Shown one piece after another: positions 1 to 64,000 of a stretch of DNA of 64,000 nucleotides. Position 1 is the stretch's first letter, and each line of letters opens with the position of its first letter. The DNA comes from a virus. Taxonomy: Duplodnaviria > Caudoviricetes. The position numbers were made by a program, and so were the translations under genes. The stretch is from IMG/VR virus record IMGVR_UViG_3300044719_000253, positions 128,001 to 192,000 of that record, one strand, 5' to 3'. The notes under the pieces were generated by a model. It ran no database searches. It was not told the DNA's origin and worked only from the letters and a program-made list of their open reading frames with translations.

Positions 1-427
1 AGCGGATCTGTTGTGTTGGGTCGTAGGTCAGCTCCACGTAGAGCCAACAGGATTGTCGGTGAACGGCGTGGGTATGGATGTCGCCCAGCAGACGCGGGAA
101 ATAGAAGTGCAGCCGGGTTTCAGTGTCGTAGTCGTGGTGGGTGCGGAGATGATCCAAGAGCATTTGAAACTCGGGATGGTCATCTTCGCGGTAAGCTTCG
201 ATATAATGGACATCCGACAACCGTTGGCGAATCACCCAATCAATCCATACATCACGTTGGGTGAAGGAAGGCTGAAACCGGTTCACTGCCGTCCATGGAT
301 AGTTCAGATCCAAGGGTTGATGATCGATGATCCACGGAAACCGGTCCGCCGAACAGTCTAAAACGCGCTCTAGGTAAGTCAAAAAATCATAGATGTCCAG
401 TATCCAGACCGAACGTTTTTGCGCCAT
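1..427 (-). CDS. hypothetical protein, partial (runs off window start; absent from ORF track)
   Basis: Translated by hand from ATG at 427 (SD AAAAGGA upstream): MAQKRSVWILDIYDFLTYLERVLDC..., open to position 1. A TATATTAC motif lies at 453-460. Confidence 0.75.
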   Translation of the reverse strand, partial: MAQKRSVWILDIYDFLTYLERVLDCSADRFPWIIDHQPLDLNYPWTAVNRFQPSFTQRDVWIDWVIRQRLSDVHYIEAYREDDHPEFQMLLDHLRTHHDYDTETRLHFYFPRLLGDIHTHAVHRQSCWLYVELTYDPTQQIR

Positions 428-452
428 GGCGGTCCTTTTAACGTGATTCCAC

Positions 453-460
453 GTAATATA
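453..460 (-). promoter_or_regulatory. putative early (virion RNAP) promoter core TATATTAC
   Basis: Exact match to the phiKZ early-promoter motif, 25 nt upstream of the ATG at 427. Lacks the upstream YTAR element at the 13-nt spacing seen in the other copies. Confidence 0.55.
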
Positions 461-504
461 ACAGTGATGGGTAAATTAATGCCGAAACGAACTTCCGACG
501 GCAT

Positions 505-559
505 AAAAAGAAACACCACTTACCCAAACGCTCTCGTGAGAGAACCCTTAGGTAAGTGG
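505..559 (-). terminator. intrinsic terminator closing the phuZ/structured-RNA transcript
   Basis: Stem CCACTTACC...GGTAAGTGG (516-559) followed on the minus strand by TGTTTCTTTTT. Confidence 0.65.
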
Positions 560-1117
560 GAAATGGAGGGGCCTGAGATAACTAATGTTGACCAGGTCCG
601 TGATTCATGACTCAAAGACCTGTGTCCCTTCGTTCAATCTACTCCCCTCCAAGTATACTTCGTTTAACGTCCGATGATCCCGTCGTGTAACGCTGTGAAA
701 AACGTTACAGAGGACGTACAGACTCGGACCGACGCCGAATAGGCGCCGAATACCGCACGCGGCGGATAGGCTGAGAGTGTGAGATATCTATTTCACGGTT
801 TACCACGCAGAATGGGTAAACCGTGAAATGAACCCGAATGGAAACAGATGTAAGCTGACGTATCCCCTTAAACACGTGCCCACATAGTTCGCCTAGGATT
901 GATTGAGCCGACCCAGGGCGGGCGGGCTCCCACACACCACCATACCAATTCTCAAACGAGAACGGATCATGAATCTCCAACGGTAATGGATACATCTCGA
1001 CCGAAGGAATCAGATCCAGCAATTCCACCACGTGGCCGAAGCCGCTATGGAGAATGCTGGTAATGGTGGCTCTCAGCCATCCACCGGAAGGCGAACCTCC
1101 GATGATGGCAACGCGCA
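560..1117 (-). ncRNA. putative large structured RNA (3' trailer of phuZ)
   Basis: Nested helices: 1050-1069 pairs with 937-953; perfect 15-bp hairpin 790-804/815-829; 644-651 pairs with 564-571; TTCG-capped hairpin just after the phuZ stop. Confidence 0.55.
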
Positions 1118-2146
1118 TTACGCGAAGCTAACGCTGTTGACTTCGTCGTCGTCGTCCATCTCCGCTTCGAGTTGATCCGGCAGCGGGCGGTTGGCCGCGT
1201 CACGCAGATCGGCGATAATCTTCGACACCAACCCGTCGGTGATCAGATAGTTGGCCGACGTGCCATCGAAAGCGTTGCTGGCAGTCAGGTTCGGCACGAA
1301 GCCCACAGCCTGGTATTCCGGCATGTAGTCTTCGGGCAGATCCGTATGCACCCCCTGACGGGCCAGCGTAGCCACCGACAGGATGTTGCCGATCTTGTCG
1401 AGATCCGCTGCGAACAGATCGTCGTCCGCTTCTTTCGACCCGCCACGCAGCAGGATGTTCAGGCTGAACAGCTGCGGCTTCAGGCCGGACGTGATACCCG
1501 GCTTGGTGAAGTACAGCCAGTTGCGCAGGTCCATCGGGTCGAGTTCGCTGTTGCGGTTCGAGTACAACAGGCCGAGGTAGGTGATCGTCGACAGCATATG
1601 GTCGTTGACCTTGTCACGCGGCATGTTGACCGAGTTTTGCAGGTAGCTCATCACGACCGGGGCATTGCGTGCCTTGGCGATTTCCTGGTAGTTCTTGATC
1701 GTGGCACGGGTGTTGTTGATTTCGCGACGTGATGCGATCACGCCGATCAGCAGCACGATGGTCTGTTGACCTGCCGCCAGCAGTTCCGTCACGATCGACG
1801 GCGCCAGCACCGAACCGGAGCCACCAGCACCGGTGGACAGCACGATGTTCAGGTCGAGCGGTGGATGGGCCTTCAGGATCGGCTTGGTGTGTTCACGTGC
1901 CAGCGCCAGGTTTTCGGTGCGGTCTTTACCCGAACCCTTGGTCTTGGGCAGCAGGTAGGTTTCCATGCCGAGCGTGTGGTCGCCCAGATTGGACACTGCG
2001 GTGTCGATTTGCACCGGCTCGAAGCTGGCCAGCATTTCCGGATTGATGCGGATCTTGCCGAGTTGGCTGGCGATGTTGATCGCGGCGCCGCCGCAGCAGT
2101 ACAGACGGATGCGGCCTTTGGGGGCGGTGTTGATAGTTTCGCTCAT
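1118..2146 (-). CDS. phuZ: PhuZ phage tubulin
   Basis: Tubulin/FtsZ motifs CCGGAAIN, QIDTA, GSGKDR and signature GAGGSGS; 342 aa with acidic C-terminal tail. Confidence 0.95.
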   Translation of the reverse strand: MSETINTAPKGRIRLYCCGGAAINIASQLGKIRINPEMLASFEPVQIDTAVSNLGDHTLGMETYLLPKTKGSGKDRTENLALAREHTKPILKAHPPLDLNIVLSTGAGGSGSVLAPSIVTELLAAGQQTIVLLIGVIASRREINNTRATIKNYQEIAKARNAPVVMSYLQNSVNMPRDKVNDHMLSTITYLGLLYSNRNSELDPMDLRNWLYFTKPGITSGLKPQLFSLNILLRGGSKEADDDLFAADLDKIGNILSVATLARQGVHTDLPEDYMPEYQAVGFVPNLTASNAFDGTSANYLITDGLVSKIIADLRDAANRPLPDQLEAEMDDDDEVNSVSFA

Positions 2147-2262
2147 GGTGTTTCCTTGTGTTTTTGGTTATGAAAAGCTTAAGTTCAATTGGACATTGAA
2201 TATAAGCAACTATGTAAAAAAACACTCAGCCAGCTATGCCGCCAGCCGAGTGCAAACGAGGT

Positions 2263-4548
2263 TCAATAAAAACGCTTGCCATGGCGAGTCAACAATCCCG
2301 CCATGAGATACGCACGCAACAGCTCTGGAGTCGCCGGGACATTCATGGCGATTTCCCGGTAAGGCAAATTTTGACTGGTCAGTTCAGCGCTGATGGGCAA
2401 GTTCGCCGTAGCCATGTTCGGCTTTTTCAACGGCACCAAATGGTAAATGTCATTGGTACTGAATTGCACTTCCGCCGCGTTCGTTACCATTTTTATCGCT
2501 TCGCCGAGCAGCAGAGGAAGTTGAAAATGCCGCGCGATATAAAAGTTTGCCTGCGGAAACGCTTGCTGGAACAAACCGGCAGACGCCGTCACCATGTCAT
2601 CGGTTTCAGCGTCCATCACATGCACAACGAACACTCCTTCAAATTCCTGGGATTGAGAGGAGAGATGATTATATTCCACACCACCCTGATCAACAGAAGT
2701 TTGTGTGATCTGCTGCGCTTGACTGGAAATCGCTGCGTTCAGCCGTTCACGCACCGTCACGGGATCCAACAACATCGATAATGTAAATTCAGTGGTGGGG
2801 TTGGGGTTATCGGACAGGACCTTTCGCATGACATTAAACTTGCTCATTCTTTCGGTCGGAGTCGATGGCTTGATCAGAACATTTTGAATTCTGAGGTGGC
2901 CGTAGGTCGACATCGCCACCGCGGTCGCTTCGTTCAGGATTTTTGGTATAACGCCGGTAATATCCCCCTTATCGTAGTTTACCACATGAATTTTGGCGGA
3001 CGGGAATGCCGCCTGCAAGTTCCGCCGATGAAACTCGAAAGTTGCAGCTACCGAATTGTCTTCAACGTGAACCAGGAATACGCCGTCAAAATTCTCTGGG
3101 AACATCGAACCCAGCCATTGTTCCTTCAATGAGGATTGATGGATCGGGGGGTACGAATAGACTGGTTCGGAGGACGGGGTTGGGAAACGGAAACCATCCG
3201 GCATCTTTGGGAATGAATTCATCTGCGGGAGCGGGCCATAGGGTTGAGAATTCCATGCCGGACCACGCAGCAACGTTTTTTCCAGATGCGGATACACCGT
3301 CCGCGACAGGTCATCGAACTTCTTTTCCAGAGCGCGCTGGCCGGCAATAAAGTCATTCGACAATTTCCCCAAAGCCTTTTCGAGATAACGGACCACCGCG
3401 CCCTCAGCTGGACCGCCATCCGCTGCGGTATTCTCGACCGGTTTATCGCGCCGAGAACGCAAATACGCTTCCGCATGCGTCAGGTATTCGATAGTCCATG
3501 CCCGAGCAATTTTCCTCGAAGAGTTGGGGTCGCTGAGCAGATCGATCGCGTTGCGAACGGCTATGCACAGTTCATCCATACCGACCAATTGAGTTGGTTC
3601 TTCGTGCAGAGTTTCTGCTGATTTTGCCAATTCGCCGGTGCGCAGCGATTGAATCACCGTGTCGATCGATGCAACGAGGCTGGCCACTTCTTCCTTATTG
3701 GGTTCAACTTGGTTGCGGAACACGTTGATCAACGCGTCGACCAAATCAATGTCGTTATGTGTCGACATCGCGAGTGGGCGCAATGCCAGTACTTCACGGG
3801 CACCGTACAGTTCACTCAAGATACGTTCCACACTGATCGACTTTTCTTTGCCCGGGTCCAACAACAGCTGCCGAGCGAGTTCCAGCGTGCATTCGAATTG
3901 GATGGTGTTCATCGTTTGGGGTTGGGGGTTCATCGTGGTATCCTGTTGTGGTTGTTGGTTAAAGCCGCGGGACAGCAAATTCTGAATAACGTTGTACAGC
4001 AATTCTGGACGTTTGGCGATGACAGGTTCGTCGTTGGGGCGAATATAGAAGTTGTCACACTCGCGCACCTTATCGAAGAGGAAGTTCATCGGGTTTTTCG
4101 GAATCAGCGACGCAAGATGACGGAAGCTATCGGTGTGGTGATCCATGATCACGATCCAACGATCCTTCGTGTGACCCCGTTCTCGCCACCCCATCAAGAG
4201 TTGCTCGAAGCAATGCCAATAAACCAAGATTTCTTCATCCACAGAATCTTTGTCGCCGATGTTAAAAATGTACGAGCCGGTGGCACGTAACTGATCGATC
4301 GTTTTACCAATCGGCACGGCAGCACTATTAGTCCACTGCGGCACCTTGACACCGTAGAATAAAATGTGGAGCTTGGGGTTGGTGTTTTCACCAGCAGTGA
4401 TGTCGATCGATTCGTAGGGTTGAATTTCTTTGTTGCATTGTGAGCAGCGATCATTGTGCGCGCTATCACCTACGACCCCCCAATGTTCATCACAATGCCG
4501 ATAGTAGTTTTGATACGTTTTTGATTCTTCCTGCTGAATGTCGGCCAT
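2263..4548 (-). CDS. large hypothetical protein: N-terminal Cys/His cluster, duplicated C-terminal domain, possible internal start at 3933
   Basis: 761-aa ORF with SD (GAAGGA). N-terminal HCDEHW...DRCSQC. Internal repeat FDGVFLVHVED..AFPSA versus FEGVFVVHVMD..AFPQA. Confidence 0.8.
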   Translation of the reverse strand: MADIQQEESKTYQNYYRHCDEHWGVVGDSAHNDRCSQCNKEIQPYESIDITAGENTNPKLHILFYGVKVPQWTNSAAVPIGKTIDQLRATGSYIFNIGDKDSVDEEILVYWHCFEQLLMGWRERGHTKDRWIVIMDHHTDSFRHLASLIPKNPMNFLFDKVRECDNFYIRPNDEPVIAKRPELLYNVIQNLLSRGFNQQPQQDTTMNPQPQTMNTIQFECTLELARQLLLDPGKEKSISVERILSELYGAREVLALRPLAMSTHNDIDLVDALINVFRNQVEPNKEEVASLVASIDTVIQSLRTGELAKSAETLHEEPTQLVGMDELCIAVRNAIDLLSDPNSSRKIARAWTIEYLTHAEAYLRSRRDKPVENTAADGGPAEGAVVRYLEKALGKLSNDFIAGQRALEKKFDDLSRTVYPHLEKTLLRGPAWNSQPYGPLPQMNSFPKMPDGFRFPTPSSEPVYSYPPIHQSSLKEQWLGSMFPENFDGVFLVHVEDNSVAATFEFHRRNLQAAFPSAKIHVVNYDKGDITGVIPKILNEATAVAMSTYGHLRIQNVLIKPSTPTERMSKFNVMRKVLSDNPNPTTEFTLSMLLDPVTVRERLNAAISSQAQQITQTSVDQGGVEYNHLSSQSQEFEGVFVVHVMDAETDDMVTASAGLFQQAFPQANFYIARHFQLPLLLGEAIKMVTNAAEVQFSTNDIYHLVPLKKPNMATANLPISAELTSQNLPYREIAMNVPATPELLRAYLMAGLLTRHGKRFY

Positions 4549-4613
4549 GATCGTTCCTTCTGTTGTTGGTTATAAGAAAATACCGAGATGCTATGTGCTA
4601 GTCGTTCAAATTA

Positions 4614-4638
4614 GTAATATAGCCTTTAATTTTTCTAG
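4614..4638 (-). promoter_or_regulatory. putative early promoter CTAG-N13-TATATTAC
   Basis: Minus strand reads CTAG AAAAATTAAAGGC TATATTAC, upstream of the 761-aa gene. Confidence 0.7.
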
Positions 4639-4647
4639 GAGCCTGAA

Positions 4648-5457
4648 GTGAATCCCATCACTAAAGCACTTGACGAGGTTGCCTTCCGGATTCCGCGTGA
4701 GATCCTGAAGGTGGTGTTCCTCGAACCATATCAACAGTACCGGGATCTGCCTGGTGATATCAAAGAACGCATTCGCTACCTCGTGCTGCAACAACGGGTG
4801 CTGGTTGACTGTAACTTGATGAACGGGGTGGAAACCCGCATCGATTTGTCGGATCTTCCCCGCGAATCGGTGGATGATGGCTACACCACGGTGTTCCGGA
4901 TCCCGAAGAACCGCACCAACGGTCGTTCGATCCTGAGCGTGTTCGATGTGACGTACGGCGACCTGTATAACACCCAATCTGGGTATGGGGTATATTCTTA
5001 CAGCCGATCGAGTCCGGCATTGCAACTGGCCAATGCTGCAATGGAAGCGCAAGTGCGTACGCCGTATGTCGGCTCGACCCGGGTGGAATTGATCGGGGAA
5101 AACGTCATCATGGTGCAAGACGCGATCATCCTACCCCAGAATCTGTATCTGCGCTGCTCACTGGAGAACGATGAGAACCTGTCGAATATCCATGCTCGCA
5201 GTTATCTGGTGTTTGCCCGGTTGGTGGAACTCGCAGTCAAGGCGTATATCTACAACTCCTACGTGATCCGTCTGGATATCGGCGAACTGCGCGCAGGTGT
5301 GCAGATCGGTAAGATCAAAGAAATCATCGATGGGTACGCAGACGCAGAACAAATGTATCAGGACCATCTGAGGGAAGTTTGGAGTAAGGTCTCGTTCATG
5401 AACGATCAAGAATCGATGCGACGTTACATGAGCCTGATGATCGGCTCGTCGCGGTGA
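4648..5457 (+). CDS. conserved phiKZ-like protein, probably virion structural
   Basis: 269-aa ORF, GTG start with AGGAG SD, TATG late-type motif near 4592, ends at a palindromic terminator. N-terminus MNPITKALDEVAFRIPREIL resembles jumbo-phage core proteins as recalled. Confidence 0.6.
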   Translation: MNPITKALDEVAFRIPREILKVVFLEPYQQYRDLPGDIKERIRYLVLQQRVLVDCNLMNGVETRIDLSDLPRESVDDGYTTVFRIPKNRTNGRSILSVFDVTYGDLYNTQSGYGVYSYSRSSPALQLANAAMEAQVRTPYVGSTRVELIGENVIMVQDAIILPQNLYLRCSLENDENLSNIHARSYLVFARLVELAVKAYIYNSYVIRLDIGELRAGVQIGKIKEIIDGYADAEQMYQDHLREVWSKVSFMNDQESMRRYMSLMIGSSR

Positions 5458-5470
5458 CAAAAAAGAAAGC

Positions 5471-5514
5471 GCATAACGCCTCCCTCTACCCGCTGGGGTA
5501 GAGGGAGGTATGTC
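5471..5514. terminator. bidirectional hairpin (GGCATA/TATGYC family) between convergent genes
   Basis: 13-bp perfect stem CCTCCCTCTACCC/GGGTAGAGGGAGG flanked by GCATA and TATGTC. Confidence 0.75.
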
Positions 5515-5515
5515 G

Positions 5516-5737
5516 TTAGGCGAGCAGGAGTTCACGGGTCCGGTGCAATTGTTCCCGTTGATGCTTGAGGCGATCCGCAGAAACTTGGTTGACGAAAATC
5601 ACAGCGCTCTCAATGGAACAAGCACATTTCTCTTGGTAATGGCGAATCGCGGTTTCCCGCTGTCCTTGTCCAATGAGTAAGTTGACTTCCTCGCGCATGG
5701 TATCAGCGCAAGCCGAGTGTTTCTGAGAGCGGGCCAT
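5516..5737 (-). CDS. hypothetical protein
   Basis: 73-aa ORF with SD GAGGAG, directly downstream of the 5755 gene. Confidence 0.65.
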   Translation of the reverse strand: MARSQKHSACADTMREEVNLLIGQGQRETAIRHYQEKCACSIESAVIFVNQVSADRLKHQREQLHRTRELLLA

Positions 5738-5754
5738 GATTACTCCTCATGAGG

Positions 5755-6444
5755 TTACGCGGCCAGATGTTCTCCGGCACGCAGACCAGGATGGCGACGC
5801 GAACCGTCCACGTCACTTTTCTTGAAGAAAGGTTTCTTCTCACCTTGCTTCTTCACATCATGGGAGGTCAAGCGCGGTTGGGTGGACCGCGCGACCGGGT
5901 GATGCGCACGACGCCGTGGCGGCAGCCCATCGTTGATGTCGATCTTCTGGGTGAAGTCGATATCCATCTGTTCTTCCAGATCTGCTTGGAAGGTCGGCGA
6001 GAAGATCCAGTTCTTCATGTCGTAGTCACCCAGGAAGCGCCAACCCTTGCGCTTGAACACCCGCATCGCCATCTTGGTGAAACTGATGGTGGTGTGCATC
6101 TGCGGCACCACGCCGACGATTTGCCCGGATTTGGTCACGCGATAATCCTTTTCTCGAGCATGGAATACCACCACCCCATAAGGCGTACCCATCACCAGAA
6201 TCAGGTTGTTCAGATGTTGCTTGGTTTCATCCGGGTGCTTGGCGTGGATACGCGCCGTTTCACCCGCCTTCAGCACTACGCGGTCTTCCGGATGGTCGAC
6301 GATCGGCATGAAGTTCGCGTACGGCCCGATGCGCTCGCGCCCCATGAAGGCGTGCTTGTACGCGATCTGAGTGCCGTCCGCTTGGTATGCGCGGTAGAAA
6401 CCTTCGATCGTGCGCTGCTCGTTGATGTGTTCGACTTTGCTCAT
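5755..6444 (-). CDS. hypothetical protein, strongly C/G-ending codons, basic C-terminal tail
   Basis: SD AAAGGGA before ATG at 6444 (MSKVEH...). The track's upstream start at 6528 is less likely. Confidence 0.75.
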   Translation of the reverse strand: MSKVEHINEQRTIEGFYRAYQADGTQIAYKHAFMGRERIGPYANFMPIVDHPEDRVVLKAGETARIHAKHPDETKQHLNNLILVMGTPYGVVVFHAREKDYRVTKSGQIVGVVPQMHTTISFTKMAMRVFKRKGWRFLGDYDMKNWIFSPTFQADLEEQMDIDFTQKIDINDGLPPRRRAHHPVARSTQPRLTSHDVKKQGEKKPFFKKSDVDGSRRHPGLRAGEHLAA

Positions 6445-6496
6445 GGTGATCCCTTTCTTTGTTATGGAGTTATCGACAATGTTTCTACTGGACATC

Positions 6497-6769
6497 TTAT
6501 TCCCGGATTGGAATATTTTTTGATACAAAGTCCTTTCGCGGATGAATAAAAGGAACGGGGTACAAATTAGTTACACAGAGCCATACTGCGCGATGCCTGT
6601 GGTGCACCACAGGCATCGGCAATCTGGGTAACTTGGGCGATGATGCCGGTGGGGTGGTGGGTCGGTGATCCCGAACCAACCACCATAACAACCCGGCAAT
6701 AATAACAGGTAGCATAAAAAAGCTCCTTAGCGCTAGGGATAAATTCCATCCATTTATCTCTAACGCCAA
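6497..6769 (-). CDS. possible small membrane protein
   Basis: 90-aa ORF with hydrophobic FFMLPVIIAGLLWWLV; start uncertain. Confidence 0.35.
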   Translation of the reverse strand: MALEINGWNLSLALRSFFMLPVIIAGLLWWLVRDHRPTTPPASSPKLPRLPMPVVHHRHRAVWLCVTNLYPVPFIHPRKDFVSKNIPIRE

Positions 6770-6772
6770 GCG

Positions 6773-7000
6773 TCACAGATCGATGGGAATGTCTTTGGTC
6801 TTGGCCAATGCGATCAACTCGTCAATCGCGACTTGAGCATCGTCGCGGGTGTGTGCGTGATTGCATCGTTCGAATAAGGCATTGATTTCATCAATGTCCG
6901 CTTGGTTGCTGGCAGCTTCATACAACAGAACTACGACGCGTGCGGCAATACGGCGCAATCGTAATAGTTCAATTTGTTTCTTTAATAAATTGAAGGTCAC
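6773..7000 (-). CDS. small helical hypothetical protein
   Basis: GTG start at 7000 with SD AAAGGGA; helical composition. Confidence 0.6.
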   Translation of the reverse strand: MTFNLLKKQIELLRLRRIAARVVVLLYEAASNQADIDEINALFERCNHAHTRDDAQVAIDELIALAKTKDIPIDL

Positions 7001-7041
7001 GGACAATCCCTTTATCGTTATCGACAAAAACAACCTACAAG

Positions 7042-7070
7042 AGAGAGTTGGGTATCCCCCAACTCTCTCA
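7042..7070 (-). terminator. intrinsic terminator ending the membrane-protein operon
   Basis: 12-bp stem GAGAGAGTTGGG/CCCAACTCTCTC followed by TTGTAGGTTGTTTTT on the minus strand. Confidence 0.7.
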
Positions 7071-7182
7071 GTAGTGTATTGCTTAACTAAAATTGCCCGC
7101 CATCACATTCGTTCCGATGAAGAGGAATGCGGCAAGCAACAACGATCCCAGGACTTGTCCCAGAGTCGGATGCTGGATTGCT

Positions 7183-7878
7183 TTAGGCGCCAGCGGGTGC
7201 AGCTTCAGGTGCGCTTTCAACAGTGACCTCCGTCGCGGTGGTGTTGCGGTTGAACAAACCCTTCGCCCAGTTCCAGGCCGAAACCAGCCAACCTTTGGCG
7301 GTCGCGGTGGCTTCGACCAGCCAGTGGCCGATCCGGGTGAAGATCGAGGCAGTGCCAGCGTCGACCGGAGTCGACTCGACCGTGGCGTCGGTCATTCCGG
7401 ACACAGAGGATACTGCGGTGCTGATATTTTTACCACGGAGCCAGAACCACAAGCCGGCGGCGCCGGCGAACACGGTCAGCGCGCCCGCGATCGCTTTCTT
7501 CTTGTTACCGGCCACCCAGGCTTTGAAACGGGCCCACAGACTGGGCTTGGCTTCTTTGACCGCAGCGGGAGTAACGTCCAGCTTGATCTGGGCAGCTGCC
7601 GCGTTGTTCAGACCTTCGAGGGCGACGGCGAGCTTGGCACCGACACCACTGGTGTCACCAGCCGGCTGTTCGATTTCGAGCAGACTAGCGTCCAGGCCGA
7701 TCGAGGTGAGCATGGTCTTGATCTCGATTTCGAGGTTTTCGCGATCTTGGCCGGTGGCGGTGACGAGTTGATGACGCTTGATGTTGATCTGGTCCTTGAC
7801 CACTTGGAATGCGTGGTTCAGTTCTTTCACGCTCGGTTGACGGGTGGTGGCTTCTTTAGCTTGATGGATGTTATTCAT
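7183..7878 (-). CDS. membrane protein: N-terminal coiled coil, one TM helix, Trp-rich amphipathic helices
   Basis: SD AGGAA before ATG at 7878; TM AIAGALTVFAGAAGLWFWL; amphipathic SLWARFKAWV and GWLVSAWNWAKGLF. Confidence 0.8.
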   Translation of the reverse strand: MNNIHQAKEATTRQPSVKELNHAFQVVKDQINIKRHQLVTATGQDRENLEIEIKTMLTSIGLDASLLEIEQPAGDTSGVGAKLAVALEGLNNAAAAQIKLDVTPAAVKEAKPSLWARFKAWVAGNKKKAIAGALTVFAGAAGLWFWLRGKNISTAVSSVSGMTDATVESTPVDAGTASIFTRIGHWLVEATATAKGWLVSAWNWAKGLFNRNTTATEVTVESAPEAAPAGA

Positions 7879-7931
7879 GATAGATTTCCTTGAATTGATT
7901 TGATAAGTGTGTCGGTTAACTTGGACGAGGT

Positions 7932-8288
7932 TCACGGCATGTTGGGGTCGGGTTGCTTAGTCCCGCTGGTTCGAAGGATCAGAGCGAATACAGCAGCCAC
8001 CAGCAACCAGGGCAGCAGGAACAGGAAGCCCATGACGATTTGGTGGATCAGCCAGACTGCCCCCACAAAACCGAGTGCGTCCAGCAGCGCATCACCCAGG
8101 TAGGCGACCGGCGAAGCATGCGGCACCGTCTCGACTTCTTGACCACCGATGATGACCTTGGCGGCTTTAAAGGCGAGATGGGCTTTACGCATCGTTTGCG
8201 CGATGCGGCGCGCTTCCTGCCATCCGGTGGGTTTCAGACGCAGGATATTCGCGATAAACACGGCGGCCGTGTCGAAGAATTGATTCAT
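7932..8288 (-). CDS. small membrane protein (2 predicted TM)
   Basis: SD AAGGAG; hydrophobic C-terminal half; overlaps the upstream stop. Confidence 0.75.
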   Translation of the reverse strand: MNQFFDTAAVFIANILRLKPTGWQEARRIAQTMRKAHLAFKAAKVIIGGQEVETVPHASPVAYLGDALLDALGFVGAVWLIHQIVMGFLFLLPWLLVAAVFALILRTSGTKQPDPNMP

Positions 8289-8581
8289 GTGGACTCCTTG
8301 AGTTGCAGCACGGTGTTGTGCACGATTTGCAATCCCACCACCCCGAGGTCAATTAAGAACAACAGAGCGATAAGCGGCGGCACACCGATACTGGCGATTG
8401 CGCATAACAGGAAAAACGACCACACCAGCAAACGCCAGAACGCAAAGACCAAATGGCCCGTGCTGATCGGTTGCGCTTGCAAGGTGGCGTGGATCAACCC
8501 CACCACCGGTGCGACCACTGCGGTGGCGATGATTTTGATGGAAAAGATGAGACTTTTGATGAAGCTTAATACCTTACGCAT
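8285..8581 (-). CDS. small membrane protein (2-3 TM, GVP kink)
   Basis: SD AAGGAG before ATG at 8581; segment AIASIGVPPLIALLFL. Confidence 0.75.
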   Translation of the reverse strand: MRKVLSFIKSLIFSIKIIATAVVAPVVGLIHATLQAQPISTGHLVFAFWRLLVWSFFLLCAIASIGVPPLIALLFLIDLGVVGLQIVHNTVLQLKEST

Positions 8582-8620
8582 GACAAACTCCTTGTGTGGG
8601 CATAACACCCACACCTGAGA

Positions 8621-8893
8621 TCAGGCGTAGGCGTTAGCGGTGTCTTTGAAAATGTTACCAAACGTAGCGAACACGTCGCTATAGACCATAATCCGTAGCG
8701 CCAGCAACACCGCCACGTATTCGAAGAAAAACAATGATACGATGCCTAAGGTTAGATACAACGCTAAGCGACCGACGTATTGTTTATCGATCTCATCGAC
8801 CTGACCCTGCTGGGTGTGTTCGATGAGGCGCATGAGGCCACCGATCGTATTTCGATAGAAGGCCTGCACAAACTTCTGGAGGAAATCCCACAT
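8621..8893 (-). CDS. small membrane protein
   Basis: 90 aa, starts 3 nt after the upstream stop; LALYLTLGIVSLFFFEYVAVLLAL. Confidence 0.7.
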   Translation of the reverse strand: MWDFLQKFVQAFYRNTIGGLMRLIEHTQQGQVDEIDKQYVGRLALYLTLGIVSLFFFEYVAVLLALRIMVYSDVFATFGNIFKDTANAYA

Positions 8894-8896
8894 GGC

Positions 8897-9256
8897 TCAG
8901 ACAGCCGCGACAACGGGTTCCTCAACGGCTTCGCCACGGTGGTCTGCAGCGGCTTTATTAATCAGGGCCATGAACAGCGCCAGACCAGCCGAACCACTCA
9001 GGACCAGGAAGCCGATATAGACGACTGCGATCGCAAGCGAGATCCAGAACCAGACCCAAGCCAGGGCCAGCAGGATCGATGGCACACCGACGAACCACGA
9101 CGCCATGATCGCGACACGCGAGGCGGCATTGAGTAGGCAGACGACTTTCTCGACCACCGTTTTGGTGGCGAGATTCTTCAGTTCGACGATCGGGGAGATG
9201 AAGAGTGCATAAGCGAACTTCGCTGCCCCCACGAGAATAGCTTTGAGGAATTTCAT
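8897..9256 (-). CDS. small membrane protein (2-3 TM, GVP kink)
   Basis: SD AAGGA before ATG at 9256; WFVGVPSILLALAW. Confidence 0.75.
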   Translation of the reverse strand: MKFLKAILVGAAKFAYALFISPIVELKNLATKTVVEKVVCLLNAASRVAIMASWFVGVPSILLALAWVWFWISLAIAVVYIGFLVLSGSAGLALFMALINKAAADHRGEAVEEPVVAAV

Positions 9257-9272
9257 GGTGAGTCCTTGTGAA

Positions 9273-9641
9273 TTAGACGAGTTCAACGTCGATCAGGTCC
9301 GGGCGCAGTGCGTGCTCGGCTTCATAAACGCAGTGGATCAGGTAACCGGTGATGAGAATCGCCAGCACATTGGCCACCAACGATGGCAACAGCAACCCGA
9401 ACAACAGAGTCAAGCCCGCGATCGAGAGGATGATACCAGCCGTCAGGCACATCGCCAGCGTCATCGCGAGCAGACCACCCAGCACGACCTTACCGATGAG
9501 GCGCAGGGTCCAGTCGATCTTGATACCATTCTTGATAGCGATCAGCGGGGCCATGCATTTCGCGATGGCGGTTTGGGTTTTGGCGATCGGGGCAGCGAAC
9601 CAACCGATGATGCGGTGAAACCATTTCTTAATGACGTTCAT
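9273..9641 (-). CDS. small membrane protein (2-3 TM)
   Basis: SD AAGGAA before ATG at 9641; amphipathic N-terminus MNVIKKWFHRIIGWF and long hydrophobic core. Confidence 0.75.
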   Translation of the reverse strand: MNVIKKWFHRIIGWFAAPIAKTQTAIAKCMAPLIAIKNGIKIDWTLRLIGKVVLGGLLAMTLAMCLTAGIILSIAGLTLLFGLLLPSLVANVLAILITGYLIHCVYEAEHALRPDLIDVELV

Positions 9642-9687
9642 TTTTAATTCCTTGTCAATGAGGGAGCTGTCACTCCCCGTGTTGCAA

Positions 9688-10101
9688 TTAGGCCGGCACC
9701 GCATCAGCGATGATTTCCTGGGTGAAGGTGTTCACACGAACTTCCAGCAGCAGGGCGACTTTGTAGCTGATCATAGCGCGAGCGATGGCAGCACCGAAAT
9801 CGTTACCAGCCAGATACGCCAGCGGAACACCGATCAGACCCAGGATCGGGCCAAACAGCAGCGAGCTGATCACACCGATCACGAAGCCGATGGTGAAAGC
9901 GATCGTGAAACCCAGCAGGAAAGCGGCGGTTTTGCACAGCAGGCCTTGCAGACGCTTGGTGAAGTTGTCTTCGGCGTCGGCTTGCGCGGACAGACGATCG
10001 CCGTAGTAGTTGACCTTGGCGACTTTGTCGGCGAGATAATCACGGGCGACGCAGTACGCGTTTTGGACATTGGCCCAGAGTTGCTTGAAGAATGCGTTCA
10101 T
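9688..10101 (-). CDS. small membrane protein (2 TM, GVP kink)
   Basis: SD AAGGAA; MNAFFKQLWANV; LGLIGVPLAYLA. Confidence 0.8.
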   Translation of the reverse strand: MNAFFKQLWANVQNAYCVARDYLADKVAKVNYYGDRLSAQADAEDNFTKRLQGLLCKTAAFLLGFTIAFTIGFVIGVISSLLFGPILGLIGVPLAYLAGNDFGAAIARAMISYKVALLLEVRVNTFTQEIIADAVPA

Positions 10102-10138
10102 GATGGTTCCTTGATGTTGTTGGTTATTGCGGAATGGA

Positions 10139-10507
10139 TTAAGCCGCTTTGCGCTTAGCGCGGTTGTGCTTCGGGGCTTTGTAGGTCTTGTGATTCATTT
10201 CACGTTCGATACGCACCAGCGTGGCTTCGTCACCTTCCTTAGCAGCCTGGAAAGCTTCGGTCAGCGAATAATTACGGAACTTGGCGATTTCCATAATACG
10301 GTTAAACAGACCATGGATACGTTCAGCTTTGTCTTCTTGGCTTTCTGCGGCGACTTCCGCAACCGTGTTGGTTTCGACAGCCACCTCGGCTACCACCGGC
10401 ACTTCAGTGATTGCAGTTGCGGCTTCGATCTTAGCCACTTCTTTGCGGCTGAACAGATTCGAGAAGAACGACTTGACTTTGTTCCACAGATTTTTGATGA
10501 ATTGCAT
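10139..10507 (-). CDS. hypothetical protein with N-terminal amphipathic helix and basic C-terminus
   Basis: SD AGGAG; MQFIKNLWNKVKSFFSNLF; first gene after the 10574-10598 promoter. Confidence 0.8.
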   Translation of the reverse strand: MQFIKNLWNKVKSFFSNLFSRKEVAKIEAATAITEVPVVAEVAVETNTVAEVAAESQEDKAERIHGLFNRIMEIAKFRNYSLTEAFQAAKEGDEATLVRIEREMNHKTYKAPKHNRAKRKAA

Positions 10508-10573
10508 GATAGACTCCTGGATGTTGTTAGTTATCAGGGGATAAAGGAGGCATTCCTTTTCCTATTCACCACT

Positions 10574-10598
10574 GTTATATGGTTTTGAAAAAATCTAG
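10574..10598 (-). promoter_or_regulatory. putative early promoter variant CTAG-N13-CATATAAC
   Basis: Same CTAG and 13-nt spacer as the 4614 copy; upstream of the membrane operon. Confidence 0.55.
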
Positions 10599-10652
10599 CG
10601 CCATATCAAAACAGCCCTCAGGCATGGGCACATGCCCATGCCTGAGAATCTG

Positions 10653-10964
10653 TTACATTTCCAAACGCCACACTGTGTTGAGGTCGATCAGGATCAACGT
10701 GATCGTATTTTTCTTCCGGGACGATTCCGAGAAACAACTCACCACACTGAAGGTGGCGTGGTTCTCGTGTTCATCGAGTTCACCATCGTCGAATTCATCC
10801 ACCAATTTGATACCGTTGATGGTCGTGTTGCGGTTACACAGCGCGAGTTGTTCCCGCGTGGTATCGTCCGGCTGGTGAATCGTCAGGGTTTTGATAGTGC
10901 CATAAACGGCGGTTTCCACCCTGATGTGTTTGGCACGGATGATCAGGTTGTCGAACTGAGGCAT
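10653..10964 (-). CDS. hypothetical protein
   Basis: 103 aa, SD AAGGA. Confidence 0.65.
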   Translation of the reverse strand: MPQFDNLIIRAKHIRVETAVYGTIKTLTIHQPDDTTREQLALCNRNTTINGIKLVDEFDDGELDEHENHATFSVVSCFSESSRKKNTITLILIDLNTVWRLEM

Positions 10965-10983
10965 GCTGTTATCCTTGTTATCG

Positions 10984-11295
10984 TTAGAACATCATTTTAA
11001 AACGGAGGAACCAGGTGTGGCGTTTATGGAACATGTCGTACGGCACGCTACTCAAAAACTTGACCTGCGTGGGAGTGAGGTTCTCGCTAGGGTTACCGTC
11101 GTCGTACTGGTCAATCATTTTCAATGACTCATACACCGCATGCATCTTCAGCTGGCACATGGTTTTCAGGGTTTCTTCGGTGGGTTGAAACAACACCACG
11201 TGAAGCACGTTTTCTTCTTGACCCGACGTCGTCTCGACTTGATTGCAAGCAACGATGGAGTGGGCAGACAATGTTAACATCGGTTGTTGTAACAT
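10984..11295 (-). CDS. hypothetical protein
   Basis: SD AAGGA and AACTAACAACA leader before ATG at 11295. Confidence 0.65.
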   Translation of the reverse strand: MLQQPMLTLSAHSIVACNQVETTSGQEENVLHVVLFQPTEETLKTMCQLKMHAVYESLKMIDQYDDGNPSENLTPTQVKFLSSVPYDMFHKRHTWFLRFKMMF

Positions 11296-11315
11296 GGTGA
11301 TATCCTTGTTGTTAG

Positions 11316-11879
11316 TTAGTAAATGTAAGGTAACTGGATATGGGTCTTGCGGCCCTGACATTTGTTCCAGGTATCGAGCGTACCGCCGTCAGCCGGCTGG
11401 TCGCCTTCGCCAAAAGTGTAAGCCAACATCTCTTCACATTGGGCGACTTTCGAGTTGCGGGCAAACATACCACCCGCCCCCGGCGAGCTGGGCTCTTCTT
11501 CGATACGGATCGGGCTGTTTTCCACCTCCCAATGTTGACGGATCACTTCCCCGATCTGACCCAACGTGTCGCGTTCGATTACCCGGCTGAAGTTGCGGTG
11601 GTAATAGTTGGCGATGCCGCCCGCACTCTTCCAGCCATCTTCAACATACTGGCCGTTGCGGAAAGGGGCTGGCAGGTATAACGAAATTTCACCCGCATGC
11701 CCGAACAGAAACATCGAGACTGCGAGGTGGTCAGTCCAGGCGGCGCCACCGGATACCACGTGTGCCCCTTTGGGGACGCGGCTGTACACGTCACGCAGCA
11801 TCCACTTCCATAATCCGATCGACATGGGTTTGGTCTTGTCACGCCCGGCAGTACCGATGATCGCGATCCGAGTCATCAT
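11316..11879 (-). CDS. SLOG-superfamily (Smf/DprA/YspA-like) nucleotide-binding protein
   Basis: Rossmannoid start RIAIIGTAGR, signature VVSGGAAWTD, later FARNSKVA and GGT.DT motifs. Confidence 0.7.
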   Translation of the reverse strand: MMTRIAIIGTAGRDKTKPMSIGLWKWMLRDVYSRVPKGAHVVSGGAAWTDHLAVSMFLFGHAGEISLYLPAPFRNGQYVEDGWKSAGGIANYYHRNFSRVIERDTLGQIGEVIRQHWEVENSPIRIEEEPSSPGAGGMFARNSKVAQCEEMLAYTFGEGDQPADGGTLDTWNKCQGRKTHIQLPYIY

Positions 11880-12415
11880 TCCTCCAGAGCACGAAACAAG
11901 GCGGGATCCTTGAGCAGTACATGCAGAATCGCTTCACCGTTCTTCGAATCGGCAAATGCCGTAATAAATTCGTACGGCCCGACATGGATTTCATCGCCGT
12001 CAGTCGATTCTTCCTTTTGCCAGAGCGACAAGGGTGAAATGGTATCCCCGACCGACAATCCATCCAGCGCATTGCGGGTTGTGGTCGTGGGATAGAACAA
12101 TGCCAAATGCATGACCGCGCCGCGGGCGATGGGCTCAAAGGTAAAGTTTTTGGCTTTGAATGTCACTCGATAATTGCAGAGGACCGGTTCTTCCGCCTGA
12201 ACCTTCAAAATCACATCGGTGAACTGACTTTGGTTCTTGGCCTGCTGCGGGTGATTTTCCCAGTCGATGCGAATCCAGGGATCATCGCTAAACGTCAGCA
12301 GACTCTTGTGGGCGATCTTGCCAGGTGTGCCGCGAGCGCCGACAACTTTCATGCCGACTTCGATGGCGTCGTAAGGAACTTCTGAGAGGGGTTTGCCGTT
12401 GTAGAGATTTTGCAT
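11876..12415 (-). CDS. hypothetical protein; N-terminal domain paralogous to the two upstream genes
   Basis: GKPLSEVPYDAIEVGMKV matches the 12418 and 12633 ORFs. Confidence 0.75.
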   Translation of the reverse strand: MQNLYNGKPLSEVPYDAIEVGMKVVGARGTPGKIAHKSLLTFSDDPWIRIDWENHPQQAKNQSQFTDVILKVQAEEPVLCNYRVTFKAKNFTFEPIARGAVMHLALFYPTTTTRNALDGLSVGDTISPLSLWQKEESTDGDEIHVGPYEFITAFADSKNGEAILHVLLKDPALFRALEE

Positions 12416-12417
12416 GA

Positions 12418-12630
12418 TTATTTTACCTTCACGTGTTTGAATGTGGTTTGTAAATTAAATTCGATAAAGCCACTGACGTAGACGATTTTGATCGCTTCTA
12501 ACTTTCGCCCGTATTCCTCACCGAACAGATCCGTGATTTTACCCAGCCCCTGATAAGACACCACTTCCATTCCCACCACGAGGTCAGCGAAAGGAATATC
12601 AGAGAGCCTCTTACCAGAGTGTTGATGCAT
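12418..12630 (-). CDS. small beta-rich (SH3/KOW-like) protein, tandem paralog
   Basis: GKRLSDIPFADLVVGMEV. Confidence 0.75.
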   Translation of the reverse strand: MHQHSGKRLSDIPFADLVVGMEVVSYQGLGKITDLFGEEYGRKLEAIKIVYVSGFIEFNLQTTFKHVKVK

Positions 12631-12632
12631 GG

Positions 12633-12851
12633 TTATTTGATCTTCACGTGCTGAAAGGCAGAGAGTTGTCCATACTCGGTGATTTTGTTTTGATACACAA
12701 TTTTCACCCCCTCGATCTGTTTGCCACGGCGTTCATGGGTCAATTCAGTAATAACCCCGTTGATGTTAGAACGGTAGTCTATAACTTCCATCCCGACAAC
12801 TAGATCCAAAAAAGGAACTTCGCTAAGTTTTTTACCAGCACTCATGTTCAT
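12633..12851 (-). CDS. small beta-rich (SH3/KOW-like) protein, tandem paralog
   Basis: GKKLSEVPFLDLVVGMEV; SD AAAGGAA before ATG at 12851. Confidence 0.75.
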   Translation of the reverse strand: MNMSAGKKLSEVPFLDLVVGMEVIDYRSNINGVITELTHERRGKQIEGVKIVYQNKITEYGQLSAFQHVKIK

Positions 12852-12882
12852 TTTGATTCCTTTCTGTTGTTGGTTGGAGGAG

Positions 12883-13311
12883 TTATTTCTTCTTAGAACG
12901 GCGATGGCGCTCGCGACGTAACAGCGTAATTTGATGAATCCAGTAATCCTTATATTGCCGAAGATCATCTATACTGTCAATTCCTTCGACGTTATATTCC
13001 CCAGCTACATCCACGGGAACCAAACCTTTATCAACACTTCGACACCAGTTATTAAAATCGCGTGTCGTAATGTCAGATTTCGGAAGAGATGGATAAAACT
13101 GGTTACTAATGAGACTCGGACCTGGATAAAACTTCTCAGGTGAGCCGTCAGCCTTTGCGTATTCTAAATAGCTACGACAGAATTTGATTACAATCTGCCG
13201 AACCCGCTCAGCGGTAAGGCCGTGCGGTTGCGCGGCATCTTTCAAAGAGACGCCGTCTGCTACCATGAGTATCAAATTAAGATCGCGCTCTGTTGCTTCA
13301 TGGAATTGCAT
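12883..13311 (-). CDS. sigma70 region-4-like helix-turn-helix protein
   Basis: DGVSLKDAAQPHGLTAERVRQI matches the sigma70 r4.2 T-x-ERVRQI motif. Confidence 0.7.
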   Translation of the reverse strand: MQFHEATERDLNLILMVADGVSLKDAAQPHGLTAERVRQIVIKFCRSYLEYAKADGSPEKFYPGPSLISNQFYPSLPKSDITTRDFNNWCRSVDKGLVPVDVAGEYNVEGIDSIDDLRQYKDYWIHQITLLRRERHRRSKKK

Positions 13312-13365
13312 GGTGATATCCGTTTTGTTGTTGGTTGTAAAAAGAGATCGGGGTAGCTCACTGTA

Positions 13366-13390
13366 GTAATATAGTCCTTCAATTTTCTAA
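13366..13390 (-). promoter_or_regulatory. putative early promoter TTAG-N13-TATATTAC
   Basis: Minus strand reads TTAG AAAATTGAAGGAC TATATTAC, near-identical to the 4614 copy. Confidence 0.7.
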
Positions 13391-13408
13391 TACCCGATTG
13401 ATTACGAC

Positions 13409-13436
13409 GGCATAACACCCACCCGAAGGTGGGCAT
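13409..13436 (-). terminator. TTCG-loop hairpin with TATGCC flank
   Basis: CCCACC-TTCG-GGTGGG then TGTTATGCCG on the minus strand, downstream of the 13460 gene. Confidence 0.55.
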
Positions 13437-13459
13437 TAGGCGAATGAATGGGATGGACG

Positions 13460-13915
13460 TTATTGGGCTGCGGCAGTCTCGGTACAGAGTTGACGCAGGT
13501 ACGCGATGATGCGTGGATCTTCTTCTTGTTTGATCGCGACTTCCAAGAGGTCGTCGAAATGATGCGGAGCATGGCTATTGAGATGGATCGGAATAAACGG
13601 CAAACCATTTTCATGATCTTGGGTGCGCATGTATTCCAGTTGTTCCGGGGTACGCCATCGGAAGATGTAGCGGTCTTCTGCCAGCGCTTGATGGCGCGCG
13701 TCGATCGCGGCGCAGATCCATTTGAGTAATTCCGGTGGCTGATTTTGATACACCGCATCGACATGGAGTGCGCTGAGCTGAGCCAAGGTAAAGCGTTTGC
13801 CATCAATCACCCGATGCCGGTACATCGTGCTGCACCAGCCGTCTTCCGGCAACGCTCGCTCGACCATCCATTGGATTTGATTCTGATGAGAAATCTGAGC
13901 AAACTGATAACGCAT
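13460..13915 (-). CDS. hypothetical protein
   Basis: SD GAAGGAG before ATG at 13915 (MRYQFAQ...). Confidence 0.7.
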   Translation of the reverse strand: MRYQFAQISHQNQIQWMVERALPEDGWCSTMYRHRVIDGKRFTLAQLSALHVDAVYQNQPPELLKWICAAIDARHQALAEDRYIFRWRTPEQLEYMRTQDHENGLPFIPIHLNSHAPHHFDDLLEVAIKQEEDPRIIAYLRQLCTETAAAQ

Positions 13916-14455
13916 AAAGCTCCTTCTGGTTAGTCTCTTCAATCGGGCAGATCCCCCCAAGCTATTAGAGGCTCGCCTCCGTCTCGCCTAGGAGAGTGCC
14001 CCCCTCCCCCAATACATGTCTATTTTTCCCTACTTAACTTCGTCTCGCTGGAAGCGATCCTCGTTACCTTTTTTCTCCTCGCGCTGCTCGTCGGTTCATA
14101 TAGCCAGGGTACTGAGTATTTTTTTATTTGAATAAATTCGAGGTGAATAACGCGCCCTGAAGGCGCTATAACCTTTTAAAAAAATTTGTACAGAAAACGC
14201 GCTCTCTAAGGAGCGCTTCTTCTCACAATAAGAAAGTATAAAACAGCAAAGCAAACCCTTAACAGGGGAATCGATCATGCCAATAGCGGAGCGTTTGGAA
14301 AATAACAAAGAAAATGTGAGTAAAGGGCGCCGTTGTCTTTTTATTAACATTTACATTTCCATCAGTGGACGAATAATAGCCATTATGTGAACGCATATTT
14401 CGTTAACCGAGTATGCCGATCATCGAACTTTTTACTCATGTGAAGGAACTCACAA

Positions 14456-15151
14456 ATGTCGTCGAATCTGCGTACTCTGCTGGGCACCCGCCGTCGCCAC
14501 CAACTGGCTTTCGAGGATTACGATCCCACCGCAACCCCGGTGACCCCGGCCACCGAAGACACCCTGGTCGTCATGAAAGGCCCGCTGGCCGATGTCTACT
14601 CCGAAGCACTGGCCAAGGTGTATGACAAGGAAGCCCCAATCGAAGATCCGAAAGAAGGCGATCCGGCTGCCCAACCGAAACCGGAAAGCGAAACCGGCTT
14701 CTCGGTCGACACCAGCAACCTGCAACCGGCTGAAGGCCAAACCGAAGAAACCGTGGAAGCGGCCATCGTGTCCGAAGTCGGCAACATCGTGCTCGAATCG
14801 CAAGCCATCGACGCCGCTGTCGCCGCTTCGATCGCCAGCGCTCTGGCCGATGAAGTCCCGGCCGATAACGACGGCTACGAGACGCTGTACGCGATCGACG
14901 AAACCCAAGTCACCCCGGCCGAAACCAAAAACGTCACCGAACTGCTGGCCGAAGCCGAGCATCCGGAAAACGTCACGGTGCTGATCGATGACGTCGTCCC
15001 GGACGCCGTGCTGGACCCGACTTCCCCGACCGTCACCGATACCAAGGACCTGACTGCGGCCCTGGAATCGATGGTCGTCGCCATGGGCGGCAAAGTCGTG
15101 CGTAACTTCGGCGACTTCGTCAAAGCCCGCGCGGCCCGTCAAGCCAAGTAA
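14456..15151 (+). CDS. highly acidic, codon-biased head/scaffold-like protein
   Basis: 231 aa, D/E-rich, strong C-ending codon bias, protease-type motifs AFE, VLES and ALES; SD GAAGGAA; TATG motif near 14385. Confidence 0.7.
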   Translation: MSSNLRTLLGTRRRHQLAFEDYDPTATPVTPATEDTLVVMKGPLADVYSEALAKVYDKEAPIEDPKEGDPAAQPKPESETGFSVDTSNLQPAEGQTEETVEAAIVSEVGNIVLESQAIDAAVAASIASALADEVPADNDGYETLYAIDETQVTPAETKNVTELLAEAEHPENVTVLIDDVVPDAVLDPTSPTVTDTKDLTAALESMVVAMGGKVVRNFGDFVKARAARQAK

Positions 15152-15166
15152 TTCACACCTGTGTAT

Positions 15167-15200
15167 AAACCCCGCTGGGATTTCCCAGTGGGGCTTTATG
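15167..15200 (+). terminator. hairpin terminator
   Basis: CCCCGCTGGGA/TCCCAGTGGGG stem followed by CTTTATGC. Confidence 0.6.
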
Positions 15201-15261
15201 CAGTTTGAATGGACACAAGGCCACTCATTCTGTGTAACCTTTGTCCAATAAAGGAATGAAC

Positions 15262-16488
15262 ATGTCCTTACTTATTCGCAACGTCTTCGAGCAGCACTGT
15301 CCGGATGTTGTTGCCGATGCTTTTCTGGCGAAGAAGATCATCTCGTACGCTTTGGCCTGGGCCAGCAAAAATGACGAGCACGTCAAATTCTTCGGCGGTC
15401 ATTTGACCGGGGTACAGATCGTGCGTTTCACCGACGCCGACCGCCTGGTATGGTTCGATGAGATTTTGCATGCCGATGAACATACGCTACAAGAAGCGCT
15501 GTACAAACTGCCGACTGTGCACCGGGATCACCAAGTCGCATCCGACGCGATGAACCTGTCCTGTGTCTGGTTGACCCATTTGCTCATTAACGCCTCTATT
15601 CCCGAGCAATTGCGCCACGATGCAATGATCTCGGTAATGTTGGTGATGCAGTATAAGTTCCTTACCAGCCGCCTGTATCGTCACTTCGTCTATCCTGCCG
15701 ACAAAGCTGTGGCGGAAGCGACCTATGCATCGTTGTCGATGAAGTTCGACTTGAAACAAGAAGGGAGCTGGGGTGCGTATCTGCGTAAACGGGCTGAAGA
15801 CATTCTCGACCCGCACACCCCGCGCTTTCAGCAATTCAAAAAGATGGGCGATGATCGGGAGATCGAAAAGATCGTCAACGATATCCAAACCCGGCTGCGG
15901 AAAACCCTGAAATTGATCGCCGGTATTCACTACCAAATCAATGCCTCAGGGAAGCGTATCATTGCGGTATCGCAAACCGTGGAACATGACGGTAAAGAAA
16001 TCCTCAAGGACAAAACCAAATCCTTGGCGAACTACACCCGCTATATCCAATCGGTAATTCCCGATAAGACGAGCTTCTTGCGTGAAGAACTCCTAACAGT
16101 GGTGGAAGGGATGGTGCAAACCATGCCGCCGCATCTGTTCCGGGGGACACTGGAATGGTTGTCGGAAAACTTCCAAGGGCATGACGCCCATCGGCTGCAA
16201 GCGTTGGTCCAAGAAATCATGGTGCATTGCTTTGATTATCTGGCCCATAACACCGATTCGCTGAATAACCCGCATGATCTGCCCGGTTTGCTGGGACGCC
16301 TGCGTGGGGTGTACACCTCAGCCCGTTCGACCGATCCAGTCTTGATGACCATCCGGCACGATGTGGAAACGATGGTGCGTGAAGCGACGGGTACCCGCAA
16401 TATCAGTCTGTTGCCCCCGATCCGAACTGGCGTGTTGTTGTACATTGTGCTGCGTAGTCTGGCCAAACGGCATTACGCAAGCGCTTAA
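15262..16488 (+). CDS. conserved virion structural protein (phiKZ gp32-like)
   Basis: About 408 aa from ATG at 15262 (SD AAGGA). Size and position next to the terminase-sheath block match phiKZ-like synteny as recalled. Confidence 0.6.
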   Translation: MSLLIRNVFEQHCPDVVADAFLAKKIISYALAWASKNDEHVKFFGGHLTGVQIVRFTDADRLVWFDEILHADEHTLQEALYKLPTVHRDHQVASDAMNLSCVWLTHLLINASIPEQLRHDAMISVMLVMQYKFLTSRLYRHFVYPADKAVAEATYASLSMKFDLKQEGSWGAYLRKRAEDILDPHTPRFQQFKKMGDDREIEKIVNDIQTRLRKTLKLIAGIHYQINASGKRIIAVSQTVEHDGKEILKDKTKSLANYTRYIQSVIPDKTSFLREELLTVVEGMVQTMPPHLFRGTLEWLSENFQGHDAHRLQALVQEIMVHCFDYLAHNTDSLNNPHDLPGLLGRLRGVYTSARSTDPVLMTIRHDVETMVREATGTRNISLLPPIRTGVLLYIVLRSLAKRHYASA

Positions 16489-16515
16489 GCATCATGTTAG
16501 GCGGGAGGAAACATC

Positions 16516-16926
16516 ATGAAACGTGCTTGGAGGTTAGTGGTCGGAACAGCGCTGCTAATCTTTGAGCGCTGGCGGGGCCCACGGTGGGTAACAGAAACCC
16601 AAGAACCCGACCAAGCCCTCGGGTGTCTTCGGGGGTTCACGGTGCGTGGGTATGAGATTGCGATTTACTGCCATCGTAAAACATACCGCATCCATTACAA
16701 ACATTGGTACATCCCCGATCGTTCCATTTTCACGTATAACGTATTTTCGGTGGTCAGTAACGATGCACCACTGGCGCTACGCAAAGCGTGTGAGTTGGAT
16801 GTGGAATTACCAGCGATGGTGGCCATCAGTAGTTTCAACCATGAAATTCGACAAGCCCAAGTGTTAGCCTATCTGGACTTGCTCGATCAGCGTTTGTCGC
16901 ATAACCCGCAACCGGCGTGGGCATAA
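16516..16926 (+). CDS. hypothetical protein
   Basis: 136 aa, SD GGAGG, ends at a palindromic terminator. Confidence 0.6.
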   Translation: MKRAWRLVVGTALLIFERWRGPRWVTETQEPDQALGCLRGFTVRGYEIAIYCHRKTYRIHYKHWYIPDRSIFTYNVFSVVSNDAPLALRKACELDVELPAMVAISSFNHEIRQAQVLAYLDLLDQRLSHNPQPAWA

Positions 16927-16962
16927 CTCCCGTTACCCGTGAGGGTAACGGGAGCGTATGAC
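16920..16962. terminator. bidirectional hairpin (GGCATA/TATGAC family)
   Basis: 12-bp stem CTCCCGTTACCC/GGGTAACGGGAG between convergent genes. Confidence 0.75.
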
Positions 16963-16963
16963 G

Positions 16964-19165
16964 TCAACGGAAAAACGTATTGCCTTGGTACCCCATCATC
17001 TTGCGATAGAAATCGTGATCGTTAACAGCTTCTGCTTCGTAATTGATCGAAGCTGTCTGTACCCGTTTCTTCTTGCGCTCTTTGATGTCCGCCAACAGCT
17101 GGTCGATACTGGTAAGGTCACCCTGCTGGTACACCATACCCTGAGCCACCACCCGCATGTGGTGTTCCAGTTTGGAGGCCAGATACGGATCACCGGTCTC
17201 TTCCAGCTGACGGCTCAGATCATCGAGTTGAGCACGCAGCGCACGTTGTTGTTCCAGCGCGAGATGCTCTTCGTAAGTCATCTGTTTACCATCATCGATT
17301 TGGGTCATGACGTCTTGGATTCCGTAGTACGTGATGTGTTTACCATACGACAAGAACCAATGACACAGCAACCACGCCACCACCATGTCGTCATGCTTAC
17401 CGGCTTGGTGATCGACCCGACCGTTCTTTTGCACCAGACCCGCGATCTGGTTAATCAAGCGCTTGTCGTAGACTTTATCGGCGCTGCGCTTGGCGGCATT
17501 TTGCAGCGTGTTACCATACAGCTCACTGCGGGCAAAGCGGCCACTGGCGGCGGTGCAGAAACCGAACGCAGATTTGTTCAAGGTGTAAATACTGTCGTCA
17601 CGCCGTGAGACTGGTGTGCGCAGCATCTCGAACCGATCCGGATAATCATCCTTATCTTGCACGATCGTGTTGAACATCCGTTTGTACGGGTCTTCGCCAA
17701 ACGACGGCAAAATACTGAGGAGCATATCGCGCAGTGCTTCCCCGGTGGACTTGGTTTCTAACACCAAGGTCACGTTTTTGTTCTCAACTAGGTAGACTGC
17801 CAGCCAATGCCCAAACATCAGGATATTGGTTTCATTGATGGCGGCTGTTGCCACCACATCCAACGTTGCGGCATCCACCCAGACCAAGGCAATATCGTCA
17901 TTGTTGTTGGCCGACGATGGATCGACCCCAAGCACGAGTTTGGCATGACTCATGTAGTTGGCCAGATTCTTCTCATCCACGTTCCAGCGGATCATGTACT
18001 TCTGATGCGTGAATACCTGGTCATACACGTAGTCATTCGCCGAGGCCACAATCCGTTTGAGCAGTTGGGGTGAGAGCGGGTGTGATTCGGTACCCGAGGT
18101 CCAAACGTTGAAATAGTCACGGTCTGCCGCGTCGCCGAATGATTTCGATTCGCGGATCTTTTCCCACAACCACGCATCAGTAAAACCAAGTTGGCGGTGA
18201 CTCATGATGATCGCGATTTGGAAGTTACCGCCCGCGTTACGACGGACGAATTCTTCCAAGGCTTCCGCGTTGACCATATCGAACACATGTTCCGTCCACG
18301 GCATACTACCCAGGATATAGTTGTCGTAGATGAACTTACCTTCATCCGTATCCAGTTTACCGGCCGTCGTCGTGATGATGTTGCAGTACGGTGCTCCCGC
18401 GGCTTTGGCGCGATCGCGTACCGCGTTACCAGCCGACAGCATCGCAGGTAGCGAGATATGCACGTTACCGCAGAACGGACCTTCGTCGATATGGTTGATC
18501 GCCGAACCGAAACCACGACCGACGTTGTTCGCGTCTTTCTCGGACGAACGCGGCACGAAGGTCTTCATCTTGTTTTCCAAGAGGTTGACCGTGATCTCTT
18601 CCGTGTTATTCGCATCCGTGCGCTTGTTACGCAAATCGATGTAGTCCGGCAGAGTATCGAAGATCTTCTTGATGATGTCCACCGACTCTTTGCGCAGCTT
18701 TTCGTCTTTAGTCAACAAGTTGATCAGGGTACCTTCACACAGCACCGTGAGTAGATACACATCGAGTTCATACACCGTGTAGGATTTACCGGTCTGTCGC
18801 GGTTGGATCAGTGTCATCGTCACGTGGTTAAAGAAACACCACCACATCGCGATGTTACCACGATTGGCTTTCAGCGGAATCGGAGCTTGACCGGAACCTG
18901 CCGGGATGCGCGCCACTTCCCGGAAGTAATACCACGGATTGATCTTGCACTCAGCAACGATCATGTCCTTTTCTTCCTGCGTCAGATTCGGCGCATGCGG
19001 GTCGATGAACTCCAACAGCGGATTGATCAAGGCCAACAGAAACATGTGGTTCTTGATCCCCATGCTTTTGTAGAGCTTGGCCATATACACCCAGGATTCA
19101 TTCCGGGTACTGAGATGCGGAATGGCTGTGGGATACAGCAACCAATCGGATTCATAGAGGATCAT
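16964..19165 (-). CDS. terL: terminase large subunit (phiKZ gp25-like)
   Basis: Walker A PRQTGKS, Walker B NHIDEGPF, nuclease LGVDPS and C-terminal KHDDMVVAW; 733 aa. Confidence 0.93.
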   Translation of the reverse strand: MILYESDWLLYPTAIPHLSTRNESWVYMAKLYKSMGIKNHMFLLALINPLLEFIDPHAPNLTQEEKDMIVAECKINPWYYFREVARIPAGSGQAPIPLKANRGNIAMWWCFFNHVTMTLIQPRQTGKSYTVYELDVYLLTVLCEGTLINLLTKDEKLRKESVDIIKKIFDTLPDYIDLRNKRTDANNTEEITVNLLENKMKTFVPRSSEKDANNVGRGFGSAINHIDEGPFCGNVHISLPAMLSAGNAVRDRAKAAGAPYCNIITTTAGKLDTDEGKFIYDNYILGSMPWTEHVFDMVNAEALEEFVRRNAGGNFQIAIIMSHRQLGFTDAWLWEKIRESKSFGDAADRDYFNVWTSGTESHPLSPQLLKRIVASANDYVYDQVFTHQKYMIRWNVDEKNLANYMSHAKLVLGVDPSSANNNDDIALVWVDAATLDVVATAAINETNILMFGHWLAVYLVENKNVTLVLETKSTGEALRDMLLSILPSFGEDPYKRMFNTIVQDKDDYPDRFEMLRTPVSRRDDSIYTLNKSAFGFCTAASGRFARSELYGNTLQNAAKRSADKVYDKRLINQIAGLVQKNGRVDHQAGKHDDMVVAWLLCHWFLSYGKHITYYGIQDVMTQIDDGKQMTYEEHLALEQQRALRAQLDDLSRQLEETGDPYLASKLEHHMRVVAQGMVYQQGDLTSIDQLLADIKERKKKRVQTASINYEAEAVNDHDFYRKMMGYQGNTFFR

Positions 19166-19244
19166 ACTCCACCTCTTTCAGCATAGGTCAAAGGAAAACC
19201 TCTCCGCCACCTCGCGGCGGCAGAGAGGGAGACAATCGAGAGGA

Positions 19245-20930
19245 TTACTGCTGCCAGCAGGGGATACCCGCAATCGACAACTGCAAATCGGTGTCCACGG
19301 TACGGATGAAGAACTTGATGTACACCGTCTCGTTGTTCTGGATCAGATGGCTCAGAGTCAAGACCTTGTTCCACTGACTCATCGGGTACGCCACTTCCCA
19401 ACTCGTGGTCTTGATTGCGAAATGGGTTGGTACCGGCGGGCCGACTTCTTGGCCTTGGTCGGTGAGCGGGTAGGTCAGGTTGTACATCCGCGCCAACCAA
19501 GCGTTTACGTCGGTTTCACCACAGGTGATGTCCAACGTAACTTGATTCTGATCGATGATATTCAACTTGGCAAAGTTGTTTTCCCCGAACAGAATATCTT
19601 GGTTCAGTGCGAAACCAACCGCCCAGTTGGTGGTGCGAGCAGTGCCCGGTTGCCGCAACACGATATCGATGGTTTGCACGTGGATCAGCGCCAGGCCAGA
19701 TGGATTGACATCCTTCAGGTTGAGCGACACCCCGAGCGTTTGTTTGATACCATAACCAAGCGGATCGAACGGACGCGAGTTGGCATTGATCGTGACGTAC
19801 GGCGTAACCAATTGGCACATGCGCCGTTCCATGTCGTACAGCCACCATTCGAGACGGTAGCCCAGCACCGAGTTTTGCCAGACCGGGTAACCATACAACT
19901 TGGGCGAGTACATGCCTTCGTAGTTGGTGGTGATCCCGGTGTATTCACGTGTGATCGACCCGGCCACGCTGGTTTGCACCCCGAGTACCACTTCACCCGG
20001 CGCCAACTTGTAGTCGAGCACCAGATCGAACTGTTGCCCGGCGTAGGTCGAGACGAAGTTGTCCAAGCCGCGCAGCGAGAACTTGGTGTTGTTAACCGGA
20101 TAGCGCTGTTTGCTGCCATCGCTGTACGATACCACCCCGATCAACGACAGACCATTCATGGTGATATTCACCGGGAAGGCCAGCACATTCGGGTCAGCCA
20201 GGGAGATGAACGGCGACTCCAGGCTGATGTTGGTGATGTATTTCACCGAGCTGTTGGCGGTCGGGACAAACTGGGTGTTTTCCACTAACACTTCGACTTT
20301 CGAGACTTGGTGGCCCGAGTCCGAATACACGATCACCGCGAGCTTGGTGTTGTCTTGCAGGTCTTCCGTGGTGTAGCAGGTCGGGAAGGCCTTGATGCTG
20401 CGGTTATTACCATCGACCGCGGCCAGCACCATCGGCACACTGGTGCCGATCAGTTCATTGGTCGGGCTGTAGACTTGGCTGATCGCTTTGGCTTGCCCCA
20501 CCACATCGGTGCCGAGGAAGATCGTGAAGGTTTCCGCTTCCTCGGTGTAGCAATGCAAGCGCGCATCCAGGGTGATCGTGTGCGGCATCACATTCTTGTT
20601 GACGTACGCACGGAACGTATCCGAGATACCACCCGGACCCACCCCGAGAATCACGTCGATATTATCCAGTCGCTGGTTTTGCGCCAGCGGCGTGATCACT
20701 TTCAGACGCGGTACCAGTGTTGTCACATCGATCTCGGTAACTTGGTAGAACACCGAGGTATCCGTATCGACCACCCAGTCATCTACTTTCGGCACGTAAC
20801 GATTGGCCCCTTGGCCACCCGTATAAATTTCTTTCAATGCCCAGATGGTCCAGCGACCAGCCGGGTCATACACCGGCACCACATTGTCGGTACCCGAAAT
20901 ACCGACGGTGCTCAAAACAGTATCTGTCAT
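19245..20930 (-). CDS. virion structural protein (phiKZ gp26-like, probable baseplate)
   Basis: 561-aa beta-rich ORF immediately upstream of terL in the conserved terL-gp26-gp27-gp28-sheath-tube order. Confidence 0.7.
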   Translation of the reverse strand: MTDTVLSTVGISGTDNVVPVYDPAGRWTIWALKEIYTGGQGANRYVPKVDDWVVDTDTSVFYQVTEIDVTTLVPRLKVITPLAQNQRLDNIDVILGVGPGGISDTFRAYVNKNVMPHTITLDARLHCYTEEAETFTIFLGTDVVGQAKAISQVYSPTNELIGTSVPMVLAAVDGNNRSIKAFPTCYTTEDLQDNTKLAVIVYSDSGHQVSKVEVLVENTQFVPTANSSVKYITNISLESPFISLADPNVLAFPVNITMNGLSLIGVVSYSDGSKQRYPVNNTKFSLRGLDNFVSTYAGQQFDLVLDYKLAPGEVVLGVQTSVAGSITREYTGITTNYEGMYSPKLYGYPVWQNSVLGYRLEWWLYDMERRMCQLVTPYVTINANSRPFDPLGYGIKQTLGVSLNLKDVNPSGLALIHVQTIDIVLRQPGTARTTNWAVGFALNQDILFGENNFAKLNIIDQNQVTLDITCGETDVNAWLARMYNLTYPLTDQGQEVGPPVPTHFAIKTTSWEVAYPMSQWNKVLTLSHLIQNNETVYIKFFIRTVDTDLQLSIAGIPCWQQ

Positions 20931-20940
20931 GGTTGCTCCA

Positions 20941-23508
20941 TTACGCGGTCACGGTCACGAATTCGGACAGCGAGACAGCATTATTTAAGTAAAGCGACAC
21001 GGCGCGCGCCAAGAAGCGGTATTCAAACAAACCGAGATGAGTTACGGTGTCTTTGTAATACGCTTGTACCATCACGTAGTTATCATCCACCTTGTGCGGA
21101 TCGCGCGTCGGCTCAAAGGGCAACAACGATTCGTAATAGCTGCACATCGAGCGCACATCGTCATCGTTGTAGTGGCTGTACATGCGGCTGTCTACAAACA
21201 CCTTGCTGGCCAGATCGTCGATCAAGGCCGAAACGAACGGGCTGTACACTGGATAGCGCTCGGTGATCGGGCTCGGTTCGGTGTAACTCGGCTGCGGTAG
21301 ATGTGCGGTCAGATAATCGGAGACCCGTTGATCGGTTACCAACGCTTGGGCACGCAAGTCATACGTTTTCGCATTGGTGGTACCGCGCATCGGTACCACG
21401 ATGTCGCGGATCACGTACGGTGAGCCATTCGGTACGCCCTCGACATTGATCCCGCTGTGATCTTCCGCGAAGGTCAGTTCGGTACGATCGAACACCCCGC
21501 CGCCAACAGCGATATGCAATACCTTGTCATTGCGCAAATCATAGCGCTGGTTATTCGACAGTACGCCATGACTGACAAAGCCACGATCTCCCAGCACCGC
21601 GCGGCTCAAGTCCGTATTGCAATGACCGCAGAAACGTACGGTAATGGCCTGGTTGGCCAAGTCCGGCTGGATGTATTTCTTGTTGATGATAACGACTTTG
21701 GGGAATTGCACCAAGTAATCGACCCCTTCCACCAACGCCTTGCCATTCAACCACAAATCCAGTTCCCCCATCTGAACTTGCATGATGGTATTTTGGAAAC
21801 CGTTACCGCGGTCTTGGTCCGAGGTCAAGGTGAATTGCAGCACCCCGCTTTGGATCGGTACGTTGAGGTTGTAACACAGGAAATCCAAGTTACTGCGCAC
21901 CATGGTGTACGTAGTGGTCGGATTTGTGAGCCAAGTCAGGTTGCCATTGGCATTCACGTACGCGCCACTGTCAGTCACATCGCGCCACAGGTTATCCGGC
22001 AACCCATTGACGATCGTGCAATTGTACATGCGGTAATCCAAATTGGCATCGAGCACCCCGGTGGCTTGGCCATACTTCTCATCCAACTGACGCCGCCCAT
22101 ACCCCGAGATGATCTGTACCAGTGATGTGGTCGGATTCCGCGTGGTCCACAATGCCCCGAGCGAATGTTGGTACCACCCCAGCAAATTACCGCGGAAATC
22201 GAATTCGAACACCGTCGAGCGATATTGCAGATTCGGTGGAATATTCACGATTCCCATGCCCGAGATATTCTTGACAAACTGCGGGGTCGGGGCTAACAGC
22301 TGCGACATCGAATTATACCCCAGCGCAGTCTGCACTAAACTGGCTGTGATGTCACGCGTGCTGGCACCCATGATCTTGGTGTAAGCAGAGGCTTCCAGAT
22401 TCGCTGCTTGCCACTCGGGCACCGTCGCATCCAACCCGATCATGGCCTTGACGATCAAATCATCCGGCAGTGAATACAAATCCTTGATGCGGTTGGCCTC
22501 ATTGAGCAATGGGCGGCTGTATCCGGATTTACGCAGATGCAGGCGCAATGTCAAGCTATTGATATCATCCCAGTCCGGGCGGGTGGCCAGATACGATTCC
22601 AGATACGGTACCGTGACGGCATAATCCGCATGGGTCACTTGCCGCACCGCATCCACTTGGTTGCGGTGGAAGTACAAGCCTTTGAACTGGTTATTCGCAT
22701 TGGCTTGAAACACGAACACATCGACGTCATCTTGGTACGTGATCGTGGTCTTAAGCGACTGCGTCGGGTGCACCAGGTACTTGCGTTTGAGGTCGAGTGT
22801 GCTGTCAAACACGCTCAAGCTGCCGACCAAGATATCTTCAACCGCGTAAATCGAGCCATCGTACACGTATTCCACTACGTCATCCGGCGCCACCGTGAGC
22901 AAGTCGATACTGTTGACCAGATAACCATTCACGAAGGCATACACATGACCGTGTTGTTTGGCCGTCAAGTAACTGTTTTGCAGCGCCAGGATGTCATCGG
23001 TGTTTTGCATGACACCGCCGCGCACCAAAATAAAGTCGGTGGTCAAATCGCGCCGTACCGATCCGAAGTAGGCGTTGTGATACACACGCAGGTACAGATC
23101 TTCGGTATTATAGTTGATCTCGACTTTGTCGTTTTGCTGAACCGCGAGCACCAAGTCATTGTCTTCGCTGACCATGTACCAGGCCAAGATCCGGGGTGAC
23201 TGGCGACCATTGGCAGTGTACAGATCGACAATGGTTTCTTCCGCCTCACACACTTGCGGTAAGTGCATCCACAGACCCCGTTTAGCCGGGATACTCAAGC
23301 CGAGTTGCTTCGGCGAGATCCCACCGATCTGATAGCAGTGAAACAACACCCCCGCCACCGGCAGCGTGTATTGACGCCACATCACATCGACCTTGGTATA
23401 CACCCCACCATAGCGCGTGATCTTCGCGAGTTTGATGGTGGATTGTTGGTCTTGCGCGGGCGTGCACCAGATGTCTTGGATGGCTTGCTTAATTAAATAG
23501 TCAGCCAT
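20941..23508 (-). CDS. virion structural protein (phiKZ gp27-like, probable baseplate)
   Basis: 855-aa ORF in the conserved block. Confidence 0.7.
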   Translation of the reverse strand: MADYLIKQAIQDIWCTPAQDQQSTIKLAKITRYGGVYTKVDVMWRQYTLPVAGVLFHCYQIGGISPKQLGLSIPAKRGLWMHLPQVCEAEETIVDLYTANGRQSPRILAWYMVSEDNDLVLAVQQNDKVEINYNTEDLYLRVYHNAYFGSVRRDLTTDFILVRGGVMQNTDDILALQNSYLTAKQHGHVYAFVNGYLVNSIDLLTVAPDDVVEYVYDGSIYAVEDILVGSLSVFDSTLDLKRKYLVHPTQSLKTTITYQDDVDVFVFQANANNQFKGLYFHRNQVDAVRQVTHADYAVTVPYLESYLATRPDWDDINSLTLRLHLRKSGYSRPLLNEANRIKDLYSLPDDLIVKAMIGLDATVPEWQAANLEASAYTKIMGASTRDITASLVQTALGYNSMSQLLAPTPQFVKNISGMGIVNIPPNLQYRSTVFEFDFRGNLLGWYQHSLGALWTTRNPTTSLVQIISGYGRRQLDEKYGQATGVLDANLDYRMYNCTIVNGLPDNLWRDVTDSGAYVNANGNLTWLTNPTTTYTMVRSNLDFLCYNLNVPIQSGVLQFTLTSDQDRGNGFQNTIMQVQMGELDLWLNGKALVEGVDYLVQFPKVVIINKKYIQPDLANQAITVRFCGHCNTDLSRAVLGDRGFVSHGVLSNNQRYDLRNDKVLHIAVGGGVFDRTELTFAEDHSGINVEGVPNGSPYVIRDIVVPMRGTTNAKTYDLRAQALVTDQRVSDYLTAHLPQPSYTEPSPITERYPVYSPFVSALIDDLASKVFVDSRMYSHYNDDDVRSMCSYYESLLPFEPTRDPHKVDDNYVMVQAYYKDTVTHLGLFEYRFLARAVSLYLNNAVSLSEFVTVTA

Positions 23509-23586
23509 GATTGTCCTTCAAAGAAAAAACACATAGACACACCACCATCCAGACCGTTTTCACGATCCAGATGGTGGGAGGCGGTA

Positions 23587-24558
23587 TTACAGACCGGCGG
23601 GCACTTCACGCGCGACCTTCTCGGCCGTTTCAGGCATGCTTGATTTCAGCAGACTCGCCAGGCGTTCCAGACCGTCTTTATACTGGTGACGCTCCACGAT
23701 GCGTGACAACCCGACTTTCTTCAGCGCCAGATTGGTGGCCGCTTCATGTACCAGCGAGATCCAGGTCGGCGGATGCTCCATCGCCACCGCGGTCAGTTCG
23801 ATTGCGTTGTCGCCGGCCCAGGTGCCGCCCATCAGGGTGATCAACACACCGTGGTTGAGGTTCTCCAACCGTACGTTGTTGAGAACCAACTTGAGCTTAT
23901 TGCAGAAGTCTTCGATCGAACCGATGACTTGGGTTTGGTTATAAATGCGCATCACGTCGGTGACCGACACCTTGAGCGCATTGGCAATTCCAGCCACGTA
24001 ACGGGCTTCGTTACCCTTGTCGAATTCGATTCCTTCGACATGATTGGATTGATAAAAGATGCCCGCGACGATCATCGTTTCGATCTTGGCCTTGGGGTCG
24101 AGCGCGTACTTGAACCCGATCGCTTCACCGAGCCAAGCCGCGAAGATACTCAGCGCGGTCGGGGTGATCGAGCGGAATGCCGTGGCGCCATTGGTGAGCC
24201 AGAGCGAAGTCAAGCCTGCGCGGTACATCAAGTTCTTATACAGGGTCGAGTTGGTCACCTTGAAGCGATTGGTGACCGCGTCGAAGCGACCCGCGGCACG
24301 CACATCCATCGCCAGAAACGGTTCGAGCTTGAGCTCGTTAGAGTGGCGCAGCGACGCCACGTCGTGCTTGGTGATGAGCAGCGGATGCTTGAAGGCTTTG
24401 ACCTGGCCGCTTGCGCCAGTCGACATGTCCACATACGCCACGCCATCGGCACAGGCGAGATAATCGCGCAGTCGGGCTTCATGGATCGCGCTGACGATCG
24501 GTTGCACAACGAAATTCGCACAAGCCGTGGTTTGATAGGCTGTGTTGTAGATGGTCAT
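23587..24558 (-). CDS. virion structural protein (phiKZ gp28-like)
   Basis: 323-aa ORF divergent from the sheath gene; SD AAGGA. Confidence 0.65.
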   Translation of the reverse strand: MTIYNTAYQTTACANFVVQPIVSAIHEARLRDYLACADGVAYVDMSTGASGQVKAFKHPLLITKHDVASLRHSNELKLEPFLAMDVRAAGRFDAVTNRFKVTNSTLYKNLMYRAGLTSLWLTNGATAFRSITPTALSIFAAWLGEAIGFKYALDPKAKIETMIVAGIFYQSNHVEGIEFDKGNEARYVAGIANALKVSVTDVMRIYNQTQVIGSIEDFCNKLKLVLNNVRLENLNHGVLITLMGGTWAGDNAIELTAVAMEHPPTWISLVHEAATNLALKKVGLSRIVERHQYKDGLERLASLLKSSMPETAEKVAREVPAGL

Positions 24559-24755
24559 TTTGACTGATCCTTATTACAGCGGGGCGACATCGTATGTTGA
24601 ACCAACGTCGAGTCCGCTCAGGTTGTTTTAACAACACTGGAGCCTTTGCACTCATTACTCCAGTATTTTTTTACGATTCTATGATGCTGGGCATCGACTT
24701 CGAAACAATATACCGAAACCATACCATTCATTATTAGCGACAGGAACCTGACATA

Positions 24756-26843
24756 ATGAACATCATCAATGCAACACCGATGTCGTATAACAACGGCATT
24801 CACGATGTGTCTGGTCGGAAGCTGGCTCCTCAATCTCTCGACCAGCCATCCCACCTGCCGAAATCGTTTATCTTTGCTCGCAAGGGTAAACCGGGCAAAA
24901 GTTACCTCGTGGTCGGTGACAGCCGTCCGGCGATTTTCGGCGCAGAAACATTCGACGAACTGAGCAAGTATTTCAACCACGCCACCGCTTTCAACAACGC
25001 GTTCAACAAGGCCGGTAACGCCTCGATGGTCGAACGTGTTCTGCCGCAAGACGCCACTGCACCGGCCGCTTTCCGCCTGTCGCTGGACCTGCTCGCTACC
25101 CAAGTGCAGGACTATGTGCGCAATGCTGACGGTACCTACCAGATCGATTCCCAAGGCAACAAAGTCCCGACCAACAGCAAGGTCGCGGGTTACCTGGGCA
25201 AGTGGGTGGTCGAGCCGATCAGCGAGATCAATGGCGTGCGCGACTTCGGTAACGGCACGGTCACCGTGGGTGACCAGGTCGACAGCGGTAACGCCACCCA
25301 ATCGAGCCGCTATCCGTTCTTCGACTTCATGGTCAGCTCGGAAGGCGAATGGGGTAATGACAAAGGCATCGCGCTGTGGGCCCTGACCCAACTGACGAAT
25401 GTCCAGATCGACAGCCGTCTGATCACCGATCAGAAAGCTTACCCGTTCCAACTGGCGGTGATGTCGCGTCCCGACGCCCTGACCACGCCGACCGCCGTGT
25501 CGACGCTGTCGGGTTCGACCTCGATCACGTTCTCGCTGAAACCGGGCCTGCGCGATCGTAACACCTCGGCACAGCTGTACCTGGGTGACATCTTCGTCCG
25601 CAACTGGCAAGACGTCTCGACCCCGGGCATGTCGCCGACCATCGGCGACTTCGACCAGATCAAAGTGTACGATGCCAACATCGCCACCGTACTCGGCAAG
25701 ATCTACACGGCTGAACTGCCGGCGATCGATCAATTCTCCGACATCCTCGGTGAAGATGACGAGATCTACCGCATCAACCCGTTCACCGCCGTGTCGTCCT
25801 ATGGTGCGCCGTACCACACCTTCCAACTGGTAACCGGTTCGGCCAACTCGGTGCGTCTGGCCCAATCGACCACGCTGTTCGCCCAAGGCGGAAGCGACGG
25901 TACGATGAATAACACCACATTCGCAGCCCTGGTGAAAGCCAAGATGCTGGAATACGGTGACCGCAACAGCCAGCGTCAAGACGCGGTCAACAACCCGGAA
26001 AACATGTTCTGGGATTCCGGCTTCCCGCTCGACACGAAGAAAGCGCTGGCCAACTTCATCGCGACGCGCAAGGACACCTATGTGATGGTCTCGACCCACC
26101 AGGTCGGCGGTCCGGATCTCTCGGATGACCAAGAACGTTCGGTGGCGATCACGCTGCTGTCGACGCTGCAAAACTTCCCGGAATCGGCTACGTACGCTAC
26201 CCCGACGGTGCGTGCTTCGATCATCGGTGGTTCCGGTCATCTGCTCAACAGCAACTATACCGACACCATCCCGGCCTCGATCGACCGCGCGTATGCCTGG
26301 TCGCTCTACATGGGAGCCTCGAACGGCAAGTGGGTGTCGAAGTACAAGCCGGACGTCAGCCCGAACAACCAAGTCACGCTGCTGCGCGATCTGAACGTCA
26401 CGTTCCGTCCCGCCAATGCACGCTACAAGGACTGGGATGCTGGCATGGTGTGGCCGGAGCCGTACTCGATGGACATGATGTACTTCCCGCAGTTCCAAAC
26501 CGTGTACCCGGACGACACCTCGGTGCTCAACTCGGCTATCACCGCGTTTGCCTGCGCGCAGCTCACGTCGATCGGCGAAAAGGTCCACCGCGACTTCACG
26601 GGTCGTAGCGATCTGACCAAGGAACAACTGGTCGAGCGTATCAACGCAGCTTACATGGCAGCGGTGAAAGACAAGTTCGACAATCGCTTTACGATCATCG
26701 TGGACACTACGTTCACGGCGGACGACGATCTGCGTGGCTACAGCTGGACCACCACGGTCAAGCTCGGCGCTTCGCCGATGCGCAGCGTCCAGTCGCTGAC
26801 GATCGAATCGTACCGCGCCGAAGACCTGGCCAACGCCGCCTAA
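24756..26843 (+). CDS. contractile tail sheath protein (phiKZ gp29-like)
   Basis: 695 aa; FWDSGFPLDTK and PEPYSMDMMYFPQFQTVYPDDTSVL motifs; strong codon bias; followed by the tube gene. Confidence 0.88.
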   Translation: MNIINATPMSYNNGIHDVSGRKLAPQSLDQPSHLPKSFIFARKGKPGKSYLVVGDSRPAIFGAETFDELSKYFNHATAFNNAFNKAGNASMVERVLPQDATAPAAFRLSLDLLATQVQDYVRNADGTYQIDSQGNKVPTNSKVAGYLGKWVVEPISEINGVRDFGNGTVTVGDQVDSGNATQSSRYPFFDFMVSSEGEWGNDKGIALWALTQLTNVQIDSRLITDQKAYPFQLAVMSRPDALTTPTAVSTLSGSTSITFSLKPGLRDRNTSAQLYLGDIFVRNWQDVSTPGMSPTIGDFDQIKVYDANIATVLGKIYTAELPAIDQFSDILGEDDEIYRINPFTAVSSYGAPYHTFQLVTGSANSVRLAQSTTLFAQGGSDGTMNNTTFAALVKAKMLEYGDRNSQRQDAVNNPENMFWDSGFPLDTKKALANFIATRKDTYVMVSTHQVGGPDLSDDQERSVAITLLSTLQNFPESATYATPTVRASIIGGSGHLLNSNYTDTIPASIDRAYAWSLYMGASNGKWVSKYKPDVSPNNQVTLLRDLNVTFRPANARYKDWDAGMVWPEPYSMDMMYFPQFQTVYPDDTSVLNSAITAFACAQLTSIGEKVHRDFTGRSDLTKEQLVERINAAYMAAVKDKFDNRFTIIVDTTFTADDDLRGYSWTTTVKLGASPMRSVQSLTIESYRAEDLANAA

Positions 26844-26909
26844 GCTTTCCTGCATTGACCTCGGTAGCGTAGCTCACTCCTACGCTACTTCACTTAAAAG
26901 GGTATTTAC

Positions 26910-27800
26910 ATGACTACTCGTCCCAATGGTGCCATCCTGCAACCCGGCACAGCGTACGGACTGGGTGCCCAGGCACCCATGGTCGATCTGACCTATGGCG
27001 GTCAGATGGGTTGGGCACCGGACAATGCGGCTTGGGTGAATAACCAAGCGTACGTTCGTCGCCACCTCATTCCGATCCTGCTGGAAGCGCCGAAGCTGTT
27101 CCAGTTCTTCCCCAACCCCGACAAATACGTCGCCTGCCTGCGCGCCCTCATCGAGACACAATGGCTGAACGTCGAAGGTCTGAACCGCGGCCTGACCGCT
27201 GAGTTCGCCCAGAACCCGTATGGTGGTTCCGGCCAGACCCAGCAAGACCTGGTCAACATGAAGCGTGCCGAGTCCAAGCCGAAGCACACCTACCTGGAAC
27301 GCTACGGTCGTCCGATCCAGCGCTTCATCGAAACCTGGATGCTGTACGCTGGTCTCGATCCGGACACCAAGTTCCCGATGGTGACCACGCTGCCCGCATT
27401 CCAAGCCGCCTACCAGTCGGGTCAAGTGACCGACAACCTGGGCGACATGACCACGGCCACGGTGCTGTACATCGAACCCGATCCGTACGGTCGCAAGGTC
27501 GAGCAAGCCTTCCTGTGCTTCAACATGTTCCCGGAAAGCACCGGCGACATCGTGGGTTCGGCGGACAAGACCCAGGACATGCAAACGCTAAACGTCGACA
27601 TCCAGTTCACCGCTCTGCAGCAAGTCGGTTATGGCGTCGATGCGTTCGCGCAGCAGATCCTGAACGCCACCAGCTATGTCGGCGCCAACCCGATGATGCG
27701 TCAAGCCATGGTCGAGCAAATCGCTGCCGACGTCAAAGCCGCCCAAACCGGTTTCGACGCCAGCGTACAAGCCGTGGCACAGCGTCAAATCAACGTGTAA
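26910..27800 (+). CDS. tail tube protein (phiKZ gp30-like)
   Basis: 296 aa directly after the sheath gene; APMVDLTYGGQMG and CFNMFP motifs; strong codon bias. Confidence 0.82.
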   Translation: MTTRPNGAILQPGTAYGLGAQAPMVDLTYGGQMGWAPDNAAWVNNQAYVRRHLIPILLEAPKLFQFFPNPDKYVACLRALIETQWLNVEGLNRGLTAEFAQNPYGGSGQTQQDLVNMKRAESKPKHTYLERYGRPIQRFIETWMLYAGLDPDTKFPMVTTLPAFQAAYQSGQVTDNLGDMTTATVLYIEPDPYGRKVEQAFLCFNMFPESTGDIVGSADKTQDMQTLNVDIQFTALQQVGYGVDAFAQQILNATSYVGANPMMRQAMVEQIAADVKAAQTGFDASVQAVAQRQINV

Positions 27801-27808
27801 TCCAACAC

Positions 27809-27855
27809 GTCATACCGCCTCTCCTTCCCGCGTGGGGAGGAGAGGTCGTTATGCC
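27809..27855. terminator. hairpin (GTCATA/TATGCC family) after the tube gene
   Basis: CCTCTCCTTCCC/GGGGAGGAGAGG stem. Confidence 0.7.
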
Positions 27856-27954
27856 GTCAAGGAATCACCAGAACGCGTTGTACGGGGTTTTATTCATGGG
27901 TTGGTAGAATCTAGCGTTTTGTTCGAGAGACCATCTCAAAACGCTTCTATCCAA

Positions 27955-28020
27955 AAGGAAACAAAAAAGAAAGAGGGCATACACCCCACCCCGACCCGAA
28001 GGCCGAGGTGGGGAGATGTC
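27955..28020 (-). terminator. intrinsic terminator closing the 166-aa gene/structured-RNA transcript
   Basis: CCCCACCTCGGCC-TTCG-GGTCGGGGTGGGG then TGTATGCCCTCTTTCTTTTTT on the minus strand. Confidence 0.75.
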
Positions 28021-28416
28021 AACCGTGTTGCGTCGGACGGCCATGGCAAAATGTCACAGCCGATGAGAAGATCACGGTCTCCTCTAGGTACAGTTACCCA
28101 TACCTACGAATACGTTACCCGATGGGGACCAGGAGACCCCGGGTTCTACTGGAGTGTTTCGAGTAACGTAATCCCGAAATGAGGTGGTTATGACTGGGAG
28201 GGATCATGGCTCACTTCCCATTCGGGATTTCTCACGCATGTCACGACAGCGACTCACAGGGCAGCGTGATGCCCCCAACCAAGCTCCCAGGCGACACAGC
28301 CACTGGCGACCTGTTTCACTCAGTTGATTTCCTTAGACGCGGTTACATGGCGACTCGACAAGGTGTGCCTGGTAAGCTGTTTGTCAAGTGGGCATGGGTA
28401 ACCGCACCGTGTGGCG
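28021..28416 (-). ncRNA. putative pseudoknotted structured RNA (about 400 nt)
   Basis: Nearly fully paired: 28398-28405/28339-28346, 28381-28388/28354-28361, 28221-28228/28171-28178. Crossing helices 28159-28170/28111-28122 and 28131-28138/28076-28083. Loop 28264-28269 is complementary to 28232-28237. Confidence 0.65.
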
Positions 28417-28917
28417 TTACGCCGTGGCAGTGGCGGGCGCGAACAGGTCGTAGGCGGCTTGCTTCTGGCGCTTGAACACTTTGTTCAGTTCGCCCGAACC
28501 GGAGTCCGAACCACCCATGACTGCCTTGCCGGACATGGCGCCGTACACGGTCTTCTTCGGGGCGACTTCGCCTTTCTGCGCGATGCCGGCGTTGCGCTCG
28601 ACTTCGCGATCCCAGGTGAACTCGGTGTAGGAGCCGCCGACCATCGGGAAGCGGGCCGTGGTCGAGGTGATGGCACGGTCTTCGACAGCGGCGCTGCGCG
28701 ACAGGTTGCCCCAGGCATCGGCGCTGGCGGCGATGAAGGCCTTGTCGTGGGCGCGCACGCGTTGCACGGTTTCCAGCGGCAGGTCGACCGGCAGGGTCTT
28801 CTCGTAGATGTTGTCGAGCGCTTCGCCGACGCCGCCTTTGCCGACTTTGGCCAGTTGTTCGATCTTGTCGGTCAGCTCCACGTGGGATGCGGCCGGCTTC
28901 AGTTTATCGTCAGACAT
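28417..28917 (-). CDS. small, strongly codon-biased hypothetical protein
   Basis: 166 aa, SD AAAGGAA, C/G-ending codons comparable to the sheath and phuZ genes. Confidence 0.85.
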   Translation of the reverse strand: MSDDKLKPAASHVELTDKIEQLAKVGKGGVGEALDNIYEKTLPVDLPLETVQRVRAHDKAFIAASADAWGNLSRSAAVEDRAITSTTARFPMVGGSYTEFTWDREVERNAGIAQKGEVAPKKTVYGAMSGKAVMGGSDSGSGELNKVFKRQKQAAYDLFAPATATA

Positions 28918-28986
28918 GTTGATTTCCTTTTTGAAGTTTTTGAGGTGATGAAACAGAGGTGCTACAGAGGTGCTGTGGGAACAGCG

Positions 28987-29562
28987 TTAGGCGAACCGTT
29001 TCTTTGGTTGAGACGGTTTGCCGAAAGACTGGCGGGTGCTGCTGTTCGGACCACCGGCACTGAAGGTGCGCGGGGCGCTGTGCTGCGGACGGCCTTGATC
29101 GGAACGGAGGTGATCCGCAGTGCGAGTACGTTCATGACCGGGGCCGGCATGTGCGCGCAGGTTCGAGTCCGACCAGCGCGGTGGATTGAACGGTGTGTTG
29201 GATGGAGTCGGTGCCGATGGCTGTGCTTCCGCGATGCGGGCGCTCTTGAGGGCGACCGAGGTCAGCAGGCGCGCTTTGAACTTCGGTTGATTTTTCTCGA
29301 CGGCTTTACGGATGTGATCCGCACCGAGGATAACCAGCAGTTTGCCGGCATGCTTGTAGACGACGGGCGACATGTCCTTGACGCTCAGGTCGAACGGTTT
29401 GGCGAACTCAGCGTCGATCTCGATGTCAGCGACGTCCACATCGATGAGGGGACAACTGCCAGCGCGGGAGACGACCAGCGCGAGGTTGTGTTTGTGACCA
29501 TTGACTTCGATCACCGCATCTTTCAGTTCCGCGGCGAGAGTAACTGGATTACCCAATTGCAA
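28987..29562 (-). CDS. hypothetical protein with basic, disordered C-terminus
   Basis: TTG start (29562, or 29556 by SD spacing); P/S/R-rich tail. Confidence 0.75.
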   Translation of the reverse strand: MQLGNPVTLAAELKDAVIEVNGHKHNLALVVSRAGSCPLIDVDVADIEIDAEFAKPFDLSVKDMSPVVYKHAGKLLVILGADHIRKAVEKNQPKFKARLLTSVALKSARIAEAQPSAPTPSNTPFNPPRWSDSNLRAHAGPGHERTRTADHLRSDQGRPQHSAPRTFSAGGPNSSTRQSFGKPSQPKKRFA

Positions 29563-29667
29563 TTCCTTTACAGTTAAGGGGGTCTGCTGCTCTATAGCAG
29601 GAGGGAAGCGACTATTTTCTTACCGATCTTTTGCAACCTGTTAACACTACGGTTACTACTCAACTTA

Positions 29668-29692
29668 GTGATATAGTCGTATTTTGATTTAG
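29668..29692 (-). promoter_or_regulatory. putative early promoter variant CTAA-N13-TATATCAC
   Basis: Same bipartite spacing; upstream of the 191-aa, 166-aa and structured-RNA unit. Confidence 0.6.
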
Positions 29693-29700
29693 CGCCATAT

Positions 29701-29728
29701 CCTCCCTACCCCTTGCAGGGTAGGGAGG
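29701..29728. terminator. hairpin of the TACCC/GGGTA family
   Basis: 11-bp stem CCTCCCTACCC/GGGTAGGGAGG after the protease stop. Confidence 0.65.
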
Positions 29729-29734
29729 GATGGA

Positions 29735-30541
29735 TTACCAGCGCAGCGAAGGACGACGCAGTGAATCTTGGTTCGGCAACGGGTAGCCGATGGCGTTGAA
29801 CAAGGCTTCCGCCGAGATCACCATCGATTCGTTCGAGATACCGGCCGGGCGATGCTGGAGGATCGCGCTTTCCAGAAGACTGCGCGACATGTCCATCTCG
29901 TAGTTGCTTTCCAAGGCTGGCGAGAAGTACTTCTCCGCGACCGCTATGCCGGGTTCATTTACGCAGTCAAACGTGATGACTTCTTTCAGGGTGCGTTCTT
30001 CGATACCGAACTTCACGCGGTTATCGGTGAACGACCGGATCGAGAAGCACACATTCTCGTGCGGGTTCTGGAGTTGCTTTTCCAGCACATGCCCGAGTTC
30101 GCCACTGGGCTTGACCAGCGACATGATCGAGATCACCGACTTGCCCTCTTTGTCTTTGACCGAATCGTAATCCAGCCAAATCTTCATGTGTGTGCAGCAA
30201 GTTCGCTCTTCATAGATCGACAGGTTACGGCGCACGAACTCTTCATCGCGCAGCCGTTGTTCGGCCGCACTCAGCGCGCGGGGCGGCGGTTTCGGGTGGC
30301 CGAGTTCCCCACGCAGCGCGCCGCGTTGGATACGCCGTTGGAACGAGCCAGATTGGTTGGTGAGCAAATCCACCACTTCTTGCTTGGCCGTGTAGAAACT
30401 ACCGGCCGAGTTAAAGACGTTCAAGGCACCGACCACCATCGGGTAGTACCCATTCTCGTCTTGTTTCAGTTGACCGACCTTGTTGACTCCAGTAAGGGAG
30501 GTGCACGCAAAGACAACGGAATTCAGATTCATGTTTCCCAT
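29735..30541 (-). CDS. prohead (head maturation) serine protease (phiKZ gp175 / SPN3US gp245-like)
   Basis: GELGHP and catalytic FSIRS motifs, TFDCVNEPG; C-terminal ALES and SNES candidate autocleavage sites. Confidence 0.9.
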   Translation of the reverse strand: MGNMNLNSVVFACTSLTGVNKVGQLKQDENGYYPMVVGALNVFNSAGSFYTAKQEVVDLLTNQSGSFQRRIQRGALRGELGHPKPPPRALSAAEQRLRDEEFVRRNLSIYEERTCCTHMKIWLDYDSVKDKEGKSVISIMSLVKPSGELGHVLEKQLQNPHENVCFSIRSFTDNRVKFGIEERTLKEVITFDCVNEPGIAVAEKYFSPALESNYEMDMSRSLLESAILQHRPAGISNESMVISAEALFNAIGYPLPNQDSLRRPSLRW

Positions 30542-30570
30542 ATTCAGCTTTCTCTAAAAGGGAAATGTTA

Positions 30571-31287
30571 TCAAGTTCGCAAAAGTGCCTCAAGTCGTTC
30601 GACGCGCTCCGTAGGACTGACGAGGGCTGAGATCATGCCGTCCTTGGCATAACTACCGGCCAGCTTATTCAGCGTGTTGGTAGCCGCGTATGCCACCGAG
30701 CGCAGGGGGATGAACACCGGCTTCTTGTCTGGATCGTTGGCGGCGACTTGACGGTAGTACTTGGTACGGTCGTCAGCATCACGGGCGATGATGGACACCA
30801 TCAGTTCCGTGACTTCTTGCTGTTGACCGATATTCGCTCCGGCGTGTTCCTTGGCGGTATCGAACAGCATGCCCAAGTGTTCATACGACAGATACCACGG
30901 CACCCGACCTTTGGAAATGATCTCATCGTAGATGTTGTACACCAACGTGTCGATCTTCACCAAATCCAATTGCGGACACACGGTCGCTCCGGCATCGAAG
31001 GAAAACTCGTAGTATTCGTCGTCATCGTAGAGGACTTTGCTGGTCGAACTCGGCGTGATGTTCATCATCGCATTCGCGAGTGACACCCCGTAATACTGAT
31101 CTTCAACGATGATGGCAAAGATCCCCACGATGCGGGTATTGATCCCGACGTAAGCCAAGCCGCGTTCAGCGAAACGAGCCGGTACCACAATCTTCACGGG
31201 CTTTTTTGCCACGAGGCGATTATCGCTCATTTCCACCAAATACGACTTGGCCCGGTCCGGGTCATGGATGTAGTGACGATGATCCAT
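30571..31287 (-). CDS. probable virion RNAP beta-prime C-terminal subunit (phiKZ gp176 / SPN3US gp244-like)
   Basis: 238 aa, adjacent to the protease as in SPN3US; C-terminal ATNTLNKLAGSY...ALVSP.E..ERLE resembles the beta-prime C-terminus. Confidence 0.7.
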   Translation of the reverse strand: MDHRHYIHDPDRAKSYLVEMSDNRLVAKKPVKIVVPARFAERGLAYVGINTRIVGIFAIIVEDQYYGVSLANAMMNITPSSTSKVLYDDDEYYEFSFDAGATVCPQLDLVKIDTLVYNIYDEIISKGRVPWYLSYEHLGMLFDTAKEHAGANIGQQQEVTELMVSIIARDADDRTKYYRQVAANDPDKKPVFIPLRSVAYAATNTLNKLAGSYAKDGMISALVSPTERVERLEALLRT

Positions 31288-31297
31288 GACCTACCCG

Positions 31298-32725
31298 TTA
31301 CACGCTTTCGACCACCAGCAGGGCAGCCACCCAGCTGGCGATGTATTCCAGCACGGCGACGGCGCCGGCTTCACGCGGCGACAGCTTCGGATTGCGCTTG
31401 GCTTCTTCATCCATGCGGGTCAGGATGAACTCGGCCGGCGACTGCGGGAACGAGCCACGGCACACCAGCTTCAGGCACATCTGGTGCAAGTCGTCCGCAT
31501 CTTGCGCATTCATACCACGCAGCACTTCGCGGAACGCGTCCATTTCCTGCTTGATGGCATTGGCGCTCAGTACTTCACCGTCGGTATTGGGTTTACTGAT
31601 GATGCTTTCGTACGCCAGCACCAGTTGCTCACGCAGGAAGTTCATCCGTGCCACGCTGTCACGCGCCGTGATCAGCGACGAATAGCGGTTCCAGGCAGCG
31701 GCGTATTTGTCCGCTTTGTCGGTGATCGCATCCACCGTGAACGCCAGTTCGTCCGACACCGCCATGCCGTACAGGATGTCGGTGTTGCCACCCTGTTTGA
31801 GCCATTCACGGTACACCGGCGGGAACACGCGGATCTCGTTGCCGATCACACTGCGCACCATGTTGCCATTCTTGATGGCGGCGTCGTTGTTTTCCATTTG
31901 GATTGACAGCAGATGTGCCGCTTGGGCCATCAGCCCCATCAACGAACCGCGGTACTCCTTCAGGCCGAGCGAGACGCCTTCCAACACCACGTCGTTTTCC
32001 AGCAGGTGATTGGCGATGCAATACACCAGCACCATGTTGACCACGGATTTGTCGATCCGGCCGAAGAAACCGCGCGTATCCTTGCCATTTTTGATGGTGA
32101 AGAAGTTGCGGTAGATCGATTGCAGCGTGGCTTCCGGCAGCGCTGCGGCCCACGGCAGCAGATCGGCATCGATCGATGCGATGCCGGTTTCAACATACTT
32201 CAGGATCTCGTCGGTGCCGAGGTCGGGACCATCGATCGACAGGGCCGGTTCAGCATTGTGGTAGTTGGCGTACTTGTCGACCATGCGGCGCAGGTTCGGA
32301 CCATAGATCGCCGGGCAATCGGCTTCTTCGGTGATCTGTAGTTTCGACAGTTCCGACACCGGGGCATTGCCCAGACGCAGGGTGACCAGTTCCAGCAGTT
32401 CGCTCACCCGCGGCGCCACGATGTTGCGCGTAACGTACAGCGCTTTCTGCACCGCACTGGCGCTCAGGTTGACGAAGTCCGCCATCGCGTAGTTGTGGCG
32501 CGAGCTGTCGAAGATGCCTTCTTTGGCGTTCGCCGCTTGCTCGATGCGGAAGATATCCAGCGTGACTTTGCCGTCTTCGCCTTTGAACGCCATGTCGGAC
32601 GTGATGTTCGACGATTCGACCAGGTGGTGCAGCGGCGAGCCACCCAGCGGTTTGACCACGACCCCGGCCGCATCGAATTGCTCGGCCAGTGCGATGGACT
32701 TGAAAATAGCTTGTGTGCTCAGCAT
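31298..32725 (-). CDS. virion head protein (phiKZ gp177-like)
   Basis: 475 aa between the vRNAP beta-N and gp176-like genes; codon-biased. Confidence 0.65.
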   Translation of the reverse strand: MLSTQAIFKSIALAEQFDAAGVVVKPLGGSPLHHLVESSNITSDMAFKGEDGKVTLDIFRIEQAANAKEGIFDSSRHNYAMADFVNLSASAVQKALYVTRNIVAPRVSELLELVTLRLGNAPVSELSKLQITEEADCPAIYGPNLRRMVDKYANYHNAEPALSIDGPDLGTDEILKYVETGIASIDADLLPWAAALPEATLQSIYRNFFTIKNGKDTRGFFGRIDKSVVNMVLVYCIANHLLENDVVLEGVSLGLKEYRGSLMGLMAQAAHLLSIQMENNDAAIKNGNMVRSVIGNEIRVFPPVYREWLKQGGNTDILYGMAVSDELAFTVDAITDKADKYAAAWNRYSSLITARDSVARMNFLREQLVLAYESIISKPNTDGEVLSANAIKQEMDAFREVLRGMNAQDADDLHQMCLKLVCRGSFPQSPAEFILTRMDEEAKRNPKLSPREAGAVAVLEYIASWVAALLVVESV

Positions 32726-32923
32726 TTATACGCTCCCGGTATGGATCGCCAGTTTCGATTGAATGTGGGCCAAGGCGATATCGCGGACCACATCGGTCGT
32801 CAGTTCATTGCCATCGACCATGTCAGCCACGTCGTTGCCGAGCACTTCTTTGGCAATCCCGGCCGTCAGCTCCGCCGCGTTGGCGAGCGTCACCACCGTT
32901 TGCAGTGATGCAATGTTTTTCAT
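32726..32923 (-). CDS. small hypothetical protein
   Basis: 65 aa, SD AAAGGA, abuts the next start codon. Confidence 0.65.
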   Translation of the reverse strand: MKNIASLQTVVTLANAAELTAGIAKEVLGNDVADMVDGNELTTDVVRDIALAHIQSKLAIHTGSV

Positions 32924-32979
32924 GTTAGTCCTTTGATTCTAAAAAGAGAGCCCCTAGGAGCCCGCAGGCCCCTAGGGAA

Positions 32980-34098
32980 TTACGACTCGTAAGCGGCTAA
33001 CGCCTCTTGACCGACCAGATCCGACAAGACACTGTACATGCCGATGATGTATGGGGAATGCACGATACGGTTATCGATACTGGTGGAACCGAAGACTGCA
33101 TCAATCAGTTCTCCCTTCTCAGTTTTGTACTCCGCCGTCGACTTCTTACCCACCACCGTTTTCATCTGGTTGGCAAACACGCCTTTGTCACCCTCACCCA
33201 TGTGCACGTCCGAGGTGATATATACCCGAATACACATGTGTTCGAATTGCAGCGGTTCACCTTCCACTCGGAATGCTTCGTCCACGCTACCGGTCAGCAC
33301 GCGACGGTTGGTCGAACTCAACCGGGCCGCCAAGTCCTTATCGCTGGCGTCGGCGATTTTCCGCAGCGAGTCCGACATGTCTTCTTTCTCGCCATGGTAA
33401 TACACCTCGATCCGCTCAACCACCCCTTTCACTTTCGCTTGCGGCGCATAGTTACTCAGCAGTTTCAGAGTATTCAGCGATTCGTCGTTAAACAAATTGG
33501 CTTGGCTGGTGACAGCGTCCTCGATTATGCATAAAATATCCTCGCTACCAATGGCTTGGCCGGGCTTGACCTTCATCGTGACCGACTGATCAAACGTCAC
33601 CACGATGTCGGAAAACTTGGCCACTTTTGTCACCAGTTTCTCAGCCAGACGCGCCGAGATGGCCGAGGAGTCTTCGAGGGTCTCAGGCACTTCCATCAGC
33701 ACCGTCTTCACCAGCAGACCGGCTTTCCACACCACGTTGTCAGGATTGAGCAGATCTGGCTCGAAGAACCCGGTGTTGTACGTCAGGATTTGACCTTGTT
33801 TAAAGTCTTGGCCTGGCTTGACATTGGCCACCACCGAGTGCGGGATAGTCAGGCCAGCGGCATTACCGAACCGTCGACCGATCTCATACCCTTGCTTCTT
33901 ACCGTCAGTGTATTGCACCACGATCCCCGTCGGGGCCACCGACACCACCTTGCCATCTTGCCGTGCCGAGACCGCGAACATATCACCGGTACGGTGCGCG
34001 ATGACTTGTTCGTACCCCGTACGTACCGGTAGCTGGTGGTAACCGTTACACGCCACCGTGTGTGAATGCTGAATGCCAACAAAATTTGCGCGCTTGGG
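32980..34098 (-). CDS. rpoB: virion RNAP beta N-terminal subunit (gp178-like), exon 2
   Basis: Frame open from 34098: PKRANFVGIQHSHTVACNGY..., then EDSSAIS and GDKGVFANQMK (beta D/GDK motifs). Confidence 0.88.
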   Translation of the reverse strand, partial: PKRANFVGIQHSHTVACNGYHQLPVRTGYEQVIAHRTGDMFAVSARQDGKVVSVAPTGIVVQYTDGKKQGYEIGRRFGNAAGLTIPHSVVANVKPGQDFKQGQILTYNTGFFEPDLLNPDNVVWKAGLLVKTVLMEVPETLEDSSAISARLAEKLVTKVAKFSDIVVTFDQSVTMKVKPGQAIGSEDILCIIEDAVTSQANLFNDESLNTLKLLSNYAPQAKVKGVVERIEVYYHGEKEDMSDSLRKIADASDKDLAARLSSTNRRVLTGSVDEAFRVEGEPLQFEHMCIRVYITSDVHMGEGDKGVFANQMKTVVGKKSTAEYKTEKGELIDAVFGSTSIDNRIVHSPYIIGMYSVLSDLVGQEALAAYES

Positions 34099-34464
34099 CC
34101 TTTGGTCTTCAGGTAGGTCGTTAAGCTACCCCGCACCATTACGTGCCTAGCTCCAGAGTTTTCCTCTGGACGTTGAGACTATATCTTCACCCTCTCCCAT
34201 GGAGGTGGGGTGCTTCCCATTTCGAGGCCACTTGGTCCCCTATGGACATTTGTCCTAGTCGTTGAAGTTTATCCGTGGCCGCGTTGCGGCTTTAGGATCT
34301 TACCTGCTAAAGAGAGTCTTCGACTCTACGGTTCCGCAATCCGCTCCGTTTTCAAACCATCACGAATGATCTTTCGATCTGCGTTGTGGTGGAGCAGCTC
34401 TCAGTCGGTTCCAGCAGTTAGAGAAGATTCAGTTAAGCATTCCGGCTTAACTGGACCCCAGTTG
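34099..34464 (-). ncRNA. group I self-splicing intron (366 nt, no homing endonuclease)
   Basis: 5' exon ends in U (GAT GAT) and the intron ends in G. P7 elements TTCAACGACTA (34256-34266) and AAGATATAGTC (34177-34187). IGS TGGGGTCC pairs with both exons (P1/P10). Splicing restores DRDD|PKR. Confidence 0.9.
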
Positions 34465-37400
34465 ATCATCCCGGTCAGAACCGGGAGCGAGCAATACAGC
34501 AGTTGACAGCAGCGGTGCGCTACCCATCGTTTCTTTGTTATAGCGGCGTGTCACCCCGCGCAGCGACGTGAACTGCGGGTCGGCGCTGGTGTAGGTGTTA
34601 ATCGCCACATCCGAACTGTCGACGGTGTCGGTCGAAATCAAACCCATGTCGTTCTTGTGGTACGTCCGGGTTTCTTTCGTCATGGTGCGGCTATTGCGAC
34701 CACCGGTGCCGTTATACGTCACCGCTTCCTGTTCCTTCAGATTCTGGATCGGGTTGATCTCATTGGTCTGGGCTTTGGAAGCATCGGTCTGAATCGCCGT
34801 AAACACCGCAAACGGGTCCATGTTCAGTGGTGAACGCGATTTACCGGCACTGGCGTTGTGACGACGAATCGCCGTGACCATTTCCGAGTACACTGCTCCG
34901 GCCATCCGCTCATAACCCCGCAAGCGCATGTAGGCACCATCGAATTCATCCGGATGGTCATCGCGCACCAGCATGGTGCCGGCTCGGATCAACAATGCGC
35001 GCATGTCGGTGGGTTCATTCATCTCCACCAGAATATCGTGCGTGATCGGGTCGATGAACATTTGGTAGAACAAGTCCATCTCACGGATGTAACGTACCCC
35101 CAATCCATCGGCTTCCAGCACGTTCAGGTACACCTCTTTGTTATTAAACAGGTGTACATTGTAACGGCGGATGTGACGGTGGTATTCGTTAAAGCCACCC
35201 AAGAACAGTCCGGTGAGGTGATCGTTCTTATCAAAGATGATGGTCTCATCGTTGAACATCACCGGCTCTTCATTTAGACCCAGATCGAGACGGGTCCCTG
35301 CTGGGACACGGCGTACCTTGGACTTGAGCAGCGCCAGCATCGGTTCCAACCCCATCTCGTAGGCCAGAATCACCCCGACCGGAATCGATGCACCGCCGAG
35401 TTTCATCACCGCCACATCGACTGGCGCTTTCCGCCGATCCAACCCCACCAGTTCCTCAAACGACGGGAATTGGTACACGGCTGGTTCCCCCGTACGGCTG
35501 GGGCCGACGATCGCCACGGTCGAGGATTTACCGATCAACACATAGTGCGTGCCCATGGTCGACTTACCAGCAATGATGGCGCCGTTCTGTTCGTACTTGG
35601 CCAGCGCCTCTTTGCCAAACAGCTCTTCCCGTTTGGTGTGATCGAACGACATGTTGAATGTCAGTTGACCGAGATCACGCGGATAAGCTTGTGGTGTCAG
35701 GGTAAAGCTGTTGAAGGCCGACGCGATCACCGAATACACCCGCGGCACGCTGACTTCGCTGTCCGACATATCGCCGGTGTGACCGTTGGTGATGGTTGGA
35801 TCGGCATCGTCCAGCATCTTGGCCATCAGCCCGTTGGTCAACCACATGGCGTAGTTGTTGACTTTCTTTTCACTGCGACGGATGAAGGCTTTGCCGTAAT
35901 AGCTCGTGAGTGCCACGGTATCCGGAGCGGTTTTACGGATCGGCAGATCGATCCGCTGTTTGCGCAGTGAGTACGACACGCCGTTGGCCAGGTACGTGCC
36001 ATCTTCGCCCACTACCGGCAGTTTGAAGCGCACAGTCGAAGCCGTACCATCCGTCGGCAACAGACGCACCGTGTAGATGTTGTACGCCCCCATCAGGTCT
36101 TCCACTGGCTCCACGTGATACTCAGTAACGCCATATCCGGCTTGGGCGAAACACATCACCATCGAGGCCACATCGCGTTGCATCACTTCGCTGGTATAAC
36201 GCCGATCGAAATCGAGCAGTGAGGACTTCAGCATCGACTTGTCCGGCACCGTAGGGATATCCGGAATCGCCGTGGATTCATTGACTTTGAGCGTCTCCGG
36301 AGGAATCGTGATGTATTCCGCCACCGTCATCTTCGGATCGGGGGAAGGCATGGTCTTGTAAGCACTCGCCACCCGTTCGTAGTTACGATACTGCGCCGCC
36401 GTAATCGCCCCCGACAACATCCGGGCCTTGGCCACGCGCAACAGAGCTTCATCATGCGGTAAGCGCTTCAGGGGCGGGATCTCGGCTTCCACCAGTTGCG
36501 GGGTGTCGATCGCGGCTTGACGCTTTTCCAGCAGACTTTGTTCGGTCGCGGTATCGTCTACCGGCTCTGGCGTCAAAACCTTTTCCATCTCGGCCAATTC
36601 GGCATTGATGGTTTCGTCCAACTTCTCATCCACATGCACCGTATCGGCCGTGTCATCCGGTTTATCGTCCACTGGGCTACCCAGTTCTGCCTTCAGGGTC
36701 GCCGTCGGGACCTTAGCGATACCCGTGGTCGGATCCACCACCGCCGGACCATTGCCGACCTTGGTGACGCTGGCCAATTCTTTCTTGAGGTCTTCCCGAT
36801 CGTCCGCATCGAAAACTTGTTTCTCATGGGCATCGAGCTGATCGACTGGCGCTGCCGAGCGCAGCTGCGTGACCGACATGAAGAAACGCAGAATACGATT
36901 CTGGAAACGCGGGGGGTCGATCAGGTTCGGTTTGACGACTTCGTTCGGGAATAGTTCATCTTGGGTCGGTTTGCGCCAGGCGTCCAACATCCCGAGATTG
37001 ACCGTGGTCCATTGTCCTGATTCCAGGAACACCAGGTTAATCCGCGACAGGTATTGGCGCGGCACTAAACCCAACATGGATTGTTTGCGGTTAGCGCCGA
37101 ACCATTTCCACACTTCGCCCAAGAACAGATGTTCATTGGAGAAGAACATGCGCATCAGACGCTGCACTGGTTTGCGGGGATCCATCGCTTCGTACTGTTG
37201 CAAGATCGAGCGCGGTGGCAAGACTTGCGGCAGATGCATCACCACAAATTGCGGCCGGTCCGTGATTTGGGCCAGACGGGCGATCTCGGTCCATTGGGTG
37301 CGTTCGATGTTGTACCATTCCAGATACTGGTTCATCGGGCCACGCGGGTAACGCACCAGGTGCGGCAGCATGCCGTAGTTATACACCAGCAGGCTGCTGG

Positions 37401-37785
37401 CGTCCGCCAACACTCGATCATCGACCGCATTACGGAAACGGCGATAGTGTTGGTGGTACTGCCGAATCACCGTGCCCGGTTGCACTGCTTGTTTGGTGGG
37501 TGTACCCAGAATCCCCGGAGCCATGTTCAACACGTGATGCACCCAGATGTTGCGGGCCTGGGCTTTTTGCAAGACCTTGTCATCTTTCATGATGGCGGCT
37601 GAAAAGCCTTGCAACACCACATCCGAATCCGACGGACCGTACGCGGTTGGGCTCAAGTGAGCCATGTGCACAATGGCGCGCCGGGGCAGTTGAAACCGTT
37701 CCAGACGCCCGAACTTCGGCGTCATCAGTTGTTCAACGCGGCGCAAGCCATAGGTGCGATAAAAGACATTAAAATCGAGCAGCAT
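34465..37785 (-). CDS. rpoB: virion RNAP beta N-terminal subunit (gp178-like), exon 1
   Basis: YSLRKQRIDLPIRK, GTGGRNSRTM and DSSDVAIN motifs. Spliced product is 1479 aa from ATG at 37785. Confidence 0.9.
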
Positions 37786-37790
37786 AAAGC

Positions 37791-39410
37791 TCAATCTCCA
37801 GTGAGGTTATGGAGCACCAGTTCCACGGTGTGCACCGAGGTGCTGGAAATAAAACGACCATCGGTCCCGACATACGCGCGGCGTTTGGTGAAGTACTCTG
37901 CCACTTCGGCACGGGCTTCGTCCGAGTACGCGATATTACAGTTCATCATGTCGCCATCGAAGTCACCACCGAGTTTCGCCAGGCGAGTCGGGTGTGGGGA
38001 CATTGACTTCATGTACGGACCCGGAATCGGGAATTCCAAGGCGATATGGCTATCGTCCATCGGGGCCCAGTTACGGTCCAATTCACGGCGCCGTTCCGCC
38101 ACCGTGGTGGTACGGACATACAGATTGGTGGGATAAATCGACCCCACCCCCGTGATCGGATAACGGGCGACGGAGGCCGGGTAAGTATTCCAGACACGGT
38201 AACCCGACAGATAGATCAATTCGCAGAACGTGAGCGGATACACGTCTTCGCGTTTCCGGCTGGGCGGCAACTCATCGATGTCATTGAAAATCTTGAAGGT
38301 GCCATCCGGGCCTTTATAAATCAAGCCCAAATAATGCCCTTCGATTTCCATCGGCAGATCCCGCAATGACTCTTCCCGGAATGCATTGATGACTTTCTCC
38401 AACCCTTCGTTGGTTTGGAAGCGATCGTAGTATTCGTTCTTGAGCGGAATGGCTTTGCGCTTGAGGGTCTTCTTGTCGACCAGATACGCTGGTTGGCTGA
38501 TATCCGGGAACACTTCTTTGAGCCAGCCATGCTTGAGTTGATACAGGGTGATGGGCAACATTCCTTTGATCAGTTGAAATAAACCCACCGCGGTGTCATT
38601 AAAGCCCGCACTACCGTGCTCACCCAAATATTGGGTTTCCACAGGTAGGGCGGTGATCACGTTACCGGTGCCGTTCATCACACGACGGCTGGCCCATTTT
38701 CCTTGGATCAGTTTGTTCTTACCGTAGATCAGCCGTTCAAACAGTTCGTAGATTTGCACGAACGTAGTTTGCAGCTTAAAGCGTGCCCGGTCGATCAGTT
38801 CCGGATTGGAGCGAATCGCGATATCCGACAAGGTGTTGGCCACCGCCAGCAGTTGACGGTACATCGGGTTGATCTCGTCTTCGCGAGGACGACCATCGGC
38901 ACCGATCTCGACATCGCGTAAACCCGCTGGCAACACCAGCACTTTACTGGTCATGGCCACGGCTTTGTACTTCTCGATCAAACGAATCGCCAGATCCCGT
39001 TTGTCCGAATTGGTTTTCGAAAAATCGATTTGGTCCCAATACTGACTGAAGTAATGGTAACCGGTTTCGCCATTGACCGCGTCTGAACGTTCGAAATCCT
39101 TTTTCTCCGGATTCCACAACGCGTATTCGTTGCCGGACATAATCCCGCCATACAGGCGCTTGAGCGAAATCAGGGTATTATAAATGATCGGGTGAAATAC
39201 CCCGACTTTGATATCGATGTAGGCATAGCGGCGGCACCGCACATCGTCACCGACCCGACCGAAGATTCGAGTCGAGAATAACCCCTCAGGATGAAAGTTG
39301 TGGGTGATACCATCGTACATCGCCAACGAGGTAATGGGAAACAGCCCTGCCAGCTTGGCAGGAGTTAACGCCAAAATCTGGACGTTGAAGGGGACCATCG
39401 ATTTTTGCAT
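37791..39410 (-). CDS. rpoC: virion RNAP beta-prime subunit with catalytic motif (gp180-like)
   Basis: GLFSTRIFG N-terminus and active-site GGDFDGD; 539 aa. Confidence 0.93.
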   Translation of the reverse strand: MQKSMVPFNVQILALTPAKLAGLFPITSLAMYDGITHNFHPEGLFSTRIFGRVGDDVRCRRYAYIDIKVGVFHPIIYNTLISLKRLYGGIMSGNEYALWNPEKKDFERSDAVNGETGYHYFSQYWDQIDFSKTNSDKRDLAIRLIEKYKAVAMTSKVLVLPAGLRDVEIGADGRPREDEINPMYRQLLAVANTLSDIAIRSNPELIDRARFKLQTTFVQIYELFERLIYGKNKLIQGKWASRRVMNGTGNVITALPVETQYLGEHGSAGFNDTAVGLFQLIKGMLPITLYQLKHGWLKEVFPDISQPAYLVDKKTLKRKAIPLKNEYYDRFQTNEGLEKVINAFREESLRDLPMEIEGHYLGLIYKGPDGTFKIFNDIDELPPSRKREDVYPLTFCELIYLSGYRVWNTYPASVARYPITGVGSIYPTNLYVRTTTVAERRRELDRNWAPMDDSHIALEFPIPGPYMKSMSPHPTRLAKLGGDFDGDMMNCNIAYSDEARAEVAEYFTKRRAYVGTDGRFISSTSVHTVELVLHNLTGD

Positions 39411-39480
39411 AAGGAATCCCGGAAAGCTAAAAGTATGACACCTCGGGTAGAGGATAGACTATATACAGGAGTAGAACGGT

Positions 39481-42400
39481 ATGGCCAAGCAATCGAATAA
39501 CGAAAGGCTGGACCTGGATTCGTACGACTTCGGGGATGAATTCAATTTTGATGAGTTCAGTCTGGAACCAAAGCCGGTCAAAACCAAACGAGAAGCCATT
39601 GAGCGTATTGGCGAAGGGGTCTGGGAAGGTACCAAAGATACGGTAAAATCACCGAGTTTCTTCCGTGAATTTATCAAGAAAGCCTTGCCACGTGGCTATG
39701 GTGACATGGTCGATTTGCTCGACCAAGGGGCCTCGTCCGTCCGTGAGCTATACAATGAAGGCGAAAAGGAAGCCAAGCCTTTGCTCCGTGATGTGAGCCG
39801 CGCCATCGATAAAATGATGCCGGCCAGCAGTAAATATCTGCCGAAGTCAGCGGAGAAGCTACTGAAGGATTTTGCCGACCGTAACCGCGAGCAAACCCAA
39901 GCTGGGGTCGGTGCCAACAGTGCGACTGATCTGGCCGTGGCTGCGATGCTGGCCGACACCTTCCGTTACGGTGCCAAAGAAGATACCCGCCGGGAAGCCA
40001 AACAAGACGCCCGCGAAACTATCCGCGACGCAGTCGAGAATGACCGCTTCAATTCGAACATCGCTCAACTTGACGGAATCCGTAAGTCGGTGGTGTCGAT
40101 GGCGGCGTACCAGCGTCGGGTCGAATTCGGTTACCACAAGAAATCGCTGGAACTGCAAGCGCGGCAATACTTCGTCAACGTTGAGATGCTCAACGAGATG
40201 AAGCGCAGTAATCTGCGCACCGGGGAAATGCTCTCGGGGATCTTGCACAACACCGCATTGCCGGATGTGGTTAAACTCAAGACCAGCGAAAAGTTCAAAG
40301 ACATGCTGCGCAACAAGCTGATGGCAGGCTTGCAAGACGGTATCTTTGGGCAGCGGAATAACTTCGTCCAGAATCTGGGTAAAGCCTTTCGGGAACAAGC
40401 GCTGGGGAGTTTGCAGCACTTCATCGGTGGCGCTCGCGACGGCATTACTGGCGCTGAGATGGCATCCGATTCGATGGCCATGGCTCAAGACATGGGGATG
40501 GATAAGTTCCGCATGGCGGGGAATGTGGTGGGCGGGGAAGGTGCCAAGTGGCTGGGGAAACTGGCTGCAACCCGTCTGGGGAAACGCATCTCGGAATCGA
40601 CCAGCCGGCACACCCAATCGCTGCGTCGCTTTGGCAACCGTCTGCAGCACGGCGTGGAGAATGCACCGCAGATTGCGACCGATTGGTCGAATACCGCCAG
40701 CGATGCTTCATCGTCGATCGACCAGTTTCTGGAAAACCGGTTCGGCGAACGGCTGTCGGATAACAAGCGCCGCTTCTTGAGTAACCTCTTGGGTGGGGTT
40801 GGTGATCCGCTGATGGACTTGGCCAAAGGAACGATCCGTCGGACCAACAGCCGCGCGACCCAAGTTAAAGAAGGTGGGGTGGGGGATCTGTACACGCCTG
40901 CAGTCTTTAACAACCAAGCCCACAAGTCGCTGGTCGAAGTGATCCCGGGGTATTTGGCTCGCATCTATCAAGAATTGCAAATCCAACGCACGGGCGATAC
41001 GTCGATCGACCTGGCCCAGTATGACTACGCCAGCGGGCGATTCTCAACCACCCGGGCAGTGCGCCAAGCCACCTTCCATCGGTTGTTTGATGAGTCGTCG
41101 CGTAATGGCGTGAAATACGAACGCGAGCGGTTGCTGGAGTTGGTCGATCCACGCGGTGAACTCACGCCGGAACAACGCAAAGAATTGGCGGATCGCTTGA
41201 TGCAGGATAACCTGCGTGGACGGGCCGGCTATGAAACCGGGCGGATCAGTAACTACACCCGGGCTGGCAGCTTCGGTGAATCGCGCCATGGCGACAAATT
41301 CGCGGAACTCTTTAAACGCCTGGCAGAGAAAGACAAAACCACGGAAGGTGCCACCAACGTCGACTTCGCGGCGCGTTTCCGTGGCGTGGGACGTTCGGCA
41401 GCCAATCGTGAGAATGAGATCCAGCAACTGTTGGAAGTTTATCCACGTGATCTGCTCGAAGACATGGGGTTGTTAAAGCCAGGTTCAAGCCAAATCGACA
41501 CGGCCAAGATCAATGCCTATTTCGGTGGTGACGTGTATACCGCCAACGGCGTGCCCGGTTTGGCAGGTGCCGGTCGACGTCGAATTCGTCAGGGCGGTGC
41601 GAATACCCGTCTGACCCACGCTGAATCCGCGCCGATCACTTCCATGGCGGATGAAGTCAAGCGTTTGATTGAAATCATCGAACTGCAGAACACCAAACCT
41701 CTGGTCTCAGATATCAAAGAGATCTTGCTGGCGATGCAAGCGGATCTGCATCACCCGGGAGGTGCGGGTCCATCGACCCTGGATCGCGTCATCGATGGAG
41801 TGGGCTCGGCTACCCGCGCAACCGCACAAGCCGCGCAGCGCACTGGACGTCAGTTCATGAACCAGAATCAGCGTCGTGTTGCGGCGCTGGTCGAACAAGC
41901 CAAACGCCGCGCACGCCGTGCCCAACGTCGGGCGACCGTCGGCGCAGGGCGTTTGCAACAACGCTATCAACCACAACTCGATGCTGTGCGCGATATGTGG
42001 GATCATCGTGATGAAGGGTTGAGTCACCTCGGCGGGATGTTGCGTAATCGTTGGGACCAATGGCGCGGGTATGCTGAAGAGGCTTATGACCATTTGCACG
42101 GCGATGAGTTCCGTGACCAAGTGCGTCAAGCCCGTACCCGGGCTGGCAACGCCATGCGCAATGCGCAGACCCAAGCCCGGGGTGTGGGTGAGCAGCTGTT
42201 ACGGAATGTCCAAGGTCAAAGCGAAGCATTGCGACAAGCGGCTGCCGCAGGTCGAGAAAAGAATGTTTTCACGGAGATCAAAGAGATTCTGCTGGCCATC
42301 CGCGACCGCCTGGAAGATGGGATCATCACCACGGGTGGGGTTCCGCCTGAAGGCGTCCTGCGTCGTGCCGGTGGCGCCACCCGTCGTGGGTTGTCGCGTC

Positions 42401-45400
42401 TGAACATGCGCTTGACCGATTTGGTCAAAGGAGGTTTCGGTCTGGTATCCGGTACCGCTCGTCTGGGTGGTCGGGTGGTCAATGGGTTGGTCGGCGGCAG
42501 TGCCCGACTGGGTTGGGGACTGGCCAAGGGTACTGCTGGTCTGGCGGGTGACGCGGTGGGGTTTGCCGTGTCGTCACAATACCGCCGCGCCCGTGGCTTC
42601 GTGGATATCTACGTGGGCAATGAACGCAAGCCGCGTTTGTATGGTCGCATGCTGCAAGAAGGCAATGTCTATTTTGACAAAGAGTCGGGTAAACCGATCC
42701 GCCGTCTGAAAGACATTGTCGGCGATGTGGTGCGTCATACGGCCGAGGGTGAGCAACTCATTATGTCCGCCGAGGAAATCGAGCACGCCTGGCAAAAGAT
42801 CGGTCCGGTCAAGAAAACCTTGAAGGCACTCGGGGTGACCGCTAAATCCGCCTACGGCATCGGCAAGAAGATTTTCGGCGTGGCCATGGATGGCGTACCA
42901 CCGGTATTCCGGATGGCCATGTGGGGTGCCAAGAAAGCCTGGGGTCTGCTCGACATGGCCCAAGACATCTTCGTGCGTGATCGTCTCGATAGTCCAGCGA
43001 TGACAGCAAGGCTGATGCGGGCCGGGTCGTACTACTCGGCCACTTCCTGGAAAGTCATCAAACGGCCTTCGCAAATCGATGGCCCGGTGTTGATTGGTGA
43101 AGGGGATCAAGCTGAAACTGTGCTGACCCACGATGATCTGCGCAAAGGGTTGGTGGACAAGAACGGCAAAACCATCCGCACCGGTTTGTCGAAACTGCTC
43201 TTTACGGCCACTGCCGGGATTCGCAAGGTGACTGGGTTGGCATGGCGGGTGGGCAAGCAAGTCAATGCGGCTGCCGTCGGACTGGTGAAGAACGGGATCA
43301 AGCTGGGCAAAGCCGCGGTGAAAACTGGGGTGAATACCATCGGCGGGGCCTTTGATCTGCTGCGCGGTAAAAACCCATTTGCTCAAAAGACTTCGACTGA
43401 AGTGTTGGCGGCTTCCGCCCACATTCAGCTGGAGCAAAACTCGTTCTTGAAAGAGATTCGAGATTTGCTGCGCGAGCGTTTGCCCAAGCCGAAGGAACAC
43501 AGCGACTGGGACAGCAACGGGGATGGAATCCGTGACGGTAGTTACGAAGACCAGTTGCGCCAGAAAGCTGAAGCGGAAGGCGCACAGGCACCTATGGCTA
43601 AAGGACCCGGCGTTGGTGCGCGAATCAAGAATGGGGCTAAAGCCTTGTGGGGTAAGCTACGCGGTAAGAAAGATGAGGACGGTGAGGAAGGCGGTGACAT
43701 CAACGTGACGGCGGGTGGCGGAAATACTGGGGAAACTCGGGATGAACGCCGCAAGCGCCGCATGGCCCGTCGCCCTGGCGGTAGCTGGGCGACCTCGAAA
43801 GGCTGGAAAGGTAAGGGTAAGTTCTTGCTGGGCAAGGCCGGTGGATTGCTGAAGGGTGTTGGTAAATTCGGCCTGGGTTTACTCGGTCTGGGTGAACTCG
43901 GTTTGGGCGGGGTATTGGCCGGCGCTGGCGGCATGTTGGCCAGTGGCGCTGCTGCGGTTGGAGGTGCCTTGGCCACAGCTGGTACAGCCATCGCGGGGGT
44001 ATTGTCAGCACCAGTGTTGCTGGGTGCCGCTGCGGTGGCCGGGGTAGCCGCTGGGGCGTATTTCGGGTATAAGTACTTGACCCGCAAAAAGCTCGGGTTG
44101 CTCTCGCGTGTTCGTTACGTGCAGTATGGTTTCGCACCACAAGACACTGACCACCTGGCAGCAGTCTTTGGGTTGGAAGACAAACTCAAAGACGCCATCA
44201 TCTACGGCAAAGACGAAGCCAAACTCGATCCGAAGCGTTGTGATCCGATGACGCTCTTCAAAGACTTCGATGTCAGCCAAGACGACAAGACGGCCATGGA
44301 GAATTGGATCCACTGGTTTAGTGTACGCTTCAAACCCATCTTCTTGACCCATGCAGCAGGCCTCAAAGCCGTGGCGGGGGACAAATGGCTGAGTGATGTG
44401 GACGGTCTGGAACCTGCTGTGGCGTTGCAATACTTGAACGCGGTGCGTTGTCCGGATGGTGCTTATAACGACGGCACTTCACCATTCAAAGATCTCGATA
44501 CCCTGAAGATGGGGGCTGGGGATGTGCAAGCGATCATCCAGCTGGCCGAGCGTGAACTCAAACGCAAAGCGCCCGATGCGCAAGCAGCGGGTGTGGTGGC
44601 AGCCGGCGCTGTCGGTGCCACTGCCGTAGCAAAAGCGGGTGAGGTCGCCGTGGGCTCAACCACCCCAGGTGGGGTCTCGGCTAAAGCCTTGGCGCAAGCG
44701 GGTTTGGCGACCTCCGTCCAACCAGCCAAAGGTGCGCAAGTCATGGCTTCGGGCTCGTCGGTGGTGTTGGAATCGCTCGGCGTCAACAAACTCGATGGCG
44801 TGGACGTGGTGCGGTTTAAGGCGTATGGCTTGGTGAAGATGGAACTCGATAAGGTGCGCGCCCTGCAAGCCTTGGAGAAAGCCTTGACACCCAAGCTGTC
44901 CTACGTCAAAAACGTCGCGACATGGTCGGGCTCGGTCGAGCAACAAGTGCTGGTGTCGGGAGCGGCTTTTGGGGTGGATACCTCGAACGATGCCATGACG
45001 GCCAATTGGATCAGCTGGTTTAACCAACGGTTCTTGCCGGTCTTCTTGAACTACGCCAGCTTGATGAAGGCCCAGACTGGTAAGGATGATCCGGTGGAAG
45101 GCAAGAGCTTACTGAAAGCCGCGCAGGCGGTTGATGTGGCCACGGCTTTGTACACCACCAGCACCAACGGTGGCAGCATCTGGAACGTCAGTGTCTCGCC
45201 CTGGGAAGGGTATGCGCTGAATACCGATGTGCGCTCGACAGATGGCAATCTGCAAGGCTTGAAGGACATGGCCAAAGCAGTGATCCTGACGGAGCCCGGC
45301 GGTAAAGGGGCGAACCAACCGACGGCAGGCAAGAGTACGGCCAACAGCCAAACCACGCCAGCAGTAACACCGTCGACGGGGGTCTGGGGTAGCATCAAAG

Positions 45401-46662
45401 ACTTCTGGAAATCCACCAGCAACGCCGTTCAAGCGGCGGTCGGTAGCAACGCTACTGTGGCGACCGGTCAAGTCGTGACCAACCCGAACAGCATGAACGG
45501 GAATGGCATGGCGGGTGGGCGGGAAATGAACCAACCTGGTCGCGGGACTGGCGGTGATATCAATGCCATCCCGAAACCACAGGGCAACAAGAGTTGGGCA
45601 GCCCTGAAGGATACGATTCTGGCGGCAGCCAAGATGGTGGGGGTGGATGGGAAACTCATGGCTGCGATGGCGGCAGTGGAGTCCGGGTTTGATTACTCGG
45701 TCAAAGCAGCCAAAACCTCGGCCACGGGTCTGTACCAGTTTGTGGCGAATACCTGGAATTGGATGCTGAAGAAATATGGCGCCAAGTACGGGATCGCCCC
45801 AGGCACCCCCGCCACCGATCCGCGCGCGAATGCGCTGATGGGCGCGGAATACCTGAAGGAGAGTGTGAATGCATTGGAAGGCAAGATCGGTCGACCACTC
45901 ACCGATACTGACATCTACTTCTCACACTTCTTAGGACCGGCTGGCGCGAAGAAGTTCTTGACCGCTGACCCGAATGCCCTGGGCGCCATGATCTTGCCGG
46001 AAGCCGCCGCGGCCAACCGCTCAATCTTCTATAGCCGTAACGGTGGACCATTGACCGTGGGACAAATCTACCAGTTGGTGAACAGCCGACTGCAAAATAA
46101 ATCCCAAGGGTTGTCGATCGATGGCGGCGAAGCGACGGTTGCCACCCAAGCTACCGAAGCCCCTCCGGCTACGGCGAAGAAAGATGACGGGAAAGCCACG
46201 GCGCCGAAACCGGCGTTCGGGTTGGGGATGCCGGGCTTGCCTGGTAATTCACCGAGTCCGACGACCGCACAGGCACCGGCTCCGGTATCCTCGACATCGA
46301 CCCAGGTTCCAGTGGCACCAAGTGCTCCTGCTATCAACCCAATGCTGGGTGGGGGCTTCATGCCACCGACGCGTACGCAGGACCAACTGGCCACGGCCCA
46401 GCAACAGATGGAAGTGCGGGTGGCGAACCTGACCGATACCAACAAGATTCTGTCGGACTCGTATAACGTTCAACGGGATTCACTGAAGGTGTTGGAACAG
46501 ATTCGCGATGGCTTAGGTAAACTCAATGTGGCACCGAGTGCGCCGACACCCACCCCTGTTACCCCAGTGGCGGGCTCGCCAGCGGTGATGGCGCGCCAGC
46601 GTCAATCCAGCGAACTGCCACGGGCGCCGGTCTCGGTGGCGCGCCCCGCTGCACCGTTCTAA
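39481..46662 (+). CDS. tape-measure / tail-associated lytic transglycosylase (phiKZ gp181-like)
   Basis: 2393 aa, long helical body, Gly/Ala-rich hydrophobic segment, SLT motif AVESGF...ATGLYQFVANTW, YFSHFLGPAGA. Confidence 0.9.
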   Translation: MAKQSNNERLDLDSYDFGDEFNFDEFSLEPKPVKTKREAIERIGEGVWEGTKDTVKSPSFFREFIKKALPRGYGDMVDLLDQGASSVRELYNEGEKEAKPLLRDVSRAIDKMMPASSKYLPKSAEKLLKDFADRNREQTQAGVGANSATDLAVAAMLADTFRYGAKEDTRREAKQDARETIRDAVENDRFNSNIAQLDGIRKSVVSMAAYQRRVEFGYHKKSLELQARQYFVNVEMLNEMKRSNLRTGEMLSGILHNTALPDVVKLKTSEKFKDMLRNKLMAGLQDGIFGQRNNFVQNLGKAFREQALGSLQHFIGGARDGITGAEMASDSMAMAQDMGMDKFRMAGNVVGGEGAKWLGKLAATRLGKRISESTSRHTQSLRRFGNRLQHGVENAPQIATDWSNTASDASSSIDQFLENRFGERLSDNKRRFLSNLLGGVGDPLMDLAKGTIRRTNSRATQVKEGGVGDLYTPAVFNNQAHKSLVEVIPGYLARIYQELQIQRTGDTSIDLAQYDYASGRFSTTRAVRQATFHRLFDESSRNGVKYERERLLELVDPRGELTPEQRKELADRLMQDNLRGRAGYETGRISNYTRAGSFGESRHGDKFAELFKRLAEKDKTTEGATNVDFAARFRGVGRSAANRENEIQQLLEVYPRDLLEDMGLLKPGSSQIDTAKINAYFGGDVYTANGVPGLAGAGRRRIRQGGANTRLTHAESAPITSMADEVKRLIEIIELQNTKPLVSDIKEILLAMQADLHHPGGAGPSTLDRVIDGVGSATRATAQAAQRTGRQFMNQNQRRVAALVEQAKRRARRAQRRATVGAGRLQQRYQPQLDAVRDMWDHRDEGLSHLGGMLRNRWDQWRGYAEEAYDHLHGDEFRDQVRQARTRAGNAMRNAQTQARGVGEQLLRNVQGQSEALRQAAAAGREKNVFTEIKEILLAIRDRLEDGIITTGGVPPEGVLRRAGGATRRGLSRLNMRLTDLVKGGFGLVSGTARLGGRVVNGLVGGSARLGWGLAKGTAGLAGDAVGFAVSSQYRRARGFVDIYVGNERKPRLYGRMLQEGNVYFDKESGKPIRRLKDIVGDVVRHTAEGEQLIMSAEEIEHAWQKIGPVKKTLKALGVTAKSAYGIGKKIFGVAMDGVPPVFRMAMWGAKKAWGLLDMAQDIFVRDRLDSPAMTARLMRAGSYYSATSWKVIKRPSQIDGPVLIGEGDQAETVLTHDDLRKGLVDKNGKTIRTGLSKLLFTATAGIRKVTGLAWRVGKQVNAAAVGLVKNGIKLGKAAVKTGVNTIGGAFDLLRGKNPFAQKTSTEVLAASAHIQLEQNSFLKEIRDLLRERLPKPKEHSDWDSNGDGIRDGSYEDQLRQKAEAEGAQAPMAKGPGVGARIKNGAKALWGKLRGKKDEDGEEGGDINVTAGGGNTGETRDERRKRRMARRPGGSWATSKGWKGKGKFLLGKAGGLLKGVGKFGLGLLGLGELGLGGVLAGAGGMLASGAAAVGGALATAGTAIAGVLSAPVLLGAAAVAGVAAGAYFGYKYLTRKKLGLLSRVRYVQYGFAPQDTDHLAAVFGLEDKLKDAIIYGKDEAKLDPKRCDPMTLFKDFDVSQDDKTAMENWIHWFSVRFKPIFLTHAAGLKAVAGDKWLSDVDGLEPAVALQYLNAVRCPDGAYNDGTSPFKDLDTLKMGAGDVQAIIQLAERELKRKAPDAQAAGVVAAGAVGATAVAKAGEVAVGSTTPGGVSAKALAQAGLATSVQPAKGAQVMASGSSVVLESLGVNKLDGVDVVRFKAYGLVKMELDKVRALQALEKALTPKLSYVKNVATWSGSVEQQVLVSGAAFGVDTSNDAMTANWISWFNQRFLPVFLNYASLMKAQTGKDDPVEGKSLLKAAQAVDVATALYTTSTNGGSIWNVSVSPWEGYALNTDVRSTDGNLQGLKDMAKAVILTEPGGKGANQPTAGKSTANSQTTPAVTPSTGVWGSIKDFWKSTSNAVQAAVGSNATVATGQVVTNPNSMNGNGMAGGREMNQPGRGTGGDINAIPKPQGNKSWAALKDTILAAAKMVGVDGKLMAAMAAVESGFDYSVKAAKTSATGLYQFVANTWNWMLKKYGAKYGIAPGTPATDPRANALMGAEYLKESVNALEGKIGRPLTDTDIYFSHFLGPAGAKKFLTADPNALGAMILPEAAAANRSIFYSRNGGPLTVGQIYQLVNSRLQNKSQGLSIDGGEATVATQATEAPPATAKKDDGKATAPKPAFGLGMPGLPGNSPSPTTAQAPAPVSSTSTQVPVAPSAPAINPMLGGGFMPPTRTQDQLATAQQQMEVRVANLTDTNKILSDSYNVQRDSLKVLEQIRDGLGKLNVAPSAPTPTPVTPVAGSPAVMARQRQSSELPRAPVSVARPAAPF

Positions 46663-46711
46663 TGTAGTACCACGGGGGCTCAACACCCCCGTGGCCTTTT
46701 GAGGATGTATT

Positions 46712-48697
46712 ATGGCAGTCAAACCAGACTCTTCATGGGTACGGCGCTCCTTCCTGGTGAAGAAGGATGAGCTTGACCCCCAATCGGAAGATTATCGGCG
46801 GCGGTTCTTTACCACTGCCGTGATCGACTACACGGACACCCGTCCGGGTGGCAGCATCTGTATCAACCCACCGGCTTCACGCACCCGTTTTGCCGATATC
46901 CGGGTACAAAACGCTTTGACCGGCAGTCTCGGTAAAGGGCGGGCGTACAAGGAAATCATCGATGACAATTCGCAGATCATTCACATGCGTTTTGGCATTG
47001 AGATGCACAACTCACTCACCAGTTTCTTCACGGGCTTTTACAACAGTTCCGCGGCGCAAATCGCCCGCACCGGGCGGGTGAGCAATCGCTTCTTTTACGC
47101 CATCGGTCAGCTCGGTGGTTTCGTGATTCAGTTGGCGTCGTGGAAATTGCTGGCGGTGCACTTCTTGGGCGCCGCAGTGAACTTCCTTTCCAAAGTCCCA
47201 CAAACCAAGTTCTACTATTCCAAGCCAGCGATGCCGTTGTATTGGAACGCAGTCTCCACCATGGTCAACCACATGGCGGTGAACCGGGGAGTGGTGCCGC
47301 GGGTGTTTGGTAATGCCAGTGAAGTGATCGATCCGGGTTATACCGGTGCCGCTGCCGGACCGCTGATGCATGACAAGATGCCCACCATCTTTGGCCCGAA
47401 AGGCAGTATCGATGTGTATGCATTGGCCAACCGCGCCAAACGGCTGGAGCGGCAGCGGATGGCGTTACTCAAGCAGCGGCTGGACCAGATGCAAGCCTTG
47501 GGGATTGCGGATCTGGAAAAGGCCACGCGCGAAATCATGTCGACCCCGCTACCATTACCCGGCAGTAAAGATCCGAACCTGGAAGACTACCTGCAATCGT
47601 GGTTGGAAGCAGCCCCGGCTAAATCCACCACCGGCGATAAAGGTAGTCCAAGTGAATCACTGGAAGACACCTTCCAAAACGGCACAGACCAGGCCGATGG
47701 GTTGATCGCCTCGTTGGTCAAGTTCGGACAAGCCGAGCTGGATGATGGCGCGGCGTTCGCTTCGTTTCGGGTGAATGCCACGGGCCCGATACAAGATTCA
47801 TTCACCAGTGGTGTCGGTGAATCCAACCTGGCCACCCGAGTCAACGGGATGTCGGCGGACATGCGCAGCAAGCGCTTTGACTTTGCCGATGGTAATTTGG
47901 TTGGCGGGGCGATTGGTGCAATGTTCGGGGAAGTCAAAGATGCGGTGACCTCGTTCGGTCAAGGAATGCTCGATTCGGTCCAGATGTCAGGTCTGGCAAC
48001 GCTTGCGGGCAATGCGTTCGTCGATATGCCGAAGTACTGGCAAAACTCGACCGCAAACCTGGGGCGCTCGACCTACACCATGAACCTGGTATCGCCGTAC
48101 CACAACCCGATCTCGCAGATTCTCAACATCGATATCCCGCTGGCGATGATCTTGGCAGGGGTGCTGCCGAAATCTACCGGCGCGCAATCGTACACGGCCC
48201 CGTTCCTGGTTGAGTTGTATGACCAAGGGCGTTGCCAAACACGGTTGGGGATGATCGATTCCGTGTCGATCACCCGTGGCGTTGGTAACGTCGGCTTCAG
48301 CCAAGACGGTAAAGCGTTGGGGGTGGATGTCACGTTCAGTATCGTTGACATGTCGTCCATCATGCACATGCCGATCGCCGAAAACTTCAGTTTCACCCAA
48401 GGGGTGGCGCAAGCCATCGGTCAAGCTATTGGTGGTGAAACCGGTCAAGTGGCAGCAGTCGCATTGACAGGATCAGCGTTCACCCCCGATACCGTGTATT
48501 CGGACTATCTGGCAGTGCTCTCGGGTATGGCGTTGAATGACCAGATCTACGGGTTCCGGAACTTGAAGCTGAACCTTACCCGGGAACTGGCCAAGTACGA
48601 GCAGTGGAAGTCCCCTGCCCACCTGGCCAGCTTCTTGGGCGATACCTTCCCTGCCCGAGCCTTGGGGATGTTTTACCGTGGTACGGACAAACAGTAG
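46712..48697 (+). CDS. tail/baseplate structural protein (phiKZ gp182-like)
   Basis: 661 aa immediately after the gp181-like gene; C-terminal SVSITRGVGNVGF..VDVTFSIVD tube/hub-like strands. Confidence 0.75.
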   Translation: MAVKPDSSWVRRSFLVKKDELDPQSEDYRRRFFTTAVIDYTDTRPGGSICINPPASRTRFADIRVQNALTGSLGKGRAYKEIIDDNSQIIHMRFGIEMHNSLTSFFTGFYNSSAAQIARTGRVSNRFFYAIGQLGGFVIQLASWKLLAVHFLGAAVNFLSKVPQTKFYYSKPAMPLYWNAVSTMVNHMAVNRGVVPRVFGNASEVIDPGYTGAAAGPLMHDKMPTIFGPKGSIDVYALANRAKRLERQRMALLKQRLDQMQALGIADLEKATREIMSTPLPLPGSKDPNLEDYLQSWLEAAPAKSTTGDKGSPSESLEDTFQNGTDQADGLIASLVKFGQAELDDGAAFASFRVNATGPIQDSFTSGVGESNLATRVNGMSADMRSKRFDFADGNLVGGAIGAMFGEVKDAVTSFGQGMLDSVQMSGLATLAGNAFVDMPKYWQNSTANLGRSTYTMNLVSPYHNPISQILNIDIPLAMILAGVLPKSTGAQSYTAPFLVELYDQGRCQTRLGMIDSVSITRGVGNVGFSQDGKALGVDVTFSIVDMSSIMHMPIAENFSFTQGVAQAIGQAIGGETGQVAAVALTGSAFTPDTVYSDYLAVLSGMALNDQIYGFRNLKLNLTRELAKYEQWKSPAHLASFLGDTFPARALGMFYRGTDKQ

Positions 48698-48711
48698 CAA
48701 AAAAGAAAGAC

Positions 48712-48747
48712 GGCATACGCCTCTCCTACCCTTGCGGGTAGGAGAGG
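48712..48747. terminator. bidirectional hairpin (GGCATA family)
   Basis: 12-bp stem CCTCTCCTACCC/GGGTAGGAGAGG between convergent genes. Confidence 0.75.
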
Positions 48748-48752
48748 GTAGG

Positions 48753-50033
48753 TCATTGCAAAATCGTATCAACGTCCAAAGCGCTGATCTGCATTGGTGT
48801 GAACGTAAGATTGCTATTGGTGGTCTGGGTGCCGATACTGGTCACCGTGGTCGGAAATGCACGGCTGAGTTCTGCTTCCGGTGAAGTGCTGGCAAACATC
48901 CCGCCCACCGCCAACCATTTCTTTTCCGGATCAGTCGAATTGATCGCCCCCTTGACCATGGTGGTACGAAAGTCTGCACTGCCTTCTTGGATCAAGGAGA
49001 TATCAGTCACCGGAAAATCAACGACTGGCAAGTGAGTGGCGACATCCACTTTCATCCGGTCTTCGCGCATCCAGCCTGGGTCGATGGCATCGAGGGTGTC
49101 ATTGATATCAGTGAAATCGGCAAGCCGAGTGGCGTTCGAGATGGGTGCCGTGTCCGAGGGCCTGTACCCGGTGGACAGATTCTTGCCCAAGGATTTTCCA
49201 ACCGATCGTAACGCTGGCGCCCCGACCGTGGTGACTACGTCTTTCAAGCCCCCAATATTCCCAGTCCCGCTGGCGTAACGGGTGGCCGCGTTGGCGGCAG
49301 CTAAGATGATCTGTTGGTCGTTGCCCGCCAAAGTCGAGAGTGAACTGAATGAGTTATTCATACCGCAGCTCATCCCGCCCATCGACAAGCCCGCAATCAA
49401 ACGGGCGGTGCCATCTTTATCAACAATGTTGGTGTTATTGGTGCCCATCACATTGTTGATCAGCGACCCCATCTGGAACGATTGGTTGACGCTGTTATTG
49501 GGCAACCGCACCATGTTAGTGCCGACTTGACCGTAGGTGCCCATCACCGAGGGAATCGGGGTATTGAACAACCGTTTGACTTCTTCAGGCATGGCGTTAT
49601 TGCGCAGCGCGGTAGCAACCGAGGTCAAGCCCGCACCATTCAACCCTGGGATACCGCTAAGCGAACCACTGGACAGGCGCGCCAACAAGCTGGGACCGGA
49701 CATACTGGCCAGGGCTTTGATACCGGATACGCCGCCGACGGCTTTGGACATCGAGGAAGCGTACGACTTGACCGTGTCGAGGAAGCCACCCGAAGTAGCT
49801 GATTTCACCGCGCTCGCGCTACCGCCGATGGAGTCGAGGGTTGGCAGATTGGCCAACATGGCATTGCCGCCGCGCAGCTCGCTGGTGATGTCGCTGACGT
49901 CGGCGATGGCAGACGGGACGGGCAGATCGTTAATCACCGCATCGCTTTGGATCTCATACACGTCCGGCGTTGCGAGGTCATCTTGAGGACCTGCCACAAA
50001 GGTGGTTGATGCAAGAGGGCGATTCGTTAACAT
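48753..50033 (-). CDS. putative virion structural protein
   Basis: 426 aa, S/G/N/A-rich; N-terminal FVAGPQDDLATPDVYE. Confidence 0.55.
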   Translation of the reverse strand: MLTNRPLASTTFVAGPQDDLATPDVYEIQSDAVINDLPVPSAIADVSDITSELRGGNAMLANLPTLDSIGGSASAVKSATSGGFLDTVKSYASSMSKAVGGVSGIKALASMSGPSLLARLSSGSLSGIPGLNGAGLTSVATALRNNAMPEEVKRLFNTPIPSVMGTYGQVGTNMVRLPNNSVNQSFQMGSLINNVMGTNNTNIVDKDGTARLIAGLSMGGMSCGMNNSFSSLSTLAGNDQQIILAAANAATRYASGTGNIGGLKDVVTTVGAPALRSVGKSLGKNLSTGYRPSDTAPISNATRLADFTDINDTLDAIDPGWMREDRMKVDVATHLPVVDFPVTDISLIQEGSADFRTTMVKGAINSTDPEKKWLAVGGMFASTSPEAELSRAFPTTVTSIGTQTTNSNLTFTPMQISALDVDTILQ

Positions 50034-50091
50034 ACGCTACCTTTAAGCAAAAAAAAGACACCCCAGCACGGGGTGTCCAAAGGGAAGTAAA

Positions 50092-50670
50092 TTAAGCCTT
50101 ACGCAAACGTTCGTAGAATTCCGAACTGAGTGGCGTGGGCTGGCGCTGTTGTTGCATGAGTTCGCGCAGGTGGCTTAAGGTTTTCATCAGCATCACCGCA
50201 TTGCCTTGTCGAATCGGGACCTTCCCATCACCGTGGAAATAATACGCATCGAACGGTAAATTTGATTCGGTAAACAGTGCGGCTATCACAGGATGTTGTT
50301 GCAACTGGGCGTGAAGCGCCTGCAGAAACACTTCTGACTCTTGCGGAATCTCGCGCTTACTCAGCACGCCCAGGCGGCATTGTTCCCGGTAATAGCGTTT
50401 GGCTTCGGTGCCATTCAGGTGGCGGAAGGCATCATCACGGCAACCGGTACGCACGTACAGCATGAAACCTTCGATACATTTGAACGGACCGAAATACGGA
50501 TGGGTGAAACGGGCGATGTAGTAGGTCGATAACATCCGGCCCAGTTTGGTTTGGCTGTCCTTGTAATGAACGTTGATGTGAGTGAGGCCATCCAGAGCCG
50601 GCTCTGGCGGCGGCATAGTCGTTGGGGTAGGCTTAGGTGTTGGCATAGGACGGAGTGCAGCGTTCATCAT
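50092..50670 (-). CDS. conserved jumbo-phage protein, possible remote NADAR/YbiA-like fold
   Basis: THINVH...LGRMLS.Y...F.HPYFGPFKCIEGF pattern; ATGA overlap with the upstream gene. Confidence 0.45.
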   Translation of the reverse strand: MMNAALRPMPTPKPTPTTMPPPEPALDGLTHINVHYKDSQTKLGRMLSTYYIARFTHPYFGPFKCIEGFMLYVRTGCRDDAFRHLNGTEAKRYYREQCRLGVLSKREIPQESEVFLQALHAQLQQHPVIAALFTESNLPFDAYYFHGDGKVPIRQGNAVMLMKTLSHLRELMQQQRQPTPLSSEFYERLRKA

Positions 50671-51314
50671 TGGTAGATCGGATCATCGTTGGCGCCATCG
50701 GCTTCGGGCGGTTCATCTTCATCGTCCTCATCCTCGTCATCGTCGTCGGTATCTGTGCCGAGGTCGGTGTGGACAATCCCGGCTTGGATGTCGTCCGGAT
50801 GGGGGTCGAGGAACACAATGGGTTCTTGGTCTTCGGGGACGGGCAGGTTCGCCGCCTGGGGATTGTCGGCGCGTTCTTCCAGCACCTGTTCCAATTCCTC
50901 TTTGAAGCGCGGATCATTCAACAACAGATCGTCGTCCAAGTTCGCCATAGTGCGGTGTACGGTGATGTGGCCATCACGGTGCCGGGCTTCCAACGTAATA
51001 CGAAACTCGATGATTTGCGCAAACCGCAGCGCTTTACAAAACACCTTCCAGCTCATGGCCGGATTGGAAAATTCCTTATTCAGATTACCGCGGTTGTCCG
51101 CATGCTCCTTGTTGTTCTTCTTGGAGCGGTTTTTAGGGTCGTTCAAGAAACGATCCATCAACATCCAGAAACGGTATCCGGACACATGATTTTCTTTCAA
51201 GAAAATCCGCCAGAGTTTCGAGAGCAATCCCCACGAACCGTAGGTTTTGTTGATGCCCTTATTGGGATCATCCAACATTTGCTGGACCGGACGTACCCGT
51301 TTACGATCAGCCAT
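50667..51314 (-). CDS. conserved hypothetical protein with very acidic tail
   Basis: 215 aa; MSWKVFCKALRF core; DDDDEDEDDED tail. Confidence 0.7.
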   Translation of the reverse strand: MADRKRVRPVQQMLDDPNKGINKTYGSWGLLSKLWRIFLKENHVSGYRFWMLMDRFLNDPKNRSKKNNKEHADNRGNLNKEFSNPAMSWKVFCKALRFAQIIEFRITLEARHRDGHITVHRTMANLDDDLLLNDPRFKEELEQVLEERADNPQAANLPVPEDQEPIVFLDPHPDDIQAGIVHTDLGTDTDDDDEDEDDEDEPPEADGANDDPIYQ

Positions 51315-51386
51315 GGCTACCTCAAAGTAAAAGTAAAGTCAAAGAAAGTAAAGCAAAACAAAAGTCAAAGAAAAGTCAAAAGAAAG

Positions 51387-51914
51387 TTAAGAGCGGAATT
51401 TGATCTCGGCGGCGATCTCCATTAACCCGGTACCCAAGTCATACAGCGTGAACAACAACGCATTGAGCATACGCAGGTTATACGAATAGTAATCGGTCGG
51501 TTGGGTCTGCTCAACGTGGCTAATCAGTTCCAGGACACTGAGTTGCAAGGTACGCAGGGCCTCATAGACCGAAGGTAGATAACAACCATCTTCGGTCAAC
51601 AGGAACCGATTGATGGGGCGGGAAAAGTGTTGGTATTGTACGCGCTCTTGATCGATGTAGTGTTGACGCTCCAGTTGTTGAATGTGGCGGGTGATATCGT
51701 GCACACACGCCTCGATGGTGGGATGGGCCACTTGCACCACTTTACCGCGCCCATCGTTCAAGGTGAACTTTTGATACGGCGATAAATCCATGGCACTGTA
51801 AATCACCCGTACCCGTTCGATGATTGGCAGTTGTGCCAGATCGACCTCTGGTTCTTTGGTGATGATGGGCTTGCTGAGCGCAGCACGTACCCGTTCCCAG
51901 ATGGGTTTAAACAT
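51387..51914 (-). CDS. hypothetical protein
   Basis: 175 aa, SD AAGGAGA. Confidence 0.7.
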   Translation of the reverse strand: MFKPIWERVRAALSKPIITKEPEVDLAQLPIIERVRVIYSAMDLSPYQKFTLNDGRGKVVQVAHPTIEACVHDITRHIQQLERQHYIDQERVQYQHFSRPINRFLLTEDGCYLPSVYEALRTLQLSVLELISHVEQTQPTDYYSYNLRMLNALLFTLYDLGTGLMEIAAEIKFRS

Positions 51915-51952
51915 GGACTCTCCTTGTAGAAATTACACATGCTTACATTTTA

Positions 51953-51977
51953 ATGATATAGACCTGAGATCTGTTAG
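51953..51977 (-). promoter_or_regulatory. putative early promoter variant CTAA-N13-TATATCAT
   Basis: Same bipartite spacing as the other four copies. Confidence 0.55.
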
Positions 51978-52015
51978 AATCTCTGTGAACCGCATACGTT
52001 TATAAGGACTGCATA

Positions 52016-52564
52016 ATGAGCGCTGAAGACGATTTCGATGGGGTGGAAGAACAGTACCCCGCTATCCAGCAACAAGCCAAGGAAGTCATGAGCACCCCAG
52101 CGGAAGTGAGTTACGTGCCGCCGTTGCCGAGCAACCCCACCGATGTGCTGGACCTGGACAATGTGTTGGCTTTTACCCAGAATGTACGTCTGGGGGCGAT
52201 CAAGACACTGAACCATGCGCTCAAACAAGGCGTGGATTCGGAAACTGTCAATGCGCTGTTGAAAGCGGCGAGCGATATGGACAAAGCGGTGGTTAACCGT
52301 CGCCGCGTTGGTATCGAAGAAGAAGCGGCCAAAACGTCGGAACAAACCCAACGCGATACGGCGGCGATCTTGCGCAGTCTGGCTGGCAAAGCCAATGCGT
52401 TCCGCTTGGCCCCGAATGAAGTCGATCCCAACCGCAAAGCCCCGAGTCTGGATGCCACCATTCCGCTGCCGGAAGGGGTGCCGGATGAAACCGCGATCGG
52501 CACGCAACAGATGACATACGACGGCTTCGCCAAAGAGAATGGTTTCCAAACCCCCCAGTCGTAA
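52016..52564 (+). CDS. hypothetical helical protein
   Basis: 182 aa, SD AAGGA, ends at a convergent hairpin. Confidence 0.7.
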   Translation: MSAEDDFDGVEEQYPAIQQQAKEVMSTPAEVSYVPPLPSNPTDVLDLDNVLAFTQNVRLGAIKTLNHALKQGVDSETVNALLKAASDMDKAVVNRRRVGIEEEAAKTSEQTQRDTAAILRSLAGKANAFRLAPNEVDPNRKAPSLDATIPLPEGVPDETAIGTQQMTYDGFAKENGFQTPQS

Positions 52565-52634
52565 CTGGGGGCTGGGTTACCTGCCTGCAACCTACTACCC
52601 AACCCTCGCGGGCGGGTAGTAGGGGCGTATGATG

Positions 52635-53378
52635 TCAATTCACTGGCTGGACGATGCTAAATTGTTCAATGGGTAGGAACTGAAGGTCTAAACCGCCACG
52701 TATTCCACGTTGTAATGCTTCAAAAGGTCCCCAATCAAATTCGGTTTGCTGTTGTGCGATCTCTTCTTCAGTGGGTGTATGAACAAAATAGAGAGCTGGC
52801 GCAAAAAGCGTGACCTCGGGCATGGGTCGTTGGGTAAGCGCAAGCTGTTGCACCTTGAGCCAATGTTCGTAATCGTACATCAACATCGCTGAGAAATTGG
52901 TTTTGCAGTAATCAGGGGTTAGCGCTTCATCAGGTAAGTGTTCCGCAACGACAGAGAGGGGTGCTTTGACCCCAGGGTCGGGTAGTAACTTAGTGACTAC
53001 GGCTCCCAAAATCTGCTGGGTGATTTCATCAGAGAGCTGGTACGGGTACGTGTTGATCACCACGCGCACACCTTGGTGGAACGGCCTGGATAATGTTTGC
53101 TTCAGCAGCGAAAGAACGAGTTCACGCAAAAACGTGTCGATGTTAGTCGAGCACGACAAAGCAAGCGTCTCTTCATCGCGTGCAGCATACAGAGTTTTGT
53201 AGGCTTCCACACTCACGGCTGGAAAGTTATCATCCTTTCGGTTATGATAGTTTCCTTGTAATACTTGTAAAGCCACTGCATGACCGGCCAACTTGGCCAC
53301 GGTCGCAATGCGGGTATCGAGGAGAACATCCAACGATACCAGTACACCGGATACTACTGTGTCGGCAGAAGCTGTCAT
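52635..53378 (-). CDS. conserved hypothetical protein (possible degenerate HAD-like motif)
   Basis: 247 aa; VLVSLDVLLDTR. Confidence 0.6.
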   Translation of the reverse strand: MTASADTVVSGVLVSLDVLLDTRIATVAKLAGHAVALQVLQGNYHNRKDDNFPAVSVEAYKTLYAARDEETLALSCSTNIDTFLRELVLSLLKQTLSRPFHQGVRVVINTYPYQLSDEITQQILGAVVTKLLPDPGVKAPLSVVAEHLPDEALTPDYCKTNFSAMLMYDYEHWLKVQQLALTQRPMPEVTLFAPALYFVHTPTEEEIAQQQTEFDWGPFEALQRGIRGGLDLQFLPIEQFSIVQPVN

Positions 53379-53409
53379 GACACGGTGTCTCTTTCAGTTT
53401 TGGATGTGT

Positions 53410-53937
53410 TTATTGGTCTTGGTTATTATTGGTACCGGGCGTTTGTAATACCTCGTGTACCATCGGGATGAAAGCGATCGACAGCAAAATCACCACCACC
53501 CAATTGTTGGATGCCAGCAACTTCTTGGCGTCCGTATGCGTCAGAATCTCCTGGGGGAATTGCTCGGGCATGCCGGACAACTCCACCAGATCTTGGTCTT
53601 CCAACCCCAACGCTTCGGCTGCACCCAGATCGAGTGAAGCACTTTGAGCGAGGAGGTCGATGACCGTCCCCACCATCGATTGGCCGTACGCAAACGCCAC
53701 GCGGGTAAAAAACACGTAGCGGGTGTTAAATAGCCAATCGCGAAACACTTCGTCGGCAAACACTTCGTCGTTTTTCTCGTTGAAGTGGTCTTGCGAGAAC
53801 AAGTACAGGGCGGTCCAACTGCCTGCGATTTCAATCAGCTTGGTGCGGACTTTGATCGCTTGTTCATCCGACAAATTACTCAGCGTCTGTCGGACCGTTT
53901 CGATGAAGATCGGCCCGACCTCGTTAAAATTCTGCAT
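53410..53937 (-). CDS. hypothetical protein with C-terminal hydrophobic segment
   Basis: 175 aa; NWVVVILLSIAFIPMV. Confidence 0.65.
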   Translation of the reverse strand: MQNFNEVGPIFIETVRQTLSNLSDEQAIKVRTKLIEIAGSWTALYLFSQDHFNEKNDEVFADEVFRDWLFNTRYVFFTRVAFAYGQSMVGTVIDLLAQSASLDLGAAEALGLEDQDLVELSGMPEQFPQEILTHTDAKKLLASNNWVVVILLSIAFIPMVHEVLQTPGTNNNQDQ

Positions 53938-53996
53938 TTCCCCGTCCGCAACATTTTTGGTGTTATTTATCGATTGTCAAATCGACAGCACAGCGA

Positions 53997-54668
53997 TCAC
54001 GTCAACTTGGTCGACAAGTGCATGCTGGTCAAATACGTCTCCAGCGTGCGGGTCGATTCCACCCCACCGGCCAAATGCTCAATGGCTTTCATGGAGAATC
54101 CCCCGGTCTTGTCGATCATGGCGTTGGAGGCATCGAAGGCTTTGATGTCACCGCCACGCACTTTAATCTGTTCCGTGATCAGGTTCGGCAAGTCGAGCGC
54201 GGCCAGCACCTGGATCTCGGGTGACGACAGTTTACTGCCTTTCGATTCGCCAGCGGCTTGGCCGGTGAGTTCATCCACCGAACGGTTGTGTTTCGGGATC
54301 CTGGCTTTCTTTTCCAACAGCTGTGCTTGGCGACGGTACGGCAAATCCACCACCAAGTACTTTTTGTTAGTGAGAAACGCCGGCGTCTTGCCATCGTTCG
54401 GATTGATCCACACACGCTGGTAAAATTCATGCCCCATGTCTTTCGCCATGGCCAGCGCATTTTCGATCGTGAGTTTATGGGTGCCGAGATTCGGGTCCAG
54501 AATCGGCAGACGAATGCCGCTTTTGATCTTCATCATGAAGGCATCAAACGCAACATCGTCCATCTTGGCAAACAGGTCACGGTAAATCTGGGTGGTGGGG
54601 CCACCCGGCGCCATTTGCTCAACCCTTTTCAGGATCACGGCTTCGGCGGCTTGTCGATTCTTTGGCAT
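53997..54668 (-). CDS. rpoB: virion RNAP beta C-terminal subunit (gp149-like)
   Basis: DELTGQAAGESKGSKLSSPEIQVL corresponds to the beta C-terminal TQQPLGGK...GEME region. Start at 54668 by SD GAGG. Confidence 0.85.
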   Translation of the reverse strand: MPKNRQAAEAVILKRVEQMAPGGPTTQIYRDLFAKMDDVAFDAFMMKIKSGIRLPILDPNLGTHKLTIENALAMAKDMGHEFYQRVWINPNDGKTPAFLTNKKYLVVDLPYRRQAQLLEKKARIPKHNRSVDELTGQAAGESKGSKLSSPEIQVLAALDLPNLITEQIKVRGGDIKAFDASNAMIDKTGGFSMKAIEHLAGGVESTRTLETYLTSMHLSTKLT

Positions 54669-55170
54669 CTTGATCCTCATCTTGATCTATGGTGACAAGA
54701 TAGTTCGCGCACGGGCTACCATGCCCTGCCACGTATTCCATCATGTCTTGGGTGTCAGATGATACCCCGTCATAGAAAGAGATGCCATGCGTACAGACTT
54801 CCGCCATTTCCTCGTTACACCAAAAGCCCGCCAAGGCATTATACGTCTTACCTTGGCGATTGGTGCGCACCCGTGCGCCTTCGACATCGATATCATCCCA
54901 GGCCGGGATGAATTCGCACCAATGGTAACCGTGTTCCAGGCACCAGTCAGCAATCAACTTGCTCACCCCGCTACGGCCTTCACTGAAGATAAAGCAGATG
55001 CGGGATTGGATCTCAGGTTGATCGAAACCTTGGGTGCGCAGGTACAGTTCCATGCATTGATTAAACAGCACACGGTCGGTGAAAACACGGCTACCAAAGA
55101 CCACGATGCGATAGTCGAATTCGCTTAAGCGTTCCTTTTCAATCGGCCGCTTGGGGTGTTTCGGGTTCAT
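54619..55170 (-). CDS. YspA/DUF2493-like SLOG-family protein
   Basis: RIVVFGSRVFTD, AGFWCNEEMA, FYDGVSSDT.DM motifs. Confidence 0.75.
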   Translation of the reverse strand: MNPKHPKRPIEKERLSEFDYRIVVFGSRVFTDRVLFNQCMELYLRTQGFDQPEIQSRICFIFSEGRSGVSKLIADWCLEHGYHWCEFIPAWDDIDVEGARVRTNRQGKTYNALAGFWCNEEMAEVCTHGISFYDGVSSDTQDMMEYVAGHGSPCANYLVTIDQDEDQDAKESTSRRSRDPEKG

Positions 55171-55540
55171 GAGCTTTTACCTTCAACGCGCCCGCGCGAA
55201 TGGCGCTCGGGATCACGTCCTTCTTGAAATGGAAGATCCAATCCGTCAACTCCCAGCGCCCGTCGACCAGGCAGCCACGGGCATTGCGGGTCAGCAGAAT
55301 CTGTTCGTTGGTCAAGCCTTCGATCAACAGTCCACGCCAGCGGCGGTTGATCAAGAAGCGTTGCACGTTCAGGTCCGACGAAGTCAAGGCTTCTGGTTCC
55401 AGCCCGACTTGCCAGGCTTCTGGATTTTCCACCCCAGCTTCGGTGAGCATCAGCGTCACGGTTTCCACCAGCGACAGCGGATGGTCGTGCTGTTCGGAAG
55501 GGTTTTGCTCAGCGGACAGGGTTTGATCTACAGTATCCAT
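55139..55540 (-). CDS. hypothetical protein
   Basis: 133 aa in the minus-strand operon. Confidence 0.65.
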   Translation of the reverse strand: MDTVDQTLSAEQNPSEQHDHPLSLVETVTLMLTEAGVENPEAWQVGLEPEALTSSDLNVQRFLINRRWRGLLIEGLTNEQILLTRNARGCLVDGRWELTDWIFHFKKDVIPSAIRAGALKVKAHEPETPQAAD

Positions 55541-55586
55541 ATCAGAAGTAATTAAGTATCAAAAAGTTAACGAACTGAAATTTCTA

Positions 55587-55757
55587 TTATTTCCGGTACA
55601 ACGCCACCAGGATCTGAACCAGCATCAGAAAGATCCCCAGCAACAGCATAAAAATTGCTTTAGCTGGCTGACCGCTATACATGAAGAATAAACTACCGCC
55701 TGTGATCGTAGCGCTCATGATCCCCAGCAACGTATGCATATAGCGAGTCATACCACC
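55587..55757 (-). CDS. small two-TM membrane protein
   Basis: SD GAGGAGG before MTRYMHTLLGIM...; two hydrophobic segments. Confidence 0.6.
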   Translation of the reverse strand, partial: GGMTRYMHTLLGIMSATITGGSLFFMYSGQPAKAIFMLLLGIFLMLVQILVALYRK

Positions 55758-56233
55758 TCCTCGAAGCGCCCATCTTCGATCTCGTCGCGACAGCGCGCCC
55801 ATACGAGGCCGGTGTCCAGGCTTTGGTAAAAGTAGGCCGGAGTGTTGGTGGCTTCCAGTCGCGCGACATCAGGCCCCATGATCACGGTGTACAATCCGCC
55901 CGACTTCTTATGGCGGATGCATTGCCCCACCCCAAACATAAACGACGGGATATTGACCCGGCGGTTCTCGTGCGGAACCTCAACACCTTGATCCGAATAG
56001 AAGCGGTGGCGGATTTCATCTACTTCATTAGGCGGCAGCGCATACCAATCGCCGTTCTCCACGTAGGTTTGCGTATAAAAGCCGACTTTATCTGATCCGC
56101 TTGTAAAGATCATGTACGCTGGCGCCCCGTGATGTTGACAATGTTCCGGAGTCGCCAGAATTAAGCAGTGGAACACACTGCGCTTATAACGCAGAATCTG
56201 CCCGCGACTGAATTGTGGTTTGATTTTGGACAT
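55748..56233 (-). CDS. protein with C-terminal DUF1653-like SH3 domain
   Basis: RHKKSGGLYTV...ATNTPAYFYQSLDTGLVWAR...GRFEEV. Confidence 0.65.
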   Translation of the reverse strand: MSKIKPQFSRGQILRYKRSVFHCLILATPEHCQHHGAPAYMIFTSGSDKVGFYTQTYVENGDWYALPPNEVDEIRHRFYSDQGVEVPHENRRVNIPSFMFGVGQCIRHKKSGGLYTVIMGPDVARLEATNTPAYFYQSLDTGLVWARCRDEIEDGRFEEVV

Positions 56234-56291
56234 TGAAGCAGTATTCGAGTTGTTATGAAAAGATACGCCCCCGCTCGGAGGGCGTATTCGA

Positions 56292-57860
56292 TTATGCAGT
56301 CTTCAGTTCCAGTTCTTTGGCGAGACCGTAGATCGCTTTGCCTTCTTCCATATCGGTCAGGAGCGGACCCCATTCCATGGCGTTCAGCTTCGACTCATAC
56401 GGGCCCTTATTGACCTTCCTGGCCGCTTCTGGACCGACGACTTGGTCGTACCAGTACGGATGGTAGCCGCCGTGGTACATGCGCCACAGGTCGATGGTGG
56501 ACAGTTCCGGGCATGGACCTTCGCCGAGGCACCAGTAACCACGCGTGTTGAGCAGGACCTTCCAGTCATAACCACGCGCCGTCAAACCCTTGTAGAGTTC
56601 ATCCGGCTCCACGAACCAGCCTTCTTCGATGATCCACGGCCAGTGCTCGTGCATCTGCTTCATTTCCATCGTGAAGTTCAGAGCGCGGCGGAACAACGGA
56701 TCGTCATCGATCACCATACGCACGGTGTTACGGGTCACCTTCACGCCAGGATACAGCATCAGTTCCATGATCGAGCCACCGCCACCGGAGACTTCCATAC
56801 CCCAGCGTTTGCGGCTGCGCAGGTAGTGAAATTCGGTCAGTTCCGGTTGCACGCCATATTTCTGCGACACCAGCAGTTCATGCCAGATACCCGATGCACC
56901 ACCTTTGCAACGCAGTTGCTTGAGCTTCGACAATTGCAAGTCAGTGTCACCAGGGCGGGCCAGTGCCGGTTCCAGCGGGTATTCCGGCTTCTTGTCATCG
57001 TCCCAGAGGGGGTCGGACTTTTCGATCCACCAGCAGTCATGCGTAACCGTGGTGAATTTGTTGGTGGCGCCTTTAATGGCTTCCGACGATGGCAGATTAC
57101 GCAGTTGACGGCGCGGCGGTGCATGGGGCGAAGCGCCGATGTCCATGTTCTTGCCTGTCTGTGCCACCAGCACCGTGTAGTTGTTGGCCTGGATCGTCAC
57201 ACGCGGCAGTTCGGCGAGGAAGTTGGTTTTGACCAGACTGGCGCGCATGTTGATGATGTTCTGCGCACTCGATCCCAGTTCCGTCTTTTCGCGCACTGCG
57301 TCAATATCGTCGGTATCGAATTCCGACAGCGGGTCCACGGCACAGAAGGTCGGCACGAACATCTTGAAAGGCGTCTTACCGCCGCGGTCGACAAACGGCG
57401 TGTCGTAGTTATTTTTGCGATCTTTCCGTTTGGCTTCGAGCCAGTCTTTGACCACTTCGAAAAACTTGTTGCCACTGTAGACGACTTTGTTCGTCAACGT
57501 GAAACGGCCTGCCGAGAACAGATCACGCCCACAGAGGTCGCGGATCCCGAGCTGCAGATCGGTCATACGTGGCTCGTTTTTATTGACGTCCGCATCGTAG
57601 AAGATACCTGCACTAAGGGTCGGGAAATCCCAAGCTGTCACACGCCCCATGGCGGTATAAATCATCCATTCAGCCAGCGTGGATTTACCGTTGTTACCAC
57701 CCGAGGCAATCCCCATGATGTAGGAAAGACCGCCCGACAAGACGTTTTGACGATGCAATCCTCTGTAGTAGCTTCCGTTGAGAACGTCGAAGCCAGCACC
57801 AATGGGGCATGACGGATTAATAAATGCTGCGGGTTGAAGATTGGTGGGAAGTAAGCTCAC
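56292..57860 (-). CDS. uvsX: UvsX/RecA-like recombinase (phiKZ gp152-like)
   Basis: P-loop GIASGGNNGKST, Walker-B-like AVDPLSE; 522 aa. Confidence 0.82.
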   Translation of the reverse strand: MSLLPTNLQPAAFINPSCPIGAGFDVLNGSYYRGLHRQNVLSGGLSYIMGIASGGNNGKSTLAEWMIYTAMGRVTAWDFPTLSAGIFYDADVNKNEPRMTDLQLGIRDLCGRDLFSAGRFTLTNKVVYSGNKFFEVVKDWLEAKRKDRKNNYDTPFVDRGGKTPFKMFVPTFCAVDPLSEFDTDDIDAVREKTELGSSAQNIINMRASLVKTNFLAELPRVTIQANNYTVLVAQTGKNMDIGASPHAPPRRQLRNLPSSEAIKGATNKFTTVTHDCWWIEKSDPLWDDDKKPEYPLEPALARPGDTDLQLSKLKQLRCKGGASGIWHELLVSQKYGVQPELTEFHYLRSRKRWGMEVSGGGGSIMELMLYPGVKVTRNTVRMVIDDDPLFRRALNFTMEMKQMHEHWPWIIEEGWFVEPDELYKGLTARGYDWKVLLNTRGYWCLGEGPCPELSTIDLWRMYHGGYHPYWYDQVVGPEAARKVNKGPYESKLNAMEWGPLLTDMEEGKAIYGLAKELELKTA

Positions 57861-57997
57861 TGATAGCTCCGTTTTCTTGTGAATGAGGCACTGCTGCTTC
57901 GATGCCGGACCGTAGAATATGGCCCGGTAATAAATTTTATGATTCGCAATTCCGATGTGTAATCGGTTCTCCCAACTTTTGTGAAAAGATCACGACC

Positions 57998-58864
57998 ATG
58001 ACTCTCCCCGCCCACCACCTGAAAACCGATCCGCTCCAAGAGATGGAGCGCCTGCGCCTGCTGATCAACCATGAAACCTTTTCGGTCTCGGGTATCGTGC
58101 ATTCGCTGCAAAACCTGATCCCGACGCTGCAAAAGAATTTCCAAGGTTTCATCCACGGCTTCAGCAAATCCGAGCCGGCGGTGCAACTGAAGGGTGACGA
58201 GCGTGACTTCCTCAAACAAGTCGAAGGGCGGGTGTACCTGAACCTCGCACCGTTGCTGGCATATGTTCCGGAAGGGCTGGACGTGCCGTACCTGGAATAC
58301 CTCAGCGTGCTGCAACAAGCGGTCATGCATTGCCACGAAACCACGCTGAAAACCCTGAACGACTACTCGGTGTATCTGGCCCAGATCATCACCAACCGCC
58401 AACTCAAGATCACCGGGATGCCCCATGACGCGGCGTATGCGAAGATGGAAAAGACTCGGCAAGAGCTGACCCAACGTCTGGCCAAGTGCTTCAAGACCGG
58501 CTCGTCGCGGGCTGAAGCCACCTATGGCGATGTGGTGGGCCGGAATGGTGACTGGGCTGAAGTGTTTAAAGAGATCGCTCGCATCGACCAGCTGGTTAAC
58601 AAGATCGACCGCAGTGCACTGCATCAAAAGGCCGAGGAATGCAATACCCAGCTCAACACCATCATCAAGCAGATTCGCAACAACGAGTTTGAAGGCGCGG
58701 GCCCGGAAGTCACCAACAACCTGGCCGGGGGTGCCTACCAAGCGGGCGCGGAACTGGAATTCTTCGCCGCTACGTACTTCCGCGTGATGACGCTCAATAC
58801 TGCGATCGCGGACACCATGCGCAAGGTGAGCGAGATCCTGAAAGAGCAAAACGAAAATCGCTAA
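57998..58864 (+). CDS. helical protein, probably virion-associated
   Basis: About 288 aa from ATG at 57998; codon-biased; TATG motif near 57938. Confidence 0.65.
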   Translation: MTLPAHHLKTDPLQEMERLRLLINHETFSVSGIVHSLQNLIPTLQKNFQGFIHGFSKSEPAVQLKGDERDFLKQVEGRVYLNLAPLLAYVPEGLDVPYLEYLSVLQQAVMHCHETTLKTLNDYSVYLAQIITNRQLKITGMPHDAAYAKMEKTRQELTQRLAKCFKTGSSRAEATYGDVVGRNGDWAEVFKEIARIDQLVNKIDRSALHQKAEECNTQLNTIIKQIRNNEFEGAGPEVTNNLAGGAYQAGAELEFFAATYFRVMTLNTAIADTMRKVSEILKEQNENR

Positions 58865-58911
58865 GGCATAGGCCCCCGCCCGCCCCTTTAGGGGACGGGT
58901 GGGGGTATGTC
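58865..58911. terminator. bidirectional hairpin (GGCATA/TATGTC family)
   Basis: GC-rich stem between convergent genes with the family flanks. Confidence 0.7.
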
Positions 58912-58926
58912 GTCACGGCGCGGGGT

Positions 58927-59328
58927 TTAGGCGCCTAACAGCTCAATCCGACCTTTGAGAATGACGGCGACGTCATTCTCGATTTCTTCCTGATTCCCGT
59001 ACAGCAGCCATGAGGGCATACTGTTCAGAATGTTGGCAACGATCGCTGCGATTCGATCCGTGGTAAACGTGCCTTGGGTCACATCTTCTTGACAGACCTC
59101 GTAGCTGGTCTTGCCATGCCAGATCACCTTGGACAAAATCGCCGGGACCGCGAGCGCTGATTCCCCCGATTCGGACAAGGCCAAGACGTGATTCAATCGC
59201 TTGAATGTTTCACGGTCATACGACGTTGCTCCCTTCAGCAGTGCCGCGAACGAAGCCAAAAACACTTGCCGCTTGGTTTTGGCTGGCAACTTTTCGTTCA
59301 AGACATTACTGATCAATCGCTTGAGCAT
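58927..59328 (-). CDS. conserved hypothetical protein
   Basis: 133 aa, SD AAGGAG. Confidence 0.7.
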   Translation of the reverse strand: MLKRLISNVLNEKLPAKTKRQVFLASFAALLKGATSYDRETFKRLNHVLALSESGESALAVPAILSKVIWHGKTSYEVCQEDVTQGTFTTDRIAAIVANILNSMPSWLLYGNQEEIENDVAVILKGRIELLGA

Positions 59329-59373
59329 GATAGACTCCTTGGGCCCAGCCCATGTTAAGTAATAGCTTGCTCC

Positions 59374-60891
59374 TTATGATTGAGGATTAAGCAAGCGCAG
59401 GTTGCTGTACGTGCCCGCCCAGATACCCACTGCGTCCTTCACTTTGATGATAGTCGCAAATCGGAAAGCGTGCGGCTCTTCCGACCAGGTAACGAGACGA
59501 ACTTCCGGTTCCAAGTCTTCGAGCCGACGCAGACCATTGCGGTCCAGTAAATCCAATCCGAGCAACAGATTGATTTCTGCGGTTTCAGTAACCCGACCCG
59601 GACGACGGAATTGCACTTCCGCAGTCATCCGATCGGTGCCCACCACGAATTCTGGACGCAGACGCGTGACTCGTTTCTCGTCGCCCTTTTTATTGGTTTC
59701 GACAAGTGACTCATAAATTAGCGAGGTGATATCAGTGGTGACCATTTCAGTGTTGCCCGCCAAATAATCATCCAGAATTTCCTTCAACTGCGCCAACTCA
59801 TTTTCACAACGCGCAATCAAGAGCGGCGGGTTGTGTTCCCGGGTTACATGCTCTTTTTTGTCCCGCACCACAGCGTCCAAATACGACTTGGCATCCGGTG
59901 GATTGTTCAGCACATGGTCGCCGTATTGCAACAGATACGCATGCACCTCGGCCTTGTAGATATAGTCGACCCGAGCGATCATCACGGTGTCAGCACCATC
60001 CGCCACCTTGCAGCTATGTTGCCGCACCGTCTCCAGCGCCATTTCGGGTTTTTCCAGTCGTACATATGCGTACGCACCATTGGCCATACGCTTACCGGCC
60101 AAGTCATCGTCTTTGTCGTGTTCACCCAGACAGTATTCGCCCGGCAGATTCGATTCCGGCAGGGTGTTGTAATACATGCGACGGTGACTGATGAACGGGT
60201 GACGGTTGGCATCGTACTTCCAGTAGCCATCCGGTTTACTCAGAGTGACCCGAGTTTCCATCTGACCGTTGGTGGCGTAACGCATCCCCACGAATGCCAT
60301 GCCGTCGGCCAACTCATTGCCAAACGTGCCCGGATCACCTTCCACCCCGTGGCCTTTGACCCAGTTCACTCCGATATCGACACCACGCTCTTGCAGTTCC
60401 CGATACAAACGCTGGGCTTCTCGCCACAGTTCCGGGTTCATGGGTTCTTTACCGCTGGACAGCCGCCAGTTGTTTTTCTCCCAAGTAAACACTGCCACGA
60501 TGCCATGCACGACGTACTGGCTGTCCGACCAGATCCGCAGTTTCTTGACGTCTTGTTCCAACGCCAATTTAAACATTTCAATCAGACCCGTCAGTTCTGC
60601 TTGGTTGTTGGAAGATCCATACGGCAGCGCACCGAATGCATCGATATACAACAACGGGGTCACCAGGGGCAGGTTGGGCATCGTCGCCTTTTCAGTCTTG
60701 GTGAGGTAATCGTTCTCAGTCAGGACGTAATCCGGATTGCCGGTACCTTTGGTGGGTTCGGTTGCTTCGTAGATGTAGCCGTGGGCGCCCCAGCCCGCGT
60801 ACACTTTATTCGGCCGCGCGGATCCATCCGCGTGTACCATCATGCCCTTCATGCCAGGCACTTTTTCTTCTGCGTCTTTTTTCTTGGCCAT
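59374..60891 (-). CDS. ribonuclease HI with C-terminal extension (phiKZ gp155-like)
   Basis: HADGSARPN, SNNQAELTG, IWSDSQYV, WVKGH and GNELAD RNase H motifs. Confidence 0.9.
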   Translation of the reverse strand: MAKKKDAEEKVPGMKGMMVHADGSARPNKVYAGWGAHGYIYEATEPTKGTGNPDYVLTENDYLTKTEKATMPNLPLVTPLLYIDAFGALPYGSSNNQAELTGLIEMFKLALEQDVKKLRIWSDSQYVVHGIVAVFTWEKNNWRLSSGKEPMNPELWREAQRLYRELQERGVDIGVNWVKGHGVEGDPGTFGNELADGMAFVGMRYATNGQMETRVTLSKPDGYWKYDANRHPFISHRRMYYNTLPESNLPGEYCLGEHDKDDDLAGKRMANGAYAYVRLEKPEMALETVRQHSCKVADGADTVMIARVDYIYKAEVHAYLLQYGDHVLNNPPDAKSYLDAVVRDKKEHVTREHNPPLLIARCENELAQLKEILDDYLAGNTEMVTTDITSLIYESLVETNKKGDEKRVTRLRPEFVVGTDRMTAEVQFRRPGRVTETAEINLLLGLDLLDRNGLRRLEDLEPEVRLVTWSEEPHAFRFATIIKVKDAVGIWAGTYSNLRLLNPQS

Positions 60892-60978
60892 GCCTCGTAT
60901 CCGTTATCTAAAAATGTCAAGCCATCACTGGTCTAAAGGATGAGGCGACGGGATAAAAAACCGATTGGTTAAGGTCTT

Positions 60979-61401
60979 TTAGTATTTACTCACGACTTCG
61001 CAGTGGTTGGCAAAGTAGGTTCTGGCCTCACGCGCCAACCGTTTACGTTCGCTGATGTACGCCCGTAGCTCATCGATATGTTTGCGCTCAATCCGCTCGA
61101 TTGCATACACGTCCCCATTGGCAGCCGCCAGCGCTTTGCTGGGAAGTTCCGGTGGGTTCCCGGGCGTGGGATAGGGCGAGATGGTGCACGGGGTGGATTT
61201 GGTCTCGACGGTGATCTGTTGTGGGGGTGCGCTGATGCTGGCCAGCTCTTCTTCCTCCGTGGCCGGTGTGACGTGTGGATCACGGATGGTTTCAGTGCGT
61301 CCAAGGGGGAATGAATATGTGTTGAAGCTATTGTTAAAGCTTCCGCAGCCGCCTAACACCAAGATGAATACGGAGGCGACCATTTTAGTCGATCGTTGCA
61401 T
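60979..61401 (-). CDS. lipoprotein, candidate o-spanin
   Basis: Signal peptide with lipobox LGGC (Cys19), Gly at +2, Pro-rich PYPTPGNPPELP. Confidence 0.6.
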   Translation of the reverse strand: MQRSTKMVASVFILVLGGCGSFNNSFNTYSFPLGRTETIRDPHVTPATEEEELASISAPPQQITVETKSTPCTISPYPTPGNPPELPSKALAAANGDVYAIERIERKHIDELRAYISERKRLAREARTYFANHCEVVSKY

Positions 61402-61422
61402 GTTGGAATCCCTAATGGCAAA

Positions 61423-61854
61423 TTAATGTTCTGTTGCTTCGCGTTGACGAATCCTCTCAAAGTCAGACCGGACTTCTTCCGCCAGATTGGTATCAGCTTT
61501 GGAGGTCGAGTGCGCTTTGTTTTCTCGTTTCACTTCCGTCACCACTTCGGTGCTGTTTACGATAGGATGGCGCGACGACCCTTCCGGTAAGGCCTTGTTT
61601 TTCTCGACCACCGCCATCTTCTGTTTCAATTCTTCATTGGCGCGGGACAGTTCCAAATAGTGATACGCCAAGGTACCGGCTTTGGTCATCAATAACACAT
61701 TAAAGATCACCGATATCACCACCACTAAGGTCAAGATCGTCTTGCCACGATTTTCTCGAAAGGCTTGGCGCCAAGTCTTCTTACCGAGTATCATTTCTCG
61801 TAAGAAAGGTACCAAGTAAGGAATGAGTTTGAATATAAGGGCGAAAAAAGACAT
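61423..61854 (-). CDS. single-TM coiled-coil protein, candidate i-spanin
   Basis: TM TILTLVVVISVIFNVLLM followed by coiled coil LSRANEELKQKMA; directly upstream of the lipoprotein gene. Confidence 0.55.
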   Translation of the reverse strand: MSFFALIFKLIPYLVPFLREMILGKKTWRQAFRENRGKTILTLVVVISVIFNVLLMTKAGTLAYHYLELSRANEELKQKMAVVEKNKALPEGSSRHPIVNSTEVVTEVKRENKAHSTSKADTNLAEEVRSDFERIRQREATEH

Positions 61855-61946
61855 CCTGCATTCCTTTAAGTTATTTTATAGATCTCGGGCCAGTATCCGG
61901 CCTTTTATACCTTCACCCCACGCCACCCCTACGGCAGGAGAATTCG

Positions 61947-63239
61947 ATGTACGTACAGAAGAGTTTCATGACAAATAACACCTTCGCCAATAACACGCCT
62001 GGTGTGGTGGCGAAGCTGGGGGAACTGTCGGACAACGCCCGCACGTTTGCACGTGAGAAAGGCATTTACAGCGACGCCTCCAAGGCACCGAATCTGGTGC
62101 TCACCAGTTTCATTTCCAAACTCGACGGCACAGCGATCGTGATGCCAACCGTCCTTGTCCAACAAACCCTGGACATTGGCAACTTCGTCTACACCCATGG
62201 CAACACCACGGCGACAGTGTTGCTGGAAAACCTCTTGACCACCTATGCGGGGACGGCCAGTAACTTCGCTTGCGGGAATATGATCACAGACGGCGGGGTC
62301 ACCTTGCCGGAATGGGTCTCGTGGAAGAGCTTGAGCGATACCGCGCATCCGGATAACTTCAACAAGGTCTGGTTTGTGGACAGCAGCTTTCAGCTGCAGT
62401 ATGATGAGACGGAAATCTACGTCGTTCCGCCATTTGACACGCTGGATAACTTCTTTCAAGCCGGCGATCAAGTCCAGGGCTACGTCAGTGCCTTGACCAG
62501 TTCGGATGCCATGAACCGCATCATGGTTGCCAAACAAGGATATTCGGAAACCTACATCCGCACCAACACCTTTAACTGGATCGATCCACTGAACGTCAAC
62601 CACAAGATCGCCACGGATTGGAGTGTGTTGATTTACGGTCCGGCCGGTGACAATCCCGACTCAATCAAAGATGCGTTGATGGCCTACATCTTGGCCAACT
62701 CGACCCATAGTCGGGATGAGTGGGTGACGCGATTTCCCGATATTTTCAAGCGGACTGAATTCATCATTCTGCCGCTCTGGGATCAATTCGCCATTCCGAA
62801 TAAAGAACTGACCACCGGAATTTATTCGCCGCAGATCGCTTACGCGAGCATCAGCGCCAAAATGGCCCAGTTCGCAGTCCAGTACCCACCGACTCATATT
62901 GATGCGAATCTGACGATGTATAGCCATCCCTATCGGTCGCTGGCATTGTGCTCGGTCGGCTCGCCCGATAACCGCAACGCGGTGTACCAGCTGCCCGGGA
63001 TGTTCCCCGACCTGATCGCAGTCAGCTCCACCTCGCTCGACTTCAACCGCATGAAGCAAGCGACGCAAGACTGGGCGGCGATGCTGGAGCGTATGTTGGT
63101 GGCAGCAGAAACGGTGACGCAGTACACCAGCGTGCCGGTGGAGATGCACAAGGTCACCCGAGACGGGGTGTTGTACGTGACCCAAAGCTACCAGAACGTG
63201 AACTATCTGGTGGTGGCTAAATCGAGTGTGGATGCATAA
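61947..63239 (+). CDS. virion structural protein (phiKZ gp157-like)
   Basis: 430 aa, SD AGGAG, position next to RNase H as recalled for phiKZ. Confidence 0.6.
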   Translation: MYVQKSFMTNNTFANNTPGVVAKLGELSDNARTFAREKGIYSDASKAPNLVLTSFISKLDGTAIVMPTVLVQQTLDIGNFVYTHGNTTATVLLENLLTTYAGTASNFACGNMITDGGVTLPEWVSWKSLSDTAHPDNFNKVWFVDSSFQLQYDETEIYVVPPFDTLDNFFQAGDQVQGYVSALTSSDAMNRIMVAKQGYSETYIRTNTFNWIDPLNVNHKIATDWSVLIYGPAGDNPDSIKDALMAYILANSTHSRDEWVTRFPDIFKRTEFIILPLWDQFAIPNKELTTGIYSPQIAYASISAKMAQFAVQYPPTHIDANLTMYSHPYRSLALCSVGSPDNRNAVYQLPGMFPDLIAVSSTSLDFNRMKQATQDWAAMLERMLVAAETVTQYTSVPVEMHKVTRDGVLYVTQSYQNVNYLVVAKSSVDA

Positions 63240-63862
63240 TGACTCAGTACATCGTTCCCAATCTGGGAGCCAGCGGGGTCATTAAACTCAAAGACCCGTT
63301 CGCGGGTCTGTGTGCGGCGAATACCCCGTACACGGTCACCAGTATTCAGACGCTGCAAGATATCGTCGCTGATGGCCAAGACCCGTTCGCGCTCTATTAT
63401 AGCCCGTTTGGCTTGGATCAAACGGTGTATGCCCAAGACATCAATGACCGAGTGTGTATCGTGTCCCTCACCCCCTCGGATGGGGATGTGGTCAGGGTAC
63501 CCAACAGTTATTTGATTTCGTTACCGATCGCCATGGGGATTCCGTACGCCACCATGATGGTCGGGATCAATCTCGGGGCATTACCGCAAGATTTGAGCCT
63601 GGCGTATTTCATGACTCAAGTGGCTGAACTCGCCCATGATCTACTCGGGGTGGACAACGCGGCGGTGCGCGCCATGCGCGCTTCATCCCTGACGTATTTG
63701 TCAGTGGACGATGCTGCCACGATTGAAGCGGCGCGCCAGACGGTGATGCAAGCCGTTACCACCGAAACTGCCCGGCGCTTGGCTGCAGAAACTGCGCTCA
63801 ATGCGTTGCAACAGAAGTACAACGATCTGGAAGCGTACGCGCTGGCCCACACCACGCCGTAA
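63239..63862 (+). CDS. putative virion structural protein
   Basis: 207 aa, TAATG overlap with the upstream gene, C-terminal coiled coil. Confidence 0.6.
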   Translation: MTQYIVPNLGASGVIKLKDPFAGLCAANTPYTVTSIQTLQDIVADGQDPFALYYSPFGLDQTVYAQDINDRVCIVSLTPSDGDVVRVPNSYLISLPIAMGIPYATMMVGINLGALPQDLSLAYFMTQVAELAHDLLGVDNAAVRAMRASSLTYLSVDDAATIEAARQTVMQAVTTETARRLAAETALNALQQKYNDLEAYALAHTTP

Positions 63863-63863
63863 C

Positions 63864-63906
63864 GGCATACTCCCGCTACCCCACGAGGGGTAGCGGGAGC
63901 TATGTC
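63864..63906. terminator. bidirectional hairpin (GGCATA/TATGTC family)
   Basis: 13-bp stem CTCCCGCTACCCC/GGGGTAGCGGGAG. Confidence 0.75.
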
Positions 63907-63922
63907 GACCTACTGATTTTCT

Positions 63923-64000
63923 TTAATTGACAATCTTCACGTGTTCGTTATACACACGCCCCGATGACAACACCACGTTACGGTCGTCCAACACACACAT
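63923..64000 (-). CDS. 3' end of a gene entering from outside the window
   Basis: Open frame ...DRNVVLSSGRVYNEHVKIVN-stop, converging on the hairpin. Confidence 0.45.
   Translation of the reverse strand: MCVLDDRNVVLSSGRVYNEHVKIVN

Follow-up and report, generated by a model that had tools for sequence, protein, structure and literature searches.

The locus downstream of phuZ

The DNA analyzed here, referred to as the window, is a 64,000-nt part of a 226-kb IMG/VR virus record; all coordinates are window positions, and the minus strand is the strand of phuZ. The phuZ gene (1118-2146, minus strand) encodes a tubulin PhuZ of 342 aa (PHROG phrog_4733 tubulin PhuZ, E 1.9e-64). It is followed on the minus strand by a 690-nt spacer (428-1117) and then by a gene of 142 aa here (2-427, minus strand, cut by the window edge), which is syntenic in all relatives and for which no match was found in Pfam or PHROG. 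Five features are distinguished in the spacer region: a small open reading frame (ORF) at the phuZ stop codon, a structured 5′ domain that overlaps it, a noncoding 3′ module, a terminal hairpin, and the predicted promoter and RBS region of the next gene.

The PhuZ of the window is approximately 28-35% identical to PhuZ of cultured Chimalliviridae-type phages, the nearest cultured sequences being those of Burkholderia, Ralstonia and Xanthomonas jumbo phages. Closer relatives were found in 11 phage contigs, with PhuZ 45-84% identical to that of the window: two IMG/VR contigs are closest (84% and 79%), and the nine others were reached via PhuZ homologues of 45-56% identity. All 12 loci, including the window, have the same gene order, consisting of a large upstream gene, phuZ, a spacer of 670-1156 nt and a gene of 142-163 aa. 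The spacer is one conserved unit on the phuZ strand. It is restricted to a small clade of phiKZ-like jumbo phages, uncultured and encoding PhuZ, with approximately 12-15 known members, all of them metagenomic.

Wider searches returned little beyond this clade. A blastn search of the 2.4-kb region against a phage collection gave no match, and three of the five matches in an exact 16-mer scan of IMG/VR were due to chance, with dissimilar flanks. Scanning metagenome contigs with a PhuZ profile recovered distant loci only (31-34% identity), which do not carry the RNA. A 20-nt core pattern occurs in three IMG/VR contigs and in the window's own record (which scans may omit), and the core 20-mer was found in none of 185,579 prokaryote species genomes. 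Within the 226-kb genome the element is single-copy, and the complement of its invariant tract occurs elsewhere only at chance level.

The spacer folds strongly on the phuZ strand

Positions 479-1117 on the phuZ strand have a minimum free energy (MFE) of -277.7 kcal/mol in RNAfold, against -209.9 ± 6.8 for dinucleotide shuffles (z -9.9). The opposite strand reaches -227.8 (z -7.1), which is 50 kcal/mol weaker. The spacer is similarly structured in all 13 loci folded, namely the 12 of the clade and that of Burkholderia phage FLC9 (z -4.0 to -10.1), and flanking coding controls (600 nt within phuZ and 420 nt of the downstream gene) gave z -3.0 to +1.0.

The original prediction described a multi-domain structured RNA on this strand, and the comparison with relatives shows that such a structure is real, conserved and accompanied by extensive covariation. 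Its individual helices were checked in the sequence and all were located on the minus strand at their predicted positions. A GGC-UUCG-GCC hairpin lies at approximately 1040-1050, positions 790-829 form a perfect 15-bp hairpin, and the UGUAACG/CGUUACA and ACGUCC/GGACGU stems are both present in the window. Two helices fared differently among relatives. In the long-range helix, where CCACCAUUACCAGCAUUCUC (1050-1069) faces GAGAAUUGGUAUGGUGG (937-953), comparative support extends to the CCACCAUUACC/GGUAUGGUGG part. The ACGUCC/GGACGU stem is not conserved, and comparison prefers GUCYGA/UCGGAC, which is kept in all relatives.

A noncoding 3′ module with near-invariant unpaired tracts

The 3′ module (506-770, minus strand) measures approximately 265 nt in the window and is put at approximately 265-330 nt overall. 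In 5′ to 3′ order it contains hairpins H_a (753-765) and H_b (730-748), helix H_c (724-729 with 669-674), which closes a variable insert, and the near-invariant single-stranded tract GUUAAACGAAGUAnACU (652-668). These are followed by helix H_d, of GGAGG/CCUCC type, in which UGGAGGGG (644-651) pairs with CCCCUCCA (564-571) around the CAGGUC/GACCUG stem, and by helix H_e (617-622 with 593-598), whose internal loop has the conserved strands CGAAG and CAUUAG.

For the covariance model (R1), a structure of 74 pairs was checked by hand on the three closest sequences; the model matches 11 clade loci over its full length with E 1e-14 to 1e-91. Covariance-model alignments were used in place of MAFFT plus RNAalifold, which yielded only 32 pairs from 11 sequences, the variable inserts being misaligned. 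Across 11 sequences of the module, a standard pair is present in 95.5% of cells and both sides have changed in 38 of 74 pairs; sliding the 3′ partner by 1-3 columns lowers these values to 38-47% and 3-8 pairs, and the observed pairing is somewhat inflated by fitting the alignments to the model. The same caution applies to a core of approximately 180 nt (506-682) compared in 12 sequences, where standard pairs fill 95.6% of cells (40-53% when slid by 1-3 columns) and 28 of 45 pairs have changed on both sides (4-7 when slid). The observed pairing and both-sides values were attained by 0 of 500 shuffles for the module and 0 of 500 for the core. Both the slid controls and the diversity of pair types speak for genuine helices in the 3′ module. 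G-U pairs make up 10.3% of cells and the opposite strand would pair in only 86.7%, which marks the phuZ strand as the RNA strand.

Conservation of the module extends to positions that do not pair. Among unpaired, well-occupied columns, 27 of 82 are identical in at least 10 of 11 sequences. Invariant or near-invariant blocks in the multiple alignment comprise CCAUCCGC-UGCGU-GCGG, GUCUGAGUC, AUCGGACGUUAAACGAAGUA, CGAAG, GCAUUAG, CCAUUUC and CUUACCUAA...UAGGUAAG, and they persist among phages with PhuZ only about 50% identical. Nucleotide identity between the two subgroups is approximately 0.70 for the module, compared with 0.65 for phuZ. No ORF is conserved in the module among the clade loci, and inspection found a 10-codon frame after GGAGGGG preserved in the three closest relatives alone. 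By these comparisons the 3′ module ranks as the best-conserved part of the unit, despite having no conserved ORF.

Conserved blocks next to a segregation gene could also be read at the level of DNA, as an operator for a protein, an origin of replication or, by analogy with tubC of TubZRC systems, a centromere-like site for PhuZ. The position beside a tubulin-family segregation gene and the inverted repeat among the conserved blocks fit such a site. A tubC of the TubZRC type would be expected to show iterated direct repeats, and here there are none, the only candidate being one 13-nt near-repeat in two copies. Pairing is moreover kept through G-U intermediates and is strand-asymmetric, both in the cells that pair (95.5% versus 86.7%) and in the MFE difference of 50 kcal/mol, and there is covariation in helices whose strands are separated by 100-300 nt, for which a DNA binding site has no need. 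We consider a DNA-level element very improbable.

A small ORF shares its sequence with a structured 5′ domain

The small ORF (705-1118, minus strand) has 137 codons in the window and encodes 88-116 aa in relatives. Its ATG overlaps the phuZ stop TAA (1118-1120) as TAATG, with no Shine-Dalgarno sequence at the start. In relatives the ORF begins at TAATG or TGATG, or within about 15 nt of the preceding stop, and the overlap with the phuZ stop is found in most loci; in one locus (L023) the ORF instead follows an inserted 170-aa ORF with the same stop/start arrangement. No stop interrupts this frame in any of the 12 loci, where it runs for 88-137 codons, compared to 1-8 stops in each other frame over the same span, and the chance of such an open frame is on the order of 0.7% per lineage. 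The register of the frame relative to a conserved hairpin is also constant, the UAAGG loop of that hairpin being divided into codons as xxU-AAG-Gxx in every case.

Protein-level conservation is concentrated at the start of the ORF. The first 31 or so codons align readily (IxVIGGGxLGxxIxxAL..VVE), and mean pairwise identity in this block at codon positions 1, 2 and 3 is 0.45, 0.62 and 0.32, the same ordering as in phuZ (0.67, 0.75 and 0.54). The dN/dS of this N-terminus is 0.3-0.6. Beyond it, residues are barely conserved, and dN/dS ranges from 0.24 to 1.08 on uncertain alignments. The alignment shows a Rossmann-like beta-alpha-beta motif that has a GxGxxG loop and, after beta2, an acidic residue. 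In the PDB, all that the family profile matches are N-termini of Rossmann proteins that bind NAD(P), and these matches are weak (E 0.007-1); Pfam matches are below threshold and limited to 1-2 of the 12 members. The N-terminus looks like the start of a Rossmann fold, and the products, at 88-137 aa, fall short of a whole dinucleotide-binding domain, for which at least about 120 aa, six strands and a Pfam match above threshold would be expected. Two AlphaFold runs, both with pLDDT 43, predicted beta-alpha-beta-alpha followed by disorder. Among 1.84 billion representatives, a profile search found the clade's own ORFs and two repeat artefacts, and no full-length relatives.

Most of the ORF lies within the 5′ structured domain (762-1117, minus strand), which is organized around three nested long-range helices. 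P_close (1071-1079 with 767-776) is outermost and encloses P_lr (1059-1070 with 936-946) and P_in (1045-1058 with 1018-1032). The domain further contains a GC-rich hairpin, the UAAGG-loop hairpin (approximately 856-880) and the 15-bp hairpin at 790-829, which is variable. RNAalifold on three close relatives found compensatory changes in 36 pairs. When 11 loci were folded independently by MFE, the same nested helices arose from a homologous 5′ strand in 10 of them, with differing sequences. This 5′ strand consists of the codons of predicted helix alphaA, and its partners follow in nested order, near the domain end for P_close, at approximately 175-200 nt for P_lr and at approximately 95-130 nt for P_in. 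P_lr sequences across loci include GCCACCAUUACC/GGUAUGGUGGU, CCACUAUUUCU/AGAAAUAGUGG, CCGCUCUUAUAA/UUAUGAGAGCGG and GCUGCAAUUCU/AGGAUUGCGGC. The single best duplex of the 5′ strand with the rest of the domain scored z of only -0.4 to -3.4 against shuffles, which is a weak test, and the case for the 5′ domain rests on the recurrence of the nested partners in independent folds.

One reading of these data is an ordinary small protein gene followed by an ordinary 3′ UTR, with structure incidental to coding and composition. The open frame in 12 of 12 loci, the coding periodicity, the Rossmann-like N-terminus and the annotation of the ORF by gene callers in several contigs would all be explained. 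The ORF covers only 40-60% of the unit, however, and the best-conserved part is the 3′ module without a conserved ORF. Within the ORF, helices covary while residues change freely (dN/dS approximately 0.45-1.0 outside the N-terminus), and what appears to be a C-terminal protein motif, HxxKG, is the conserved UAAGG loop of a hairpin with a covarying stem. The flanking genes have no comparable excess of folding. An ordinary gene is for these reasons improbable as the full account.

We conclude that the small ORF is probably translated and that its N-terminus matters, while most of its length appears to be shaped by RNA pairing. The first 270-410 nt or so of the unit would so be both translated and structured. 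This modifies the original prediction of a noncoding RNA: the structure and covariation hold, and a purely noncoding character does not, given the 137-aa ORF that is open in 12 of 12 loci and the coding-type substitutions in its N-terminal block. Codon conservation and covariation had been set out as opposing outcomes, and relatives display both, with a coding-type pattern in the ORF N-terminus and covariation across the unit.

Terminal hairpin and transcription context

The unit ends at 505-559 on the minus strand in a two-tier hairpin (516-559), CCACUUACCUAAG...UUUGGGUAAGUGG around GUUCUC/GAGAGC, followed by a U-rich tail (505-515). Unusually for such a hairpin, neither strand of the core stem CUUACC/GGUAAG varies among the 12 loci (pairs 196-200 with 233-237 of the core alignment), and the motif is unique in the 226-kb genome. 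A simple terminator scan did not flag 516-559, because the stem is interrupted, so its presumed role as the intrinsic terminator of the phuZ transcript is read from its shape and U-tail.

Outside the RNA, positions 428-504 (minus strand) form a block that is conserved in all relatives and is assigned to the next gene as its promoter and RBS. The block includes the conserved TATGCCG, a small hairpin, TTAATTTACCC, TTATATTAC (453-461) and AAAGGA. TTATATTAC matches the phiKZ promoter consensus TATATTAC (PMC7058600 Table 2) and is also present upstream of two other genes in the window. On the other side, the terminator of the upstream gene and a clade-conserved promoter-like block, TATTCAATGTCC, lie ahead of phuZ. 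These flanking signals, together with the next gene's own promoter, suggest that the unit belongs to the phuZ transcript, of which it would be the 3′ part.

A structured domain with a terminator-like hairpin directly after it recalls a conditional terminator, and the 3′ module might act as a riboswitch-like attenuator that senses a ligand or factor and sets read-through of 516-559 into the next gene. The strands of the invariant stem could join alternative pairings. The downstream gene nevertheless has its own conserved promoter-like block and RBS, inspection gave no convincing antiterminator alternative, and no Rfam riboswitch matched. We assign attenuation a low probability, similar to that of an ordinary gene.

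Comparison with known RNAs and other phuZ loci

The RNA is new to Rfam. A cmscan search with Rfam 15 gave no match in the whole window at gathering thresholds, the region 300-1300 returned three chance-level matches to unrelated families only at E<=10, and nothing relevant was found in five related loci. ROOL and GOLLD are large structured RNAs associated with phages or prophages. The original prediction held that the present RNA could not be assigned to either, and the search bears this out: no covariance model of these families matched in the window or in the related loci searched, and identity with them was rejected. The size class of approximately 600-800 nt, the ornate multi-domain fold, the phage association and the unassigned biochemical role are alike. 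The host range and phage type differ, this RNA belonging to a clade of PhuZ-encoding jumbo phages, and so does its setting, which appears to be within an mRNA directly after a coding gene, with a conserved ORF as its 5′ part. Dual-function bacterial RNAs such as SgrS/SgrT and RNAIII/hld likewise combine a small ORF and conserved RNA structure on one transcript. They are independent sRNA genes that act by antisense pairing, whereas the unit after phuZ is far larger and is probably the 3′ part of a tubulin mRNA.

A further comparison is with sRNAs derived from 3′ UTRs and, among phages, with candidate ncRNAs of 3′ UTRs, namely ncRNA1/2 of PAK_P3 and candidates in phiKZ (PMC10914365); known examples have 70-210 nt. 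These share the terminator of the upstream gene and have conserved sequence just before it, as is predicted here; the RNA after phuZ is 3-8 times larger and has long-range helices. OLE RNA, of approximately 600 nt, forms an RNP with dedicated small proteins (PMC9723947). It resembles the present RNA as a large ornate RNA with highly conserved nucleotides inside a conserved fold and, possibly, in having a dedicated small protein encoded nearby. There is no homology between them, and OLE is bacterial (Firmicutes), membrane-associated and an independent noncoding transcript.

Mobile RNA is a further source of large structured elements, and introns do occur in jumbo phages (PMC13282480). The unit could accordingly be a degenerate self-splicing intron, or another mobile RNA, in an ancestral Rossmann-fold gene of which the small ORF is the first exon; the ORF does hold only the first beta-alpha-beta(-alpha) of the fold. 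Group I and group II introns were rejected, no Rfam match being found even at E<=10. The end of the element has a terminator and then a promoter in place of a second exon, the profile search found no full-length relative of the ORF, and the ORF is kept open by continued selection. Of the alternatives, we find a decayed intron the least credible.

A long spacer after phuZ also exists in the cultured Burkholderia phage FLC9 (LC667451, 7020-7789), where phuZ, 770 nt of spacer and a homologue of the 142-aa gene follow each other. The FLC9 spacer folds strongly (z -7.1 and -4.5), and the junction that follows it, TTTTTTTATGCCG, is the same as in the clade. It is otherwise unlike the clade's spacers, as it is ORF-free, unique in the phage collection and without a covariance-model match for the 3′ module, and it may be an independent or highly diverged counterpart. 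In other phages the gap after phuZ is short, with 54 nt in phiKZ (phuZ-gp40), 239 nt in RSL2 and 186 nt in RTH11, and a long structured spacer is therefore not a general feature of Chimalliviridae. FLC9, RSL2, RTH11 and phiKZ were rejected as homologues, since their loci gave no covariance-model match at E<=10. At E<=1, the models found nothing in the whole FLC9, RSL2 and RTH11 genomes or in the phiKZ locus, and a 12-sequence model found nothing in these genomes, in the phiKZ locus or in five distant PhuZ loci. The phiKZ ncRNA named 5'UTR_gp40 was considered as a counterpart and rejected, as it belongs to a different locus tag and the phiKZ phuZ-gp40 gap is 54 nt.

The original prediction further suggested, together with the 28-kb RNA, a possible system of large RNAs placed 3′ of strongly expressed genes. 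The 28-kb region is structured (z -4.96) and partly conserved in two relatives. It has no sequence in common with the element after phuZ.

Discussion

There are several possible explanations for a large structured RNA at this position. The sequence comparisons show a clade-specific composite, in which a small ORF is embedded in a large structured RNA of approximately 600-800 nt and is followed by an ornate noncoding 3′ module that ends in a terminator-like hairpin. The most serious of the five rival explanations is a purely cis-acting 3′ region, which would stabilize the mRNA of phuZ and the ORF against 3′ exonucleases or tune translation of the small ORF, with no trans-acting RNA and no partner. 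Its location inside the phuZ transcription unit and its end in a strong hairpin with a U-tail are as expected for such a region, and an ORF start that overlaps the phuZ stop, with ORF codons sequestered by P_close and P_lr, would suit translational control. The counter-argument is sequence invariance at unpaired positions: stabilization would not call for some 300 nt in which unpaired tracts are near-invariant and a stem sequence is invariant among phages with PhuZ only about 50% identical, and RSL2, RTH11 and phiKZ manage with gaps of 54-239 nt and a plain hairpin. We judge the purely cis-acting reading rather unlikely, with a chance well above that of the other four.

The explanation that we favor combines a structured RNA made together with PhuZ and a coupling between the ORF and the fold. 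In this model, transcription would start at the phuZ promoter and continue to the 516-559 hairpin, with the unit as the 3′ part of the phuZ mRNA. The 3′ module would fold into a defined tertiary structure, and the terminal hairpin would protect a stable RNA. That RNA could bind a conserved partner, either a protein or another RNA, via GGACGUUAAACGAAGUA, CGAAG/GCAUUAG and CUUACCUAA/UAGGUAAG, so that the unit would serve as a 3′-UTR-borne structured RNA or an RNP scaffold. Ribosomes finishing phuZ would restart on the small ORF and would have to melt P_close and P_lr, making translation and folding of the 5′ domain mutually exclusive. The conformation of the RNA, or the amount of small protein, may thereby be coupled to phuZ translation. 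That the region is transcribed, that transcripts end at 516-559 and that a stable RNA accumulates are steps that we infer from the sequence, and any role for the small ORF protein is hypothetical, its product being an orphan modeled with pLDDT 43. Taken as the whole explanation, a co-made RNA or RNP scaffold with ORF/fold coupling is one to which we give about even confidence.

Bacteria and phages have few large ornate structured RNAs, and work on the structure and function of those that are known, such as ROOL, GOLLD, OLE and raiA, has been productive. The RNA after phuZ is a well-supported new candidate for this group, and two of its features are unusual. First, it lies directly after the tubulin gene of a jumbo phage of the nucleus-forming type. 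Second, its 5′ half doubles as a conserved reading frame that is probably translated, and the ‘hypothetical protein’ annotated after phuZ is in part a sequence constrained mainly at the RNA level. A more far-reaching possibility, which we regard as speculative and unlikely to hold in full, is that large phage RNAs include a new class, serving as messenger and machine at once. Such an RNA would be co-transcribed with the PhuZ of nucleus-forming jumbo phages and would form a particle through its invariant loops and hairpin, possibly with its own small protein. Its role would then be specific to this lifestyle, for example in localizing or scaffolding phuZ mRNA or PhuZ synthesis, or in acting on the translation apparatus via the GGAGG/CCUCC helix. 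The core of approximately 180 nt is now defined for probing, cryo-EM and partner searches.

Structured RNAs elsewhere in the window and after phuZ in other phages

A scan of the whole 64-kb window with Rfam 15 at gathering thresholds returned zero families, and this null result extends to positions 34099-34464, a candidate group I intron in the virion RNA polymerase (RNAP) beta gene. A second structured region, the 28-kb RNA (27955-28416, minus strand), has a fold z of -4.96. Across parts of its length it is 76-85% identical in the two closest relatives, and it has no match in one more distant complete genome. It has no sequence in common with the phuZ element, the spacer RNA that follows the tubulin gene phuZ.

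Within the phuZ element, a 13-nt near-repeat occurs twice on the RNA strand, at window positions 666-678 (AUCAUCGGACGUU) and 1094-1106 (AUCAUCGGAGGUU). The first copy is located at the start of the invariant tract in the 3′ module, and the second falls within the IIGG codons of the small ORF. The near-repeat is not kept in the distant subgroup, and it is probably due to chance.

In the cultured Burkholderia phage FLC9, phuZ is followed by an unannotated, ORF-free spacer of 770 nt (L016:3985-4754, corresponding to LC667451 7020-7789), which is strongly structured (z -7.1); the next gene is homologous to the 142-aa gene of the window. This spacer was not matched by the covariance models of the 3′ module and is unique within the phage collection. 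In one member of the window's clade, phuZ and the small ORF are separated by an additional ORF of 170 aa (L023:4029-4541), for which a Pfam search gave no match; the small ORF of this locus starts a few bases past the preceding stop, as at other loci.

Putative promoter and processing signals

The motif (C/T)TATATTAC is found on the minus strand at window positions 453-461, 4614-4622 and 13366-13374, in each case 40-80 nt upstream of a gene and following an AAGG(A/C) stretch rich in A/T. It matches the early-promoter consensus of phiKZ and 201phi2-1, and is probably a promoter for the virion RNAP of the window's phage. A separate conserved block, (T)TATTCAATGTCC, is located some 55 nt ahead of the phuZ start (2191-2205, minus strand) and is kept at the equivalent position in nearly all clade members (loci L001-L025). 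It possibly represents a promoter class other than that of (C/T)TATATTAC.

Directly 3′ of the phuZ terminator, a T-run followed by TATGCCG (window 499-505, minus strand; L014 ~4043-4052; L016 ~4682-4694) is common to the window's clade, Ralstonia phage RSL2 and Burkholderia phage FLC9. Despite this common junction, the RNA on its 5′ side differs. The junction may represent a conserved signal, either a promoter or one for processing.

Follow-up and report, generated by a model that had tools for sequence, protein, structure and literature searches.

A lineage-specific operon of small predicted membrane proteins in an uncultured clade of nucleus-forming jumbo phages

A nine-gene operon and its proposed function

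An uncultured jumbo phage carries nine colinear minus-strand genes that are bracketed by two strong hairpin terminators and preceded by one conserved promoter-like element. We assign a probability of roughly 45% to the interpretation that these genes form a lineage-specific early operon encoding a cytoplasm-facing assembly embedded in the membrane. According to this proposal, the phage RNA polymerase would transcribe all nine genes as a single unit from an early-type promoter. The proteins g2 to g7 would be integral proteins in which an in-plane N-terminal amphipathic helix is followed by a transmembrane (TM) hairpin with both ends in the cytoplasm, g8 and s9 would be a single-pass pair made from overlapping genes, and g1 would be held at the membrane through the same type of N-terminal helix, presenting a three-helix domain with a basic tail. 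Made early, the proteins would enter, from the cytoplasm, the host inner membrane or a membrane derived from it, and jointly alter its properties. Candidate roles are remodeling or sealing the site of entry, keeping out further phage, or inhibiting a membrane process of the host.

The source phage is a 226-kb IMG/VR chimallivirus, of which a stretch of 64,000 nucleotides (the window) was analyzed here. It encodes both chimallin (genome positions 117276-119021, minus strand; matched by phiKZ gp54 with E 8e-19 and 25% identity over residues 17-569) and PhuZ (phrog_4733, E 1.9e-64), which bears out the initial annotation's suggestion of a phiKZ-like phage. Assignment to the Chimalliviridae follows from chimallin, PhuZ, and a gene order (terminase, a 415-aa gene, the slot holding the operon, DUF7484, and PhuZ) that is the same as in RSL2, a classified member of that family (genus Chiangmaivirus).

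Organization of the transcription unit

The operon comprises eight successive genes, g1 to g8 (window 7183-10507), and a ninth overlapping gene, s9 (7083-7220), that we add to the eight originally noted. Its 5′ limit is set by the hairpin terminator of the upstream operon, which contains a SLOG gene (10615-10648, minus strand; 15-bp stem, dG -34.6 kcal/mol, z -7.2). At the other end, the predicted intrinsic terminator was found at 7041-7069 (minus strand), where a 12-bp GC-rich stem is followed by a U-rich tail (dG -30.9 kcal/mol, z -6.9). Orthologues of g1 to g8 align from residue 1, which confirms the start codons of these genes. Shine-Dalgarno (SD) sequences of the CAAGGA(G/A) type precede seven of the eight, so the earlier statement that all eight reading frames have good SDs holds except for g5. 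This gene starts 3 nt past the stop codon of g4 and is therefore probably translationally coupled to it. The g6 stop and g7 start overlap as ATGA, and g8 and s9 overlap by 38 nt in different frames. Reading frames this close together point to coupled synthesis, and the layout as a whole supports the original proposal of one transcription unit for membrane and amphipathic proteins.

All nine genes are on the minus strand. The first, g1 (10139-10507), encodes a 122-aa protein without a TM segment, in which an N-terminal amphipathic helix is joined by a disordered Ala/Val/Glu linker to a three-helix domain with a basic tail. In its AF2 model, the helix spans residues 2-20, pLDDT falls below 50 at residues 28-51, and it is about 90 at residues 57-105. 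An invariant N-terminal helix and an FRNY.L.EA core are common to 12 homologues. On the strength of this model, we describe g1 as a putative peripheral protein. The g2 protein (9688-10101; 137 aa) has an N-terminal amphipathic helix and a TM hairpin at approximately residues 53-99, g3 (9273-9641; 122 aa) has such a helix and a hydrophobic stretch at 46-106 that accommodates two TM segments, and g4 (8897-9256; 119 aa) has an amphipathic/hydrophobic N-terminal helix, a hydrophobic stretch at 38-101, and a conserved V-P turn. An N-terminal amphipathic helix with one or two TM segments makes up g5 (8621-8893; 90 aa), whereas g6 (8285-8581; 98 aa) has about three TM segments and an invariant G-V-P motif. 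The g7 protein (7932-8288; 118 aa) combines a conserved soluble part of 60 aa at its N terminus with a C-terminal TM hairpin.

The longest product, g8 (7183-7878; 231 aa), has an N-terminal helical hairpin, a variable acidic linker, an amphipathic helix with one TM segment (129-147), and a Trp-rich amphipathic C-terminal helix. AF2 places its helices at 17-40, 44-60, 114-149, and 179-209, with a mean pLDDT of 58 that marks the model as low confidence. The s9 gene shares the final 38 nt of g8, uses a GGAGG SD and a TTG start, and encodes a 45-aa protein with a single TM segment. It is conserved in seven genomes and is called or conserved in relatives L003, L004, L007, L008, L011, and L013. Among these relatives, an S, A, F, N, and G in its TM segment are invariant, and its dN/dS is 0.10-0.20.

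Membrane character and a recurring N-terminal helix

Kyte-Doolittle windows identify TM segments in g2 to g8 and none in g1, in agreement with the count of seven that had been anticipated; with s9, eight of the nine proteins carry them. The proposed amphipathic N-terminal helices likewise exceed chance. They are enriched relative to the rest of the genome (Mann-Whitney p=2e-5), and when 235 proteins are ordered by hydrophobic moment over residues 2-16, operon members take places 2, 3, 4, 10, 16, 19, and 32 (moments of 0.46-0.69 in six of the nine, ranks 2-19). These helices are short, have a high moment, and display an aromatic face flanked by Lys or Arg, as do membrane-targeting helices. That otherwise distinct families have this helix motif in common suggests that they act at one site.

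Helices that are similarly short, amphipathic, and rich in Lys and aromatic residues occur in MinD, FtsA, SepF, and MreB, and those of SepF and MreB are N-terminal, as in the operon proteins, for which membrane binding is predicted. Residues 6-19 of g1 give a weak match to FtsA_C (E 0.053) that lies below the cut-off. However, the remainder of the operon proteins is unrelated to these four, and the operon joins the helix to TM hairpins in six proteins. The possibility that the N-terminal peptide is a T4-type capsid-targeting signal was dropped because these are TM proteins encoded behind an early-type promoter.

Paralogy is limited to a few members. Profile comparison with hhalign links xA, an extra gene present in relatives, to g2 (95%) and g3 (92%), making g2 a paralog of both, and gives 32% for g3 and g4. 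A second soluble protein of the relatives, xB, repeats the N-terminal 22 residues of g1 (94%). Mutual similarity is undetectable for six of the eight families. It had been suggested that three proteins sharing a G-V-P helix kink are divergent paralogs. The motif does occur, with a conserved Pro, but hhalign does not link the trio (g4-g6, 0.8%; g2-g4 and g2-g6 outside the top pairs). Divergent paralogs do exist in the operon, although they are g2, g3, and xA rather than the set proposed. No significant match emerged when the eight proteins were compared pairwise with BLASTP and phmmer, and operon HMMs found no paralogs among the other ORFs of the genome.

Absence from known families and cultured phages

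The prediction that standard annotation would leave these genes unnamed proved accurate. Searches of Pfam, PHROGs, and NCBIfam returned no family match for any of the nine proteins, and PADLOC models of defense and counter-defense proteins gave only weak hits to TM effectors that were driven by composition (E 0.002-0.04). Identities as a pilin or pseudopilin, TatA, or a FliQ-like flagellar export-gate protein were considered and dropped, as none was accompanied by a family match. No consistent family emerged when all sequences in the g8 and g1 alignments were scanned against PHROGs, ESM Atlas look-alikes for g8, g7, and g2 yielded nothing usable, and the g1 AF2 model found no fold match at E <0.2 in the PDB or AFDB clusters. 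A profile search of 1.84 billion proteins gave about 25 representatives of g8 (200-265 aa); two other hits, the large repeat protein P0034 and the eukaryote-like P0042, were judged spurious. Homologues of g7 form 16 clusters (117-123 aa), none of which is named. The operon defines about ten new protein families, together with an N-terminal membrane-helix motif common to families and a conserved promoter-plus-leader element of this uncultured jumbo-phage clade.

Among 50,697 phage records, no match was obtained by megablast of the locus or by tblastn of g1, g2, and g8; tblastn of three distant g8 relatives against phages was equally negative. The gene-neighborhood survey suggested by the initial annotation had a divided outcome. 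The operon is conserved, nearly colinear and with the same flanks, in at least eight related uncultured contigs (L003, L004, L007, L008, L009, L010, L011, and L013), but it could not be detected in any cultured phage, phiKZ and RSL2 included, and hence is not a general chimallivirus function. Among the genomes compared, the operon is lineage-specific and confined to one uncultured clade. In codon comparisons, eight of the nine genes gave dN/dS values of 0.10-0.68 where these were measurable, which shows purifying selection. Some members are down to about 21-35% identity between relatives.

A probable early-type promoter

A promoter-like element at 10553-10603 (minus strand) consists of TGGCGCTAGA, a T-rich tract, and then CCATATAAC, and is a variant of the CTATAT[CT]ACTA family. 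This 51-nt block is nearly invariant in L003, L004, L007, L009, L010, and L011, whose operon proteins retain only 30-70% identity, and the promoter initially placed at 10574-10598 is real and lies inside it. A T-rich tract followed by CTATAT[CT]ACTA is the main conserved motif of the phage genome, with 13 core sites that have A/T-rich tracts upstream, including one that precedes chimallin. By PWM score, the operon promoter ranks 16th among sites in the 226-kb genome (17.6 bits). It has the T-rich tract and an upstream GGCGCTA box; however, its core CCATATAAC is degenerate relative to CTATATCAC, and it scores well under the 13 core sites.

Early promoters of phiKZ comprise a T-rich tract and an extended -10 element (PMC7598289, PMC8244752), a description that the motif family of this genome fits, and gp54 of phiKZ is preceded by an early promoter of that type (PMC8244752). 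Early expression of the operon is likely by this analogy, which is the sense in which the original label of "probably early" stands, with the operon copy being a weak variant of the motif. A sigma-70 scan found fewer sites than in shuffled sequences, and therefore a host-type promoter is not supported.

Alternative interpretations

It is possible, though unlikely, that the operon is instead a co-transcribed set of separate small early proteins for host takeover or accessory functions, each with its own membrane target (e.g., division, transport, respiration, or a defense effector) and with no single complex. Gene content differs by lineage, with 8-10 genes per operon: L009 lacks g6, L011 lacks g1, and some relatives have duplicated genes of the g2, g3, and g4 types. 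This variable membership argues against a rigid machine of fixed stoichiometry. The genes also evolve rapidly (dN 3-5 times that of PhuZ; g2 dN/dS up to 0.68), most of the families are mutually unrelated, and in RSL2-type phages the equivalent genome slot is occupied by different, unrelated small TM proteins. However, a core of g2-like, g4, g5, g7, g8, and s9 genes stays together in nearly unchanged order out to the most distant relatives, and both the coupled reading frames and the common N-terminal helix favor products that are made together and act at one site.

With respect to excluding further phage, T4 Imm and Sp are, as predicted for the operon products, small phage-encoded inner-membrane proteins without an enzymatic domain, and those of the operon are probably also early. 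In contrast to the conserved nine-gene unit, they are encoded by one or two genes and lack the N-terminal amphipathic motif, and no sequence or profile similarity connects the two systems (no PHROG match at E <0.001).

Nucleus-forming jumbo phages begin infection within a lipid vesicle. We consider it rather doubtful that the operon products are phage-made components of this early infection vesicle, or of another intracellular membrane, with a role in its remodeling, its docking to the nascent chimallin shell, or its opening when the genome is handed over. Points in favor are that the phage belongs to the chimalliviruses, that the operon promoter is early-type, and that an amphipathic helix plus a hairpin with cytoplasmic ends would suit insertion from the cytosol. 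There is also a resemblance to membrane-shaping proteins of eukaryotic positive-strand RNA viruses, such as HCV NS4B/NS5A, and to reticulon-type hairpins, in which an in-plane helix accompanies a hairpin inserted from the cytosolic side, and viruses of the HCV type likewise compartmentalize their own replication. However, this likeness by analogy is one of architecture only, with no homology and with a bacterial host for the operon. The one vesicle study searched reports no phage-encoded membrane protein; the word "transmembrane" is absent from it, and the membrane proteins it describes are the host's. Against a vesicle function, the vesicle is family-wide whereas the operon is restricted to its clade, and the vesicle assembles before any phage protein is made.

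The bolder claim, that the operon encodes the first machinery of phage origin for shaping membranes in a nucleus-forming phage, acting at the vesicle or the host inner membrane, is equally doubtful, and a variant in which the proteins would anchor the PhuZ spindle at the membrane is less likely again. If the operon products do shape or gate membranes, they would provide a specified group of genes with which to study the handling of intracellular membrane by a bacterial virus, although the weight of this prospect is limited by a distribution that leaves out the model phages and is known from sequences of uncultured ones.

We regard as quite improbable a lysis-control cassette, in which holin, antiholin, or pinholin-like proteins and their regulators would time membrane permeabilization. 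Several members (g2, g3, g5, and g7) resemble class II holins or pinholins in having 90-140 aa, two TM segments, and probably both ends in the cytoplasm, and one of 16 g8 relatives gives a weak match to an Rz-like spanin PHROG (E 0.007). Nevertheless, no member matches a holin, spanin, or endolysin family, and the five genes flanking the operon have no Pfam domain, with none of the lysin or spanin kind. The promoter belongs to the class found before chimallin rather than being late-type, the C-termini are Ala-rich rather than highly charged, and nine conserved genes far exceed known cassettes.

Virion-associated or ejected membrane-active proteins are highly improbable: the terminase and one virion structural gene lie about 6.5 kb away and the common N-terminal peptide might in principle act as a signal for packaging, but the promoter is early-type, the terminators are separate, the closest neighbors (SLOG, DUF7484, and PhuZ) are non-structural, and multi-TM hairpin proteins are not known among the capsid contents of chimalliviruses. 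Phages PRD1, PM2, and phi6 (P9/P12) also encode several small TM proteins side by side, but theirs build a virion membrane and are not homologous to those of the operon. We know of no virion membrane in chimalliviruses, which are tailed phages.

A conserved leader RNA

The promoter and the leader that follows it are conserved in all lineages, and paralogous copies of the promoter element are present at genome positions 10891 and 216333. An RNA hairpin in the 5′ leader (10539-10562, minus strand) begins directly after a conserved G[UC]GAAU box. It occurs at the same position in eight leaders with differing stems (e.g., AAAAGGA/UCCUUU, AAACGGU/ACCGUUU, and AAACAG/CUGUUU), as judged by folding the leaders one by one (individual z -1.1 to -3.5) and by assessing covariation by eye only. 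Just 5′ of the SD is a further leader box, TAACTAACAAC (10523-10533, minus strand), which appears as TAACCAACAAC before g2. Its general form, TAAC[CT]AACAAC, is located directly ahead of the SD in 16 minus-strand genes.

An operon in the variable slot of a nucleus-forming phage

The source viral contig, from IMG/VR, is linear, spans 226 kb and is estimated to be 83% complete; the window covers its bases 128001-192000, so that genome coordinates equal window coordinates plus 128000. It had been judged phiKZ-like from its sequence, and indeed it encodes both PhuZ (window 1118-2146, minus strand; phrog_4733, E = 1.9e-64) and a chimallin homologous to phiKZ gp54 (genome 117276-119021; E = 8e-19). 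The genome is that of a nucleus-forming phage, a chimallivirus. Its gene order of terminase, a 415-aa gene, a variable slot, DUF7484 and PhuZ is that of Ralstonia phage RSL2 (Chiangmaivirus, Chimalliviridae). Because the closest PhuZ proteins from cultured phages are only ~33% identical, the phage belongs to an uncultured lineage. One edge of the variable slot is marked by the DUF7484 protein (window 4648-5457, plus strand; E = 1e-85), whose gene is conserved among chimalliviruses. This protein is the counterpart of phiKZ gp42, according to N-terminal sequence and position, and of RSL2 ORF012, according to position and length. RSL2-type phages fill the equivalent slot with different small proteins, two or three of which have transmembrane (TM) segments.

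In the window, the slot holds eight consecutive minus-strand genes (g1 to g8; 7183-10507). All were found exactly where the initial annotation had placed them, and orthologues aligning from their first residue confirm the start codons. All eight score as coding with a crude codon-usage caller, and seven carry a CAAGGA(G/A) Shine-Dalgarno (SD) sequence. The g5 start lies 3 nt past the g4 stop, and g6 and g7 overlap by ATGA. The single terminator initially proposed corresponds to a strong hairpin with a U-rich tail at 7041-7069 (dG -30.9, z -6.9), which brackets the unit on its 3′ side. A second strong hairpin, at 10615-10648 (dG -34.6, z -7.2), ends the upstream operon and brackets the unit on its 5′ side. 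The operon is a conserved, co-oriented and tightly packed transcription unit.

A ninth gene, s9 (7083-7220), is a 45-aa open reading frame whose TTG start lies six bases past a GGAGG inside the g8 end. It encodes one TM helix in which Ser, Ala, Phe, Asn and Gly residues are invariant among relatives, and its dN/dS is 0.10-0.20. In all relatives examined, even the most distant ones, s9 overlaps their g8 homologue. Two genes immediately downstream of the operon encode proteins of 257 aa (5755-6528, minus strand) and 86 aa (6773-7033, minus strand), and are conserved beside it in most relatives. Neither protein has a Pfam match, and they may belong functionally with the operon module.

Membrane and amphipathic character of the products

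TM stretches are present in g2 through g8 by Kyte-Doolittle windows, in agreement with the seven membrane proteins originally counted, and are absent from g1. The amphipathic N-terminal helices noticed at the same time are not an artefact of reading, as the operon proteins rank 2, 3, 4, 10, 16, 19 and 32 among 235 genome proteins by hydrophobic moment of residues 2-16 (Mann-Whitney p = 2e-5). The predicted products thus have both membrane and amphipathic character. Proteins g2 to g7 have an N-terminal part rich in Lys/Arg, followed by either a TM hairpin or three helices, joined by very short loops, a layout that an N-in/C-in topology would fit. The AF2 model of g8 has a confident N-terminal helical hairpin, then an amphipathic helix continuous with the TM segment, and last a Trp-rich C-terminal helix. 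That of g1 (pLDDT 72) comprises a helix at residues 2-20, a disordered Ala/Val/Glu linker, a confident three-helix domain at 57-105 and a Lys-rich tail, and has no fold match among PDB and AFDB clusters.

A C-terminal Ala is found in seven of 11 operon families versus 16% of other genome proteins, often as Ala-Ala or Pro-Ala-Ala. The families concerned are g1, g2, g4, g6 and g8 plus the extra genes of related contigs L003, L004 and L010, with endings of the forms -AA, -PAA and -AGA. This ending may serve as a degradation or recognition tail.

Two more proteins of this phage have MinD-like amphipathic N-terminal starts, and neither matches the operon profiles. One (genome 14880-15554, minus strand; L019:581-1255) is a soluble protein of 224 aa that starts MWNFFKKLFGGK and is without a Pfam match. 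The other (genome 45580-45831, minus strand) is an 83-aa TM protein that starts MNLFRRFWFNY.

Conservation, divergence and paralogy

Contigs L003 and L004, reached in IMG/VR via the PhuZ flank, carry all eight genes in order. Their operon proteins are 48-71% identical to those of the window versus 79-84% for PhuZ. Protein look-ups yielded L007, L008, L009, L010, L011 and L013, and layout and flanks are the same in all. Gene number varies from eight to ten: L003 and L010 have two extra genes, xA for an additional TM paralog and xB for a soluble protein bearing the g1 N-terminal helix, L004 has xA only, L007 has g3 and g4 swapped, in L009 g6 is missing and a further g4-like gene is present, and L011 has no g1. 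All keep a core that comprises a g2-like gene, g4, g5, g7, g8 and s9. The xB protein, absent from the window, is ~155 aa long and joins its g1-type helix to a conserved C-terminal domain of ~110 aa (L003:1338-1823, L010:7269-7733, L008:1-381). The finding is real and well delimited, with conservation that exceeds what one genome could reveal.

Pairwise dN/dS values are 0.10-0.68, with dS partly saturated and the g5 value not estimable, and operon dN is 3-5 times PhuZ dN. On the sequence evidence, the operon genes are real and under purifying selection, yet fast-evolving. An exhaustive profile search with g8 gave 26 matches among 1.84 billion representatives, of which ~24-25 are credible and mostly 200-265 aa long. 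There are 12 clusters for g1 and 16 for g7; none of these is named, and their contigs reach 273 kb. No homologue was detectable in cultured phages when the locus, g1, g2, g8 and distant g8 relatives were compared with 50,697 phage records. The operon proteins are new families, and the initial annotation was correct that no standard annotation would name them.

Direct comparison of the operon proteins gave nothing significant. Because profile-profile comparison links xA to g2 (95%) and g3 (92%), both over nearly full length, and g3 to g4 (32%), and because the g3 profile also matches g2- and xA-type proteins of L009 and L010, g2, g3 and xA are taken to form one diverged family, perhaps with g4 as well. 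The g5, g6, g7, g8 and s9 proteins stand alone. The N-terminal 22 residues of g1 and xB also match (94%). Three proteins with a G-V-P motif had been proposed as paralogs. The Pro between two TM helices is indeed conserved within each of these families, but profile-profile comparison does not support g2, g4 and g6 as a paralog group.

A probable early promoter

The promoter that had been placed upstream of g1 lies within a 51-nt block (10553-10603) that is nearly invariant even in relatives whose proteins are down to 30-50% identical. It consists of TGGCGCTAGA, a T-rich tract and then CCATATAAC. Its core belongs to a family with 13 strong minus-strand sites genome-wide, defined by CTATAT[CT]ACTA and an A/T-rich upstream tract, several of which also have a GGCGCTA box. 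The 13 sites cluster in small-gene regions, with one directly before the chimallin gene and others near phuZ; strong sites inside the window are at 453, 4614 and 13366 (minus strand). The virion RNAP of the phage probably uses this family as its early promoter.

Published phiKZ early promoters have an extended -10 element with an upstream T-rich tract, and such motifs can be found computationally ahead of early operons; gp54 has one (PMC7598289; PMC8244752). Because the operon element resembles them, early expression, as first suggested, is probable by analogy. However, the operon core is degenerate, ranking only 16th with 17.6 bits versus 32-43 for core sites. In most relatives, it is nearer the consensus.

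Possible functions

Our functional reading of the operon is offered as a hypothesis. It is plausible that the proteins act jointly, because their linkage is kept over deep divergence, their reading frames are coupled and they have a common N-terminal motif. Early small inner-membrane proteins of phage T4, Imm and Sp, exclude superinfecting phage, and eukaryotic viruses use amphipathic-helix and hairpin proteins to shape replication membranes. The likeness of the operon proteins to either group is an analogy only.

A clade-specific role at the early infection vesicle is conceivable. Since the module is restricted to a single clade, a role at this vesicle throughout the family is unlikely; a gene-neighbourhood survey, a check suggested at the outset, found no similar cluster around phuZ and gp42 of phiKZ. 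A lysis cassette is also unlikely, because no lysin or spanin domain occurs in the five flanking genes, the operon proteins have no family matches and an early-type promoter precedes them.

Leader and recurrent elements

Downstream of the promoter core, a G[UC]GAAU box is followed by a leader hairpin (10539-10562, minus strand) whose stem sequence varies by lineage while its position is kept. Three leaders in the genome have G[UC]GAAUA[AG]G and then a hairpin: that of the operon and those at genome ~10856-10886 and ~216299-216328 (both minus strand), which precede a gene for a 344-aa, weakly glycosyltransferase-like protein and one for an unassigned protein of 110 aa. Furthermore, a TAAC[CT]AACAAC box immediately precedes the SD sequence in g1 (10523-10533), g2 (10108-10118) and 14 other minus-strand genes, and may be a translation enhancer or processing site.

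A GC-rich hairpin followed immediately by TATGCCGTC occurs in ~15 copies genome-wide on both strands, for example at window 498 and 13407 (minus strand). Because the phiKZ late-promoter core is TATG, these sites may, by analogy, combine a terminator with an nvRNAP promoter. Approximately 10 more copies of TATGCCGT occur without the hairpin.
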